NCBI GenBank assembly: GCA_026023565.1
Contig: JAPETS010000040.1
Span: forward strand, 62,001 to 126,000
Length of the DNA stretch: 64,000 nucleotides
Reading direction: 5' to 3'
Origin: Cirrosporium novae-zelandiae
Lineage: Eukaryota
Each line of letters begins with the position of its first letter. Within the stretch, counting starts at the first letter, position 1. Positions 1-64,000 of this stretch are shown here, in pieces. Both the position numbers and the translations under genes were made by a program. The notes beneath the pieces were generated by a model. That model did no database searches, was not told where the DNA came from, and saw only the letters and a program-made list of their open reading frames with translations.

Positions 1-812
1 GATATAGAATGTCGGATGAGTCAAGAACTTCCACGGCGTCCGCCTGGTAGTATGAGGCCGTGAATTCGTGCTCAGTTCAGTCCGGGAGTGTATCAATGGC
101 ATAGCCAGGCTGCCGCTAATCAGAGTGATTACTCCCCAGATTCGGAGCGTATTCCGCAATCCCAAGCTGCTGAGTAAAGCAGGGATGAGAAATGGCGTTC
201 CAGTGCCTACAATATTCTTGGCTGCCAGAATCACTCCATAGGCGTAGCTTTTCCGCTGAACGAACCATTCGTCGAGATCAAGTGTTGTTGGACTGTACAC
301 GAGAGCGCTTCCAAGACCGCAAAATATACCTTGTGTTACAATTAGATGCCAGACCGCTGTACTAGAAGCTGATATAATGAGACTGATGCTGGAAATTAGG
401 AGTCCGACAATGGCCGCTGTGCGCCTCCATCGAAATAGACGGCTAGAAAACAGTGTTGATAAGAAGGGAAGGGAGATATAGAGGACGCCATTAAGTGTTG
501 GACCAATAACTCCTGTGAGTCTGCTACTACCCTGCAGCTGAAAGTGTGTTGTATATTGCTCCTGGAGTACGCCATAAGATGTAACAAATCCTAAAAAAAG
601 AACAAATCAATTTACTTAAATCTTAAAGTCCCCTTGCACACCACTGTAGTAACAAACAAAATCTGGCTCTCACCCCAAATTGGAAACTGAAGGATGGAGC
701 TGCCAACTAGAACCATGGTAGCTGCTCTGCTACCGTCAGGCTGGGATGATGAGGCATTCGTTTGATGCTCAATTTCATCTCCGATGTGAAGGTCGAAGGT
801 GCTGTCAGTCAT
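1..812 (-). CDS. MFS monocarboxylate-transporter-like protein (MCT/Mch family); 3' end runs off the window
   Basis: Exon 812-674 (MTDSTF...QFPIWG), intron 673-591 (GTGAG..TTAG), then FVTSYGVLQEQY...WHLIVTQGIFCGLGSALVYSPTTLDLDEWFVQRKSYAYGV..., typical of fungal MCT-type MFS helices. Confidence 0.85.
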
Positions 813-1216
813 GGTGTATAAAGTCCACTGCTCGATGAAGTAAGTAAGTGATGCTTCTGTCGAGCATTCATGGCGGCTATGAATATTTTATCTCTAATTT
901 TTATGACGAGGTATTGTATTAGAAATCGCTACATAGACAATCCCTACTAGTAATAGCAGTTATAGCCGAGGAGGAGTCGAAACTGGTCGCCTGTTGACTA
1001 TTGCTCGCCTACTCTACTTCCCACCTTTGTTACATCCTTACTCACCTTTCCAAACAAAAAACTGATTTCATTCCACTTAAGATTCAGATGTGATACCTAG
1101 AGATTATATAATTAATACCATAAAACTTATCATTTTCCTATCCTTTCCATCTCCGTGATGCGTGATTTTTTTTAGAAAGCGTGATTGTATTATCGACACT
1201 TTTGTATTGTAATACT

Positions 1217-1567
1217 TTACAAACAAACACCATTAAAGTCGAGCCGATTCTTGTTAATAAAATCACGTCCCAACATCATGTCACATAGAAGGTCCTTCAC
1301 AACATAGAATTTGACATCGACATAAGTCTTGCGCAGTTGGCTAGTAGTAGTCCACTGCGGCCTGACGATCTCATTCAATATTTGTCTCCCCCCTGATAGT
1401 CCAACCACAGTGAGACTTTCAGGTTTAGATAGATGCTCTACCTCGAGACCTAAGGCTTCCACGATAGATAAACTAATTAAATTGTAATTTAAGCCGGAGT
1501 CTAGGTTAGCCTGAACGAGATTGTAAGTGGATTCCTTTTGGTTCCTATATTCGCCTGGGTTATAAAA
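1217..1567 (-). CDS. Retropepsin-like aspartic protease domain in the -1 frame relative to the upstream zinc-finger ORF
   Basis: Open frame 1567-1217 translates FYNPGEYRNQKESTYNLVQANLDSGLNYNLISLSIVEALGL...VVGLSGG...FYVVKDLLCDMMLGRDFI: D-S-G catalytic motif, N-x-I-S, flap and C-terminal LGRDF motif; no ATG upstream of the DSG motif. Confidence 0.75.
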   Translation of the reverse strand, partial: FYNPGEYRNQKESTYNLVQANLDSGLNYNLISLSIVEALGLEVEHLSKPESLTVVGLSGGRQILNEIVRPQWTTTSQLRKTYVDVKFYVVKDLLCDMMLGRDFINKNRLDFNGVCL

Positions 1568-3220
1568 TTATTATCTAGCCCATCTGAATTACCACCTTCA
1601 GGCAGCACTTCAGAACTGTCGGAGCTATATTCGACATCAGAATTCATTTCCTGAGGGAGAGTAGCGAGAGCGATTTCCTCCATATGTCGACCGAGGTGGG
1701 TTTTAAAGGCCCTCTCTGTGGGACCTGGGTTCTTGAGGCACAGAGGGCATTTCAAACTGCTCGCTGGTTTTGTTGGCTCTCTTTTTGCAGCATTGGTTGC
1801 GCTCTGGAAGTTTGGCTGCAGAAATGTAAATTTTGCCTCGTGCTTTTGTTGGAGATGATCTTCCCACTCAGTTGAGGATGGAAGTTTGGCGTCACACTCA
1901 GGACATTGCCAATATATATCTATATGATGATGATTAAATTCATGCTCCGCCCATTGTTTGCGGGTTGGGAATGTTACTAGCTCGGACTCGCAGTCTGAAA
2001 TTGTGCATATATAAGGTTGAAGATCAGCAAATATATGCATTCTAAACTTGTTAGCCTTAAGCTAAACCAGGTTTCAATATGAAATAGGGTACTCACTTCC
2101 ATTGTATCCGATCGCTAATATTTGAAAGGGTATGACCACATATATCGCATTTATATGACTCTCCACGGCTAAATTCTTCTGGCAGACGAGGGACGTGTGG
2201 TGTGCCGTTTCTACGCTCCGTAAAACCGGTTTTGAAGGAAGAGTGTGATGCCATGGAGACTGTATATGAAGATTTGGTATGAATCGAAGTATCTATCCCA
2301 GAATCGTGAAAAGTATTTGAAGAGGTAAAAATTTGAGCTATCTCAACAGGATCTTCGAAGGACTCATCAACAAATTCTTGTAGATTTTGTTTGGGTTCTT
2401 TTCGAACCCTGATATGCCGTTGCCAATTGGCTTCTCCTAGACGCTCCACAAGTACGGTGTCTGCGGATGAGAACTTGTCACGAATATTGTGGACATATAT
2501 CTCCGCTGGCTTGGATATCTTGAAGTTGGTAGGGCTGACTACCAATGCTTTTTTTGTGGCGAGCTCTAAGTGATTCGAAACATGTTCAAGGCTAGGTGCT
2601 AACTGCATCAGACAGTCGACATGAATTTTGATGCTTATACCCATGGTTCTATTAATTTCACCCTCATCTTCATCCTCATTTTCATTCTCACTTTCATCCT
2701 CATTTTCATCCTCACCTTCATCCTCATCTTCATCATTTGAATCCAGTTCATTGTCATTTTCATCATCGTAATCATCATACCCTGAGATGACAGAGCGACC
2801 CTTTTCGATTAGCGAATCTAGTTCCGATAAATATGTATTATATTCTGCATGTATAGACTGTGAGATTGCTAAATAGTAGCCTCAGTATATTGCTCCTATG
2901 TAGAAAGAAATGAAGTCTATATTCATGAGCCTGCAAGTGACGAACCTTTCAGAAGAACAATTCCAATCCCGTAGAGATTATCCAAGATATTATCTCTCAA
3001 ATGCTTAGAGTATTGTAGAACCTTGTCCCATTTTCCAGCATCGATACCTTCATGCCAGATGACGAATTTGGTAAAGGATTCTTTCAAATCACCTCTCTTT
3101 AACTTGATAGATTTTGCTGGTGCCGTGTTGGTAAAAATGAGTTTCCATGTTTGCGAGAAGACGTCGAAACAAGCTTGATAGAGCAACTCTACGATACCAG
3201 TCTCGTCATTTAGTATCTCG
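1501..3220 (-). CDS. Fungal C2H2 zinc-finger protein (WKxHIFADLQPYIC type) with helical N-terminus and acidic tract; start codon unresolved
   Basis: ORFs 3186-2923, 2644-2093 and 2040-1501 join through introns 2945-2869 (GTTCGT..TTAG) and 2096-2042 (GTGAGT..GCTAAC..TTAG); motifs CDICGH, WKMHIFADLQPYICTISDC, CPECD..HLQQKH, CPLC..HLGRHMEEIALATLP; no in-frame ATG found at the 5' end. Confidence 0.75.
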
Positions 3221-3543
3221 CCTCATTCAGAGTGGATGGCGTGCCAGGCAATCCAATTCTTTGTTCTGGGTCTTTGCAACCATTTCTCTTCGGTTTTGTT
3301 ATACTGTTTTTATTCGACGTAAGGAATAAGAATGCCAACTGTTCTTAAGATGCACAAAAGTTGAAGTTAACAGAGCGCATTATCTTGCTTAGCTCTGCCC
3401 AGCCTTTCTTGCAAGTATTCTAAAGGCTGGATCTATAATGATTGGTTTATTGTTTCCTGAACCCCGCGTTGGCAGACCACCAAGTGCTGTCTACAAGAAC
3501 CTGATAAAAGTATCATTCTATATTTTTATTTGGCCGATGCTCC

Positions 3544-4821
3544 ATGGCCGCGACAATAGGCATTACAAACGCCCCGAGAATTTTCAAAAAGAAGATTGAG
3601 AAATTTGGAGTCATTCAACAGGCTTCCCAGCTCCTTTATTATGCCCTCGGCCAAGCTTGTTCAAGGCATCCGGAACATCAGGCTCATTTTAGCTTGCAAC
3701 CAAAATATGATCTTTCAAATGGACTCTCTAGTCCCGCCGTTCGCTTTAGTATAGGCTATACTCATCGAGTGCTTGGTGGATGTAGAAATGAAAGCCAAGA
3801 CAACATTGTTTGGTTTTTCGTTAAGTCGATTATGAATCATGCGAATTTGGGGGATAATGGGAAATCATCCCTCATACTGAACGATCTGACCAAAACACTC
3901 AAGAGGCAAAATGAGAACGCTTTTCCACAGTCTACATCAAAATGCCGTAGAAAGTCTATACAATTTTGTACACCAACAGAACCGCCCACAAGTTCTAAAG
4001 GTCTGGCGGCCTCTAATAGTCTTCCTCTACCAAACTCCGTACTAGACCAAGCGTTACCCGACCTTTGTATGCGGCGAAATTTCTGCAATCAGATACAACA
4101 GTACTGCCATCAGAGCTCAGATTGTTGCATTGGATTGCTAGCGAAGACAAACAATTGCCAGCACCTAGTATACTCTGTAGCACAGCGAGACGGACAGTCC
4201 TCTGATTCGACGTCATCTCTCATCTCATTTATATGCGATAGAGTAAGGACTAGTGGGCTCTCAATATTCGAACGATTACACATTGCGAAACTTCTAGCAA
4301 TGACAGTTCTTCAATTCCATGCCACCCCTTGGCTTAAAGAATCTTGGCGTAGTAAGGATATCCTAATGCTGAATATTAATCCTTCACCTACCGTTAAAGT
4401 ATCCCTAACAAATAATTTGCACTTGAATGTTTCTGTCAAAGGTCCTAATAGCGTCATTTCAACAGCGACAACATCATCTTCTAGGACCATCGAACCTAAC
4501 CCACTTTTATTTGGGCTTGGGGTTATTTTCCTTGAATTAGCATATAAGGCCCCTCTGCGAAGCAAGCTGCTTCCAATAGACTTGACAGATGGACGGGAGG
4601 ATTGCTATACGGAATTCCATATGGCTAAAAGATTGAGTAAGTTCGGGAGTACAGATATGGGTTTAAATTATAACAACATTGTGAGGAAATGCTTGTCTTG
4701 TGACCTTGGCCATGGAGATGATCTTAACCATCCCGAACTTCAAGCGGCATTCTATAGAGACGTTATATGTGAACTTGGGAGTCTGGAAGAGAGTCTTGAA
4801 AAATTGGGACTAGGTGACTGA
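3544..4821 (+). CDS. DUF7580-like (kinase-like C-lobe) fungal protein, probably N-terminally truncated
   Basis: 425-aa ORF with ERLHIAKLLAMTVLQFHATPWLKESWRSKDI, LFGLGVIFLELAY, MGLNYNNIVRKCLSCD, LQAAFYRDVICEL. Confidence 0.75.
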   Translation: MAATIGITNAPRIFKKKIEKFGVIQQASQLLYYALGQACSRHPEHQAHFSLQPKYDLSNGLSSPAVRFSIGYTHRVLGGCRNESQDNIVWFFVKSIMNHANLGDNGKSSLILNDLTKTLKRQNENAFPQSTSKCRRKSIQFCTPTEPPTSSKGLAASNSLPLPNSVLDQALPDLCMRRNFCNQIQQYCHQSSDCCIGLLAKTNNCQHLVYSVAQRDGQSSDSTSSLISFICDRVRTSGLSIFERLHIAKLLAMTVLQFHATPWLKESWRSKDILMLNINPSPTVKVSLTNNLHLNVSVKGPNSVISTATTSSSRTIEPNPLLFGLGVIFLELAYKAPLRSKLLPIDLTDGREDCYTEFHMAKRLSKFGSTDMGLNYNNIVRKCLSCDLGHGDDLNHPELQAAFYRDVICELGSLEESLEKLGLGD

Positions 4822-6073
4822 CCATATTTGGAAGCGTTTGAATTTTTCTGCACTTGTTTGAATTTCAGAAACTCCAGTTGTTCAATAGATAATTGTGTAC
4901 TCATTAACCCCTAAATTATCCAAGAAGATGCCAACGCGCTACCCCGCGTTCCCCCCTTAGTGGATCCCTTAGGCCTTGGGGTTGCAAGGCTGCCAAGGGT
5001 GACGGAAGTTCGCGCGTTTCCGAACTCCCATAAGTTCTAATTGGACAAACACCAAATCCGACAACCTTCAAATTTCTTAGTCCACCGTTCGAGGATGGTT
5101 GTGCGATAATAAACCAGTCAAAATTTAAATGACAAGCACAGTAAGGCACCCAGAATGTTCTTCTCAGAACCTCGCCGTCGTCCATTCGTGGAGCCTTGAA
5201 TTCGCTCAGCCGCGTTCGTAGAAATTTGGTTGGGCGTAGACAACCATGATGCGGCGGCTTCCGACATATCTCTAACATATCCAACAACCACGAAAACTAG
5301 GATAGGTAGTTCAACACAACCCCAACTACCCCAAACAAATACGAGCCAGAGGATTGATTAATGGCGAAAAGGATTCGGTTTCCTATACTTTTTTCAACTC
5401 TAGAAAATCAGCTAAAACTTTGACAAATATCCAACCAAGCTGGCGGGCGTGGCCGTCTCGGCCATTTCCACCATGCTGAATACGGTTGTGTGGACGATTA
5501 TGGACGAGATGGGAAACCCCCCTGGGTCGTATGACTGACGATGCTCACTGATTTGCTGTGATTTTTTCTCTATTCCGTGTTAGATTCTTCTCCAAGTGTC
5601 CTTTTGTCTTTTGCGCTTTTCCTTTTTGCCTATCATGAGGACGGTCATAGTGGTGATGATGGGGTTGGCAATCGCCAGCTTCAGCATCCTTCTCAGTCAT
5701 AGCTCTGGAAATTCCGGATGTTGGAGTGCTTTAGGAAATAGATATAATCTGGTCTTTTATCCCATGTCAGTTATCTTTTTTTTTCTCATCATCATCATCT
5801 TGATATATAATCAGTTGTGAATATCTTCTTTAATCGATCTGTCGATAATTTTGATACCTATCAAACAAAAAGAGCTCTCCACTCCAAATATATACTCCTC
5901 TCCTCTATCAATAACTTGCTCAAGTTAATCTGCAACCCTAATCCCAACTCCCTACCTCGAGGTTCTCCACGGTTACATCTGAAGAAACAGCTGTCAACCA
6001 ACTAAACCCGACATCCCAGTCACATTATTCAAATCTCAAACAAAACCACACCCACAAAAAACCACTATTCAAA

Positions 6074-6383
6074 ATGGTTACCGTTGCTCAACACCCTTCT
6101 TCCGCTCTCCGTGGTGCCTGGGGCCCTCGCGTCAAGGCCATTGGCGTCATCGGTGTCGTTGCATTCGGAATCTACAAATCCGTATGTCCTCACCTCTCTT
6201 CTCTCCTCTCTCCTCTTTTCTATCCACCTTAATTGGACTACCGCTACCAAAAAAAGAAATCAAGCGCTAACATTAAAATAGCTCAACTACGAACTCAGTC
6301 ACATCAATGACCGCTTCGAGGCCCGCAACAGACAGCTGGCTAAATATGAAGTCAAGCCTGAGGTCTTGCCTAAAACTGCATAA
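6074..6383 (+). CDS. 69-aa single-pass membrane microprotein (2 exons)
   Basis: CAAAATGG start; exon 6074-6181, intron 6182-6281 (GTATGT..GCTAAC..TAG), exon 6282-6383; MVTVAQHPSSALRGAWGPRVKAIGVIGVVAFGIYKS|LNYELSHINDRFEARNRQLAKYEVKPEVLPKTA; C/T-ending codon bias. Confidence 0.75.
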
Positions 6384-8030
6384 ATCCTAATACGGCGATA
6401 ACACCTTATCATCATCATAATTTATCATGAAGGAGTTTTAGCTGGAGTGTGAATTTCGTTGGTTTTTTCATTGGCTTTTAAGTAGAAGAGGAGGAGGAGG
6501 AAGTGGAGGTGTGATGGGTGGATGAATGGATGGATGGATGATTCAACTGGCAAACTGATCTGAAACGACAGCTTGTTCAGGAGGGGCTCATGCATACATA
6601 CACACACGCATCATTTGGTTCGATCGATCGATCGATTGCTTGAATACCCAGTCCGCAGTTTTCATTCCTGCACATATTATATACCACATTTCATTTTTTT
6701 TTAACTTTAGTGATGGAAAGAGAGGCAGGAGGGAGGGGGAAAGGACATCTTTTGCTGTACAGACAGATACATAGATGGACTTGATATGGGAATCCATCAG
6801 CCCTTATGAAAATATAACCCTTTACTTGCCTTCCAATGACGGGAACGGGACACACACATACACACGAAAGGGAAGGGAGAGGACTGACTTCTTGCTGTGC
6901 ATATGTATATGGATTTGGATAGTATTTGAAAATACTAAAAAAAAACTGTTTAAAGTCTTCATTTTTTTCTAAGCCCCCTTCTAGAAGAGAGTCCTTTTAG
7001 TTCTCTAGAGAATTATTATTATTATTATTATTATTATTATGTATGTGCTTTTTCTTTTGGGGGTTATGGTTAGGGTGGATGGATGGATATCCTCTACCTG
7101 CCTACCTAGGTGGGTGGGTATTTAACCTACAAGATCATCATCATCATTATCATGTTGTGAATGAATAAAGTTCGATCGGAATCCCATGCCTCCTTAACCT
7201 TCTTAACCCTCTTAACGCCTGTTGCAATATGCTTGCTACACTATTCTACCCAAGTACACTCAGTAGCTATCTATATCCAGGGCCAACTATATGTCCAAGC
7301 TTCTTTTATACCCATACTCCATATTCACACACCTCATACCACTCATACCCCGAAGCATGCATGCACGATATGATACGACATACTGATAACGACATAACGA
7401 CTACGACTACTTCGAAGGCGTGATCAGTGTGATCGGGTCTTGAATTAAACATTATACAGTCGGTAGCTTAATTTGGCTTTTTTTGTTCCATTGTCATTGG
7501 CAATATCATACCCAACTACCCAACTACCTATCTCATACAAGTAGCTTAACTTAACTAGGCTTTTGTGTTCCATATTATCATTATCGTTAAGATCATATCC
7601 ACCGCGCCCTCCATCCATTCAGGGGAAGAAGGAGGTGTCTTATCTATCTTAACTACCAATCTATAGTCCCATTTATATCTATATCCATATCCACATCTAC
7701 GTTCGCATTCGCATTCGTTTTCGCATTCCGTTGAGTTATCAAAAGGTGACTGGGTTTATTGAATAACCTAATATTGCATGATGCAGTGCAGTGCAGTGCG
7801 TAACTCAACAACACATTCTACTTGTTCTCCCCCCGAGAGCTGAAACGAGACGAGATGGAGAAAATAGAGGGAAAAAAAAAAAACAGAAAGCATATCCTAC
7901 CACCTCACTTCATCTACTAACCTCTAACCTCCTCCTAACTCCGTCCCAATTCTAACCTTTCCTTTCTTTTAAAAACATACCCATATTTTTCTCTTTCCTC
8001 ATCTTCTTTTATATATAATCTATTCATTTA

Positions 8031-8034
<4 letters not shown>

Positions 8035-8064
<30 letters not shown>

Positions 8065-8149
8065 CATACATACATACATACATACATACATACATACATA
8101 CATACATACATACATACATACATACATACATACATACATACATACATAC
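8035..8149. repeat. (TACA)n microsatellite, about 28 units
   Basis: Perfect tetranucleotide run. Confidence 0.98.
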
Positions 8150-10159
8150 TTTTACCTTTCGTAAACGATAGAATATAGATGTTTTGGGAGTCTAAGCTAG
8201 ATGAGGTGTTGCGGTTGTGGTTATGTTGGGAGTACCTGTGCTTGTGAAGTGGGATGGATAGGTTTGGTGGCAGGTGCGTGGATGGGGAGAGATGGGTATT
8301 AAGGGGGAGGAGGTCTCTCTGTTTGGAAGGGAAAGGGATTATGGCTGTGGGCTGTGATTGTTGGGAGGGGGAAAGGGAGAAGGGTTATATAGTTAGTTAT
8401 TTTGGAAGCTCTCTGTTTGTAAAGGAGAGGAGATGTGTAATGAAAATAGTTTAGACGGGGGAGGGGAAGGCTGGACTTGCGATTGAGAAGCGATGTTGTA
8501 CTCTATATATATATACTAGGCAGATATCTGTAGAAAGAGTTGTGGTTAGTTTGCCATAGATAATGATTGATGGAGTAAGTTAGTGTTGTGGAGAATGGGA
8601 GATGGAGACGGGGACAGTCCTTTTGGACTTATCCTCATTTTTGCCTTGGGTGAATTCCTAAGCGTGGTAGTGAGGATAGGTTATAGGGAAGGTTATGTTA
8701 TTGGTTCATGGTAAATGCGCTGCGATCTGGAGTTCTTGGGATTGCTTGAATTGGTTTGGTATTGAATGAGGTCAAGGTTTGATATATAAAAGTGGAGTAG
8801 AATAGATAGAGAACACTGATACCAGTGTGACCAATCACTAGCGCTTTTGGGAATTAAACCTAACCTAGTATTTATGGCATCCGACAGGTAGTAAACAAAG
8901 GTAGGTGATGTAATGATAGGGTAATTCAGATTCTAGAGATGAATCAAAAGTAGCCGCCAGCGTGTAGTCTCTTATCCTGCTCAACAACTCGGCTCAAAAA
9001 TAAAGGTAAACTGTAGCGACTATTTAAGAAAAGAGACCATTAAGGTATGGAGGCAATAAACATACTAGCCCCAGTGGGCAAGACTTTGTGTTATATTAGG
9101 TATTAAGTAAGCATACAGGCAAAACAATCCATGTTCATACATTTAGTATATCATGATCGCTAGGATTGACATTGATTATATAAACCCTCAGATTAGCTCT
9201 CTGGTTCACAGCGACAACTCAGCGTTCCTTGGATGGTCGGCTGGCTATCTCCAAATTTGGCTTTTGACACTAATCCTCATCATCGGGTCTCACAAAGGGG
9301 GGGGAAATGCTAAAGCGGACTGGACATATGAACCTGCAGATGACACGTTAGTGCATGTTAGTAAAGATAGATAGAGTCAGAACTCACGGAGCACTTGCTC
9401 AGATTGAAAACTATATGTATTGCTCATCATAGGGCTGGAGATAAGTCTCATAATCCGTCGACTTGTTTGGTCCATAGGTTTGACAAAGCAATACCGGAAT
9501 ACCATTAGCACCAGGTTTAGAGAATTTATCACCAGGGGGGGACCCTCCGGGCAAATGTGTCGTCACTGCTTGCTAACACGCTCTAATCTAGCCGCAGGCG
9601 AAGTGAAGGGTTATCTCAGATTTCTGTTCCAGTTATCAGTCTTCGATGAACGCCTTGAAAGGTCGAACAGCTCGTGGAAGCTCTGGTGATATTCATCTTC
9701 ACAGAAACCACATCTAAAGAGAAGAGATAATATTAGTTTTTAATTCAAGCTCAATTCAAAGAGTGTGGGGTGTTTGGAGGGGGGAAATTATCTCTTACCA
9801 TTTGCCTGTATGTTGTTGAGAGGAAGAGGTTGAGAGACGCGACGGAAATCAATTTATGGGGTCGCGAAAATCGCGGAACAACGTCATAGCGCCGATAAAT
9901 TTTGAGGCTCCAACACCACTCACAGAAAAACACATTGTCCCTGTAAACAGCCTATATTGTACCAAAGTCTCTTTAGTTAAAAAAGCCGATTACGGCACAA
10001 TGGCCCACTTTCAACAATTAACTCAAAATGAAGTGGCAAGACCCAGACTCTGAGTGGGAAAGCGATTTTGGTTACGATCCACCAACACCACCCCGAGTAG
10101 AGCGTCGGGGAAAAGAGAAGGAGAAAGAAAAGGGAAAAGAAAAACAAAAGCCAGAAACA

Positions 10160-11761
10160 ATGTCTTCATGGCTTGAACGACAAGCCACCTCGCACAATGC
10201 ACAGCTTGCACTAACCGCTGTTGCCTCTGGTGCGCTGGTTGCGGGCGCTATATTTGGCTTTCAATCTATTAGGAGGCAAGCCGCTGTGGAAGAATTAAAA
10301 GCTTCAATACCAGATCTTGATGAACATTACCAGGCGGAGAAGGCATGTCCTCTGTGACTATATAGATAAAATAGGCTGACCAGTGCGAGTGAAGCTCACA
10401 GAATATGGAACTGCTTCTCCAGTCCCATTGTCACCTAGAGAAAATGGGAGAAGTACTCTCGCCTTAAGAGCGAAGCAGGGTGACTACGATAATGGTAAGT
10501 CAGACAGTCGCCGCTTAAATTATTCTAATGCGTTTCAGATCTTATACATGAACAACTTGCCCGTAACAAGGTCTTCCTGACCGATGAAGGCCTTGCAAAA
10601 CTCCGATCCTCCTTCGTCATAGTGGTCGGCTGCGGTGGGGTTGGATCTCATGCTACAGCAGCCCTTGCCCGGTCGGGGGTCTCAAAGATACGTCTCATAG
10701 ACTTTGATCAAGTAACACTTTCATCCCTCAATCGCCATGCTCTTGCAACCTTGGCCGATGTTGGAACACCCAAGGTTCACTGCATAAGAAAGCACATGGA
10801 GCAAATAGTCCCTTGGGTACATTTTGATTGCCGTAACGAGCTCTTCAGCGAGGATGTTGCTGCCACGCAACTCGAGGCTTGGGATGGAAAGAAACCCGAT
10901 TTCATCGTCGATGCAATTGACAATATTGAAAGCAAGGTTGCCCTGCTCCACTACTGTTATACGAATTCCTTACCTGTTATCTCGTCCATGGGTGCTGGCT
11001 GTAAATCGGATCCTACACGTATCTTCGTTGGTGATATCTCCGCAAGTATAGAGGATCCTTTATCAAGAAGCGTCCGGGTAAGGTTAAGGCAAAAAGGAAT
11101 TACTAAAGGTATCCCTGTTGTGTTTTCTACAGAGAAGCCTGGTCCGGGGAAAGCACAGCTTATGCCTCTGGCGGATGAAGAGTTCGAGAAAGGGGAGGTT
11201 GGCGAGTTAGGCGTTCTGCCTGACTTCAGAGTTCGGATCCTACCTGTGCTAGGTACAATGCCAGCTGTCTTTGGCTATTCTGTAGCCAATCACGTCATCA
11301 TGGAAATCACTGGCTACCCGCATGAATATCTACCTAGCAAAGGTCGAGAAAAGATGTACGATGGAATTCTAGCAAATCTACAAGGCATCGAAGAACGATT
11401 AGCTAGATGGGCTGGTGAAGATGCCCTCGGGCTCCGTATTCCTGTGAATAAAAATGATGTAGGCTATCTGGTCGAAGAGGTCTATAAGGGAAAAAGTGTG
11501 GTAACTAGTCTCCCTACTCGACTAGTTTTGATTCGCTGGGAAGCATCCAGTGACTACACTCCAGACCAGCGATGGGATGGTCAAAAGGTTGCCAAACTAA
11601 ATCTAAACGATTTGGTGGTAATGACAAAGGATGAGGCGGTAAAACATGAGACGCTTGTTCTCAAGGAAAAGAAGTCCGCTGAAGAGGTATATGGTTCCGA
11701 GGTTGTGGAATTGGTCAAACGGAGAATGAAGGAGGAGGAAGTGTATGGAAGATACAGATAA
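10160..11761 (+). CDS. TCD2: tRNA threonylcarbamoyladenosine dehydratase (Tcd1/Tcd2, ThiF/E1-like family)
   Basis: MSSWLERQ..TM helix; introns 10343-10394 (GC-AG) and 10495-10538; EQLARNKVFL, VVGCGGVGSH, DFDQVTLSSLNRH, SSMGAGCKSDPTR, GIPVVFSTEKP; in-frame upstream ATG at 10028; TCD1 vs TCD2 not distinguishable. Confidence 0.9.
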
Positions 11762-12234
11762 TCTGGAACGGGATATGATCTGAGTTCTAGATAACTATTC
11801 TTGGACAAAGAACGGATGGGCAATGATCAAACGAGAGGCTCTGAGGTTACTAAGGTAGCTGCAAGCTCTTTACTCCAAACCCATTATGTACCTAAGTAGA
11901 TATAAGAATGGCTGAAAGCATCTTTAAAATGATAATTACGTCGTAAAAAGCAATCTAAGATGAAAGATAACAGATAACAGATAAAATTCAGGTTCCTGAT
12001 CGCCTTGATCTGCAACCAGGTCCATTTACAGCAATGGCCCAAAGGCTGTTGGTCAAGGCGCAGATTTGCTGGTTGCGACTCTTCTTGGCATAACCCCCCT
12101 GCCCAGACAAATCATAAACTCCCAGACCTATGAAAATGCTTGTTATGGCCTCCAATTATTTACTATAACCTCATCTTCATTCTTTTCCTACATGTTAAAT
12201 TCTTAAGTGTGCGAGTATACGTTTAGTAGCGGTT

Positions 12235-13805
12235 ATGACGTCCAGTTCTAATAATTCTTCAATAAGAGCTCATGGTTCCCCCACCTCTACACGATTTCGA
12301 CGTACCAGCGGAAATACCTCCGACAATGACTTTCGGGCGGAAGAGAAACCTTCTATCTCTCACCAAGATGACGAACCATCACTCTCTGGGACTGAAAACG
12401 ATGACGAAATTTTGATTAACAAAGTGTCTGCATATCCATCCGTTCACCGGCCGCTGATTAGCTTTGCAAAAAATAAGGAAACCAAGTGGCAGATTGATGA
12501 GAAAGACCCAGAAGGCGACATTGAGGGACTCAGGAGGAAACCCTGGATGAGGGCAGCATATCCAAGATTTAGCCGCCGACCGTTAATCGACTCGATCCAA
12601 AACGTCTGGAAAACCGACCCACAATACGGACAGATCAATCCAGAGGAAGAGGAGGAGAATCTTTGTCGTCCGTGGTGGCGTTCGGTCCTAGCGGTAATAA
12701 GGAATCCAAAAGTTAGACGGTTCACCATGTGGTATCTCATACTATTTTGTGTAATTGTGACGGTATGGAGAACCTGGGGAAAAAACAAATGGGAAGAGCA
12801 CCGCCTTCTCGCCAATAGTTTGAACAAGGCTGGTGACAAAGGCTGGTGGGGATCCAACACCAAACCAATCTTCAGTGACTTGACATTGGTAAAAGATCTA
12901 GATAAGAAATACCTTCCAGGGGGGAGCAAGAAAGATGAACGAAAAAGGAGACTAGTGTTTGTTGGAGATGTACACGGATGCAAAGAAGAGCGTATGTGTT
13001 GTCTTTACTTGGCTTTGCGTACTCTATACTGATTATAGCAGTAAAACAACTGCTGAAGAAGGTTGATTTCCACACTAAATCGGACCATCTCATTTTGACC
13101 GGCGATATGATTTCTAAAGGCCCTGATTCTGCCGGTGTTGTCGACCTCGCTCGCAAACTCAAAGCTTCTGGTGTCAGAGGTAATCATGAGGATCGAATTC
13201 TACTTATGAGAAAGGATAGAAATTCTATGGCTTCCACTGTCAATCCAAATGCTTTCTTCAAAACATCTGATCACAAACATCTCGCGCGCAAACTCTCATC
13301 CGAACAAGTGGAGTACCTAAAGAGTCTACCGGTCATACTGCGGGTAGGCGAACTTTCGGGAATGGGTGAAGTTGTCGTTGTTCATGCCGGTTTAGTCCCC
13401 GGAGTTCAACTCTCCTATCAAGATCCAAGCAGTGCTATGACGATGCGAAGTCTCGATCTAGAAACCCATACACCAAGCAAAGAACATGCCAAAGGCCACA
13501 AGGACATCTGGTGGGCGAAATTATGGAACAAGTATCAGGGACGCGTTTCTAAAAAATATAGAACAACGGTTGTCTATGGCCATGATAGCAAGATGGGACT
13601 GCAGATTAAAAAATATACAAGAGGGTTAGACACGTCCTGTGTTTATGGTGGGCACTTGACCGCCTTAATTATCGAGGAAGGCAAATGGGGATACATGAAG
13701 GAGACCGTCATGAGTGTCAAGTGCAGAACCACATTCACAAATGAAAATGGAGAACCGAAAGCAATCGAAGAGATTTTAGGAGAGAGCAACATGGGCCAAC
13801 AGTAA
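12235..13805 (+). CDS. Calcineurin-like metallophosphoesterase with type II membrane anchor (Ppn2/ApaH-like)
   Basis: GDVHG, GDMISKGP, GNHE, VHAG, YGHD, LDTSC motifs; TM segment FTMWYLILFCVIVTVW; intron 12992-13041 with tandem TAGCAG acceptor. Confidence 0.88.
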
Positions 13806-14271
13806 CTAAGCTATTATATACCGACTTAAAACCTTAAAAAAAAACGAAAATAGAGGGGGAAGAAAATAGATGGGTTGGGACACTTTATCGAAGATACCTA
13901 GGGTTCAAAGTGGCTAATGGCTTTTCATGGATATTTTTATATATGCATTTCGGGGGAGTTTTTTTGAAAGCTGGATTTTTTTTTCGCGGATAACATACCA
14001 GGGACAGGACAGGGCTCCAACGGGGTTGGTACAAGCATAAGGTACATATCATTATAGTACAGAATTGCATCAGGCCCGTTTTCATTCCTAACTTTGATAG
14101 CCAATCTGATAATCTAGGGGGCTATATAATAAAAAAGGTGTATATGAGCAAAATATAAATTAACTATATTTCATGGCGAGCATTATTATTAAATCCATTC
14201 ATTATTCTAATCCCATCCCATCGCTAACTCTAGTAAATCTACACTAAGGGACTTAAAAGGTGTTTGTTTAA

Positions 14272-14317
14272 TTAATCTATAAATCCTTCTTTCCAGAATT
14301 CAACCGCCGGCAAAGCC

Positions 14318-14360
<43 letters not shown>

Positions 14361-15670
14361 AACTCTCCCCAACCCTCAAATACCCCTTATTATGCATCCT
14401 CGAAACAACGCATCTCTGCGACTTACAACCCCTCGCAAAATCGATTATCAGATGCAGGATAGAAACAACACGTTTGAGTTCATGCCTATGGGATTCCTCC
14501 CACCTTGCGAGTATGTCGCGCTGCTCCTCGCATTCTAATTTGTTCCGCGATTCCCCGCCCCCCGCCAGATTGCATTCTTTTATACCAAAGGCGTGGATTA
14601 GGGTCGGGGTTTGCGTGAACCAGGTGTATGCGTAGCGGCTTCGTTGGGGGGTATTGGAGGCGCCTAGGGTGCAGCTGAGGTCTGCGGTGGCTTCTTGGGG
14701 GATCAGGACTCCCTGGTGGTGGATATTTAGATATGATGATGATGATGATGATGATGGGTCTTGGGTATTATTGAAACTATACGGGTTGTTTAGGAGGTCG
14801 ATGGCTGATTTTGTGGTTAGCTCGGATAGATAGCCACTACACTCGTAGTTAACGAGAATGTTTAGGCCTCCGAATGCGTATTGAATGATCCTGAAATGGC
14901 TGCTCGAGTCTTCGTAGCCCCCGACCCAGCAAGAATTCTGTCTCTTGACCCTTTCATAAGCATCCTCTTCGACCTCTTTGACCTCTTCTTTTTCTTCTTC
15001 TTCGACCCGCGCGGCGTTCTGCTCCTTTTCTTCTCTTCGAATGAAAAATGCAGTCCCGTCTATGATTTCAACCTCCAATTCGAAATGGAGCCAGTCGGTA
15101 CTGTTGCGGTCTACGAAATTGTGCAGGTTGACGAGGGTTTCGGCTTCGGCTAGGAGGTCGATGGTGGTGAAGTCGAAGCTTGGGCGGAGGGCGTGTGTTG
15201 CTTGTATTGAGGGGAGGAGTGGATAGGGACATCTGGCGGCGTTTTCGTCGATGAATGTGGTTTTCTTTGCCGGGGGAGGAGTCGTGGGGGTATACCATCT
15301 GCGTGGAAGCCCTGTATACTCGTTAGTATTTTGGGGGAATGGCTTTTTGCATGGCCCACTGGCTTAGAGTATAATGATGCTTCAGGGGAAATTGCTGTAA
15401 CGCTAAAGTGAGACTGTTTCTTAAGATAAGACACCCGTGAAGCTTCTAGATGGATCAACAGAGGGTGGACTTCAGGTTCTCAATTCAGGTCACAATCATG
15501 ATTTTTTTTTCAGGGTTGGTGGGTATATATGTATGCATACCTGGGACAAGGATTGTCGTGGGCTCATCCAGCCAACTGTAAGATGCAATAACCTCCAAGT
15601 TTCGAATCCTTGTATCAAGGTGATGATCTGACTCCAGGTCTTGAGGAGTAACATCTCGAAGTTTCCACAT
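14272..15670 (-). CDS. Fungal hypothetical protein of the family often mis-annotated 'geranylgeranyl pyrophosphate synthetase'
   Basis: Exon 15670-15541 (VIASYSWLDEPTTILVPG), intron 15540-15312 (GTATGC..CTAAC..CAG), then LPRRW..FIDENAARCPYP..FDFTTIDL..SHFRIIQYAFGGLNILV; two microsatellite-encoded poly-Ser tracts. Confidence 0.75.
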
Positions 15671-17056
15671 GATTGCTATTATAATAGCCTATTCCGCCTG
15701 CTGCTAGACATCACAGTGGGATAACTGAGTGTGGTATAGGAAAAGAAAAGAAAAAAGCGCGATTTCGAGTGAAAGGGAGTTGACGCATGCTATTTAGCTA
15801 CGAGGACTTCCAAGATACGTATGACTATCTTGTCTTGAGATTTGAAATGCATAGTGAATTGTCTCAATGGATTTGAGGCCTTTGCTGTGAAACCTACCAC
15901 GCTCTAGAGAATTCCTACATTCTAGTTAGGTAAGTTGGAGTCAGCTGGTAAGGTTGATGGCTGCGGATTTGAATAGACTTGTGAATGAGCTTTCCATTAT
16001 CCAGTTCAACTGTTGAGCAGGGTGATTTGATTTTGGTTCATGTGGGTTGGACTATATATGCAGCTATGATTTCCTATGTGTTGACTGGTTTCAAATCTCA
16101 GGAGCAGGATTGGTACTAGGAATAGGTGTATAGTCAAGGATATTCTAGAAAGGAAATTAAGATGAATATATTTGCAAGTCACAGACAGTAAAAGTTCATG
16201 GAAGATATCTAACGGTAATTCCTAATTGGGATAACAAGGGCATTAGTGGTTAGGAGGAAAGACTATTTTGACATAATTATTTCATAAAAAAGTGCTTTCC
16301 TTCAGAGAATCCACTAGGTTAGACTGGCTATTGCCGGTCATTGCATAGAATACCCGAAAACCAGAAAACCAGTCAAACTAAATTGTACTTGTGAGGTGGG
16401 TAGGCTTAACGATATTTTTAACCATACTTTGACTTTGAGCGGATCAAAATCCTTGTTAGTTGGTTGCGGACCGCAACGTTGAAGTATGTCAGTGCTGGGA
16501 ATAAGTAATTTGTACTTCTTCTTTGGGATAAGCAGAACAGCATTTGTTACTCAGGATCCGTGAAATACAGCCAACTAGTCGAGCATGGTCGAAGACATCG
16601 CGGGTGATTTGCCTATCGAGGACCATACATCGTCTCACTTGTTCACATGAGCATTCATCAAGGCTAAATATTCCATCAGAGCTAACCACCCAAGTGGAAT
16701 GGCTTGGAGTGAATAGTAACATCCATTGACTTTGAAATCCGATATAGGAAAAAAGAAGAAGAAGGCTACAGCAAGGCATCAACTAATATTCCAAAATACG
16801 CCGAAAATTTGGCCCCCAATCCATTATGGATCATGAGGAGCTTAGTTGGCACCCAAGGATTTAACACTCCCTCATCTCCATTTGCTACTGGCTTGCTAGC
16901 TTGCTTACATGCATGATTACTGTTTTTAGTCCTATGGTGTCTCTTTTTATCCGTTTCTGTTAGCTACATTTATTGCTTCTGTCCCACGTTTTCCGAGTTT
17001 TTATGAGATTATGCTTTACATTATACTCTACTTTACGATATAAAACTCTAAAAGAC

Positions 17057-19169
17057 ATGGAGGACGACTATCGTAATAGGAAGCCTGCCTCTGAAGCCGT
17101 TCATGAATCTTTGATATCTTCACCGACTAGCAAGGGCCTCGATGAGAACCAAACCTTTGAAGACCATGACGACAAAAAAGGGGAGTCTGATCGAAATAGC
17201 TCTATCTTGGAGTTCATGAGCGGAGCCAGTATTTTGCGTGAATGGTGGTTCGAGATTTTGTCCCTTGGTGTTTTGTTCATTGCTCTTGCTGCCATCGTCC
17301 TCACACTCTCCACTCAACAAGGACGACCGTTGCCTCATTGGCCTTATAAGGTTTCAGTCAACACTCTAGTATCCGTCTACGCACTTGTTCTAAAAGCAGC
17401 GATGCTGCTCATTGTTACAGAAGGTATGTCACATTGCCTCCTCGATGATTTCCACTGAAGATGTCAGGTCTGAGCCAGCTAAAATGGGCGTGGTACTCGA
17501 GGAGTAGGCCACTTGAAGATATTTCAAAGTTTGATATTGCAAGTCGAAGTCCGTGGGGCGCTATTCAATTACTATGGACTCTTCGTGGACGGTATGATTG
17601 CCACCCAATTGATAATATGAGGTTGACCCAGGATTTAGCCATCTGGTCGCAACCATTGGTGCTCTTGTGATGATTGTCTCATTGATCATCGACCCTGTAG
17701 CCCAGTTACTTGTTCGCTACTATAGTTGCAACATCCAACTACCAAATATTTCTGCAAACATCCCGAGACGAAATACCTTTAGCGAGATGGGGCTCCATGT
17801 TTCTGCAGGGGTTTCTACCCTGACTTATGAGTTTCAATCCGCTATCAATGCTGGCCTGTTCAATCCGGAATCAGTTAATATTCCATTCGCGTGTCCTACT
17901 GGAAACTGCACTTTCAACCAAGAATATCATACCATAGCCTTCTGCAGTAGCTGTTCGGATCTCACACCAAACCTAACCGTATCTTGTAATCCCCATAGTT
18001 ATATATATTCTTATATCAATGGTTCATCCCCTTCGGCAAATGTGGTCAACGAAACCGAGCCAGGATGGCAATGCAACGCCACTCTACCTAGCGGATATTC
18101 TGCTGTTACAAACACCTTTCTCGATGCTGGCATCGAGTATCTTAGGACGTATGGACCAGAAGATTACAGCACGAATGTCACCATGGTTGCTGCAAACCTC
18201 ACCGATGTCTATGCTGGGAATGTTGGAAATTGTACTACGGCAGCTGAAAATGCCACTTGGTCATGTTCAGGATATGGGGCAGCCACATGCACCTTATCTC
18301 CATGCATAAAATCGTACCGCGCAACTGTCAAAGAGGCTGTTTTGAAAGAGGAGTTCCTAACTTCGTCAAGTGAATGGGAGTATGACGGCGATAGCTATGC
18401 TATAGCGAGTATAGATGTTGAGTGCTTATCTCGGAGGGAGCGTCAAGCTCTAATTGAAATTGGATACAACATCAATGACACGACCAAATGGATTGGGTAC
18501 CGCGGGAGTGGCTATTTCGGAAATGCAACAGATGAAACGAAGTCAAGCAACAATGTTCCGAATGTCACAGTGCCTGCCAAATGCCTGTATGAAGTCTATA
18601 CACCTTCAATTATGAGCTTGGGAAATTTTATGGGCTCATTTTTCAATGGCTCTGTCACGAATGATCCAAATTGGTACTACTCATATGTCACCGCAGGACC
18701 TGTCCAGCTCCAAAAATTCTTCGACACCGGAAATATTTCTTTCGAGAGTATCAACACCACCTTCTCTGACATTGCTGATTCCATGACAGCATATCTCCGC
18801 CAGAGTGCCAAACCAGGCAATACTGGGTTTTTGAGTTTGGAGAAAGGCGACACTACTCCTGCCGCTGGTCAAGTCTACAGGGTCGAGACTTGCATCAATG
18901 TCCGATGGTGGTATATAGCACTGCCTGTAGTGTTGGTCATTCTGACCGTCCTCTTTCTTGTTGCAATGCTCGCTGAAGCGAGAAACCACAACAGGGGAGA
19001 TGATTGGAAGTCTTCAACTCTGGCTCTCATCTTTCACGGTTTAGATTCAGAGACACGACATCAGTTTGGTGAATTGGAGAGAACCGAGGAAATGACTAGG
19101 GCGGCGCAACAGATGCGCGTTCAGTTGCAGAAAACTGATCATGGTTGGGCGTTTGTAAAGACGGATTGA
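17057..19169 (+). CDS. DUF3176-like membrane glycoprotein
   Basis: WWFEILS..WPYKVSVNTLVS..EGLSQLKWAWY..FDIASRSPWGA..DPVAQ..CPTGNCTF..VRWWYIALP..WKSSTLALIFHGL; introns 17424-17467 and 17592-17638. Confidence 0.85.
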
Positions 19170-19592
19170 TCCTTTACCTTTATCACATAAATTAGGTTAT
19201 GGAAGCACGTGTCTTCTTGGTCGAGTAGTTACGGAAACTAAGGGTTTTTTTTTTGAATATATCTTTGGAAAGGTATAACGACTTGGGTTTAAATAGGTGC
19301 TGTGATAAGACATACGTTGGTTATAATAAATGCTAGATAATACCAATTTTAAATTGTTTTTGTTGCCTTAAAGAATTAAGGATATTTATGAATTTATCCA
19401 AATCAAGAATTGAAGGGCGAAAGTACTTTTCTACATGCTGAGGTCAAATTCCGCGTCATCTTACCTATGCTCGTCACGTACAATAATATGAAGTATCCTT
19501 GCACGTGTTAATTAAGTGCGTGCATCCAAAACCACTACACCCTGACGTAGTATTGGCTCCTAATTTTCAATCGATTTATCTACACAACCATA

Positions 19593-21525
19593 ATGTCTTG
19601 GAACACTCCTTCGATGCCTCCTGCTCGAAATCTACCTGCTTCAGAGGACCTTGTTTCCCTCTATGCTTCCATCGAAGCACTCCCTCATGCATCCTTAGTC
19701 TCGGTCTTGAAGAACATCTGTGCTCGTTCCTTCAATGCTCGTCTCGAGACTGTGTTTGAACTTTTATTACAACCTCCAGTTTCTATGAGTGATGAAGAAG
19801 CTAAGGAGTTTTTCAGAAAAGAGGGCGAAAGACAGTCGGGTGCAAATAGTCAACAACCACAATCTACGATTCCTAATGAAACCCCTTCAAAAGAGCCGCA
19901 AGCTAAAACGGCAGACTTATTGTCACCACCACAAATGCAAGATGATCCGGTTAATCAATCTTTCTCCAAGTCGAGATACGATCAGCCGGCCATCTCCGAG
20001 GACAAAGATGAGGGAAAACCCACACCATTTCAGGATTATATACGGAGGGTCTATGACCCCAAAAATAGAATCTCTCGAGTTTCTATGGATGATACAACTA
20101 CAAAATTGGATAAATTAATTAAAGAATACAAAGGCTCGGATATGGAAAATGACCAGAAGTGGGAAGACTATCCATTACCTCAGGAGTTGTTAGCAACTGA
20201 GCGGTATAAAGAGATGGTACAAAAGGAAATACGAAGGTTACAACTGTCTACTACTCCCAGGAACACAAAATCGGGACAGACACCACTTCAAAAGTATATA
20301 TTGAAAGCATATGCACCAGAGAATAAGATTGCTAGTTTCTCTTTGGAAGAAATAACGGAAAAGATGATCACATTGATTAGAGAGACTCGCGGTACCGATA
20401 TCGAAAATGATAGAAAATGGATTACCTTGCTACTGCCTCAGGAGATGATTAGCGAGGAATGGCAAGAGTTCTGGACGCAGGTGAACAAACTACTAAGGCG
20501 AGGGCATGAACGCATTTCATCCTCTATTATGATAATATTTCAAGAGTTGAATGGGAAGAAGAAGCGTGTATATCTTCAAGATTTACAGAAATATCTCCAC
20601 ATGGGGGAAGATCTCGCGGATGCCGCAATCATAGCACTAAACGAGTCATTGAAGTTTATTCCAGACCCTTCGCCTGCTTTGCGAGATGCGAGAAGCTACC
20701 TACTTTCGCAGTCTACAACCCATCCTGTTAAGACGCTGGGAACAAGCATAAACGGGGGATCTAAACCAAGATTGGCCGAAACATCTAAGAAGAGAAGGTG
20801 GGAAGATGAGGTCAGTGAACATGCCCTTAGTATACCTATAATGATTTTTTGACACAATCCAGGATGATTCCAATGATATGCAACATACGGATATCATCGA
20901 TACCCCAAGTCGAGACTCTCGCCGCAAACATGCCAGTTCACTAACCAATAGCAATTCTGCTGATAACTATACCCCAAGATCCTTTAAGCAAGCACGCACT
21001 CAGACACCTATAAAAACCTCTTCTACGATTGGAATTGCACATGCTAGTAATATACAAGGGCCCCCAAGACCATCTCCTCGTTTTAAAGCAACCCAAGAGT
21101 CACCTGCTATTGCATCGTCTTCATCATCGCCCCATAAATTTACTCTTTCTGATGCCATAGACTACCGGTCTCTTTCTGACTACTCACCTCCCACTGATAG
21201 CCTAGATAAAGATTTAAAGACTTTCGGTGTGAGATGGCCCGAACATCCTAAAGATCTTTCTGATGACCCCGATAAAGATTTGCTTCACCCTGCAGAGCTT
21301 GACTTGGCTTCACGACTTCGTTTCAAATGTGACTTCTACTTACTCCAAAAAAGACGCCTCTTTATAGCTTTCGTCGAATTCTTGCGTGCTGACAAGGAGA
21401 ATTTTCGAAAGGCTGATGCGCAACGTGCTTGCCCCGGAATGAATGCCAACAAGCCGGGTAAATTGTGGGATGCCTATGATAAAGCCGGATGGCTAAATCG
21501 CAAGTGGTTTGAGAAATATCTTTGA
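19593..21525 (+). CDS. SWIRM-domain protein (Fun19/Yor338w-like C-terminus) with unusual N-terminal region
   Basis: Intron 20811-20862 joins two ORFs; C-terminal LHPAELDLASRLRFKCDFYLLQKRRLF..FRKADAQRAC..NK..KLWDAYDKAGWL. Confidence 0.8.
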
Positions 21526-23639
21526 GTAGCTCCTGAAGGGTTCCCAACACTACCTTAGAGTTGATAACATATGGGCTATTTTCAAATATTTTCTATATAT
21601 ACTGGATATATATTTTCGAGAACCATAGTTCGGGGGTATCCTTTGGTGAACATTTTCTAAAAAGCCGCCTAAGAATAACAACGAGAGGGATGCGTCTCAG
21701 CTAGAGCAGCGAATACCTTGCAGAACGAGTTGCAGTCCTAGCCTTGTCGAATCAGAAAGGATGCCAGATTCAAAGAATAACAAAATAGGGCTTTCAGTCG
21801 GTATAATCCGTCATTGAATACTGGCGATTATATCAACATACCCTCTCCTTGTGATGATGATAATGTGTTTTATTGTCCGCATGCCGTCTTTAGATTATGG
21901 CAGACATATGCCGCGTCCTCGTATTACGAAAGCCTTGGATAATATCAATATTGACATTGGAGAAACAGGATTTACTAAGGCTACACTGTTAGATCTGAAA
22001 GATACACCAGGAAATAGAGGAAGTCTAAGAGATTGACTAATATATTCCCCTCCCAACATCAATCCGTTGGTACATACTAGAATTTTGGGTAAGATAAAAA
22101 GCATATTTATCAACTATGTTCGATAACCTCCGGTTTCATGGAACGGTTTGTGGCCAAAAGCGAAGCCTGCCTCCATTGATGCCCGGTAAACATAATATAC
22201 CAACTTTCACTATATATTAGAACATTTAAATAAAGCATGCTAGACATCTCACGAGTCTGACGAGGATTTATACCTCGCGCATTCCTCAGCACTCACGTAT
22301 ATAGGAATAGTGAGGCATGGGGTACCAGAACACGTATCCTGCTGTGTTGAATCCTTTTTCGTTAGATGATGGTACCATGTTCATCCACGTTGAGAGAATG
22401 ATCCGGCCTAGTTCCTTACCAGAAAGTTGCAATCAGATGGATGTGATATCACTATTCTATACTTTTTTTCTATGGCAATCGGATATGGTAGTTGATAGAT
22501 AGATAGATAGATATGTTTCTATAAAGGTGGCCTTTTGACGTGTATTTTTCTGGACTAAATAGTCCTTCCCTCCTGGATGACTGTGGATGCGTCTACTATG
22601 AAGCTTACATGTCAGAGTATACTATAAAGAGACACTTCGTAGTAGTTCCTGCTAGAGATTCACATGATCAGGCTATTCAGCGGCTTCGCTAATAAACAAT
22701 ATTCGGTGTCCCTTGATTCTCCGTCGGAATTTTTTTTAAATCAACCTCATACTAGATTTGATCCAATTCGCAGTCTATGAAGCTCATTCAATTAACGGAC
22801 CACTCCTTTTCACTGTTGCCTGCTACGCATGAATTGTAATCAGGCTCAGCGACATCGATCTTTTACTGGTTATGTTTGCCACGCTGTCTGCACACCGCTC
22901 AACAAAATGACAAAAAAAGGAGATCAACGACAGACCAATTTTCATACACGGAACCAGCAAAATTTCATGATATTGCGTCAACCGTGAATCGAACACGGAC
23001 CTCTTCCTCGCAGCTGCGAGAGATGGAAGGGAAGAATCCTAACCATTGGACCATTAACGCTATCTATTGAAAGACTGACTGCCAAATTTAGTATCTAACT
23101 GGAAGAAGTGCGGGAGAGTTACCGGCATTCGATTATCTCACCGCAGGTGTCCGTGTACCACCACCTGATTACGCCCGAGAGATTCTGATACAAAGGCCTT
23201 AATATGACTTCTGATTCGAAAGCAAACTACGAAAAAAAGTCCCAGAATATTCCCCCACCATGGGAACTCGGATCTTCATATCCTTTGTTCCATCATATTT
23301 CATCCTGCGTGGACCTTCCACAATGAGCCTTAGCTATATGAAAACCGATTATTGGCCGGTGTGGGGAAAGATATTACTTAATATTACCTAACGTCACTAC
23401 AAACTTATTGAAATCGTTAGCTTTCGCCTCCCACGTTAAGGAGTAGATGAAATGAGGATTTTTTGTTTAAGCTCACCTCTTTTCTTCTATTTGTACTGAT
23501 GTAATAAGCCTGTTTATCTATTCTTATTTACCTTTAATTGCATATGATGAAAAGTGTTTCTGTGTACAGAATTCCTTTCAACACTTGCTTCGACCGTTTA
23601 AATTTTATTTCGTGTATAGTTTGCGGAGAATAATAAGCA

Positions 23640-25159
23640 ATGGCACAGGATATTCCAGTGGTAAGGGTTTTGCGCAGACGTTCGACTTTTTTTAAATAAT
23701 ACCAGTGAGGATTACTGACCGAGTTCTATACATACATATAGGCAGCAAATGTTTTAGGGGTGAGCCTTATCCTGTTAAACTTCCCAATAACATAGCATGC
23801 TGCTGATATTTGCCACTTTAGACGATTGGGACAATGTGAGCATATCGAAATAAACTTAAACAGGCATTAGCTGATTACTAGGGAAAAGATGCTGGTGTGT
23901 ACAGGTAAGCAGAAATTACGATTTAATGGCATGTGAATGTAGCTAACAGTCCATAGCTTATTCCACAGTATGTTACCACCCTCTCAGGAACCACTAGCTA
24001 CGTCAGATTGCTGACTAGTTACAGAATATGGACCAATTGGAGAACCAAAGAGACTGAGGGACTACCCTCTCTAATGATGTTTATTTGGGCGGTTTGTGAG
24101 AGACCTCCTGGACCCCCCGGAACCTTACCATGACAGGCGACTTATCACTTGATAGGTGGTGTGCCCTTTGGCGTATATGCTATAGTCCAGGTATGCATTG
24201 TCGACACTCATATCATAACTGACCTAACAACATTAGGACCTCAACATCCCGATACAAATCCAGCCGCAGATATTCGGATGCTTGACCCTCGTTTCGTGGG
24301 CTCAAACTTTGAAATACCAGGGGTAGTTCTCTCATAGACAATTCCATGCTAGCTTCAACTAACAGTCCACAGAAAATGGTCAACATGTAAGGCAACAGGA
24401 ATCGCCGTTCTTTGCGCTCTATTATTTGGCGGCACTGAAGCATTGTTGATACTTACACTTCGGGTATGACCTTATTATTTAGAATAAAATGGGGCGCATA
24501 ACTGATTCGACTTAGGGGCCCTATCATCGAGGGATAACCTGGCCTATTACATTAATTGGAGGTATTGCTGCATTCCTGCTTGCTATAGGCCTCTTGCCCC
24601 CATATTTCGAATTGGCTAAACGGAGAGGGCGAGTTGTTGGAATAAGTATGTTCACTAGTATCTTGTGGGGATATGCATAGGCTGATGGTTGATAGATTTC
24701 CTATTCTTGACTGTTGACTGGAGTGGAGCATTTTTCTCTTTGCTATCATTAGGTATGTGCTCGCATCAGGGTTTAAATTTCAGTGTGTCCTCACACGTGC
24801 TCAGCTGCCCAGCATAGCTTTGATATCATGGGAGGAATCCTTTATATTCTCTGGTATGGAAGCATCCTCTCCCCTGGGTCATCCTCTAAAAGCTGATCCG
24901 TATTAGTATTCTGCTTGAGCTTGGCATATTTACATCGCAGTTCATTTGGCTCTTTCGAACCCGGGGAATTCGCAAACGTGCCAAAGAGGCCGGTGTCCCG
25001 TTCGATGAATTCCCCGAAGCTCAAGAATTCCAGAATAAAGGCCGCAAGAAAACCATGGAAATATCGGGGCCTTCGAGTGCAGTGGATCTTGAGCTTGGCA
25101 AATGTGACAATAATGAACAGATGCAAGACTCCGATGAAGGAGGCAAAGAGAAACGGTGA
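23640..25159 (+). CDS. PQ-loop repeat membrane protein, 13 exons
   Basis: Manual splicing gives MAQDIPV|AANVLG|TIGTI|CWCVQ|LIPQ|IWTNWRTKETEGLPSLMMFIWAV..GVPFGVYAIVQ..IQIQPQIFG..LLPPYFELAKRRGRVVGI..; all 12 introns GT-AG; not in the ORF track. Confidence 0.9.
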
Positions 25160-25975
25160 TGGACTAGTCTCTTGCCTTATTTCATGGATCGAGCCACGTT
25201 GATGCTTGAGGTAGCATCGGCATAACACGATCATGCTTGTTGAAGCGTTTCAATATTTTGACCTTAGAATATCACCACCACGGCAGCCAATATTATTCAA
25301 ATCCACCAGTTTACCCAGCATGCACGGCTTGTGGTCTTAGCCGAAGATGGGTTATACGGTTCCCACACAAGCAACTGCAATGGTCGAATATTCTCATGGG
25401 TGACCAAACAAAACCAAGAGCAAGTTACAATGAATGAGGGCCGGAAGCATCGGACAATGAAGTCTAATAATGAAAAGAAATGGAGATGGATGCGGTTAAA
25501 TGGATAAAAAAATGAGGCGTTGGGAGGCTCTCGGCCTATCTACAGCAAGCAAACGGACCCAATCTTGAAGTTTAACAGTAGTGGATTGGGTGGGTGGAGG
25601 GGGGACTGGAGGATTGCGGGATCAATGAACTTGAAAAGGTATATCGGGGAGTAAAACTAGCAGGGGAGACAAGTCGATGAGGATCAAATAACTATCAAAT
25701 TCAAATTCTATCGGGTTATATTACTGGAAGAGAAATGACCAATTAACATAAGGATAATTAGACCTCGAAGGACCTGGATAACCCCTGGTGAGAGGAAGGA
25801 AATTCAACGGATCCCCCAAGATTAGTGCGAATCAATGTTGCCGAATAAACGAGGCATCCTTTGGGGCCTTTGGGGGTCTTTGGGGGGGGAAGAGACGAAT
25901 AGTCTACTTGAAAATCAACTGCAAGACATACATTCACACTATGTAAACAGACCATGGCCATAGCTCTTTGGGTTT

Positions 25976-26010
<35 letters not shown>

Positions 26011-26377
26011 GAGTATTATTAGTATTATTAGTACTCTGTAGTATTAATGCAGATGAAATAGTTGAATTTCTTGAATTTATTCTTCAACATCTCCTTCTCT
26101 TTTATCTATCTACCTAGGTACTTTTGTTGTTGAGACAGAAGCGAATTGCGACCGGCCAACTAAAAGCGGCCGTGTACCATAACAACAACAGAGAGGATTA
26201 CTTGGATTACATTAATTATCTGGTTTTCTCTTGTGAACCTTTTTGGTCCGCTCTTCCGCGCGCTGTTCAACTCTCCTTTCCTCGAGGTCCGCCCTCGTCG
26301 ACATTGTCGACCTGGAAGTCACAGAGGAAAATGTTCCGGAGAAGAAGATTAGCCCAATAGCCTTTCTGGGAGGTGCG

Positions 26378-28774
26378 ATGGGAGTGCTTCAGATAGCCAG
26401 AGCGAAGCTGCTCCGAAGATCATCTCACTACGACACCAGTCCCACTCCTTCCCTTCTACACTTCAAGAGAAGACATTCCAACCATAACTCGTCCAAAGTC
26501 GATATTGGTGTTGGTGATTCTTCCTTAGTGGATGATGGCAAGCTTCCCCAGGCCGAAACACAGGAGCTAGACACCGAGGAATCCGTCTTTCCTCCTACGG
26601 ATAAGCCCGCAACCTCTAAATCTTCAGAAATAAATATTGAAGACGACGACTCTGAACACTCCCCTACATCCAGTACCCCGCCTTCACCTATTCATTCTCA
26701 GTCTCCTGCTGAACCCGAACCCGTATCCGTACCCGTACCTGTACCTGTACTGGAACCTGCTCCACTCATCGACGAAGGTGTTCCTGATCTCACCGTTCAA
26801 GAACCGACGCCCGCTGCTGCTGCTCTAGATATAGAAGATAGACCCTCGGCAGAGCTCCCCAATATCGACAAGGGAATCACCCTACCATCCCCCATTACAA
26901 CTCCTAAAAGACCTACGATTGGTTTTCGACGCCAGTCTCTAGTACCAGCCTCTCAACATCGATTAATTAAAACACTTCTGGCGGGTGATAGGGAAATAGG
27001 ATCTCGCAAAACCTCGCTCGACTTTGTCGGCGATACAACCAGCTCGCTGGCAAACATGATAAATAGAAAGATATGGGTGAAAAGGCCGGGGGCCTCTGCT
27101 ACGTTGGTGATGATAAATGAAGATGACCTGGTGGATGACGTGAGGGATGCGATATTAAAGAAATATGCTAATTCTTTGGGTCACAACTTCGATGCACCGG
27201 ATTTGACTCTACGGATTGTACCACGTCAAACACACAGTAACAGTAAGAGTTCTAACGGGGAGCGGATCCTTGGACCAGAGGAGCCAATGACCAGAACATT
27301 GGATGCCTACTATTCTGGAGGCCAGACGGTAGATGAGGCTTTGCTCATTGATATTCCCCAACGGAGGACTCCACGTCCTTCGCCGCGAATCCAACAACAA
27401 ATGCCATATTATTATGAGGAGTCAAGACCTGGCGAGTCGGGGGATTATTTCCCTCTTGTGCCTGTTGGAGGCTCACCGCATGTCGCAAATCTAAGTCTAC
27501 CTCATTCCATGTCCATAGTAAACACAGGACAGCTACCTGCTCTTCCTTCACCTGGAGGTAAAACTTCACGAAAGCAGCGACCACAATACGTTCGTCAACG
27601 AACAGGCTCTCCCACCATTCTCTCCTCTCACCCTCCTCCAAATAGTGGATTATCTCAACAACACTCTTCTCATTCCTCACATTCAAGAATCAACTCTTTT
27701 CATTCAGATACTAAATCCGTCACTGGCGGTCCCCCAGCTCCCCCTCTGCCTACACCTCCAGCACCAGCTGAGCCTTCACCTCGTCCCGTACCTGCTCCAC
27801 CACCAGTACGTACCTCCTCTCCACGACCACAACGTCATCGTTCCGCTGCAAGAAGATACAAGAAATCTGCCGAAACACCTGCCCTTCCTGCTGGCCTTCT
27901 CAATGGCTCTGTACCCCCAATAAATGTCCTCATAGTTGAAGATAACCCCATCAACCTTAAGCTTCTAGAAGCCTTCATGAAACGCTTAAAGGTGCGCTGG
28001 CAAACCGCTATGAACGGCCGAGAAGCAGTAAAGAAATGGCGAGACGGAGGTTTCCACCTTGTTCTTATGGATATCCAACTTCCCATTATGAATGGGCTAC
28101 AGGCTACCAAAGAAATAAGACGGTTAGAACGGTTAAACAATATCGGCGTCTTTTCTTCTAGTGCCAGCAGCACCGCGCCAACAGGAATATTGGATGGGTC
28201 TGTTCCTGAATTGGACGAGGAAGCTGTGGGAGACGATATTTTGGCCGATTTGAACAAATTCAAGAGCCCAGTTATTATCGTTGCTTTAACGGCTAGTTCG
28301 CTCCAGTCAGATAGGCATGAAGCCTTGGCGGCGGGCTGCAATGACTTTTTGACCAAGGTAAATACCATTTTTGTCTTCTGCATCCATCTACTATCGGCCT
28401 TTTCTAGCTCTTGACGTGTTTCTTTGACTAATTTTATATTATAGCCCGTCAACTTCCCCTGGCTCGAACGTAAAGTTATGGAATGGGGATGCATGCAAGC
28501 CCTTATCGACTTTGATGGCTGGCGCAAATGGAAGGACTTTTCGACCCCTGCTACGGGTTCCATTAAAGATGGATCTTCGACCGCCAAGCCCAAATCAAAA
28601 CTATCCAACACAACAAAACCCGAAAAAGGAGAGGCTACGAATGGTGTTGGAGCAGCAGGACCAAGCAATGGTGATAAGAAAAGACCCAAGCCGAGATGGG
28701 AGAATCTTAGTTTGAGTAGTAGGAGTGGAAGTGGTAGTGATGGAATGAATGAAGCTGGCAGCGGTAGTACTTGA
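26378..28774 (+). CDS. SSK1: Two-component response regulator Ssk1 (HOG pathway)
   Basis: IWVKRPGASATLV, VPPINVLIVEDNPIN, FHLVLMDIQLP, IIVALTAS, GCNDFLTK|PVNFPWLERKVMEWGCMQALIDFDGWRKWK; intron 28358-28444. Confidence 0.95.
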
Positions 28775-29302
28775 AGGACTCTATATACCCATTTGATTGA
28801 ACGGGTAGTCTATCCTTGTGGGATTTTTTTGTTGGATTCGGTTTAGGGAAAGGGTGGATGGATTTATTAATGACACTGTGAAGCGTATTTTTTTCAGCGG
28901 GAACAAGGGATGAAAAAAAAACAGGGAGCGATCACAGCAAGGCAACGATTTGAAATGTTATGGATGCGTTTTTTTCTTTCTTTTGTTCTTACTTGATTTG
29001 ATACCTCCTCTAGCTTTGGGCAACAACAAAAACAGTCTTGGATTTGTGTGCTTCGTTTAGCATGAGCATTCTCTTATGTTTCACTTGCCTTTTTTTTTTC
29101 CTTTGTTAATTATAAGATGGATGGATTGGGCAAAGGTAGATAGGGCTTGAGGGAGGAGGTAAATTTGGGAATTTGGGAATTGGAACTAGGACTATAGGAG
29201 TGCCAAATTAAATGGAATGAAACAGAATTGGAAATGGAAATGGAAATGGGGTTTATATAAATCGGAATTTTCTTTTAGATTGTGGATTAGTAGAATAAAG
29301 TA

Positions 29303-29351
29303 GAATGGAGTAAGGAATGGAGTAAGGGATGGAGCAAGGAATGGAGTAAGG
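29303..29351. repeat. 12-bp minisatellite (GGAATGGAGTAA) x4, imperfect
   Basis: Direct reading. Confidence 0.85.
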
Positions 29352-29611
29352 GTTTGGTATTGGTGTGAGAGTATGTATATGATTTTGATTTTTGATTTTT
29401 GGTTTTCGGGGTTAGTTGATGGATGGATTTATATACATGCCATCATCGCCTCCTCACCTTCCCACCGTTTCTTCAAAAACTCACACACATGTCGTACGTA
29501 CATACGTAATATACAAGGTCATCTCATCCCATCCTATCCATCCTATCCATCCTACCCATCCATTCATTCATTCAATATCACTATCACATCCACATCCACC
29601 CACTCATTCCT

Positions 29612-30990
29612 TCACTCCACCCTCGTAGGAATCTTAACCTGCCCCCCCTTCCGATCCTGATGCGGAAACCCATACCTCCACCCCACCCCCCTATGACTCC
29701 TTCCATCCCTCCCCACATCCTCAACACTAACCTCGCGAAACCTAAACTCCCAACGGGGGCTCTGAACCTTTAATGTATGTTCCTCGCGTTCCCTCCGCTC
29801 CCGTTCCTCCCTTTGCTGCTTGTCGCCGAGTTCCTTATCCTCCCTCCGGGACGCATTCAGCATGCGCTCGTTGACAGATAGACCGGCGTCCATTTCCTTT
29901 TGCATTTCGATGAGTTCGGGGTGTGGGATTCGCTTCTCGGCGGGGAGGAGGTTGCGGTTGAAGACTTTGGCGGCGTCGGTGCGTGTGAAGTAGGTGGATT
30001 CGGGGACGGGGTGGAAGATTTGCGGGCGGGTCCAGGGGTGCGTGGGGAGGTCGTTTATTGGTTCATGGGGGGTGGGGGGGTTTGTTAGGGGCGTTATGGG
30101 GAGCATGCTCATTACTGCTTTGGCGTAGGGTGTGCTGAGTTTTCGGCCCTGGATGGTGGGGGGGGGGGTTAGTCTTTTTTTTAGGAGGGGGGGGGGGGTA
30201 GTTGGTGAGGAGGTGGGTGGAGGAGGTAGGTGGCAAGATCAGAACCAAAAATAAAATAACCATGTGGGTGTCTTCAAGACTAATCGAATTTTATATATTT
30301 TACTCATCATTTGTTTTGCCGTTGTGTGCTTTGGGAGGGGGGTTGGTCCAAAAGGACGGAGGAGGAGAAACCCCGATTGCTTGTAAAAGGGAAAATATCT
30401 TACGATAAATAAAAACGTACCTCTTGAATCCATCTCTTTTCAATTTCCTTCAGTCTTACTACTGCTCCAACCCTGTTCATATCAACCCCCAACTCCACAC
30501 TCACCACCCTCACCGACTTCCCATGCTGAACCACCCTCCGCCAGATCTCCTCCCTCAACTCCTCACTTAGCACATTCTGACTCCGAAATTGTCGATTGTT
30601 TGGAAACGGCATTAGGTCAAATTCATCTTCCTTGGGCAATGGCTTCTCGCCCTCAAAATTGGTGAGTAATTTTTCCTCAGTTGCCTTGCCGGGTTCCGTA
30701 GGCACGTGTCGGTCCATAGCACGCAGGAGTCTCCCCCCGCGAGTATATGCGGTTAGATAGTTTGTTGAACCCGGGAGAGGATCTTTGAAATTTCTTCCTG
30801 GTCCATTCAGCCACCGAAACATCTCACGGCGGAGAAGGGTTCGCCCGGCTTGGGAAGCCGGGGTAGAGGAGAAGGAGCGGGGGGACTGGTAGAGACATTG
30901 GAATTGGGTTGGAGGGGGGAGGGGTCTGGTTGAGGTGGGTTGAAGAGTGAAGGCTGTTTCGAGGTGAGGTTTTCGTATTCGGGGAGGCAT
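29612..30990 (-). CDS. MRPS35: Mitochondrial small-subunit ribosomal protein mS45 (Mrps35)
   Basis: Presequence-like N-terminus; WLNGPG, PFPNNRQFRSQNVLSEELREEIW, RVGAVVRLKEIE; intron 30420-30149; C-terminal GWRYGFPHQDRKGGQVKIPTRVE. Confidence 0.9.
30232..30320 (-). ncRNA. Intronic box C/D snoRNA
   Basis: Minus strand: GGCAA..ATGATGA (C box 30310-30304)..TTCGATTAGTCTT(GA)..CTGA (D box 30242-30239)..TTGCC terminal stem; 13-nt complement to the conserved LSU rRNA segment AAGACUAAUCGAA; same strand as host intron. Confidence 0.8.
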
Positions 30991-32731
30991 TGCAATTGTG
31001 GATTATTTGAAAAACATATAGGATATTTCTTTTGAAAGCAAGAAATAAATATCTTGCTACATAGAACAGAGAGAGGGAGAAGGAGAGAGAGAGAGCGGAG
31101 TCCAACTACAAGAGAAATTGACGTTTGTGGTTTGTGGGTGTTGAGATATGGTACAACACTCTCTAAAATTTCAGCCAAGCTCTCCATCTCTCACTTGGGG
31201 CGCCAAGTCATGGATCTTCAATCACGTGATCCCCAGTCAGCCTTTCGCATTTTAGCAAAAAGAAAAAATAATTAACAAAAAACACACCAAGGCTGGTTTA
31301 TGCAATCGGATCAATTTCTACTTAGCTTATCCTATCCATAGTACTTTCTAGCTGCGTAAAAAATATCTTATTTATTTGTCCATATTTATCTCAAATGTCT
31401 CGTTTCTCATTCCTTCCATCTGTTTTCTTTGTTGATACACTGTGATGGAACTATCCCCCCCCCCCCCAAAAGATCGAACATGTACCTCCTACATCACCCA
31501 CCCCCCCCCCTCCGATTCCATACAGATCCTTACAATTCAGAGATGGCTGTCACACTTTTTCGTACAATAGTATAACAAATGCAGATCATTTCTATAAAAT
31601 ACGGATGACCCTAGATTTCTATCATGAGACTCGGTCACGAATACTTTTCAACATCGATCCACACGCCATCCGATGCCTTCCTGAGTGCTTTGACATTGAC
31701 ATATTTCCTATCACAACTTTTCTTGCTACTCTTTGAGACATTGCTGACCTTAGGACACCCCTTCGTCTGAGACAACGCCAATGCAAAATCTTCATTTCAA
31801 AGAGTTCAACTCTTTCAATGCACAAATGACCTTCTAGAAACATGCTTATTCGTTAGACAATGGTCCATTCTAGCATCTCACTCATCAAGCCATGATAACG
31901 ACGACACCGCCAGCAACTAAAGAGATCACACTGAAAAGCCACCAGCGCCTAGGCTACCATCTCAGCGGAAGCGACAGGATGCAGAAATGCCTACATAAAC
32001 TCCTTGCTTTTCCTCCAAGCTCAACCATGTCGGTGAATGTTTCCCACGCTCTGCATGAAAAAAAAGCCCAGCCCAGGTGAAAACTACCGAAATACACGCC
32101 TCTGCAAACCCAACGCCTCATAAAGATCGAACCACATAACGGAATACTTGAAACCGCAAGCTATTTGAAGATCTCCCTAACGCAAAATCCCAGATATGGT
32201 TTCTGCACATTGGAATATAATTTCGTCGCGGACCCGTTTATTGTATCAGGTGGCCTTGAGCTTTCAATATTCGGCATACTCCTTCGTTTGCCGACTAATA
32301 TTAGCGGAGGAGGAAAGTCCCGTTATCATGTCCTCCAGATCATGCAAATATCCATTACTATGCCCTCGCTAATGTGGATCGGAAAAGACAGTGAAGAAAG
32401 CGAAGATGATTAAACACCAGCCCATGCCCCCAGTATCTTTATGCTCCGCTCATGTCTTGTCGCTAAAGGGGGAATCATTTGTAGTGCACCCGAACCAAGC
32501 CAACCGATAATTTCCACCGAATACATGTCCCTATGAGATCCGAAGTCGGTGTATTGCCCGTCCCCAGAGTCTGAAAAGAAAAGAAAATAAAATAAAAGAA
32601 GAAAAAGGTTGCGAAAATTGCATACAATAGGAGGAAGCAGAGATGCCATGCCATGGCTGACAGAAGGCCCACGTCCCAGAATGCTGTCATATCTTCGTTT
32701 ACGCATGCTCTCATATATGTCAGTGAGGCCC

Positions 32732-34558
32732 TCAAGGGTGGCCACCAAGATAATCATTGAAACCATTCATCTTGACCTCATCTCTACTTGTAGGAGATGA
32801 TACTGCAGGGAAAGCTGATGTCCGCATTGCGTTCATGCTGGCATTGTTCATTGCTATACTATTTCCAAAGAAGCTGTTGGCGGTTGATCCGTTGGTAATG
32901 CCATTTTGAGGTCTATTCAAGGAGTTCATATGATTCGCCTGCAACCCCCCTAGGCCAGGTGGAGTGAGTCCCGGAGGCGGCCCACTAGCCGTAGCAAATT
33001 GTTGTCCGGTCATATTTCCATACCCGCCACTAACTGCTGAAACAGGACCTTGTGGTGGCATGCTAGACGAGGCTAGACTACCAGGTTGGCCATTACGCAC
33101 CCCTAATGGATTTTTGGAGAAGCTCAACCGGATGCCGCCCTTGACACTGTTATGAAGCATATGCCCATACAGTTCGTTGAGAGCCTTTGTAGCATACGAA
33201 ATATCTTCGAATTCGACGAAGCACATAGGACCATTTTGCTTGGTTCGGAAACACAGCCTCTTGTAGCCCCGCTGCTTTGAAAACATGGCCTTCAATTCAT
33301 CCTCAGAAGTATCGAGGGGAAGGTTGCCGACATACAAAGTGTTACAGGGCGGATTTTGATCAGCGGGGTTAACTGGCGGGTAGTTATGACGCGAAGGATA
33401 GTGCTGGTTTGCTAGCTGATAGCTCGCATTCGGGCCAATATTCCCTAGTCCAGTTGGAGACAAGGCAGTTGGAGTTTGCATCGCTACTGCCGATCGTGGA
33501 GAGGCATATGACATGGGAGGAGGTGAAATATTCTGGGTGGATAGTGTAAGACTTGAAAAACGTCCCACGGGTATTTGTGGGTTTGTGGGCCGTCGAGACT
33601 GAGGGCTCTGCACATTGTTTGAAAGTCCGTTGATCCCATATCCAACAGACTCATTGAGTAAGTCACCTGTTTCATCGTCCACTAAGTCCTGACTGATGAC
33701 CGATTTTCCTACGTTGTTTGTCATGCCTCTTCCGTACATGAAGTTGTGATAATTCCCATCAGAATCGGAAGAACCTAGGTCAAAATCGCCATTTGTCATT
33801 GCATTCCCTATGCCTAGTCCATTGCTATTGGGGGGGGATGTACGGCCCATGTTCTTGAAGGTACCGTTGAAACGAGAGGTCTGACGAGAAGGTCCGAAGC
33901 CGGCCAAGGATGCGGCGGAAGTGCCGGAGGGCGGTACTCCACGGCTCACGGCATTGTCGAAAGTGTTGCGTCGACTCCCAAGTGGTCCACCAGATGATCC
34001 GTGCCACATCTCCACAATCATGTTGGTTTCTTTTGCAGTATTTGGCTTCCCGTCGAGGAAAGAACGGGCATGCTGTGCTCCAGATGGGGATTTGAATCGC
34101 GCAACCGCCGTAAGATAGGAGACATCTTCACCATATTGATTCGATATAAAATAAAGGTCTAGGAAATCATTGGCGGCGATAGTTGTTAATATGGCACGCA
34201 GAGTGTCATCGGTAGTATTCCGTGATAGTCTACGAATCAAAATGGCAGAATCAGCCAAGGAATCAAAATCCATGGAAGGGAGATCCGGGTCTGAAGACAA
34301 GCGAGGCGTAATCATAATACCGGGATCTTTGGATACTGGATGACCGATGGGAGAGAATGCTTTATGGTACGGTAAAGTTAGGGGGGGAGATTGTATTATC
34401 GGGGAAGCAAAGGATTCCATATTCCTTGCTGTTTGTGAGGGGGTAGTCGTTAATCGGGAGCCGATTACGCCGTGTGGAGGTGAGGGTCGCGATGTGGATG
34501 AGCCTTTGCTGCTATTCAAATCTGTGGATGTCGGCCCGCTAGGAGGGCCTCCAGCCAT
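32732..34558 (-). CDS. WHI3: Whi3-like RRM RNA-binding protein
   Basis: C-terminal PPVNPADQNPPCNTLYVGNLPLDTSEDELKAMFSKQRGYKRLCFRTKQNGPMCFVEFED..GGIRLSFSKNPLGVR; degenerate N-terminal RRM. Confidence 0.93.
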   Translation of the reverse strand: MAGGPPSGPTSTDLNSSKGSSTSRPSPPHGVIGSRLTTTPSQTARNMESFASPIIQSPPLTLPYHKAFSPIGHPVSKDPGIMITPRLSSDPDLPSMDFDSLADSAILIRRLSRNTTDDTLRAILTTIAANDFLDLYFISNQYGEDVSYLTAVARFKSPSGAQHARSFLDGKPNTAKETNMIVEMWHGSSGGPLGSRRNTFDNAVSRGVPPSGTSAASLAGFGPSRQTSRFNGTFKNMGRTSPPNSNGLGIGNAMTNGDFDLGSSDSDGNYHNFMYGRGMTNNVGKSVISQDLVDDETGDLLNESVGYGINGLSNNVQSPQSRRPTNPQIPVGRFSSLTLSTQNISPPPMSYASPRSAVAMQTPTALSPTGLGNIGPNASYQLANQHYPSRHNYPPVNPADQNPPCNTLYVGNLPLDTSEDELKAMFSKQRGYKRLCFRTKQNGPMCFVEFEDISYATKALNELYGHMLHNSVKGGIRLSFSKNPLGVRNGQPGSLASSSMPPQGPVSAVSGGYGNMTGQQFATASGPPPGLTPPGLGGLQANHMNSLNRPQNGITNGSTANSFFGNSIAMNNASMNAMRTSAFPAVSSPTSRDEVKMNGFNDYLGGHP

Positions 34559-37500
34559 CGACGAGGGCCCAAAATAATTTTTGGCAAGCTGAAGACTGGT
34601 TTGAATGAGCTGGAGTGTCCGGATTACACTTCCAGCTATATATATATATCTCTCTCTCTCCTATGACACCTTTTACGACACGGCAAATCGAAGCAATAAG
34701 GTAAGATTGTAAAGATCTAAGGTGTGATGATCCTACTGAGAGAATTAGTATTGTTTCATCTTCAAGTCATCATGAAGGACTATGTTAAGATTTTTCTATC
34801 TGGCAAAGTGCGTGAGATGAATATATACCTGTAGCGAGAAATACGATCTGAATCGCAATTCTGGTGCCAGAAGAGTTCTTCCTCTATAAGCGCGTCACGG
34901 CCCACCACGGTTGACAGAAAAGCTTAACCGCACAGCTGTGTAGATGTGACCGTAAGGTGTCAGTAAGGTTGAGAACGGCTTAATGGTGCCTTAAGTGGCC
35001 TGAAGTCTGTCAGGCGAGGACAGATGGTGATGATAAGATGCTTGAATGCGCCTGGGGAGGTAGCAGTCAAGTTTTGGGAGTGACAACCAGAATGACGGCG
35101 AAGGTATTCAAGGACGGGGGGAGGGTGGATTGCGCCGATAGGTAATATCACCTAAAGTATGCAGCAATAGGAACTAGACGGTCAAGAGGGTCAAGACTTG
35201 GTTGAAGGATGAATTTAGGCTGTGCGCTACATCCAAGTTCCCGAATGGACCTTGGAGGTAGTCAAGGTGACAGACAAGGTGGTCGCGTTGTACAGAAATG
35301 GTGACCGAACTTTTTGTAGCTTGTTTGAAATCGCACGAGTTGAACGGCGACGGTAGTGACTGAGTGAAACAGTCCTAGAAAGTTTGTCGACCAGTCGGGA
35401 GGTCGTGGCTTGACCGACTACCTGCAGCTGCACAATGAGGACGGCGCACCCCTTTAGAGGTTGTTGCGATGCGTTGTGGGGGCCCTAAGCTGAGATGCTT
35501 GCTGCGTTGCGCTTGTAATGTACTTTTGGTTTTTTGGCTGTTTTTTTCTTCGATTTGCGACAGATATGAGAGATGAGTTCGCTTCTCTCTCTCTCTCTTT
35601 TTTTTTTTTTTTTTCAGTTGAAAGAAGACAAGGGAGAGCGAAATAGTAGAAGAAAGAAGCAATGTGTGATTGTATCTATCTACTCGAGATATGGCGCGAG
35701 CTTTGGTGGCGGGGGAAGGGGGTTGTTTGGTTGTGACTTGCCGTTCCTTATCGAGATGCGAGACAAGGGAACAAAGGAGCGATGATCGATTAGTGGTGGG
35801 GGGGGGGGAGGGGGTGGATTGTTCACAGAGGATGTACGGGAGGGTGGAAGAGAACAATGGGTATTATTATGTGGTTTAGCGGAATTGTAGAAATTGAAGG
35901 AGAGAGAATGGAAAAGAGCGATTAAGGAGGATTGAATGAGGAAGTTCAAAGAAGTCGAGGAAGTTGAGGATAGAAGAAAGGAAAGGTTCAAGTTTGAGGT
36001 TGAGGAAGGTGCATAAGAGCGTGTAGGTGTGTGCATGGGAGGGAGGGGATGGAATTGGGATGGTATGGGTTCGGTATGGTATGGTAGGGTAGGGTAGTTT
36101 ACGGATGGCAGCAGCATGGACTACCATGGGGACAGTCAATCAGTAAAACTATCTGAGGTCTGAGGGAGAGAGCAAAGTAGACGTAGGCGAAGGCGTCAGT
36201 CACTACTAAGATGCGAAAAGTGTGCGAAAACTACAAGGGCCCTTTTTTTTTATTTTTATTTTATTTTTATTTTTTTATTTTTAATTAGATTCTATCGGGA
36301 TACATTGGATTCAATCATTGCATCCATCGAATTTCTAACATGTGTAATTAATTAGATTATTTACAACCATGGAAAGAGGTTTTTTTTATTTTTTATTTAT
36401 TTATTTTTCTTTCTCTCAAAGTCCAAGGGGGAGGGGGGGGGGGATCCAATGAGGTCTAAAGAGTTAGGAAGAGGTCCAAGAGCCTAAGATTTGACAAAAG
36501 ATACACAAAGTACGTACACAGGTTTTTTATTTTTTCCAACTGGGGGGACCCTTGTACGCCATCTTTAATCGGTTGCCAATGAATAGGTACCCAACTTAGT
36601 ACCAATCAGCGATTACATTACATGGGGTGGGCAACAATAACAGAAAGAGAACATCCAGAGAAAGAAGAAGAAAAAAAAGAAAAAAAGAAAAGAGAAAAAG
36701 AAAAGAAAAGAAAAAAAACGAGTCTAACTGGATAAGGTGATAAACCTGTCCTTGATAAACCGGCGCCCCCCTTCAACCCTTCATTCAACTCTTTAGGATT
36801 TTCCCACTGGTGATGTGACCCAGGACCTGGTTAGTATTATTTATTAGTTACTTGGGAACTAAGCTAAGAATCAAGTTCAAAGAGTTGCCAAAGAGTTGCC
36901 AATTCTGAGTCAAAATGAAGAGAGTAAAAAGAGAGAGAGAGAGGACGGGGGAAAGGTTTAGTGGGATCGCGGGAGAGCGAGTAAATGCTGGTCCAGCCAT
37001 GAAGATGGATCCGCTATTTCTTTCCCCGGACCCAATCACTCTACAGAGTCTACAGAGTCTACACAGTCTACACAGTTCAACATTCTCATCAGCGAAAAGT
37101 ACTTGGTTGTCAAGATCAGAAAATCTATGAAGAAGTTAAAAGTATTGGATCAAAATAAATCTCACCTTCATTCCCTTACCCATCTTTTCATATCCAACGC
37201 CTTTTTCCAAGGGCTGACAACTAAAGGATTTGAGAGGTCCTCACGGTCCTTTTGGTCCTTGTTAGTTGGTTACCCTTTACCAATCCTTAAGCCTTGAAGG
37301 CTTTAAAGCAAGCCCCAAGAACAAGAATTCTATTTACATTTACGTTAACATTTACAATTACATCTACATTGTAAGATTTAATTGACTTTGACTTTGGAAC
37401 TTGGGAACTGTGCACCCCAAACCTTTTGGACGCTTGGACACATTTGCAACTCTTGGACTTTTTCTCGTCGGTCGTGCTCCATCATCCACCATCCATCATC

Positions 37501-40500
37501 CGTTCTCCCCCTCCCCCTCCCCCTCCCACAACTCCATCCCCCATCACTTATTTTTCACTTTGTTTAGATTTCTGGTTAAAAATGAAAGGAAAGAAAAAGG
37601 ACATCCTTGCAGATACCTAATCTGGGTTGATCGGTTGATCCATTCAAGGATAAAGATACTCCATTTACGAACGGTACCTTGTGCCGTCTTCTTCTAGATT
37701 CAAGCTTATAAACGTTGTTGCAGTAGTACTAAAGTATCTCCGGATGCGCTACTGCGTCTCCTCCAGCTGTAAAGAAGAGCTTCCATTGACTGGATTCTTA
37801 TTTAGTAGCTAAAAGGACCGAAAGCCTTTTTCTCTCGACTTAATAAACTTAGGCATTTTGCCTATATGAACCGGGATTTCCGGATTTCATACATTGCTCC
37901 TCCTCCTCCGAGGGCTAAGGGAGACCTACAAATACCAAAATGCAAAGTGCGGAATAAAGGGATAATGTCAACTGCCTGTCAACTTTCTCCATTCTGAACC
38001 GCTCAACCGATGCTCAAATAAGGTCAAACCCACAAGAAACTCAAGTGACGCTTCCTTCGTCATGAATACGAGGACGAAAACGTGCGAATTCTCCTACAGC
38101 TCGGTTTGTATTGGCCTATTCCTTTTTTTGGACAAGTACCCAACAAAATATCAGAGTATCAGACATAGAGAATAGCCCGCCGGTAAACTAAAGCCTGGTC
38201 ATCACCCGGTCACCGTCACCACCACTACCAACCACCACCACCACCATCATCACATCGCTTATTGACGAGTTTCAAAAAAAGCCCAGCCCAACATCCAACA
38301 CCCAAATATCTGAGTAATCTGCACCATCTGCACCATCTGCATCATCCCTCTTAAGCGCTATGATGGTACGATCTAAGTTGGATTCTACTTTTATATTGTA
38401 GGCGGAGCGTTCCCATTCCACCGTCCTTTAGTATAGGGCTGCCATGTTATGGACCAGGATTAATTTAACTTGTCGACAGTATGACGACAGGTAGACTATC
38501 TGGCTTGTGAACTGTTGAACTTAGAAGCAACCTTCATGGTGAATCATCTAAAACATCAAGGCATCCAACAATTTAATCAACCCAATAAAATCCCAATAGA
38601 CCGTGACGAACGTATAAATTTGCAACTTGTTCCAGGATTAGTTGCTTACATCTACTTTACAGGGTGTCCCTTCCGTATTGCACCACAGGCACGGCCCGTC
38701 GCAAGAACCAATTCAACAAAATACATTTCAAATAAAAAAAGTTGTCAAAGTGATGTTAACAATATCGACGATCATCCACCCTCCTTTCTGAAATTACCAT
38801 GGATTTTGAACATGACTTCTTGTCTTCATTCGTGAATGCTGGACGGCAGACGTGGCTCGTAGGTAGACTATCAGACAGAAGCGGCAGAGAAGGGCAAGAG
38901 AAAACGGGCACATGATGAGAGTACAACAAAAGTCCAGCAGCTGAGATATGAGCTGTAGACCTGCAGACTACAGTACTGCATTAAATATTTTAACTGAGAA
39001 TATTAGATTCTTGACTGATAAGATACGGAGAATGATATGCGCCAGGTTTTGATGATTCACTGATTGACTTTGGATCTATGCTGCAGCTGGCAGGTTCACG
39101 ATGATCATAACTGCCCCGACGTCCAATTCAATTCCATTGAAGCTTTTGTCCATTTATGGCACACCGTGTTCCCCGGCCGCGGTGTCTTCGGTTCCTCTGA
39201 AGTCGGTAAAACATGACTGCTCATCGACTTGCCGGTTGATAATTCGTTGACTGTGTTGCCCACTTTTAACGCCTGTCTCTTGCAGGATTTCAAACTAGAC
39301 TTTGATGCTTAGTTACTGCTTACCTTCTACAGTAAGACTCTTTTTTCACCGGCAGTGTCACCGAAGGGAAAGAAACCTAAAGGAAGTCGGAAGTTGTTAG
39401 TCTAAGCTCACACAACTGACTACCTAGGCACCTAGGCACCTTAGGCAATTAGTAACCCAATTTGGTTGTTAATGGAGATGAAAAGACATTTCAGCTTGTG
39501 AATAACTAGAGGGTTTTGAAGGCATATTCCCACTAATTAGTTGCCGTCCATGGGTCGGGTATTAGAAATACCAACGAGTTAAAAGCTACCGAATAAATTC
39601 GTATGGACCTAATTAAACGTTTAGAAATCAATAGCCCTTAGAGATTCCGTTGGGGAGCATGTGTCTGGGTGTTTTTTTAGTAGCGCTGCAGGCCATGGAG
39701 AGATGCTGGCAGAGGCGCAAAAAAGCGCTGGCAAATGCCGGGCCCTTTTTTTTTTTTCTGTCTGTCTCTTGTCTCCCACTGTTTTTTTTTTCTCGAGGAG
39801 CCAAACAAGGTCTAAGGGACATGGCGTTTCAGTCTCGTGATCGAATTTGCATATGAATGATAACATGGGAAATATGCAATTTCAATTTGCTCCCTTTTTT
39901 TATTAGCTTCTGTCTTGTAATGTATGGACTATGTTGGTGGGGGTGGACGTAGTTGTTTGGACTGTATGTACATGTACCTAGGTAGCTGTATGTACTAAAT
40001 GTACCGTGGAAGTACCTCTTGTACCTTGAAGACCTTGGTAAGGCAGGTTGCGAGATTCGGTAGTCAATTCCCATTTGTCCCATTGTTTAGAAAGGCTACC
40101 CGCATCTCGTGTATCCTGGAAATTTGGAGGGTTGTCTCATCTTGTGATTGGTGGCAGATAGGTCCACGGAAATGTCCCGACAATCTGGCTATTTGCTACA
40201 ACAAGAGGGCGTATCCTTAGTTTCATCCTGGTATTTTCAGCCAACTCCTCGACGACGCGGCAGCCCTGCAGCAGTCAGTCTGACCGCATCAGATGGTGTT
40301 CAAATCAACGAAGAGCCCCATTATGCGGAACCCGAAAAACACCTTGATGTCGATGATTTTGAAAGAAAGAAAAAAAAAATTTAAAATCAGGATCAAATCA
40401 AAAATTAAAAGTAAATAAACAAATACAAAAAAAACAAAGATCAGCGATAACAATAATAATAAAAGGAAGAGTTTAAAAAAACAAACGATGTTGATTATGT

Positions 40501-43500
40501 CATATAATTAATTAATTAATACCTGTACCTGTTCCGAGGTTAAGAGGTGTCTTGATAAAAAATAAAAAAATAAAAAAATAAAAAAACTCTCCCAGTTGTT
40601 TGTCTCTTCGCGTGTGGCTTTGCTTCGATACCTTTCAATTCATCTCTACATCGGGAACTCGCAGAATACAAAATGCCCTTGACGCTGTTCTTCCCAATTC
40701 TCCTTTGATTGCCAGACTATTTCCTATCTATCGTTAATCATGTCAAAACTAGTTACCCTTACCTGCTTCTAAAGCTTCTTCGGTACTGCATTTAACTTAT
40801 TGCTGCATTGTCCGTCTGAACTTTCTTGAAGCAGCAAACCTCCCTGATGAATTTGGATCCATGTGGCATCATCCCACTATTCCTATCATCATTGCGTCGG
40901 CCATAATTTCTGTTAGAGGATGCATTTGTCAACTACCAATTGCAACATTTATTGTCATGGATTTCTAAAGTCATCTGCCAAATGTTTGCATTGATGAGCT
41001 GGCCTTCCTTGCAGTCTAGCGAATCCTATGAAGCTCTCCTTACCGCTCTCGTTCTAATAAAGACCAAGAAACGAACAACGGTCGATAAATTCTACCGAAG
41101 GAGTAGTTCTCTGTCTAAGTTATCCCGTCTTGAGAACGGTGAGATTCCTAGCAAAATGCGGGGCCCACGGCCTGGAGCTTAGAGCATGACTTAGAGATGG
41201 AAGAAGAGGATTAGACCAACTAAAGATTCAGATGTGGCGGGGTGAGTCGGAGTTTGAAGTCTTTCAGAAGCACCGTAGTACAGCTCCCGTATGTATGTAT
41301 GTTTGCCCCTGGTTATCTTCATCATACATTACTGTGGTTGTTGATGGTCGTTTGCACGATTCTGGAAGAGATCAGTATCAACCAGGAAGCATTTCAATCG
41401 GCTGTCAAATAATCTCCATCTACTGATATCCCAGCTTCCACGCGGGGCATGCATCCAGCCAATTGTGAACGATGACAAGCTCGGAGAAATTGCTGGAGGC
41501 CTGTAGCGAACTCGGTATAATTCTCTGGGGGTACCTGGGTATCGCAAAGCCGACGCTACATACATACCCTGGACGCGTCTCGAGTACAGCTATTCGACAT
41601 TATTAAACAGGCAAAACGGAAACGTCGGTCAATATTCGAATGAAACATCCGTCTCCTAAGGTGTGCTCAGCCACGACTCTATTGATTAGTTCGGCGAGTG
41701 GCTGAGCCTTATAAGTACACCAAACACATCATGCCCTAGCCTTGGAATGACAGATGCTGTATTGGCCGCTGTCATTGTCTAAGCCTTTATTCTTCATTGA
41801 TGCCAGCAAGCTAAGATTCCTGAATTTATCCTACCTATTATCGTGGTGGGATGGCCCTTGGCTTTTCTTTCTGGCACCTCAAACAGCTTTAGGCAGCCCG
41901 TGAAATCCCATAATTAATCGGAAGGATTAATTGGATTTGGAACATGAATGCCGAAGAACAAGCCGGGGTAGGAAAGTAAGAGGAGTATGATAAAGACGCA
42001 GCCATTCCAGCCATTACAGGGCGCTTGTTTACAGCTTGCGAGAATTCACCATTCTCTCATGAATTTACGAAAAATAATATGTGGAACTGGATGTGTTACT
42101 ATTGCAGCCGTGAAAGAAAATGTTAAGCAGATAGCCAATCAGGCTCCCTTGCTCCAAAATCTGACATGAAATCCACAAGTCGCTTGTGGCCATGATTCTG
42201 TTAATCCGAAGAATTCTTCAGCCCGTTTTCAAGTTGTTAGTACAGGGCTTTGAAAATTACTTTGCAAACCACTTTGCAAACTACTACATTTTGGAGGCCT
42301 TGGAAGTGTCGAGCCGCTATCGTACCCCACACTTTTCCTATGGGCTAGCTATTCAGCCATGTACGAACACCTGCATGCAGCTGATCAGGCGCACCGAGGC
42401 TGTTACAATATGAGTTAGTCAATTGTCTGCTGGAATTAAGTCATCAGGCTTCAGCCCGCAGCTTCTGGTTTTCTTTCAACGTGGGGGATAGATGGCTTCA
42501 TTTGCAGGGGCTATCCGAGACCTATAACCCATTTTTGACATCCACCTGGGCTCCATAATTATTTCCTAAATACCTATGGATGATGGTGTCTAGGTATCCC
42601 TCCTCCTAAATGATCATCCATCTAGCAAGATGCAGGATGACATGACAGCACCAATTTGGTATCTTTTCTGGTCTAAAGTCTGATCGAAAGAGGATTATCG
42701 GCGTCGGTCAATTTCTTGAACTTGGGGGAGGGGCAAACGGTAGGTGATGTTCGCCCGGCTAAGTGTATTTCTTGCATTGCACCAAGAACACTCCGGCATA
42801 ACGGGACACTCAATAGTGGTTTCTGCGTGGCGATGAACGAAGAATTTCAACTATTATAGGATCCCCGCGCTAGATACCTTTTTGGTACGAGTTCATTCAC
42901 TTACGTGATCGAAGTATTATCCTAGAATCCGTTCACACTCACTCTGCATACCTCAGTGATCTACACACCGTTACCACAGTGACTCAAGCTAGCATTTCAA
43001 ATGCTAATAAGCATAACCAACCAGCAAATCATTTTTCGACCAAGTCCCTTGAAGTTTACACAAACCCTTGGTTGTGGACAATTTATCTGCCCCGCCAGTG
43101 CGTCGTGTTTAACGGTATGAGCAAAAACTTGTTCTGCTGAAGTCACAACAAGTTTGACGTGGAGGATCGCTGGTGGCATCTGCAAATGAGTTCGTTGAAT
43201 CACCATGATCGGCATTCTTCAACGAAATTTTTGGTTTTAGAATCGAGAATAGCATCGTTGGGGCTTCGGAAAGGGGTGTCCTCAGTTAAGGGCGGCATCC
43301 AGAAACATTATGTTATTATTCTTCACGGCAGCGATCTCTTGAATTTCGCCAAGACGAATCAAGAATCATCATCTTCAGCTGACTCATTCACCTTCATAGC
43401 ATTACTACAGCCCTAGACCCTACGTTTTTAATTCCCCTGAACGAGTAGGGCTATATCTCGTTTTTGCTAAAGACCTTTCGAGCTTCTCGAATGCAATAGC

Positions 43501-46500
43501 TGGTTTAGGACCAAACCCGATGCTACTTGGAGGCCTTTCTAATGCAAGTTGGTAAAATATTACCGCCTTTGAAAGCCATCAATGTCCTAGGTGGCTTAGT
43601 ATGTTGGAGGGCTAAATACTAACGGCTTAGGGCTATATCATTTTCACAACCCCCAATACTTTGTTTTCAAAAGCAACTTAATTTTCGGTGGACCAGCTAA
43701 GTTCTACCACTAAGGAAAGTATCGACTTTGCACTTGGCTAACATTAAATGAGCCAAAGGAGTCATTTGATAGGCCTCATATATAACAAGAGGCCCTCCAT
43801 CGGCGTATCGCTTTCCCTTATAGGATTAAGGGATAAATTCCACCCTCCTCTCACCTAGGTATATCAGGTTCCCTGCCACACTTTCTTCCTATCTTTCCCG
43901 AGAATCTCAACTTGAAGCGTCTATCTAATGTACATAGGTTATGCAAGACGAACTAAATTATTGAAACAAAGGAGTTAATGTTATAGCTAGTGGAAGCAGG
44001 AAATTGAGTCCAGAAAGTGTGATTCACAAATGAAAGGTAATTGACAGGACAGGACAGCTGTGATATTCTCGTATTTTGGTGGTAAATGCAACGTGTCTAC
44101 GAATCAGCCTCAACGATAAGGTAAATCAATAATAATGGATGGAGTTTTCCCCCATATGGTCATGCTCCTTTTTTCCATGACAGCGCATAGATCAGTACAA
44201 AAAGTCGCATAGATCAAGCAGACTCGAAACCTCCAGACCGGTGGTAGGGAGGAGCGTGGGCGGGGCTTGGTCATCTAGGCCTTTTGCCCTGTCAATTGAA
44301 TTGGTTTGGTTTGCTGCCCTGAAAGGGTGTATTGAGCACAGAGCACCAATATCAACCCCGGTTCTCTTCCCCTGCTAATGCGGCACAGCCGTACCTTGTA
44401 CCTTTGCACCTTTCGTCTTTTCAAGTGCAACCACATCATCCCAGTAACAGCCGCGTCACGCTTTTCCTTTCCGTACGGCACCTCACATCCGTGCGTGTTC
44501 CACACCAGCCAAAGCTCTTAGAGGTCTTACAAAGCAACCCCTCCGACCGAAAAATGATATATCACATTTCTGATTCTTTTGAATCCTTTGCCCTCCTTTC
44601 AACCCCCAAAACCCCAATGGCGTACCTGCGCTGCACATCATCACCGGTCCAACGGCTCAGATTCCTTTGGTTCTGATTCCCCTCCAAGAATGATCTCCCC
44701 GTTTTTCCCACACAAGGCTGCTCCCGCAGGTTGCAGCAAAGAATTGCTTGCTGCACACTGCAACTCTCCCAGCGATTTGGACTTTGGGAGCGAGACGGCC
44801 CGTCGATAATCTCTTGGTTAATCTGTCAATCTTTCGAAGCCCCGAGGACCTGGGTTTTGTTTGTTATATGCGCACCCTTTGATCTGTGAGAAGATTGGAT
44901 GAATGAATATCAGTAGAACAAGGGTGGAGGGGTGTACATATATAAAGACCATCATCAAAGTGGATGATGGAATAAGTATTGTTTTCGTTATTTCTTGAAG
45001 AAGGGAAAAAGCATGCACATGGGAAATTTCATTTGGTTTGATCGGTATAAAAAACAAAAGTGTGCAGTATCTTTTTCCTTTCCCTATGATTTTTGATATC
45101 TTCCCTTCTGTGGAAAGGAGGTCACCTCTTTTTTGGCTATACATGACGTGCGAATATGATTGATTAGTTTTATCAAATCCTCCAAGCTTGCCTTATCTAC
45201 GAATATGCGAAGAAGCAAGTATGGAACAATTTGACTGATCAAAAAAACCGAATAGGTCAAGGCAGGTCAACTTTCATTTCTCCATTCATGCAAGGATGAC
45301 AAGAACTTCCATGTTCCAAATCTCAAATCCCCGAGTTTACTGTTTGCCTATCTATCTATCTATCTAGTTATCTATCTGTTTGCTTGCTCGCTTGTTCATT
45401 TGCCTATCAATCAAGAATCGCAGCACGGCGAATAACACTTACTTCCTAAGTTACAATTCCCTTGGTTACGTTTCATTATCTTACTACCATCCATCTCAAC
45501 ACTAAAAAATATTCTTGGCAAACGGGCTCATTTAGTTCATTTACTCACCGCTCCCATAAATCATAAACTATTCAGTACATTAACACATTACTTAACGGTG
45601 ATTTTTTTCTTTCTTTTGCTTTCCTTTATATGGATCTAATTGGTTGGTGTTTGAAGTGATATACTTGTTTTTTTTTGGATGTAACGGCGCATTCAGGCGC
45701 ATGCGCGTGGCAAACATACTTATCTACCTATCTACCTACCTACTCTACCTCCCCACATCTTTACAAACTTCCCTCTCACGTTCCACGATTCCCAAAATAC
45801 CTCCCCGAACCTCTTCCCTACGTGCTATAGTGACATATGCTCTTACATCCTAATCTAGGATGTTTTTTTTTATTCTAGAAAGAACGCTAGTGTGGATGAT
45901 GTACATGCATACACACACACACACACTCTCTCTCTCTCCCTCCCTTGATTTTTGTTTTCTAGAAGTATGACGATGATGATGATGGTAATGATGGTGGTGA
46001 AGTTAAGGTTTATACTAAACCATGCTAAACTAAGTTTCTTTGTTAGATGTCAGATCTCTTTTTTTTTAGAGGAGAGAAAAGAATTAACGGATCAATGTAC
46101 TTACATATTGAGTAAGTAAGTGAATGAATTAGTAAGTAATCAAGTATAAAAATCCCATAACCTCATACCCACCCTTCTCTTCCTTAATGATTTTCCAACG
46201 CCTTATCATACAGCATACACCAAACTTATCAATTAACTCTCACCTTTATAAATATTTATATCTATATTTATATTTATTTTCATTTTTACGGGGGCTAATG
46301 AGAGGCTTTTTTTTATGTCTATCCTTATATGTGTGTACATATATATTAATATCAGTTATCTAACTTACTTACCTATAAGATAGTTCATAATTAACAATTA
46401 ACCCTAGCTAATTCATTCAAGCTAGTTGATTATTAGCCCAAATTACAAAGTCAATTAGTCAAATCAACACCAAAAAAAAAAAAAGCTAAAACCCAAACCC

Positions 46501-47436
46501 TCATCCCTAAATCCCATCTCCCACTACCTTACCTATCCATCTCTCGTCGCCGCCATCAACAACCACCTACCTTCGTCCCTTTCTTTCTCTCTCCCTCCCT
46601 TCCCTTTATCTTAAACCCCCAAACTATAAATTATAAATCATAAACAAACTCTAAGCCACCACTAAGCCCCCAAAACACTTAAATCCCCGCATCCACACCC
46701 GAATCCGCACTCGCATCCGTACTCGTACTCGTATATCTATGGTTTATTATAGATCTATAATTTATACCCGCTTGTGAACTTACCTAATTACTTCCTTAGA
46801 TATTTTATTTAGTCTGGTTTAACCCCAATCTAGGTATTTTACTTAGTTATAACTAGTTATAACTAGTTCTTTGGTCCCGGGTCCCGGGGGCCCTAAGTTC
46901 CTGGTCTCTAGTTCCTGGTTTTTAATACTTCGAATCTCAGGTCCTCTCGGATGTTAGAATCTAAAGGTCAGAAGTTAGGAGGGTCTTGGTATTAAACTCC
47001 TGGCTTTTCAATTCTTCAACTCCCAACTCAACCCTAGCTTGACTCGACTCAACTCCCAGCTCAACTCCCAGCTTCCAGCTCAAACCCTAGCTTGGCTTGT
47101 CACTCCGATGGTATTGCCGACTCCAATCCCTTCACCCACCCACCCACCCACTCACTCACTCACCTACTCAATCCCGTATACAAATCCACATATACAAACC
47201 CACCTATACACATACAAACACATACTACCCCGTCTAGACCATTCAATTAACTATTAACCACATACCTTACCCACCTACCTACCCATCTACCTACCTAACT
47301 AACTACATAAACAAATAAATAAATATGAATACACAATCTCTAGTATCGAGTTGTTGTAGAAGTTGGTGGGAAGGGAAGGGAGAGGAAAGGAAAGGAAAGG
47401 AAAAGAAGGGAACGGAAAAAGAGAAAGAAAAAAACA

Positions 47437-47812
47437 TGGTTGTAGTTGTTTTTTTATTAGTATGATATATATGTGCATATGTGTGTGGTGTGTGTGATAT
47501 GGTAGAAAGCATAAAAGAAGAAAAAAAAATAGGGATATATATTATTGTTATAATCATAAGTAAATGAATAAATGGATAAATGAAAAAAAAGCAAGCTAGA
47601 TATTTTATATCCAGTTATATATACACCCCTTTTTTTTCTTTTTTTTTAAAAAGAGAAAGAGTGACTCCAGCTCCAGCTCCAGCCTTACTTTTCCATATTT
47701 TCCATATTTTCCATATTTTCCATATTTTCCATATTTTTCCAAACCCTCACCCTAGTTTTAAATCAAAATCAAAATTAAGCTATTTTTTTTTCATCTTTTA
47801 TATCTACCCTAG

Positions 47813-47854
<42 letters not shown>

Positions 47855-48420
47855 GAGTTGTGAGGTTTAGGGTGGAGGATATAAGGTGTTTTTATAGAGA
47901 GAGAGAGAGAGAAAGAGAAAAGGGGGGTAGAGGGAGGGAGATGCGGATGGGGATGAAGATGGATATATGAACATGATGAGAAAGTGACGTAGAAGAGAGA
48001 CGGGAATAGAGATTAAAGAGATGCATGGATAGATATTAAATATGATTGTAGTTGTGATTGTTTTTATCCATATAATATATAATATATAGTATGTGGTATA
48101 TGTAGTATGTGATATGTGATATATGATATTATAGAAAAAAAAAAGGTTATAGATATGTCATTTATAACTATGAATAAATGAATGAGTGAATAAAAAGCAT
48201 GTTAGATATTTATATATATATATCTATTTATAAATTATATATACGTAAAACTTACTAACCCCTCCTAAAGAAAAAAGAGAAGAAGAAGAAGAAATGAGTT
48301 GTGAGGTTTAGGGTGTGAGGTGTTTTTTATATAGAGAAAGTAGAAAGAGAAAGAGAGAGAAAGAAGAAAAAGGGGGAGGGGGGAGGGGAAGTGGGGATGG
48401 ATACACGAACATGAAGGGAC
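47437..48420. repeat. Degenerate tandem duplication (two copies) containing (AAG)n, (AG)n and (TTTTCCATA)x5
   Basis: Shared anchors TGAATAAATG..TAGATATT, GAAGAAG..TGAGTTGTGAGGTTTAGGGTG, GATGGATA..GAACATGA in both copies. Confidence 0.8.
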
Positions 48421-48565
48421 GAATCAAATAAGTATAATATAGATGTATATATGTATAGTATGTATTATGTACTGTACATAACGACTGACTCGAATTTAAT
48501 TAATCTGCGGTTTTTTTAAAAAAAACTTGTGAGTTGTGAGTTGTGTATTGTTGTATGAGAGTTTG

Positions 48566-48618
48566 CATACATACATACATACATACATACATACATACAT
48601 ACATACATACATACATAC
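48566..48618. repeat. (CATA)n microsatellite, about 13 units
   Basis: Direct reading. Confidence 0.95.
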
Positions 48619-48889
48619 CTGGACATATATATTCACGTATATGAGGAAAGCAACGATCACATTTCATGAAAATGGAGGTGTAGGTGTAAGTGTAAGTCCA
48701 AGTGTACGTTGTTAGTGTAAGAAGAAGAGGGTATTTCATTTGGGAATTTTTATTACTATTCATCGTACCTCTACCTCCCCCCCTCCTTCCTTCCACTACA
48801 GCACAATAGAACACAACACAACCCACCCTATCCACCCTATCCACACCCTCCCCCAAGCCCCAAGCCCCAAGCCCCAAGCCCCAACTCAT

Positions 48890-50761
48890 CTAACTCCCCG
48901 GCCTCCCTGTCCCAGACGTGCTTCCCCCACCCCCACCACCCCTCTTCATTAATCCCGCAAAGAAACTCGCCAGCGCTTCATTTTGTGCTTTGCTTTCTGG
49001 AGAGCCTACAGAAGGAGTAGCAGTAGTGGATGTTTGTTGGAGATCTCGTTCGGGGGTTTGGGTTGATTCGCGTTCCTTTTTTGGAGAGAAGAGTTGGGGT
49101 TAGTTTAGGGGGGAAATGGGGGGATATGGGGGAGTTAGACATACTTTTAGTTTTCTAATCATATCTTCGGCATCGACTTGGATACCGCCCATGTTGAATT
49201 GAACGGGTCCGATATGTTCGTTTACTCTCCCAGCCCCTTCGACCACGCTTGGACCGATCGGTTCGTCTTTGAGTGGTTGTTCACCCCTGGCTGCGCTAAT
49301 GGCCGCCATCATCTTCCTCTGCTTTTCATTTTCGCGCTCGTCTTCTTCTTTCAGTTTTTCGACCTTTTCAACCTGGCTGGCTAGGAAGTCCTGAGTGCTC
49401 ATGCTGGAGATTTCAATAGCGAGGGATTTCTTGGATGTGATTGCGATGGCGTTGGAGGAGGTGGCTTGGGAATCGCTGGAGAGGCCGGATAGGGAGCCGC
49501 GGCGTTTGGGGTCCTGGATTACTTCTTCGTACATTCGGATGGCGGCTTGGGATTGTTCGGGTACTTGGGGTTGCTGTTGCTGTTGTTGCTGTTGAGCCGA
49601 GTCGGAATCGGAATCGGGTCTTTGTTCGGAGAGACCGGTCTCGGGTGCTTGGGTGCATACCGGTTGGATGTCGACTGACCAGCCGGCACTGACGTTCTCG
49701 AGATCAAACCCTTCTCTTATGATACGGATTTTGCCCCAGGAATCCCAGTTTGGTGGGACCAGAACTCGGTCTCGGTCTACAACGTTGTGCTTCAATGGGT
49801 GCCTCTTCAGCAAGGAATAAATCCCCAGTGACGAATGTATCAACGTCTGTAACGAGTTGGTTACCGCCGGCGTAGAGTATATCAACGAGGCTCCGTGCTT
49901 CAGGAGAATCGTTCGAATAAACTGCTGCACGAAATCAAATTCTTCCTCTTGCCAGCCGTAATCCTTTTCTAGGACCTCAATCTTTTCGGCGTACTGGCAA
50001 ACCACGCATAGCGGGATCCCGAGTTCTTCGTCCCATTCTCCAGGTCCGAGAGGAATCGTCACGGCAGGGTCTGCAGTCGTAGTGCCTCCGCCGCCATCAA
50101 GCGCATTTCCACCTCTTCTCCGATCCCGCCACTCCGACATTGCTTCTTCCATGGCTTCTTTCGTTTCATCATCTAGACTTGATGTCACTGATAGGAGTAG
50201 AGATATCCAGCTCCTCAATTGTCGAACCCACGCCCATGGCTCTGCCCAATCAAGGAGAATCACTGCTAGTGTATCTGGTAGGGTTTTTGGTCTGAGAAGT
50301 GGGCGAAGTAAAGGGGCGAAGGCGGGGGAGGGTTCAGACAAGAGGTAGAGTGATAAGCGGGCCAAAGTGTCTAGAGAATAACGAATTAGTAAATGCAAGA
50401 TTATGATCGCAGGAAATATGACTTTACCTTCATGATCTGCATCCCAGACGTCTTGATATGTATACCCCAAAGCAAACCGATTCGCAACTGGAGGGGGCTT
50501 CTTCGACCGTCGGTCAATTCCAGTATCTGTAGATAGCCCCTCTAGAAAATCCTTTTGCGACTCGGGTGTGCCTCCTAACCCTTTCAATTAGTTTCCGTAG
50601 AAGCATATAACACTAATATGTTTGGAATGTTAGGTAGACTAACCCAGAACCAAAACATTCTTCTCAGGCAGTCTTTTTCCGCTGGCTACATTATCCAGCA
50701 TGGTAGACCACATATCTTTCTTGGGAGCATCTTTGGCTTTTGATCGACTGAGCCCATCCAT
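48890..50761 (-). CDS. Cytoplasmic dynein light intermediate chain
   Basis: MWSTMLDNVASGKRLPEKNVLVLGG, PPVANRFALGYTY, ILLKHGASLIY, VPPNWDSWGKIRI, QNEALASFFAGLM; introns 50643-50575, 50427-50371 and about 49144-49076. Confidence 0.93.
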
Positions 50762-51128
50762 CTTTGATAGTTGCCCTGAATACTGATCGCTAACGGTTGT
50801 CACGATGGTTGGAGGTGTTTGGAATTCGGGATGAAATGGGGATGGCACCAGAGGGCATCAAATTCTTTTTAGCTCAGCGAAAGAAGTTAAAGAAAGTCAC
50901 GTAGATTTGGTGCATTCGACAAAAGATCATCTTTGGCGCAGGCTTAGTTGCACATCTGGACTATGACCTAGGTAGGGGAGGACGCGCCGATGAGCTTGAG
51001 CGGCCTCGCTTCAAACCTCCGTCTCCCGTTTCCAGGTCTTTAAAAGTTACCAGCGGCAACCCTCGCTCAAAACATATCCTACATCTACCTCTCCACATTG
51101 CTGCCTATACCTCTATTGACAAATCGCC

Positions 51129-52071
51129 ATGAACGGCATACGAGAAATCCAAAGGCTTAACAAGCGCGAACTTGAAGAAACCATGTACATCTATTCCATC
51201 CCCCAACAATGCGCATTCTACTGACAATATTTATAGCTCCCCCGAAGCTTCCTGGCACGCTGACTACCGTGATACAGCCTGGATCTACGTTGGAGGCTTT
51301 CCCTATACATTATCGGAAGGCGATATCATTACAATATTCTCACAGTTCGGTGAGCCAACACACATTAATCTTGTGCGCGACAAAGATACCGGCAAATCCA
51401 AAGGCTTCGCATTTCTTAAATATGAAGACCAGCGGAGTACGGATTTAGCGGTTGATAATTTAGGAGGTGCGACAGTGGGTGGAAGAATTCTTAAGGTCGA
51501 TCATACGAGATACAAGATGAAGGAAGGAGAAAATGACGACGACTATCTGGTTGACGGAAAGCGGGAGGAGGAAGAGGATGTGGACAATGAAGAGAGTGAG
51601 AGCGAGGAAGAAAGACCGCCGATCAAAGAGGAGATTGAATTACGGAAACTTCTGTCAGAGTATGACGACGAGGATCCAATGAAAGAGTATCTGGTGAAGG
51701 AAAAGAAGGAGGAGGTTGCGCGTGCTCTTGCAAAGCTGAAAAAGAGCTCTCGTCGAGGCAAAGATGAGAAGCATCGGCATAGCCATCGTCATCACCACCG
51801 GAAGAGGATCGAAGACGATGAATCAAGGCATTCCAGGAAGGATGATCGTTATAAGCGTGACCGAGATCAAAATCGGCCCCGCTCTTCGCGGGACGAGATA
51901 GACTTAGATGACTACAGAAAACGACGGAGAAGAGATGAAGACACATCAAAGTCTAGAGACCGCAAGGACTACGACTCTGACGAGCCTCGACGACGGAGAA
52001 GAAGTGAAGATGGACCAAGGTCGATAGATCAAAATACCCACAGACGGAGAAGCGATGATTCTTCTCGATAG
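51129..52071 (+). CDS. IST3: RES-complex / U2 snRNP RRM protein Ist3/Snu17 (Cwf29, RBMX2)
   Basis: MNGIREIQRLNKRELE..ASWHADYRDTAWIYVGG..GKSKGFAFLKYEDQRSTDLAVDNL; intron 51185-51236; R/D/S-rich tail. Confidence 0.93.
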
Positions 52072-52562
52072 AGCACTTATTGACTATATTTCCGGAAAAG
52101 GGCGTTCTTTGGGAGTCTCCAATGATTAAATATTAAGCTCGGTTCTAATCTACTCTATGCTGGCCACTTTAGAAGATCTATCCGTGTCGTCTGAGACCTA
52201 CACTTTCATCTCGAGGACTCCGACAATAGCCATCCCTATTGCATCCTTCAAATCAGCCCCCGAGGGCTAGTCTCAACCATATATTCATTATACGACGATG
52301 AAATTTTGTAGCTTATTTGATTAAATAAGCTACCAAGGTCAGCAGAAATGGGGAGAGACTTGCGTCTTTGCTTACCAGGCACGACTGAACTTGAAAGAGC
52401 ATCAATCATTTGCAAAATGAAAGTGACATAAGCCTTCATGTTGCAAATGTGTTGCCTTCATCATATAAAGAACTTTATGCGTGCTTAATTTCGATCATTG
52501 AGGCAGATACTCCCCATAAATTTAGGGAGTACTACTTGAAGGTATCACGTGGGAATAATCTG

Positions 52563-53968
52563 TCAAGTTCCAAGATACCTTTTCCAACCTTTACGAATGC
52601 ATCCCCTTCGGCCTTCCTCATCTTCATACAGGACGAATCTCTCCCATCTTGCATCTCGACCAGCCCCAATGATTAGGAGAGATTCGTCACTTGTCCAGCC
52701 GATGACCCCCTTAACAACTCTATTCAAAGGTACTCCTGAGACAGATGATAGCTGAGAGGATCCGTTAGACATCTCATTACCAATCTCGAAGTGTGCTGAA
52801 GTAAAAGAATAAATGTCGGAAAAAAAGCGCGGCATTAGCGGAATTTTTCCAAGGATGCCCCATTTTTGGCTTGGGTTCTCATCCAGTACAGGGTTGGAAG
52901 CAAGACTCCCACCCATTGGACTGTTAGCTCTGCTTCTATTTGCCCACTCGGATCGTGGTGGCCGATGTGGGTGAGGCAAGTCAAATATGTGGAGGGTAGA
53001 CTTGTCTGAGGTTACAGCTATTAGTGAGCTCGACGGAGAAATAGCAATGGAGAAAATGTTTGCGTGATCAACACCACGCCGAAGCTCTGCCATTCGGACG
53101 CAATTGGACGTGGAGAATATGCGTAAAAGTGTTCCCTAATATATCAGTTGAGACATCCGTAAATCAAATAAAGCACATTCACATACATTCTCGCTAGCGG
53201 TAGCAAGCACTTCTCCATCTGGACTCAAGTCCATGGCCCTTAGAGGCGAGCCATGTGCGGGTATGATGCTGACATTACCAGTCTCCAGCTCAACCATCTG
53301 CACTTGTCCTGGAGATCGACCGGGAAAAGCTAAGACCTTGGATCCTAGACATGCTAATCCCATAGGGTTGTCAGATGTCTCGAAGACTGACAGCTTCTCG
53401 GGTGGAACGGAAAACTTGTATACATGAACGCTATTCAGTAGCACAACAACGATGCGTGAACGATCCAGGCGAACACTGCAGACTTGGGTACGAAACTCGA
53501 GGGTAAATAGAACTGTCTGTTTGTGGTCGTCCCAGATGATGGCCTGCATTACACTATTCTTAGTAGGCGTTGCAGGTTAAAAAGTATCGTCGGAACTCAG
53601 AACAAGCCAACCTTATTCTGCGGAAACTTTGGCTGCTTGCCACCTCCTATAAGTGCAAGATAGTTCGTGCGTCCAATCATTTCGGCAAGTCCAATGCCTC
53701 CATTAAAATCTTTTCCCAGTGAGCATTTCGTACATGACAAAGGGTCACTTTAGCACTGTACCTCGAGAGACTTTGAGCTCGCACGGATCGGCATTGAAGA
53801 CTTTACAATGTTAGCAATACATACATCTTGATCGGCCAGAATGTTTCAAGCATCCATACCACAAAATCCACTATCCAGACCAACGGAGAAGCAGGTGCTG
53901 TCATTGTTGAAAGATGCGGAAAGCGATACGGGACCGCTAGATTCGTCGATTGCTTGTCGAGTGTTCAT
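52563..53968 (-). CDS. HSV2: PROPPIN WD40 protein Hsv2 (Atg18 family)
   Basis: [52 protein letters not shown] phosphoinositide motif; [11 protein letters not shown]; four introns. Confidence 0.92.
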
Positions 53969-55426
53969 GGTGTTGAGATATAATAGATGTAATAGATGAT
54001 ATATTTCACTTAGCTACCACTAACGTGCAAGCTACAATGAGGCCAGTGACCAAAATCTCACAATGAAAATGTTTCTATGGGAGAGGTTCGCATTACTCGT
54101 TGGGATTCGTTTATATGTGAAATACGTTAGGTCTGAAGTTGACGACCGTTGAAAGGAGGGGTAGAATGAGTTGAAAGGGAGGCTATGGTCGTGTCGAAAG
54201 TTTTCCAGAACGGAAATGAAAGCAAGAGACTACAGCACAACACATTAGGTTCAACTGGCGCCTGGATTGAGCACAAAAACACTGAGAAGTGGCGATGTTC
54301 CGGATGATTCCAGAGTGGGTGGTAGAGCAGTTAGAGTGGTATAAATAAAGTGGTAGAGAAAGGAATGCAGAGGTATACCCGAGTGTATTAGTTCTAGTAG
54401 AAGAAATGCATAAGGTATAGGTTGGGGAGCTGATATGAGTAATAATAGTTGATTAGGTACTTAGGTAATTAAGTTAGAGGGAGTCACAGAACCACGAGGG
54501 AGCCTCAAAAGACTATAATATATACAAAGATAGGTAGTCAAGTTCTGAGGTAGTGACGATGCTATCGGCTTTCTAGAGCCATGTGAGCTAGAAAGCGTAG
54601 AAGCTAATTAAATGACACTAAAATATGAAGCTTTGACAGAGGGGAGAAGGGGGGTGACTAAAACATTTTCTTCCATTGTTCCTCATTCTACCATTTTGCC
54701 ATTCTGCCGTTCTGCCATTCTGGTCTTCTCCCTCTGCCATTGCCTCCAGCCCAAGTTGGGTGGCACGGGTGGTTGGCGGTTGGTGGTTGGTAGTCGACGT
54801 GGTTGGCGTGGTTGGCGTGGTTGGGTCAAGTTGGCCCAAGGGGCATTTCTATCAGCCACTTACAACAGTATTCTACAGAGAACAGGGATACCTTTAGCGC
54901 TCCCTGGCCGCACGCTTGTTTCACCCCCGCAACCTTCAAATGCAGCGAATGTATTCATGTATCACCAAATCCTCCAATGCTTCAACTTATTTCAACTTAT
55001 TCCCAACTTATTATTAAAAACTTCTCCTGTTACCCTGGGTTACACTTTTCTCCATGGCCAGTCAACTCCACCTACCTCCACAATAGAAATATGGAACCTC
55101 CATCACATAATAATGCAATACTACACTCTCCTCATGATTGGGTTCGGCCGTTTTCACATCTCGTGGATAGGGAAGGTAAGACTGAAGCTGAATGGTCTTT
55201 TGATGTTTCAGCAATTGCCACTGTTACCTGGGATAAACAAATTTTTCCTCTTATAAGCCCTTCCGGTCTCCATTCTTTTCTCCGTTGATTCATACACCCA
55301 TTCACATTCGCTTTCAACTGCTGAATTTACTCTGAATTCAGCACATTTCTATCGTTTGAGACAGACTACCCATACTTGATACCTGTTTCTCACAGAGCTT
55401 GATCAGTCGTTTCGACCTTCTTCAGA

Positions 55427-56044
55427 ATGCGTTCCGCAAGCTCCATTATTGTCTTCACTCTTTCAGTCGCCTCCATCGTGACTGCCATACCGGCTGTCTC
55501 TCAAATTTCTGATGGCCAGGTTCAGGCTGGTACTTCTACCGCTGTAGCAGTATCTCAAATCAGTGACGGACAAATCCAAGCTACTACAGCTACGTCTACC
55601 GCAGTGGCCGTCTCTCAGATCAGTGATGGCCAAATCCAAGCTACCACCGTTACAGTTGCACCAGTTTCTCAAATTAGCGATGGGCAAATCCAAGCAACAA
55701 CGGCAACGGTTGTGGCCATCTCTCAAATAAGTGATGGTCAGATTCAGGCAACAACCCCTGTTGTAACAGTCGCAACAACAGTCGTCCCAGTTTCTCAGAA
55801 CAGCGACGGCCAGATTCAAGCCACCACTGCTGCTGTTTCTCAGATATCCGATGGTCAGATTCAGGCTACCTCTGCGAGTCCTGTTGCTTCTTCGGCCTCC
55901 AACAACGGGACTTTTACGACTAGTACTCCAGCAGCTACCTCGGCTGTTCCTTTCCAAGGTGGAGCTGATACCCCAAGCAAAATTCCGTCAGGAATAATCA
56001 TTAGCATTACATGTCTTATCGCCTTGGTTACCTTTGCATTGTAA
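55427..56044 (+). CDS. PIR-repeat cell-wall protein, probably GPI-anchored
   Basis: Signal peptide, seven SQ(I/N)SDGQ(I/V)QA repeats, S/T-rich linker, hydrophobic C-terminus. Confidence 0.92.
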
Positions 56045-56929
56045 ATGTCACATGCCGAGATCCAAGTCGAATACTTCTACGACTGAGATTGTTGTCTTTC
56101 AAAATACGCCGTGATTGAAATTGTTGGGTTCGTTGTTAATATTCATGTTAGATGTGTCATGCCTCATGGTTTAGTGGATGGTGGATGGTCTCAGAAAAGG
56201 TTATAATAGAGATCTTCATGGCAAATGTTTCTTGCTATGGCTTGGGATGGTTGGGCTGTTAGGTTTCGAGGGTAATTACGATGGTTTACTTATGACTCTT
56301 TATGTATGTAGTTTGACCGAACAAGTATGAAAAATATTCAGAATGTCATTTTGTTCATCAGTTTATGGATCGAGTAGGTTCCTTTGCATCGAACTAGTAA
56401 AATGCCATATCATAGATAAGGATTTGTCTAGTCAACTCAATTACAATTACATATCCATCTCGTACACGCTGCCATGATTTGGTATAGATATTTATCTAGA
56501 TGTCATGTTGTATACAAGGTTAATAATTTCTAGTGAGATATTCAAAGACTAGGGAAGAATTTGAAGTATTTTCTGTACAAGGTGATGGACTATAGTAGAA
56601 TGGGTTGTGGCTACAGAGTATCGTGATACCATGCTGTGGTAACCATGGAGTAATTTATGAAATCAATGCCTGATGGGCAAGGCATCGGGAGGAAAGAGTA
56701 ACTGGGTTCTAATTGGATGGCCCCGGAGAATCCTCGAAAAAGGGGAAGGACCCTGGTACTCCCTAGGTCGGTGAATTTCGCTTGCACCAGCGACACTACA
56801 AACCCCTAAGCTGTACAACGAAGCTTCAAACATCACCTCTCCCATACCATCTACTGAGGCTTGCGGTCAAAACCTCTTCGCTCGTTCCATACTTTTCTTT
56901 CAAATCCTTCACTCAATAAATCAGACAAT

Positions 56930-58484
56930 ATGTCTTCGCCAATGAACGCGGTATGCTCTACCTTCAGGCTTTCTAGCCTCCACGTCGATGGGACCTGGCA
57001 ATCTTGTTCTTGGCTCTGACGCCCAGTCCAATGCCTGAATTATTGCTAACTCTGTTTCCTTTAGATCAAGATCCGCAGAAAGAAGAATGTCAAGAAGGGT
57101 ATTCAGTTCTGTTTGATGGTCTGCGGTGCTTCAGGAACTGGTATGTCTTTCTGCTGTGGATATCCTAAGAAATGACCTGACCGCCGTCTCAACATAGGAC
57201 GAACTACATTTGTCAACACCCTTTGTGGCAAAAGAGTTCTTCAAGCGAAAGATTCGGATGACGCTGCCAATGCGCATGTTGAGGAGGGTGTTAGAATCAA
57301 ACCTGTCACCGTCGGTACGACTCGACCTTTCCTTGTCCACAAACATATTCGAAGAGACTCCGCTTCTTTAAACTTGCTGTCCCGATCCTAACATGTTTGT
57401 CAGAACTAGAGCTTGATGAGGAGGGAACACGTATCTCGTTGACTATCGTTGATACCCCGGGTTTTGGAGACCAAATCGACAATGAGGCTAGGTACATCAC
57501 TTATTCAACTGTCTTTCTTCATGGGTCACTGATGCCATTATAGTTTTGGTGAGATTGTGGGATACCTTGAACGACAATACGATGATATTCTAGCCGAAGA
57601 GTCTCGAATCAAGCGTAACCCAAGGTTCAGGGACAACCGTGTTCATGCTCTTCTCTACTTTATCACACCCACCGGTCATGGGTAAGATTGCTTTGTGGTT
57701 TGCCTCTTTAGACTCTTGTTAACATGTTTAAGTCTCCGAGAACTCGATATTGAATTGATGAAGCGCCTGTCGCCTCGTTGCAATGTTATTCCTGTTATTG
57801 GCAAAGCGGACTCTCTGACGCCAGCAGAACTTGCAGAATCGAAGAAGCTTGTCATGGAAGATATTGAACATTATCGCATCCCAGTCTATAACTTCCCCTA
57901 CGATATCGAAGAGGATGATGAGGACACCGTTGAAGAAAATGCTGAGCTTCGGGGCTTGATGCCATTTGCGATCGTTGGCTCCGAGGAAACGGTAGAGATC
58001 GGTGGCCGTAAAGTTAGGGCAAGACAATATCCGTGGGGTGTTGTCGAAGTTGACAATCCTCGGCACTCTGACTTCTTAGCTATCAGAAGTGCTCTCCTGC
58101 ATAGTCATTTGGCGGATCTAAAGGAGATTACTCATGATTTCCTCTACGAAAACTACCGAACAGAGAAGCTCAGCAAGAGTGTGGACGGTGGTTCGGCACC
58201 GTACGTATCATATATACCTTTTCTATTATATACTCTAACCATAAAATAGGGATTCCAGTATGAACCCCGAGGACCTTGCTTCCCAATCTGTCCGACTCAA
58301 GGAAGAGCAACTTCGTCGCGAGGAGGAGAAGCTCCGCGAAATCGAAATGAAGGTACAACGCGAGATCAACGAGAAGAGACAGGAGTTGTTGGCTCGCGAA
58401 AGCCAGTTGAAAGAAATCGAGGCTCGCATGCACCGAGAGCAAAGCCAAAATATGGAAGAGGCAAACGGAGAAACAGCTGCATAA
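56930..58484 (+). CDS. CDC11: Septin, Cdc11/AspA group
   Basis: RRKKNVKKGIQFCLMVCGASGTGRTTFVNTL, DTPGFGD, VIGKAD, RQYPWG, YENYR, C-terminal coiled coil; six introns. Confidence 0.93.
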
Positions 58485-59214
58485 GGGATGGCGTAGTCCT
58501 CAACTTTTCCCTAATCATTATCACAATCAGTTTGACCAAACAACCTCTCATCTATCTAGAACCGGCAAAAATGGTGTTGATAGGAGGGATCTGGTAGTTG
58601 GACCTGAAGGGCTTTCAAGCCGAAACCTGGACTTTGTAATGGATGAGCGAGCGTGCTTGAGGTGTTTAGCATTTTCTTAATTCTTTCTCTGGTTAGATTG
58701 AAGCGTGTGTATAATTCTCATTCCGATTTAATGACCATTACAAAATGCGGAGGCCCAGCCATTCTCTCATCTCTATTAGGGGTCTTCAGCAACGGAACTT
58801 GCTGGATGGGTAGCTAACATGCTCTAACGAGCCATTTCATAAGCTTTGAGGGGTTGGAATCTAGTAACATAGGTGGTGTTTTATATATCAGTTCAGTAAA
58901 CTAATCGATTTGCTACATCTTCCAAGTAGCATTTTATATATTCTAAAACTTGTAGAAAGGGTACAACGTAAGAGTAATTTATATATACTCATCAGGGTCT
59001 GGAGGTGCACGGTTCGGTCTTCGCTTAAACCGCGGTGCCACATGACGCCGCCATGAGCCTGGCAGCTTCGACAAAGTTCCGCAACATTACCCCAACCACT
59101 TTGATCACCTCCTGCCAAACTTATATTCAACGAACACCCCTTCACGTTACAAACCCAACGAGTTGTTATCTATCTATTGAGATTCTTTCCTTAAAATCAC
59201 ATCATACTTTTATT

Positions 59215-60510
59215 ATGGCTTCGAATACGAAATATCAGCCAGCCCCGCAACGCGATTCCTTCGAAGAGGCTCATTACCCCCAAGCCCCTCCTTCCTATCA
59301 AGCTGAAAGCAGCTCCGCCGATCTTCTTGGAGCGCCCCGATCGGAGGATGATAATGTTCCAGATGATTTCAAGGTAATGGCACTTCTACCATACACTCTG
59401 GGAAGCTTATCTGACTGGTATTTGCGTAGTTTGGAGGTTCTGTCGCAGAGGCGACTCTACCGATTCGGATGCAGTTTATCCGTAAGGTCTATGCTATCCT
59501 GTAAGTCATTTCACAACAATCCTGCGCATTCGATCCAGAAACAAGCCATGGTCGCCAAATGAACCTTATAAGAGAATGAGACCTTTGAGAAGTCTGGAAA
59601 GTTACCTCGATATATGGTTTAGATAATGCCTCCTAGGCATCAGCCTTCTCTTCAGCACACCATAATATAGGAACAAGGTCAGGGGTTCAGCCTAGATAGG
59701 AGAATAGCTGTAATCGCAAAGTTTCAAAACACCCATTCCCCTTGAGGAACTCTGGATATATCTCGTCTGACTGAATTTAATGTCTTCCTGGTCTCGAGTA
59801 TTCTGGTCCCTGGTCGATATCTTGTCATGCCTAGGACTGTCTCGATATCCGACATGGCTCGTTTATAGATTGACTATGCTATTAAATCATATGGATTTAG
59901 CTAACAAGGATCTAGAACCGTCCAGCTCCTTGGAACAGCCGCACTCAGTACCATTTCGTTTTTCAACAAGGGCTACAAGGAATGGATTCAGAACAATTCT
60001 TGGATGATGTGGATTAGTTTATTTGGAGCCATCGGTTTCATGCTTCTGACATTCTGGAAGAGAAAATCTTATCCGACAAACCTCCTCTTCCTCGGTGGAT
60101 TTACCGCGCTTGAAGCGTATTCCATCTCCGTGATCTGTTCGTTTTTTGATTCCATGATCGTCCTGGAAGCGCTGATAATCACCCTTGCTATCTTTGTTGG
60201 CCTCACTCTGTTTGCCTGCCAGACCAAATATGACTTTACCTCGTGGATGCCCTATTTGTTTGGAAGCCTTTGGATCCTAATCATATTTGGATTCATGGCA
60301 GCCTTTTTCCCATACAGTAGCACGATGGAGTTGATCTACGGGGTTGCGGCTGCAATCATTTTCAGCGGCTACATTTTGGTGGATACCCAACTAGTTATGC
60401 GTCACTACCACGTTGAGGAAGAGATTGCAGCAGCCATGTCACTGTACCTGGACATTATCAACCTCTTCCTAGCTATCCTCCGAATTCTCAACAGCCAGCA
60501 AAATAACTAA
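59215..60510 (+). CDS. BXI1: Bax-inhibitor / TMBIM family protein Bxi1
   Basis: PDDFK|FGGSVAEATLPIRMQFIRKVYAIL|TVQL..SYPTNLLFL..SLYLDIINLFLAILRIL; introns 59374-59429 and 59501-59915. Confidence 0.93.
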
Positions 60511-61813
60511 GGTGCTGTGTCAAATACGCGTCAAAGGGGTGGAGAGATTACAGGGAAGTGGTGCATTTCAGGCTGAGAGAAGAGAAAACAGTCATGAGAT
60601 CAGAAATTTTTTTGCACTGTCACATTAGTACAGGGACCGTAGGAAGGCGTTTCGGGGTGTATAGGGTTCTTTGGATTATTGTACTTTAGTAGGGCTTGCA
60701 CGTTGGTGATAGTGCTAGATCGATCAAAAAATAATTTTCGATTTTGCTTCGAAAGCTGGTAACAGTCTCAAAATAATGGACAATGCCTTGATAATAAGTC
60801 TAGAGGAAATTAAATGACAATCAAAGTAAAGCAAAACCCAATAGGAGAATTGAGATGGTAATTTCGTGTACGTATTCGTATTGTATTGCGGTGGTGGGAG
60901 TACTCGAGTAGGTGTAAAGAGGAGCCGTAAGAGATGGGATGGGCCGATGTTTGTATTGTGCAGAAATATGAAAGTGATGATTGGCCGGATAGCGGAGAAA
61001 TCACTGGGCCGATGGGGAGATGGAAAGATGAAAAAAAATGAAAAACTGTCTGTATGAACTTCGCACTCGGGAATTGGAAGCTTGAAGGACCTCTTAATGG
61101 CTTGAGCCTTGATCAATACATTTAGGCGTCAGAACTATACCTATTTAGTTGAAACAACTTTGAAGTAACTGCATCAGAACCCTGTTGTTCATGGTCTTGG
61201 TTGTCTCCTTTGATCTGTCTCCTTTGCCGTCTCCTTGTTGACAGCCTCCCCTCGAAGGAAACAAAATCTCAGGTGTTGCGCCCACAAGGTCAAAAAAGTC
61301 AAGCAACCTTAACCACCATCCACAATTTTCTAGTGCTCCACCTACACAACTACTACCAGACACCATTGAGCACCATTAACCCTCCATCCCTTCCCTTCCT
61401 TCTTCGAGCCATTAATCCCTCCTCTCCCCCCCATCAAAACCCCATACTCTACCGAATATAAGATACCCTTAACCATCCTCGAAGTCACCTCCGCATCTCA
61501 CGTCGACTACTTCCATCGCTTGTGCATCCTCCTTCGAATCGCAATTTCTTTTTTTTTCAACTCTCGAAAACAAGCTCTCACCGCTTTCAGAATCTATCCA
61601 AGAGTCCATTGAAAAGACTTGGGAGGGGAAAACCAACTCCTGCTACACCCATTTCAACCCACGTGTTCGCAACCGACGCCTCTCCACTCCACTTGTTCAT
61701 TTGTCACGGAACATTACCCAATGCGTTGTCAGGTTCCCAGTGACTAGAATATACCTGAGGCCGAACCATTTAGATTCTATCTTCCGACTCGATCGTTGTG
61801 TACGCTAAACACC

Positions 61814-63513
61814 ATGGCAACGGTACAACCAGCTTATGTACCTTTATCGGACAAACCTCCAGCCTATGAAGAACATGTCCTTGGCAGCGAGGAAGATGGG
61901 ATTACTGTTCCCCAGAGCAATGGCCACCAGTTCATGCATGAGCCAAATGGCAAACAGGCGAATGGATATGCCAATGGAAAGAAGGATTCTATGCTACCCG
62001 CAAAGCCCACGATGAAACACAAGGAGGAGACTGCCACGGAAATAGCTTGCGGTTGGATTATCAGACATCAAATTGGTAACACTCATTCTTCCCCGCATAA
62101 TGGCAGTACGATTGTACTGACTATCCGCAGGACTTGCGGTCAATCTCCTTTCCTTGCTTTTCCTAACACATGGCATGATCCCTCGAGCCAGAAGGCATAC
62201 CACCAAGTTTTTTACGCTCTCTTATTACAATCAGGCAACAGGCGAATATGCAATTGGCTGGAATGATATCAACATGATTTTTTTCTACATCATTGTTTTC
62301 ACGGGACTTAGAGCTGTGGTGATAGATTATCTCCTTATTCCGCTTGCAGAATGGGCTGGTATCAACAAAAGGAAGGACAAGACTAGATTTGCTGAGCAGG
62401 CTTGGATTTTTGTGTATTATGGGGCATTCTGGAGCTTAGGCATGGTCAGCAACTTTGGAAACCCCTCCAATACCATGAACCATTACTAACAGAGTATTAC
62501 AGTATCTCCTTCTTCAACACGAGTACTGGCGGGACTTCAAACAATTATGGGCGCCCTGGCCATACAGGGAAATGGGTGGATTGTTTAAGTGGTACTATCT
62601 CGTTCAATTCGCGTTCTGGTTGCAGCAAATTGTGGTGGTCAACATCGAAGAAAGGAGAAAAGATCATATCCAAATGTTTACACACCATATCATCACCTGC
62701 GCATTGATTTTTGCCAGTTATGGCTACCACCAGACCAGAGTCGGGAATTTGGTCCTCTGCCTGATGGATTCGGTGGATCTGATTTTTCCAGTAAGCATTT
62801 GATCCTTGCCCAAAGACCCTCTTCAGAATTGATATTGATTACTACGGTACCCACAGATGGCCAAAATACTCAAATACCTCCATTACCTGAAGGCCTGCGA
62901 CATCGCATTTGGCGTTTTTATGGTAACCTGGTTCATCTCCCGCCACATCATCTACGTGATGGTCACCTATTCTCTCTATGCGGATATCCCCAAGGTGGTT
63001 GACTATGGCTGCTATTACGGTTCGAACACGGACCTTCACGGCCCCATCCCTGTCCCCAACGACTTTAATCATTTTATCCAACCATACATAGATCCCGAGG
63101 GGCTTGTATGTTGGGATGGTAGCGTCACTTTTGTATTTGTTTCCCTCTTGTGTGGTTTACAGGTCCTTCTTATAATTTGGTTTGGCATGATCATTCGTGT
63201 AGCAGCACGAGTCATATCAGGAAAAGGCGCAGACGACACTCGTAGTGACGATGAAGGTGAAGACTCTCACAATCAAAATCAACTTCATGTCCCTCGCAAG
63301 ACGGATCTGCTCCCAGCAGCATCAACAGCGCAGCCTGATCCCATAGAAGAAGAAGCAGATATTGAGAGTGTGAACTTGACAAGGAGGCAGAACGGCTCCA
63401 CGAATAGGGGTAAGGGGAGGAAAGTAACTGCCAACACAACCGGTCTGAGTATTGCGGGACAGGGAGATCGAAAGGAACTGCTAGGACGGATTGGATGTGA
63501 AAAACAGATTTAA
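61814..63513 (+). CDS. TLC-domain ceramide synthase, BarA/Lac1-type
   Basis: RFAEQAW, Lag1 motif RKDHIQMFTHHIIT..VGNLVLCLMDSVD, ADDTRSDDE, DRKELLGRIGCEK; three introns. Confidence 0.92.
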
Positions 63514-64000
63514 GTCTGTATTTGTTTGGGTGCTTTCCTGCCTTGTTGTGTTGAAGCAGTGATGGGATTATCAAAGCTATCAAACAAAAGGAATGAGAGG
63601 ATTGATTCATGGATGGACGGATGTGTGTGTATGGGTGTTACGTGGGAATAGCACTTTTTCACTTTTTTCTTTATTTTTGCATTAGAGGTCTTGGATTCCG
63701 TTTCCTATTTAAACCTTAGCTACCCTAAAAGTTCGAGCCTTTTTTTTCATTTTCTCCTTTTCTCTTAGCGGACGATGATGAATGTTTTTGTATTGCATTT
63801 CCGAATGTTTATGAGATGCATTTTATGTTCTGTTTTTTTTTTCCTGCATGTGTTTTTTCCTTCTTTCTAAAACTCGGATGCGCTTTATTTTAACAAAAGG
63901 CTTGCTCGAGTTCTAATTTTTTTATCACCAAGGATACCACTGTCTGTTCAAGTGTTTGTTGTTTATCATCATCATCATCATCATCATCATCATCGTCGTC

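Follow-up and report, generated by a model that had tools for sequence, protein, structure and literature searches.

A decayed head-to-head gene pair in Cirrosporium novae-zelandiae, probably from a family of non-NLR decoy-sensor and executor modules

The locus at positions 1217-4821 of the window (i.e. the whole 64,000-nucleotide stretch of Cirrosporium novae-zelandiae contig JAPETS010000040.1 that was analysed) probably belongs, as a decayed copy, to a family of cell-death modules that are not NLR based, in which a putative decoy-bearing sensor, here termed the partner, is encoded opposite a DUF7580 executor; the proposed function is based on comparison of sequences and on structural models. 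Across the loci compared, executor and partner genes almost always stand head-to-head and evidently diverged as pairs, and the interchangeable tails of the partners are copies of ordinary host proteins and have frequently lost catalytic residues. The two-gene module is apparently widespread and undescribed: partner-profile matches fall into 929 clusters at 50% identity for E<=1e-30 and 3658 for 1e-10 (the weaker matches include other zinc-finger proteins), and a literature search, mostly of open-access main texts, found no description of the pair, no paper naming DUF7580 and none combining acuF-like with C2H2. The comparative evidence upholds the view of the first-pass annotation that this is a two-gene fungal module; in addition, the paralogues have multiplied, decay is frequent and the executor is of a cell-death type.

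The executor gene of the window is a remnant, comprising a 425-residue ORF (3544-4821, + strand) that, according to Pfam, AlphaFold and fold searches, encodes a helix and a β-sheet segment followed by a DUF7580 pseudokinase (Pfam E 1.4e-17), with the HeLo-like head of the family absent. The AlphaFold model (pLDDT 78, pTM 0.80) has a protein-kinase fold, which with DUF7580 spans residues 26-425; all eight PDB matches at E<=0.001 are kinases, as are 50 of the 50 rows listed by a VIA structure search (Z 7.8-9.6). MLKL (4btf; Z 8.4, rmsd 4.8, 181 residues aligned) and AtMLKL3 (Z 8.6, rmsd 6.5, 212 aligned) score level with many other kinases. The expected HRD..N and DFG sites read W-L-K-G-S-W-R-S-x-D and P-H/Y-L-N-V, respectively, in a 49-sequence alignment, and the corresponding catalytic-loop region of the window protein (residues 256-274; 4309-4365, + strand), as placed by column counts over 49 homologues, is degenerate, without an HRD or catalytic Asp/Asn pattern. 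On this presumed mapping to the kinase motifs, the catalytic-loop and DFG residues appear to be lost in the DUF7580 executors, and the earlier reading of a kinase-like C-lobe lacking a canonical catalytic loop is borne out, by the fold and by the replaced motifs. Comparison of the DUF7580 profile with a true-kinase profile gave a probability of 2.6% over 15 aligned columns.

Some 190 N-terminal residues of full-length relatives are missing from the window executor, the full-length profile matching it from position 196 of 603 onward, and a head-profile search of the whole window gave zero matches. The short ATG-to-ATG spacer (260 bp, 3284-3543) is therefore best regarded as a deletion remnant, i.e. 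what is left after loss of executor exon 1, an intron and the start of exon 2; comparison with relatives indicates that roughly 0.6-0.9 kb of sequence is missing there. Thus, the spacer of about 0.3 kb described initially is present, but not as a native feature.

The partner gene (3283-1217, - strand) encodes a helical N terminus, an acidic tract (2776-2657), four C2H2-type Cys/His clusters and a retropepsin-like end, so that all the parts initially described are found, but not in a single clean reading frame. Its 5' end (3223-3283) is damaged, in that the conserved W-I motif (3255-3250) is in a frame ending at a TGA (3225-3223), while the ATG at 3283 is in a different frame. The remainder of exon 1 (2946-3222; profile E 8e-20) encodes helices 1-3 of a predicted four-helix bundle, including a family L-W-G-type motif, as assigned using a model of the homologue P0059. 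A 77-nt GT-AG intron (2869-2945), at a position common to relatives, precedes exon 2 (2097-2868), which encodes a helix, the acidic tract, bundle helix 4, a conserved helical core, a Ser-rich linker and the first half of finger 1; within that finger lies a second GT-AG intron (55 nt, 2042-2096), which is kept in relatives. Exon 3 (1546-2041) encodes C2H2-type fingers (PF26082) and a linker. The retropepsin-like tail (1217-1545; D-S-G Asp codon 1501-1499) is one base out of frame with, and so separated from, the fingers near 1545. Its Pfam matches to four retropepsin-clan profiles lie slightly below their respective cut-offs (e.g. Asp_protease_2, 23.3 bits compared with 24.3), with the D-S-G motif intact. 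Two paralogous tails that are in frame, on another contig of the same genome, share 53% and 46% identity with it, and both have a D-S/T-G motif.

The partner thus carries one premature stop codon together with two apparent frameshifts, of which one severs the retropepsin. The deposited 617-residue model (P0057) bypasses the damaged sites by use of 43-nt and 38-nt introns; at the site near 1545 a frameshift is more likely than the 38-nt intron. Because the executor lacks its head and the partner has three lesions, the window copy of the pair is most likely non-functional. Contigs of one sequencing run (X1) match the window without indels, although the assembly may derive from that run, so that the match is not independent. 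No RNA holder was found listed for the locus, which has no bearing on its expression. Repeat-induced point mutation (RIP) was considered as the cause of decay and rejected, the RIP indices at the locus resembling those in the rest of the window. Conserved columns are altered in the window copy at 10/76 positions for the executor (joint fourth-worst of 49) and 11/74 for the partner (mid-range of 34), so the sign of faster decay in the surviving window ORFs is weak.

Full-length DUF7580 relatives combine a HeLo-like head of about 190 residues with a pseudokinase, the architecture of MLKL. The proposed HeLo identity of the head is indirect: among named Atlas clusters HeLo PF14479 lies closest (0.94, 180/256 features), the first 30 residues are hydrophobic (median Kyte-Doolittle 19-mer 1.92 for 31 sequences, compared with 0.74 in the first 60 residues of 34 partners), and Pfam finds HeLo directly on two other DUF7580 genes of the C. 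novae-zelandiae genome. Pfam detected HeLo in one of 43 executor heads (E 0.0065) and PigL_N in three. PDB sequence searches with the head and partner profiles gave just coiled-coil and zinc-finger noise, and the 60 listed matches (of 76 in total) to the head profile include neither a HET-S nor an MLKL chain; NB-ARC and NACHT domains are absent from the executors scanned.

The linkage of the two genes recurs above chance, a point that the earlier annotation had proposed to check, and was found neither to be chance-level adjacency nor to involve single-copy housekeeping genes. A partner gene faces the DUF7580 gene at six of ten DUF7580 loci in the C. novae-zelandiae genome (unpaired genes are at the other four, and at 4/9 other partner-like loci; the paralogue counts are lower bounds). 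A metagenome scan using two peptide patterns taken from one subfamily retained 80 of 107 matches, a redundant set of 44 clusters; all 80 loci were fetched, and those in which a head was detected and 800 bp or more of upstream sequence was available were considered assessable. By use of an N-terminal partner profile seeded from 14 of the metagenome loci, 50/53 assessable loci are paired (29/30 sequence clusters at 70% identity), with no partner match in them outside the head-to-head position; a profile seeded without metagenome loci pairs 33/53. Adjacent locus tags in named genomes include Q9195_009577/009578 and PVAG01_10306/10307, the latter an intact pair. The executor and partner trees are congruent (Mantel rho 0.84, 0/5000 permutations, 34 pairs), and the five other C. 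novae-zelandiae pairs form their own clade in both, separate from the window pair. Executors are clearly broken at 11/53 metagenome loci, with four further cases ambiguous. All three partnerless metagenome loci, representing two independent events, have a broken executor. Of the 35 loci where the executor looks intact and the contig covers the binding part of the partner, none was called as having a stop or frameshift in that part.

In the typical partner a four-helix bundle and a conserved core are joined to an interchangeable tail; zinc fingers are usually present as well, though fingerless partners exist. A modelled complex of the cognate Phlyctema pair (P0049 and P0063) scored 0.80, compared with 0.01 for the best of three controls; the mark used is reached by 51/78 solved and 2/108 mismatched microbial pairs and by 39/65 solved and 2/126 unrelated eukaryotic pairs, and the complex test is also passed by 7/44 blind neighbour pairs. 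Between runs, at least 56% of the contacts are shared, with a partner pLDDT of at least 59. In the model the partner bundle contacts, and so is predicted to bind across, both the executor head and the pseudokinase C-lobe, using regions (residues 71-121 and 191-218) that correspond to the part retained in fingerless partners (profile 36-210); the predicted contacts include partner residues 94-98 and 202-209 with executor residues 605-612. The interface residues are no more conserved than the remainder (0.48 vs 0.51; 0.40 vs 0.41). The partner bundle aligns with NLR coiled coils, MLKL and HET-S at Z 6.0-8.8, a range common among helical bundles, while Foldseek with the partner model returned zero matches at E<=0.001 and an Atlas search no usable match.

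The tails are diverse, in agreement with the C-terminal domain swapping anticipated by the earlier annotation. A Pfam match is present in the tail of 38 of the 66 long partner-family members, representing >20 domain types; genomic context is missing for most of these 66 proteins, some of which may be merged gene models. Among the tail domains are GATA, Myb, PHD, SH3, TPR, phosphatase, Png1, Zn2Cys6, ARID, KIX, PAH, BAG, MIT and PFU, as well as an HMA domain on P0157. In the fetched loci, at least nine tail types share a reading frame with partner sequence. Catalytic residues are lost in all four phosphatase or Png1 tails checked: the three PPP-phosphatase tails have G-N-Y-V where four of four host-type phosphatase loci have G-D-Y/F-V-D-R-G, and a Png1 tail 68% identical to host-type Png1 has its catalytic Cys replaced by Ala. 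Three sets of haplotypes were compared, on contigs not assigned to species. L053 and L055 are ~99% identical over the pair, compared with 68-76% in the tail (49% for the tail protein), and identity dips at the same place between L037 and L038 and between L070 and L072; the executor and the binding part of the partner are 98-99.6% identical between haplotypes, and the flanks are conserved. Separately, it can be observed that the window protease tail, unlike a typical decoy, keeps its catalytic motif.

Paired plant NLRs with integrated decoys include Pik-1/Pik-2, RRS1/RPS4 and RGA4/RGA5. The fungal pairs resemble these in their divergent genes, in their co-evolution and in having host-like domains on the sensor alone (even an HMA domain), but differ in that neither gene is an NLR. 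NB-ARC occurs in one of the 66 long partners and NACHT in P0244; since these domains are not in both members, the fungal pair would work like paired NLRs without being an NLR pair. Wheat R3NLR/R3AK (bioRxiv 10.64898/2026.08.07.743466) is a head-to-head pair in which an MLKL-type four-helix bundle executes death and a separate protein is the putative sensor; the fungal pair is likewise head-to-head, with an MLKL-like executor and a separate putative sensor. However, the wheat sensor is an NLR, whereas the fungal partner typically has no nucleotide-binding domain and carries swappable tails, and function was tested in wheat but is proposed by comparison for the fungal pair. According to a 2025 survey (PMC12258605), head-to-head pairing of NLRs is uncommon in Sordariales (13/225 two-NLR clusters, a non-canonical domain being present in one of them) and fungal NLRs have not converged on the plant head-to-head layout. 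In fungi, HELL domains are joined to kinase or pseudokinase domains (PMC12881547, a review). HeLo/HELL-kinases, HET-S and het-Va/het-Vb resemble the present family in two-gene clusters, in frequent pseudogenes and, if its head is indeed of HeLo type, in a head whose first helix is hydrophobic; the available portions of these sources (PMC12881547, PMC10197012, PMC9262711) describe no controlling partner for HELL-pseudokinases. The known systems differ from the present case in that amyloid signalling is used by HET-S and a methyltransferase plus Tudor reader by het-V of Podospora.

The retropepsin is, on the family-wide counts, one tail among many and apparently incidental to the module. Using a narrow three-sequence profile, such a tail was found in 1/247 partner-family proteins (the model of the window gene), plus one weak, motif-degenerate case, and in 0/80 metagenome loci, which argues against the aspartic protease as the working principle that the first-pass annotation had proposed. 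The het-Q locus of Podospora is a gasdermin/subtilisin gene pair. By analogy with it, dimerization via the zinc fingers would activate the retropepsin, which would cleave the DUF7580 protein to free a toxic part, and the real gene linkage and the D-S-G (window) and D-S/T-G (paralogue) motifs are in keeping with such a scheme, as are the two adjacent genes and the protease domain of the window copy. However, beyond its rarity, the protease, which is aspartic, is out of frame in the window, and both in-frame copies are on partner-family genes without a DUF7580 neighbour, though with a DUF6594 protein encoded nearby; moreover, het-Q is the wrong model since the executor is MLKL-like, with a kinase fold, rather than gasdermin-like. 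This mechanism is therefore highly improbable and, for the family, largely refuted. Protease-controlled fungal gasdermins are summarized in PMC12881547.

Other explanations of the pair merit consideration. The same killer pair might serve as a het/vic locus, with mismatched alleles or pairs killing on hyphal fusion and the tails acting as specificity tags. The putative HeLo-type head, the frequent pseudogenes (as for het-Vb in Neurospora; PMC9262711) and the confinement of divergence to the tail between near-identical haplotypes, albeit on contigs lacking species assignment, fit such a role, which is compatible with a decoy sensor; but because the tails copy conserved host hubs with catalytic residues lost, bait fits better than an arbitrary tag, and with executor and binding part near-invariant between haplotypes the het/vic role is unlikely. 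A non-lethal regulatory module, in which the pseudokinase would be a scaffold that anchors or regulates a zinc-finger protein whose tails resemble transcription factors, would explain the many DNA- or chromatin-binding tails (GATA, Myb, Zn2Cys6, PHD, ARID, KIX, PAH) and has a precedent in SltB/SltA of Aspergillus nidulans, where a pseudokinase-protease of the Pezizomycotina has a C2H2 factor as its target (PMC4557415). The same work describes the pskA pseudokinase gene as divergently transcribed from the kinase gene ffkA; unlike the present pair, however, sltA and sltB are unlinked, conserved genes. The SH3, BAG, MIT, TPR and PFU tails, the dead enzymes, the fingerless partners, the variable copy number and the common decay all sit poorly with regulation, and a scaffold needs no hydrophobic HeLo-like tip; this explanation is rather improbable. 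Tight linkage, pairwise co-divergence and the finding that partnerless executors are broken while partner-only copies are tolerated would be expected of a selfish toxin-antidote element (a spore killer or addiction module), its tail being captured DNA that brings the host no adaptive benefit. Yet tails that are well preserved apart from the repeated loss of catalytic residues, and alleles that differ specifically in the tail, imply that this part is under selection, the flanks are conserved between haplotypes and a RIP signature is absent, making a selfish element decidedly improbable.

On the favoured explanation, i.e. a decoy-sensor and executor module, the partner would keep the executor shut until its decoy tail is bound or altered by a foreign factor, which could be a mycoparasite, bacterial or viral effector or a product encoded by an incompatible allele; this would release the clamp, and the HeLo-like head may oligomerize in the membrane, so killing the cell. 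It may be, though this is put forward tentatively, that filamentous ascomycetes have a large NLR-independent class of immune receptors, in which an MLKL-like executor is clamped by a four-helix-bundle sensor that has acquired, at its C terminus, decoys from dozens of host domains. If so, these pairs would be a fungal counterpart of the plant integrated-decoy pairs, and their tails would list the fungal proteins attacked by mycoparasites, bacteria or viruses, including PP1-type phosphatases, Png1, PP4R3, chromatin readers, and GATA and Myb factors. The system comprises two genes and would have a naturally swappable sensing slot in the partner. It would provide a candidate role for two unnamed Pfam families, DUF7580 and PF26082, and a candidate answer to how HeLo-pseudokinase (MLKL-like) proteins are controlled and to whether fungi use decoy-bearing sensor/helper pairs.

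Pairing of an executor gene (DUF7580 family; a HeLo-like head followed by a kinase fold) with a zinc-finger partner gene recurs within and beyond Cirrosporium novae-zelandiae. Six of the ten DUF7580 matches in its genome face a partner gene (contigs C64, C52, C76, C66, C118 and C70), whereas the remaining four matches differ in architecture (Pfam HeLo in two of them); an executor is lacking at four of nine further partner-like loci. Of 107 metagenome loci found, 80 were fetched and 53 were assessable (27 were excluded, with no head detected or <800 bp upstream); in 50 of these 53 the partner lies upstream on the opposite strand, usually 0.2-0.7 kb away, with no partner match elsewhere within the assessable loci, and it is present in 29 of their 30 clusters at 70% identity. 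A partner profile whose seed left these loci out found 33 of the 53, the remaining partners (fingerless or cut) being found with an N-terminal profile seeded with 14 of the same loci. The recurring divergent linkage that the first-pass annotation suggested looking for is thus present, and executor and partner carry adjacent locus tags in two named genomes. Executor and partner trees are congruent for 34 pairs (rho 0.84; 0/5000 permutations), and kinship alone explains part of this congruence. The five other pairs of the C. novae-zelandiae genome, however, cluster together in both trees, with the window pair apart, so duplication occurred as whole pairs; the pairing is a conserved unit.

The window's executor ORF (3544-4821, + strand; 425 residues) matches DUF7580, and both structure searches with its AlphaFold model (pLDDT 78) gave protein kinases; these include MLKL and plant MLKL3, which do not rank above other kinases. 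HRD, catalytic Asn and DFG patterns are absent from the DUF7580 family in the alignment columns putatively mapped to these motifs; its members are therefore likely pseudokinases, in agreement with the original description of a kinase-like C-lobe with no obvious canonical catalytic loop. Full-length relatives have 560-660 residues, with a hydrophobic helix at the start. A profile built on their N-terminal 200 residues matches four other paired genes of the genome and most metagenome loci, and finds no head within the window, where the full-length executor profile enters the ORF only from position 196 of 603.

The partner gene (3283-1217, - strand; GT-AG introns at 2945-2869, 77 nt, and 2096-2042, 55 nt) encodes a protein whose helical N-terminus is followed by an acidic tract and a conserved core; four C2H2-type clusters come next, and the end is retropepsin-like. 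The domain order first proposed therefore stands, but a single clean reading frame does not: the conserved W-I motif aligns in a frame that a TGA at 3225-3223 closes and that differs from the frame of the ATG, and the protease frame is shifted one base near 1545. Two paralogues read uninterrupted into the retropepsin domain. The deposited model crosses both damaged places via introns of 43 nt and 38 nt, shorter than the two clear introns. The window copy is probably a pseudogene pair; it has no RIP signature. A 68-bp segment at the partner exon 1/intron 1 border (2908-2975) is 91% identical to L118:1501-1568, a locus on contig C58, with no protein-level match around the repeat. The neighbours, i.e. 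an MFS transporter gene (1-606), a small spliced gene (6074-6381), a four-base microsatellite (about 8030-8150) and a ThiF-family gene (10529-11761), are ordinary context; a response-regulator gene (26237-28414) matches receiver domains twice and, weakly and below the cut-off, a Crinkler N-terminus (E 0.0024).

The nearest named Atlas cluster to the executor head is HeLo (0.94, 180 features), and the head tip is strongly hydrophobic; direct Pfam matches of the heads are weak (HeLo in 1/43, PigL_N in 3/43). In the model of the partner P0059, a helical bundle is accompanied by a second helical unit and by a finger. Among the best structural matches of the bundle are the NLR coiled coils of Sw-5b (Z 8.8) and Rx (Z 8.0), MLKL (Z 7.0) and HET-S (Z 6.0), all at values common for bundles. 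Modelled as a complex, the full-length cognate pair of Phlyctema vagabunda scored 0.80, and the highest of its three controls 0.01; the mark used was reached by 51/78 solved and 2/108 mismatched microbial pairs, and by 39/65 solved and 2/126 unrelated eukaryotic pairs. The runs share at least 56% of contacts, with partner pLDDT at least 59. In the model the bundle contacts both the executor head (residues 56-94 and 183-194) and the C-lobe of the pseudokinase (residues 462-469, 602-612 and 651-660), an arrangement that would make a clamp. The shortest partners keep this modelled binding part, and interface residues are conserved no more than average.

Partner tails vary. Pfam matches occur in 38 of 66 partner-family proteins >500 residues (genomic context mostly unknown, merged models possible), bearing out the C-terminal domain swapping listed as a check; they include Clr5, PHD, Rsc7/Swp82, BAG, SH3, KilA-N, Zn2Cys6, KIX, PPP phosphatase, PAH, PFU, kinase, ankyrin, Myb, HMA, EVH1 of PP4R3, GATA, RRM, TPR and one NB-ARC. 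At fetched loci Myb, GATA, Clr5, EVH1, SH3, BAG, MIT, TPR, KilA-N and Png1 are in frame with partner sequence. In all three phosphatase tails examined, Asn replaces the second metal-binding Asp and the following Arg is gone; both residues are retained at all four host-type phosphatase loci. The Png1 tail, 68% identical to host-type Png1, has Ala for the catalytic Cys, and one kinase tail has H-Q-N within its catalytic loop. Haplotype pairs are 97-100% identical across executor and partner, identity falling in the tail or at its end, e.g. to 68-76% in the tail for the locus pair L053/L055 (tail protein 49%, versus 98-99.6% elsewhere); L037/L038 and L070/L072 have similar dips, and L056/L066 and L038/L042 little. 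The tail thus appears to behave like a decoy slot.

In P0096 a Zn2Cys6 domain lies within the acidic linker (residues 279-313), a second integration site, and P0071 has an additional finger block (within residues 1-400) ahead of the partner sequence, perhaps a merged gene model. Two partner-family genes on G000:C73 (L022:6520-8036 and L023:2054-3559; about 72.5-79.6 kb) have retropepsin tails in frame, with no DUF7580 neighbour within the 20 kb fetched; the DUF6594 gene between them (L022:8680-9426) could be a different effector or a substrate. A 1262-residue protein on G000:C52 (L024:3876-7661) has only the finger block in common with the family, and its gene may be the conserved source of the fingers.

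The executors of the 53 assessable loci comprise 38 that are consistent with intact genes, 11 that are evidently broken and 4 that are ambiguous. All three partnerless loci have a broken executor (two independent events), and no lesion was called in the partner binding part at the 35 loci with an intact-looking executor and that part on the contig; at one locus, L046, an intact executor coexists with a partner stop further downstream. Such a pattern, seen here in small numbers, would be expected of a toxin that its partner restrains, and the window fits it, with a headless executor and a decaying partner. We lean towards a mechanism in which the partner would hold the executor clamped, interference with the decoy tail would free the HeLo-like head, and the freed head would oligomerize in the membrane and kill the cell. 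It builds on the observed linkage and co-divergence, on the swapped domains and lost catalytic residues, and on the modelled binding of partner to executor; inhibition, trigger and killing are proposed by analogy with HET-S and MLKL biology, as described in PMC12881547 and PMC10197012.

The same machine might instead serve allorecognition, which we consider unlikely; non-lethal regulation by the module is a little more doubtful, and a selfish toxin-antidote element is improbable. Cleavage by a dimerization-activated aspartic protease, the working principle first suggested after het-Q, is very improbable: the retropepsin is one tail among many, occurring in 1/247 partner-family proteins, with one degenerate second case, and at none of the 80 fetched metagenome loci.

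Other DUF7580 genes are differently arranged. On G000:C119 (L034:3837-10000) a Pfam HeLo + DUF7580 gene is head-to-head with a kinase-ankyrin gene, recalling in layout the divergent pskA/ffkA pair mentioned in PMC4557415; the two genes might form another type of MLKL-like pair, one that includes a genuine kinase. L029:6266-8173 (G000:C23) and L033:3184-4725 (G000:C56) each hold a single-exon DUF7580 gene whose head is helical, with Pfam HeLo in that of L029, and neither has a zinc-finger partner. ORFs just past the C118 pair (L025:7258-8990) are NACHT-like by eye. Phosphatase matches on G000:C35 and C47 are identical and share their coordinates, so the assembly may contain one contig twice.

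In its proposed working, the executor/partner pair resembles the wheat R3NLR/R3AK sensor-MLKL pair (preprint bioRxiv 10.64898/2026.08.07.743466) and the integrated-decoy pairs of plants, without itself being a pair of NLRs. Head-to-head NLR pairs are described as rare in Sordariales in a 2025 survey (PMC12258605), and a 2025 review (PMC12881547) mentions HELL-pseudokinase proteins, with no partner in the passages concerned. No description of the pair was found in the literature searched, mainly the main texts of open-access papers. The pairing is real at the level of the family, and the window probably holds a pseudogene copy of both genes.
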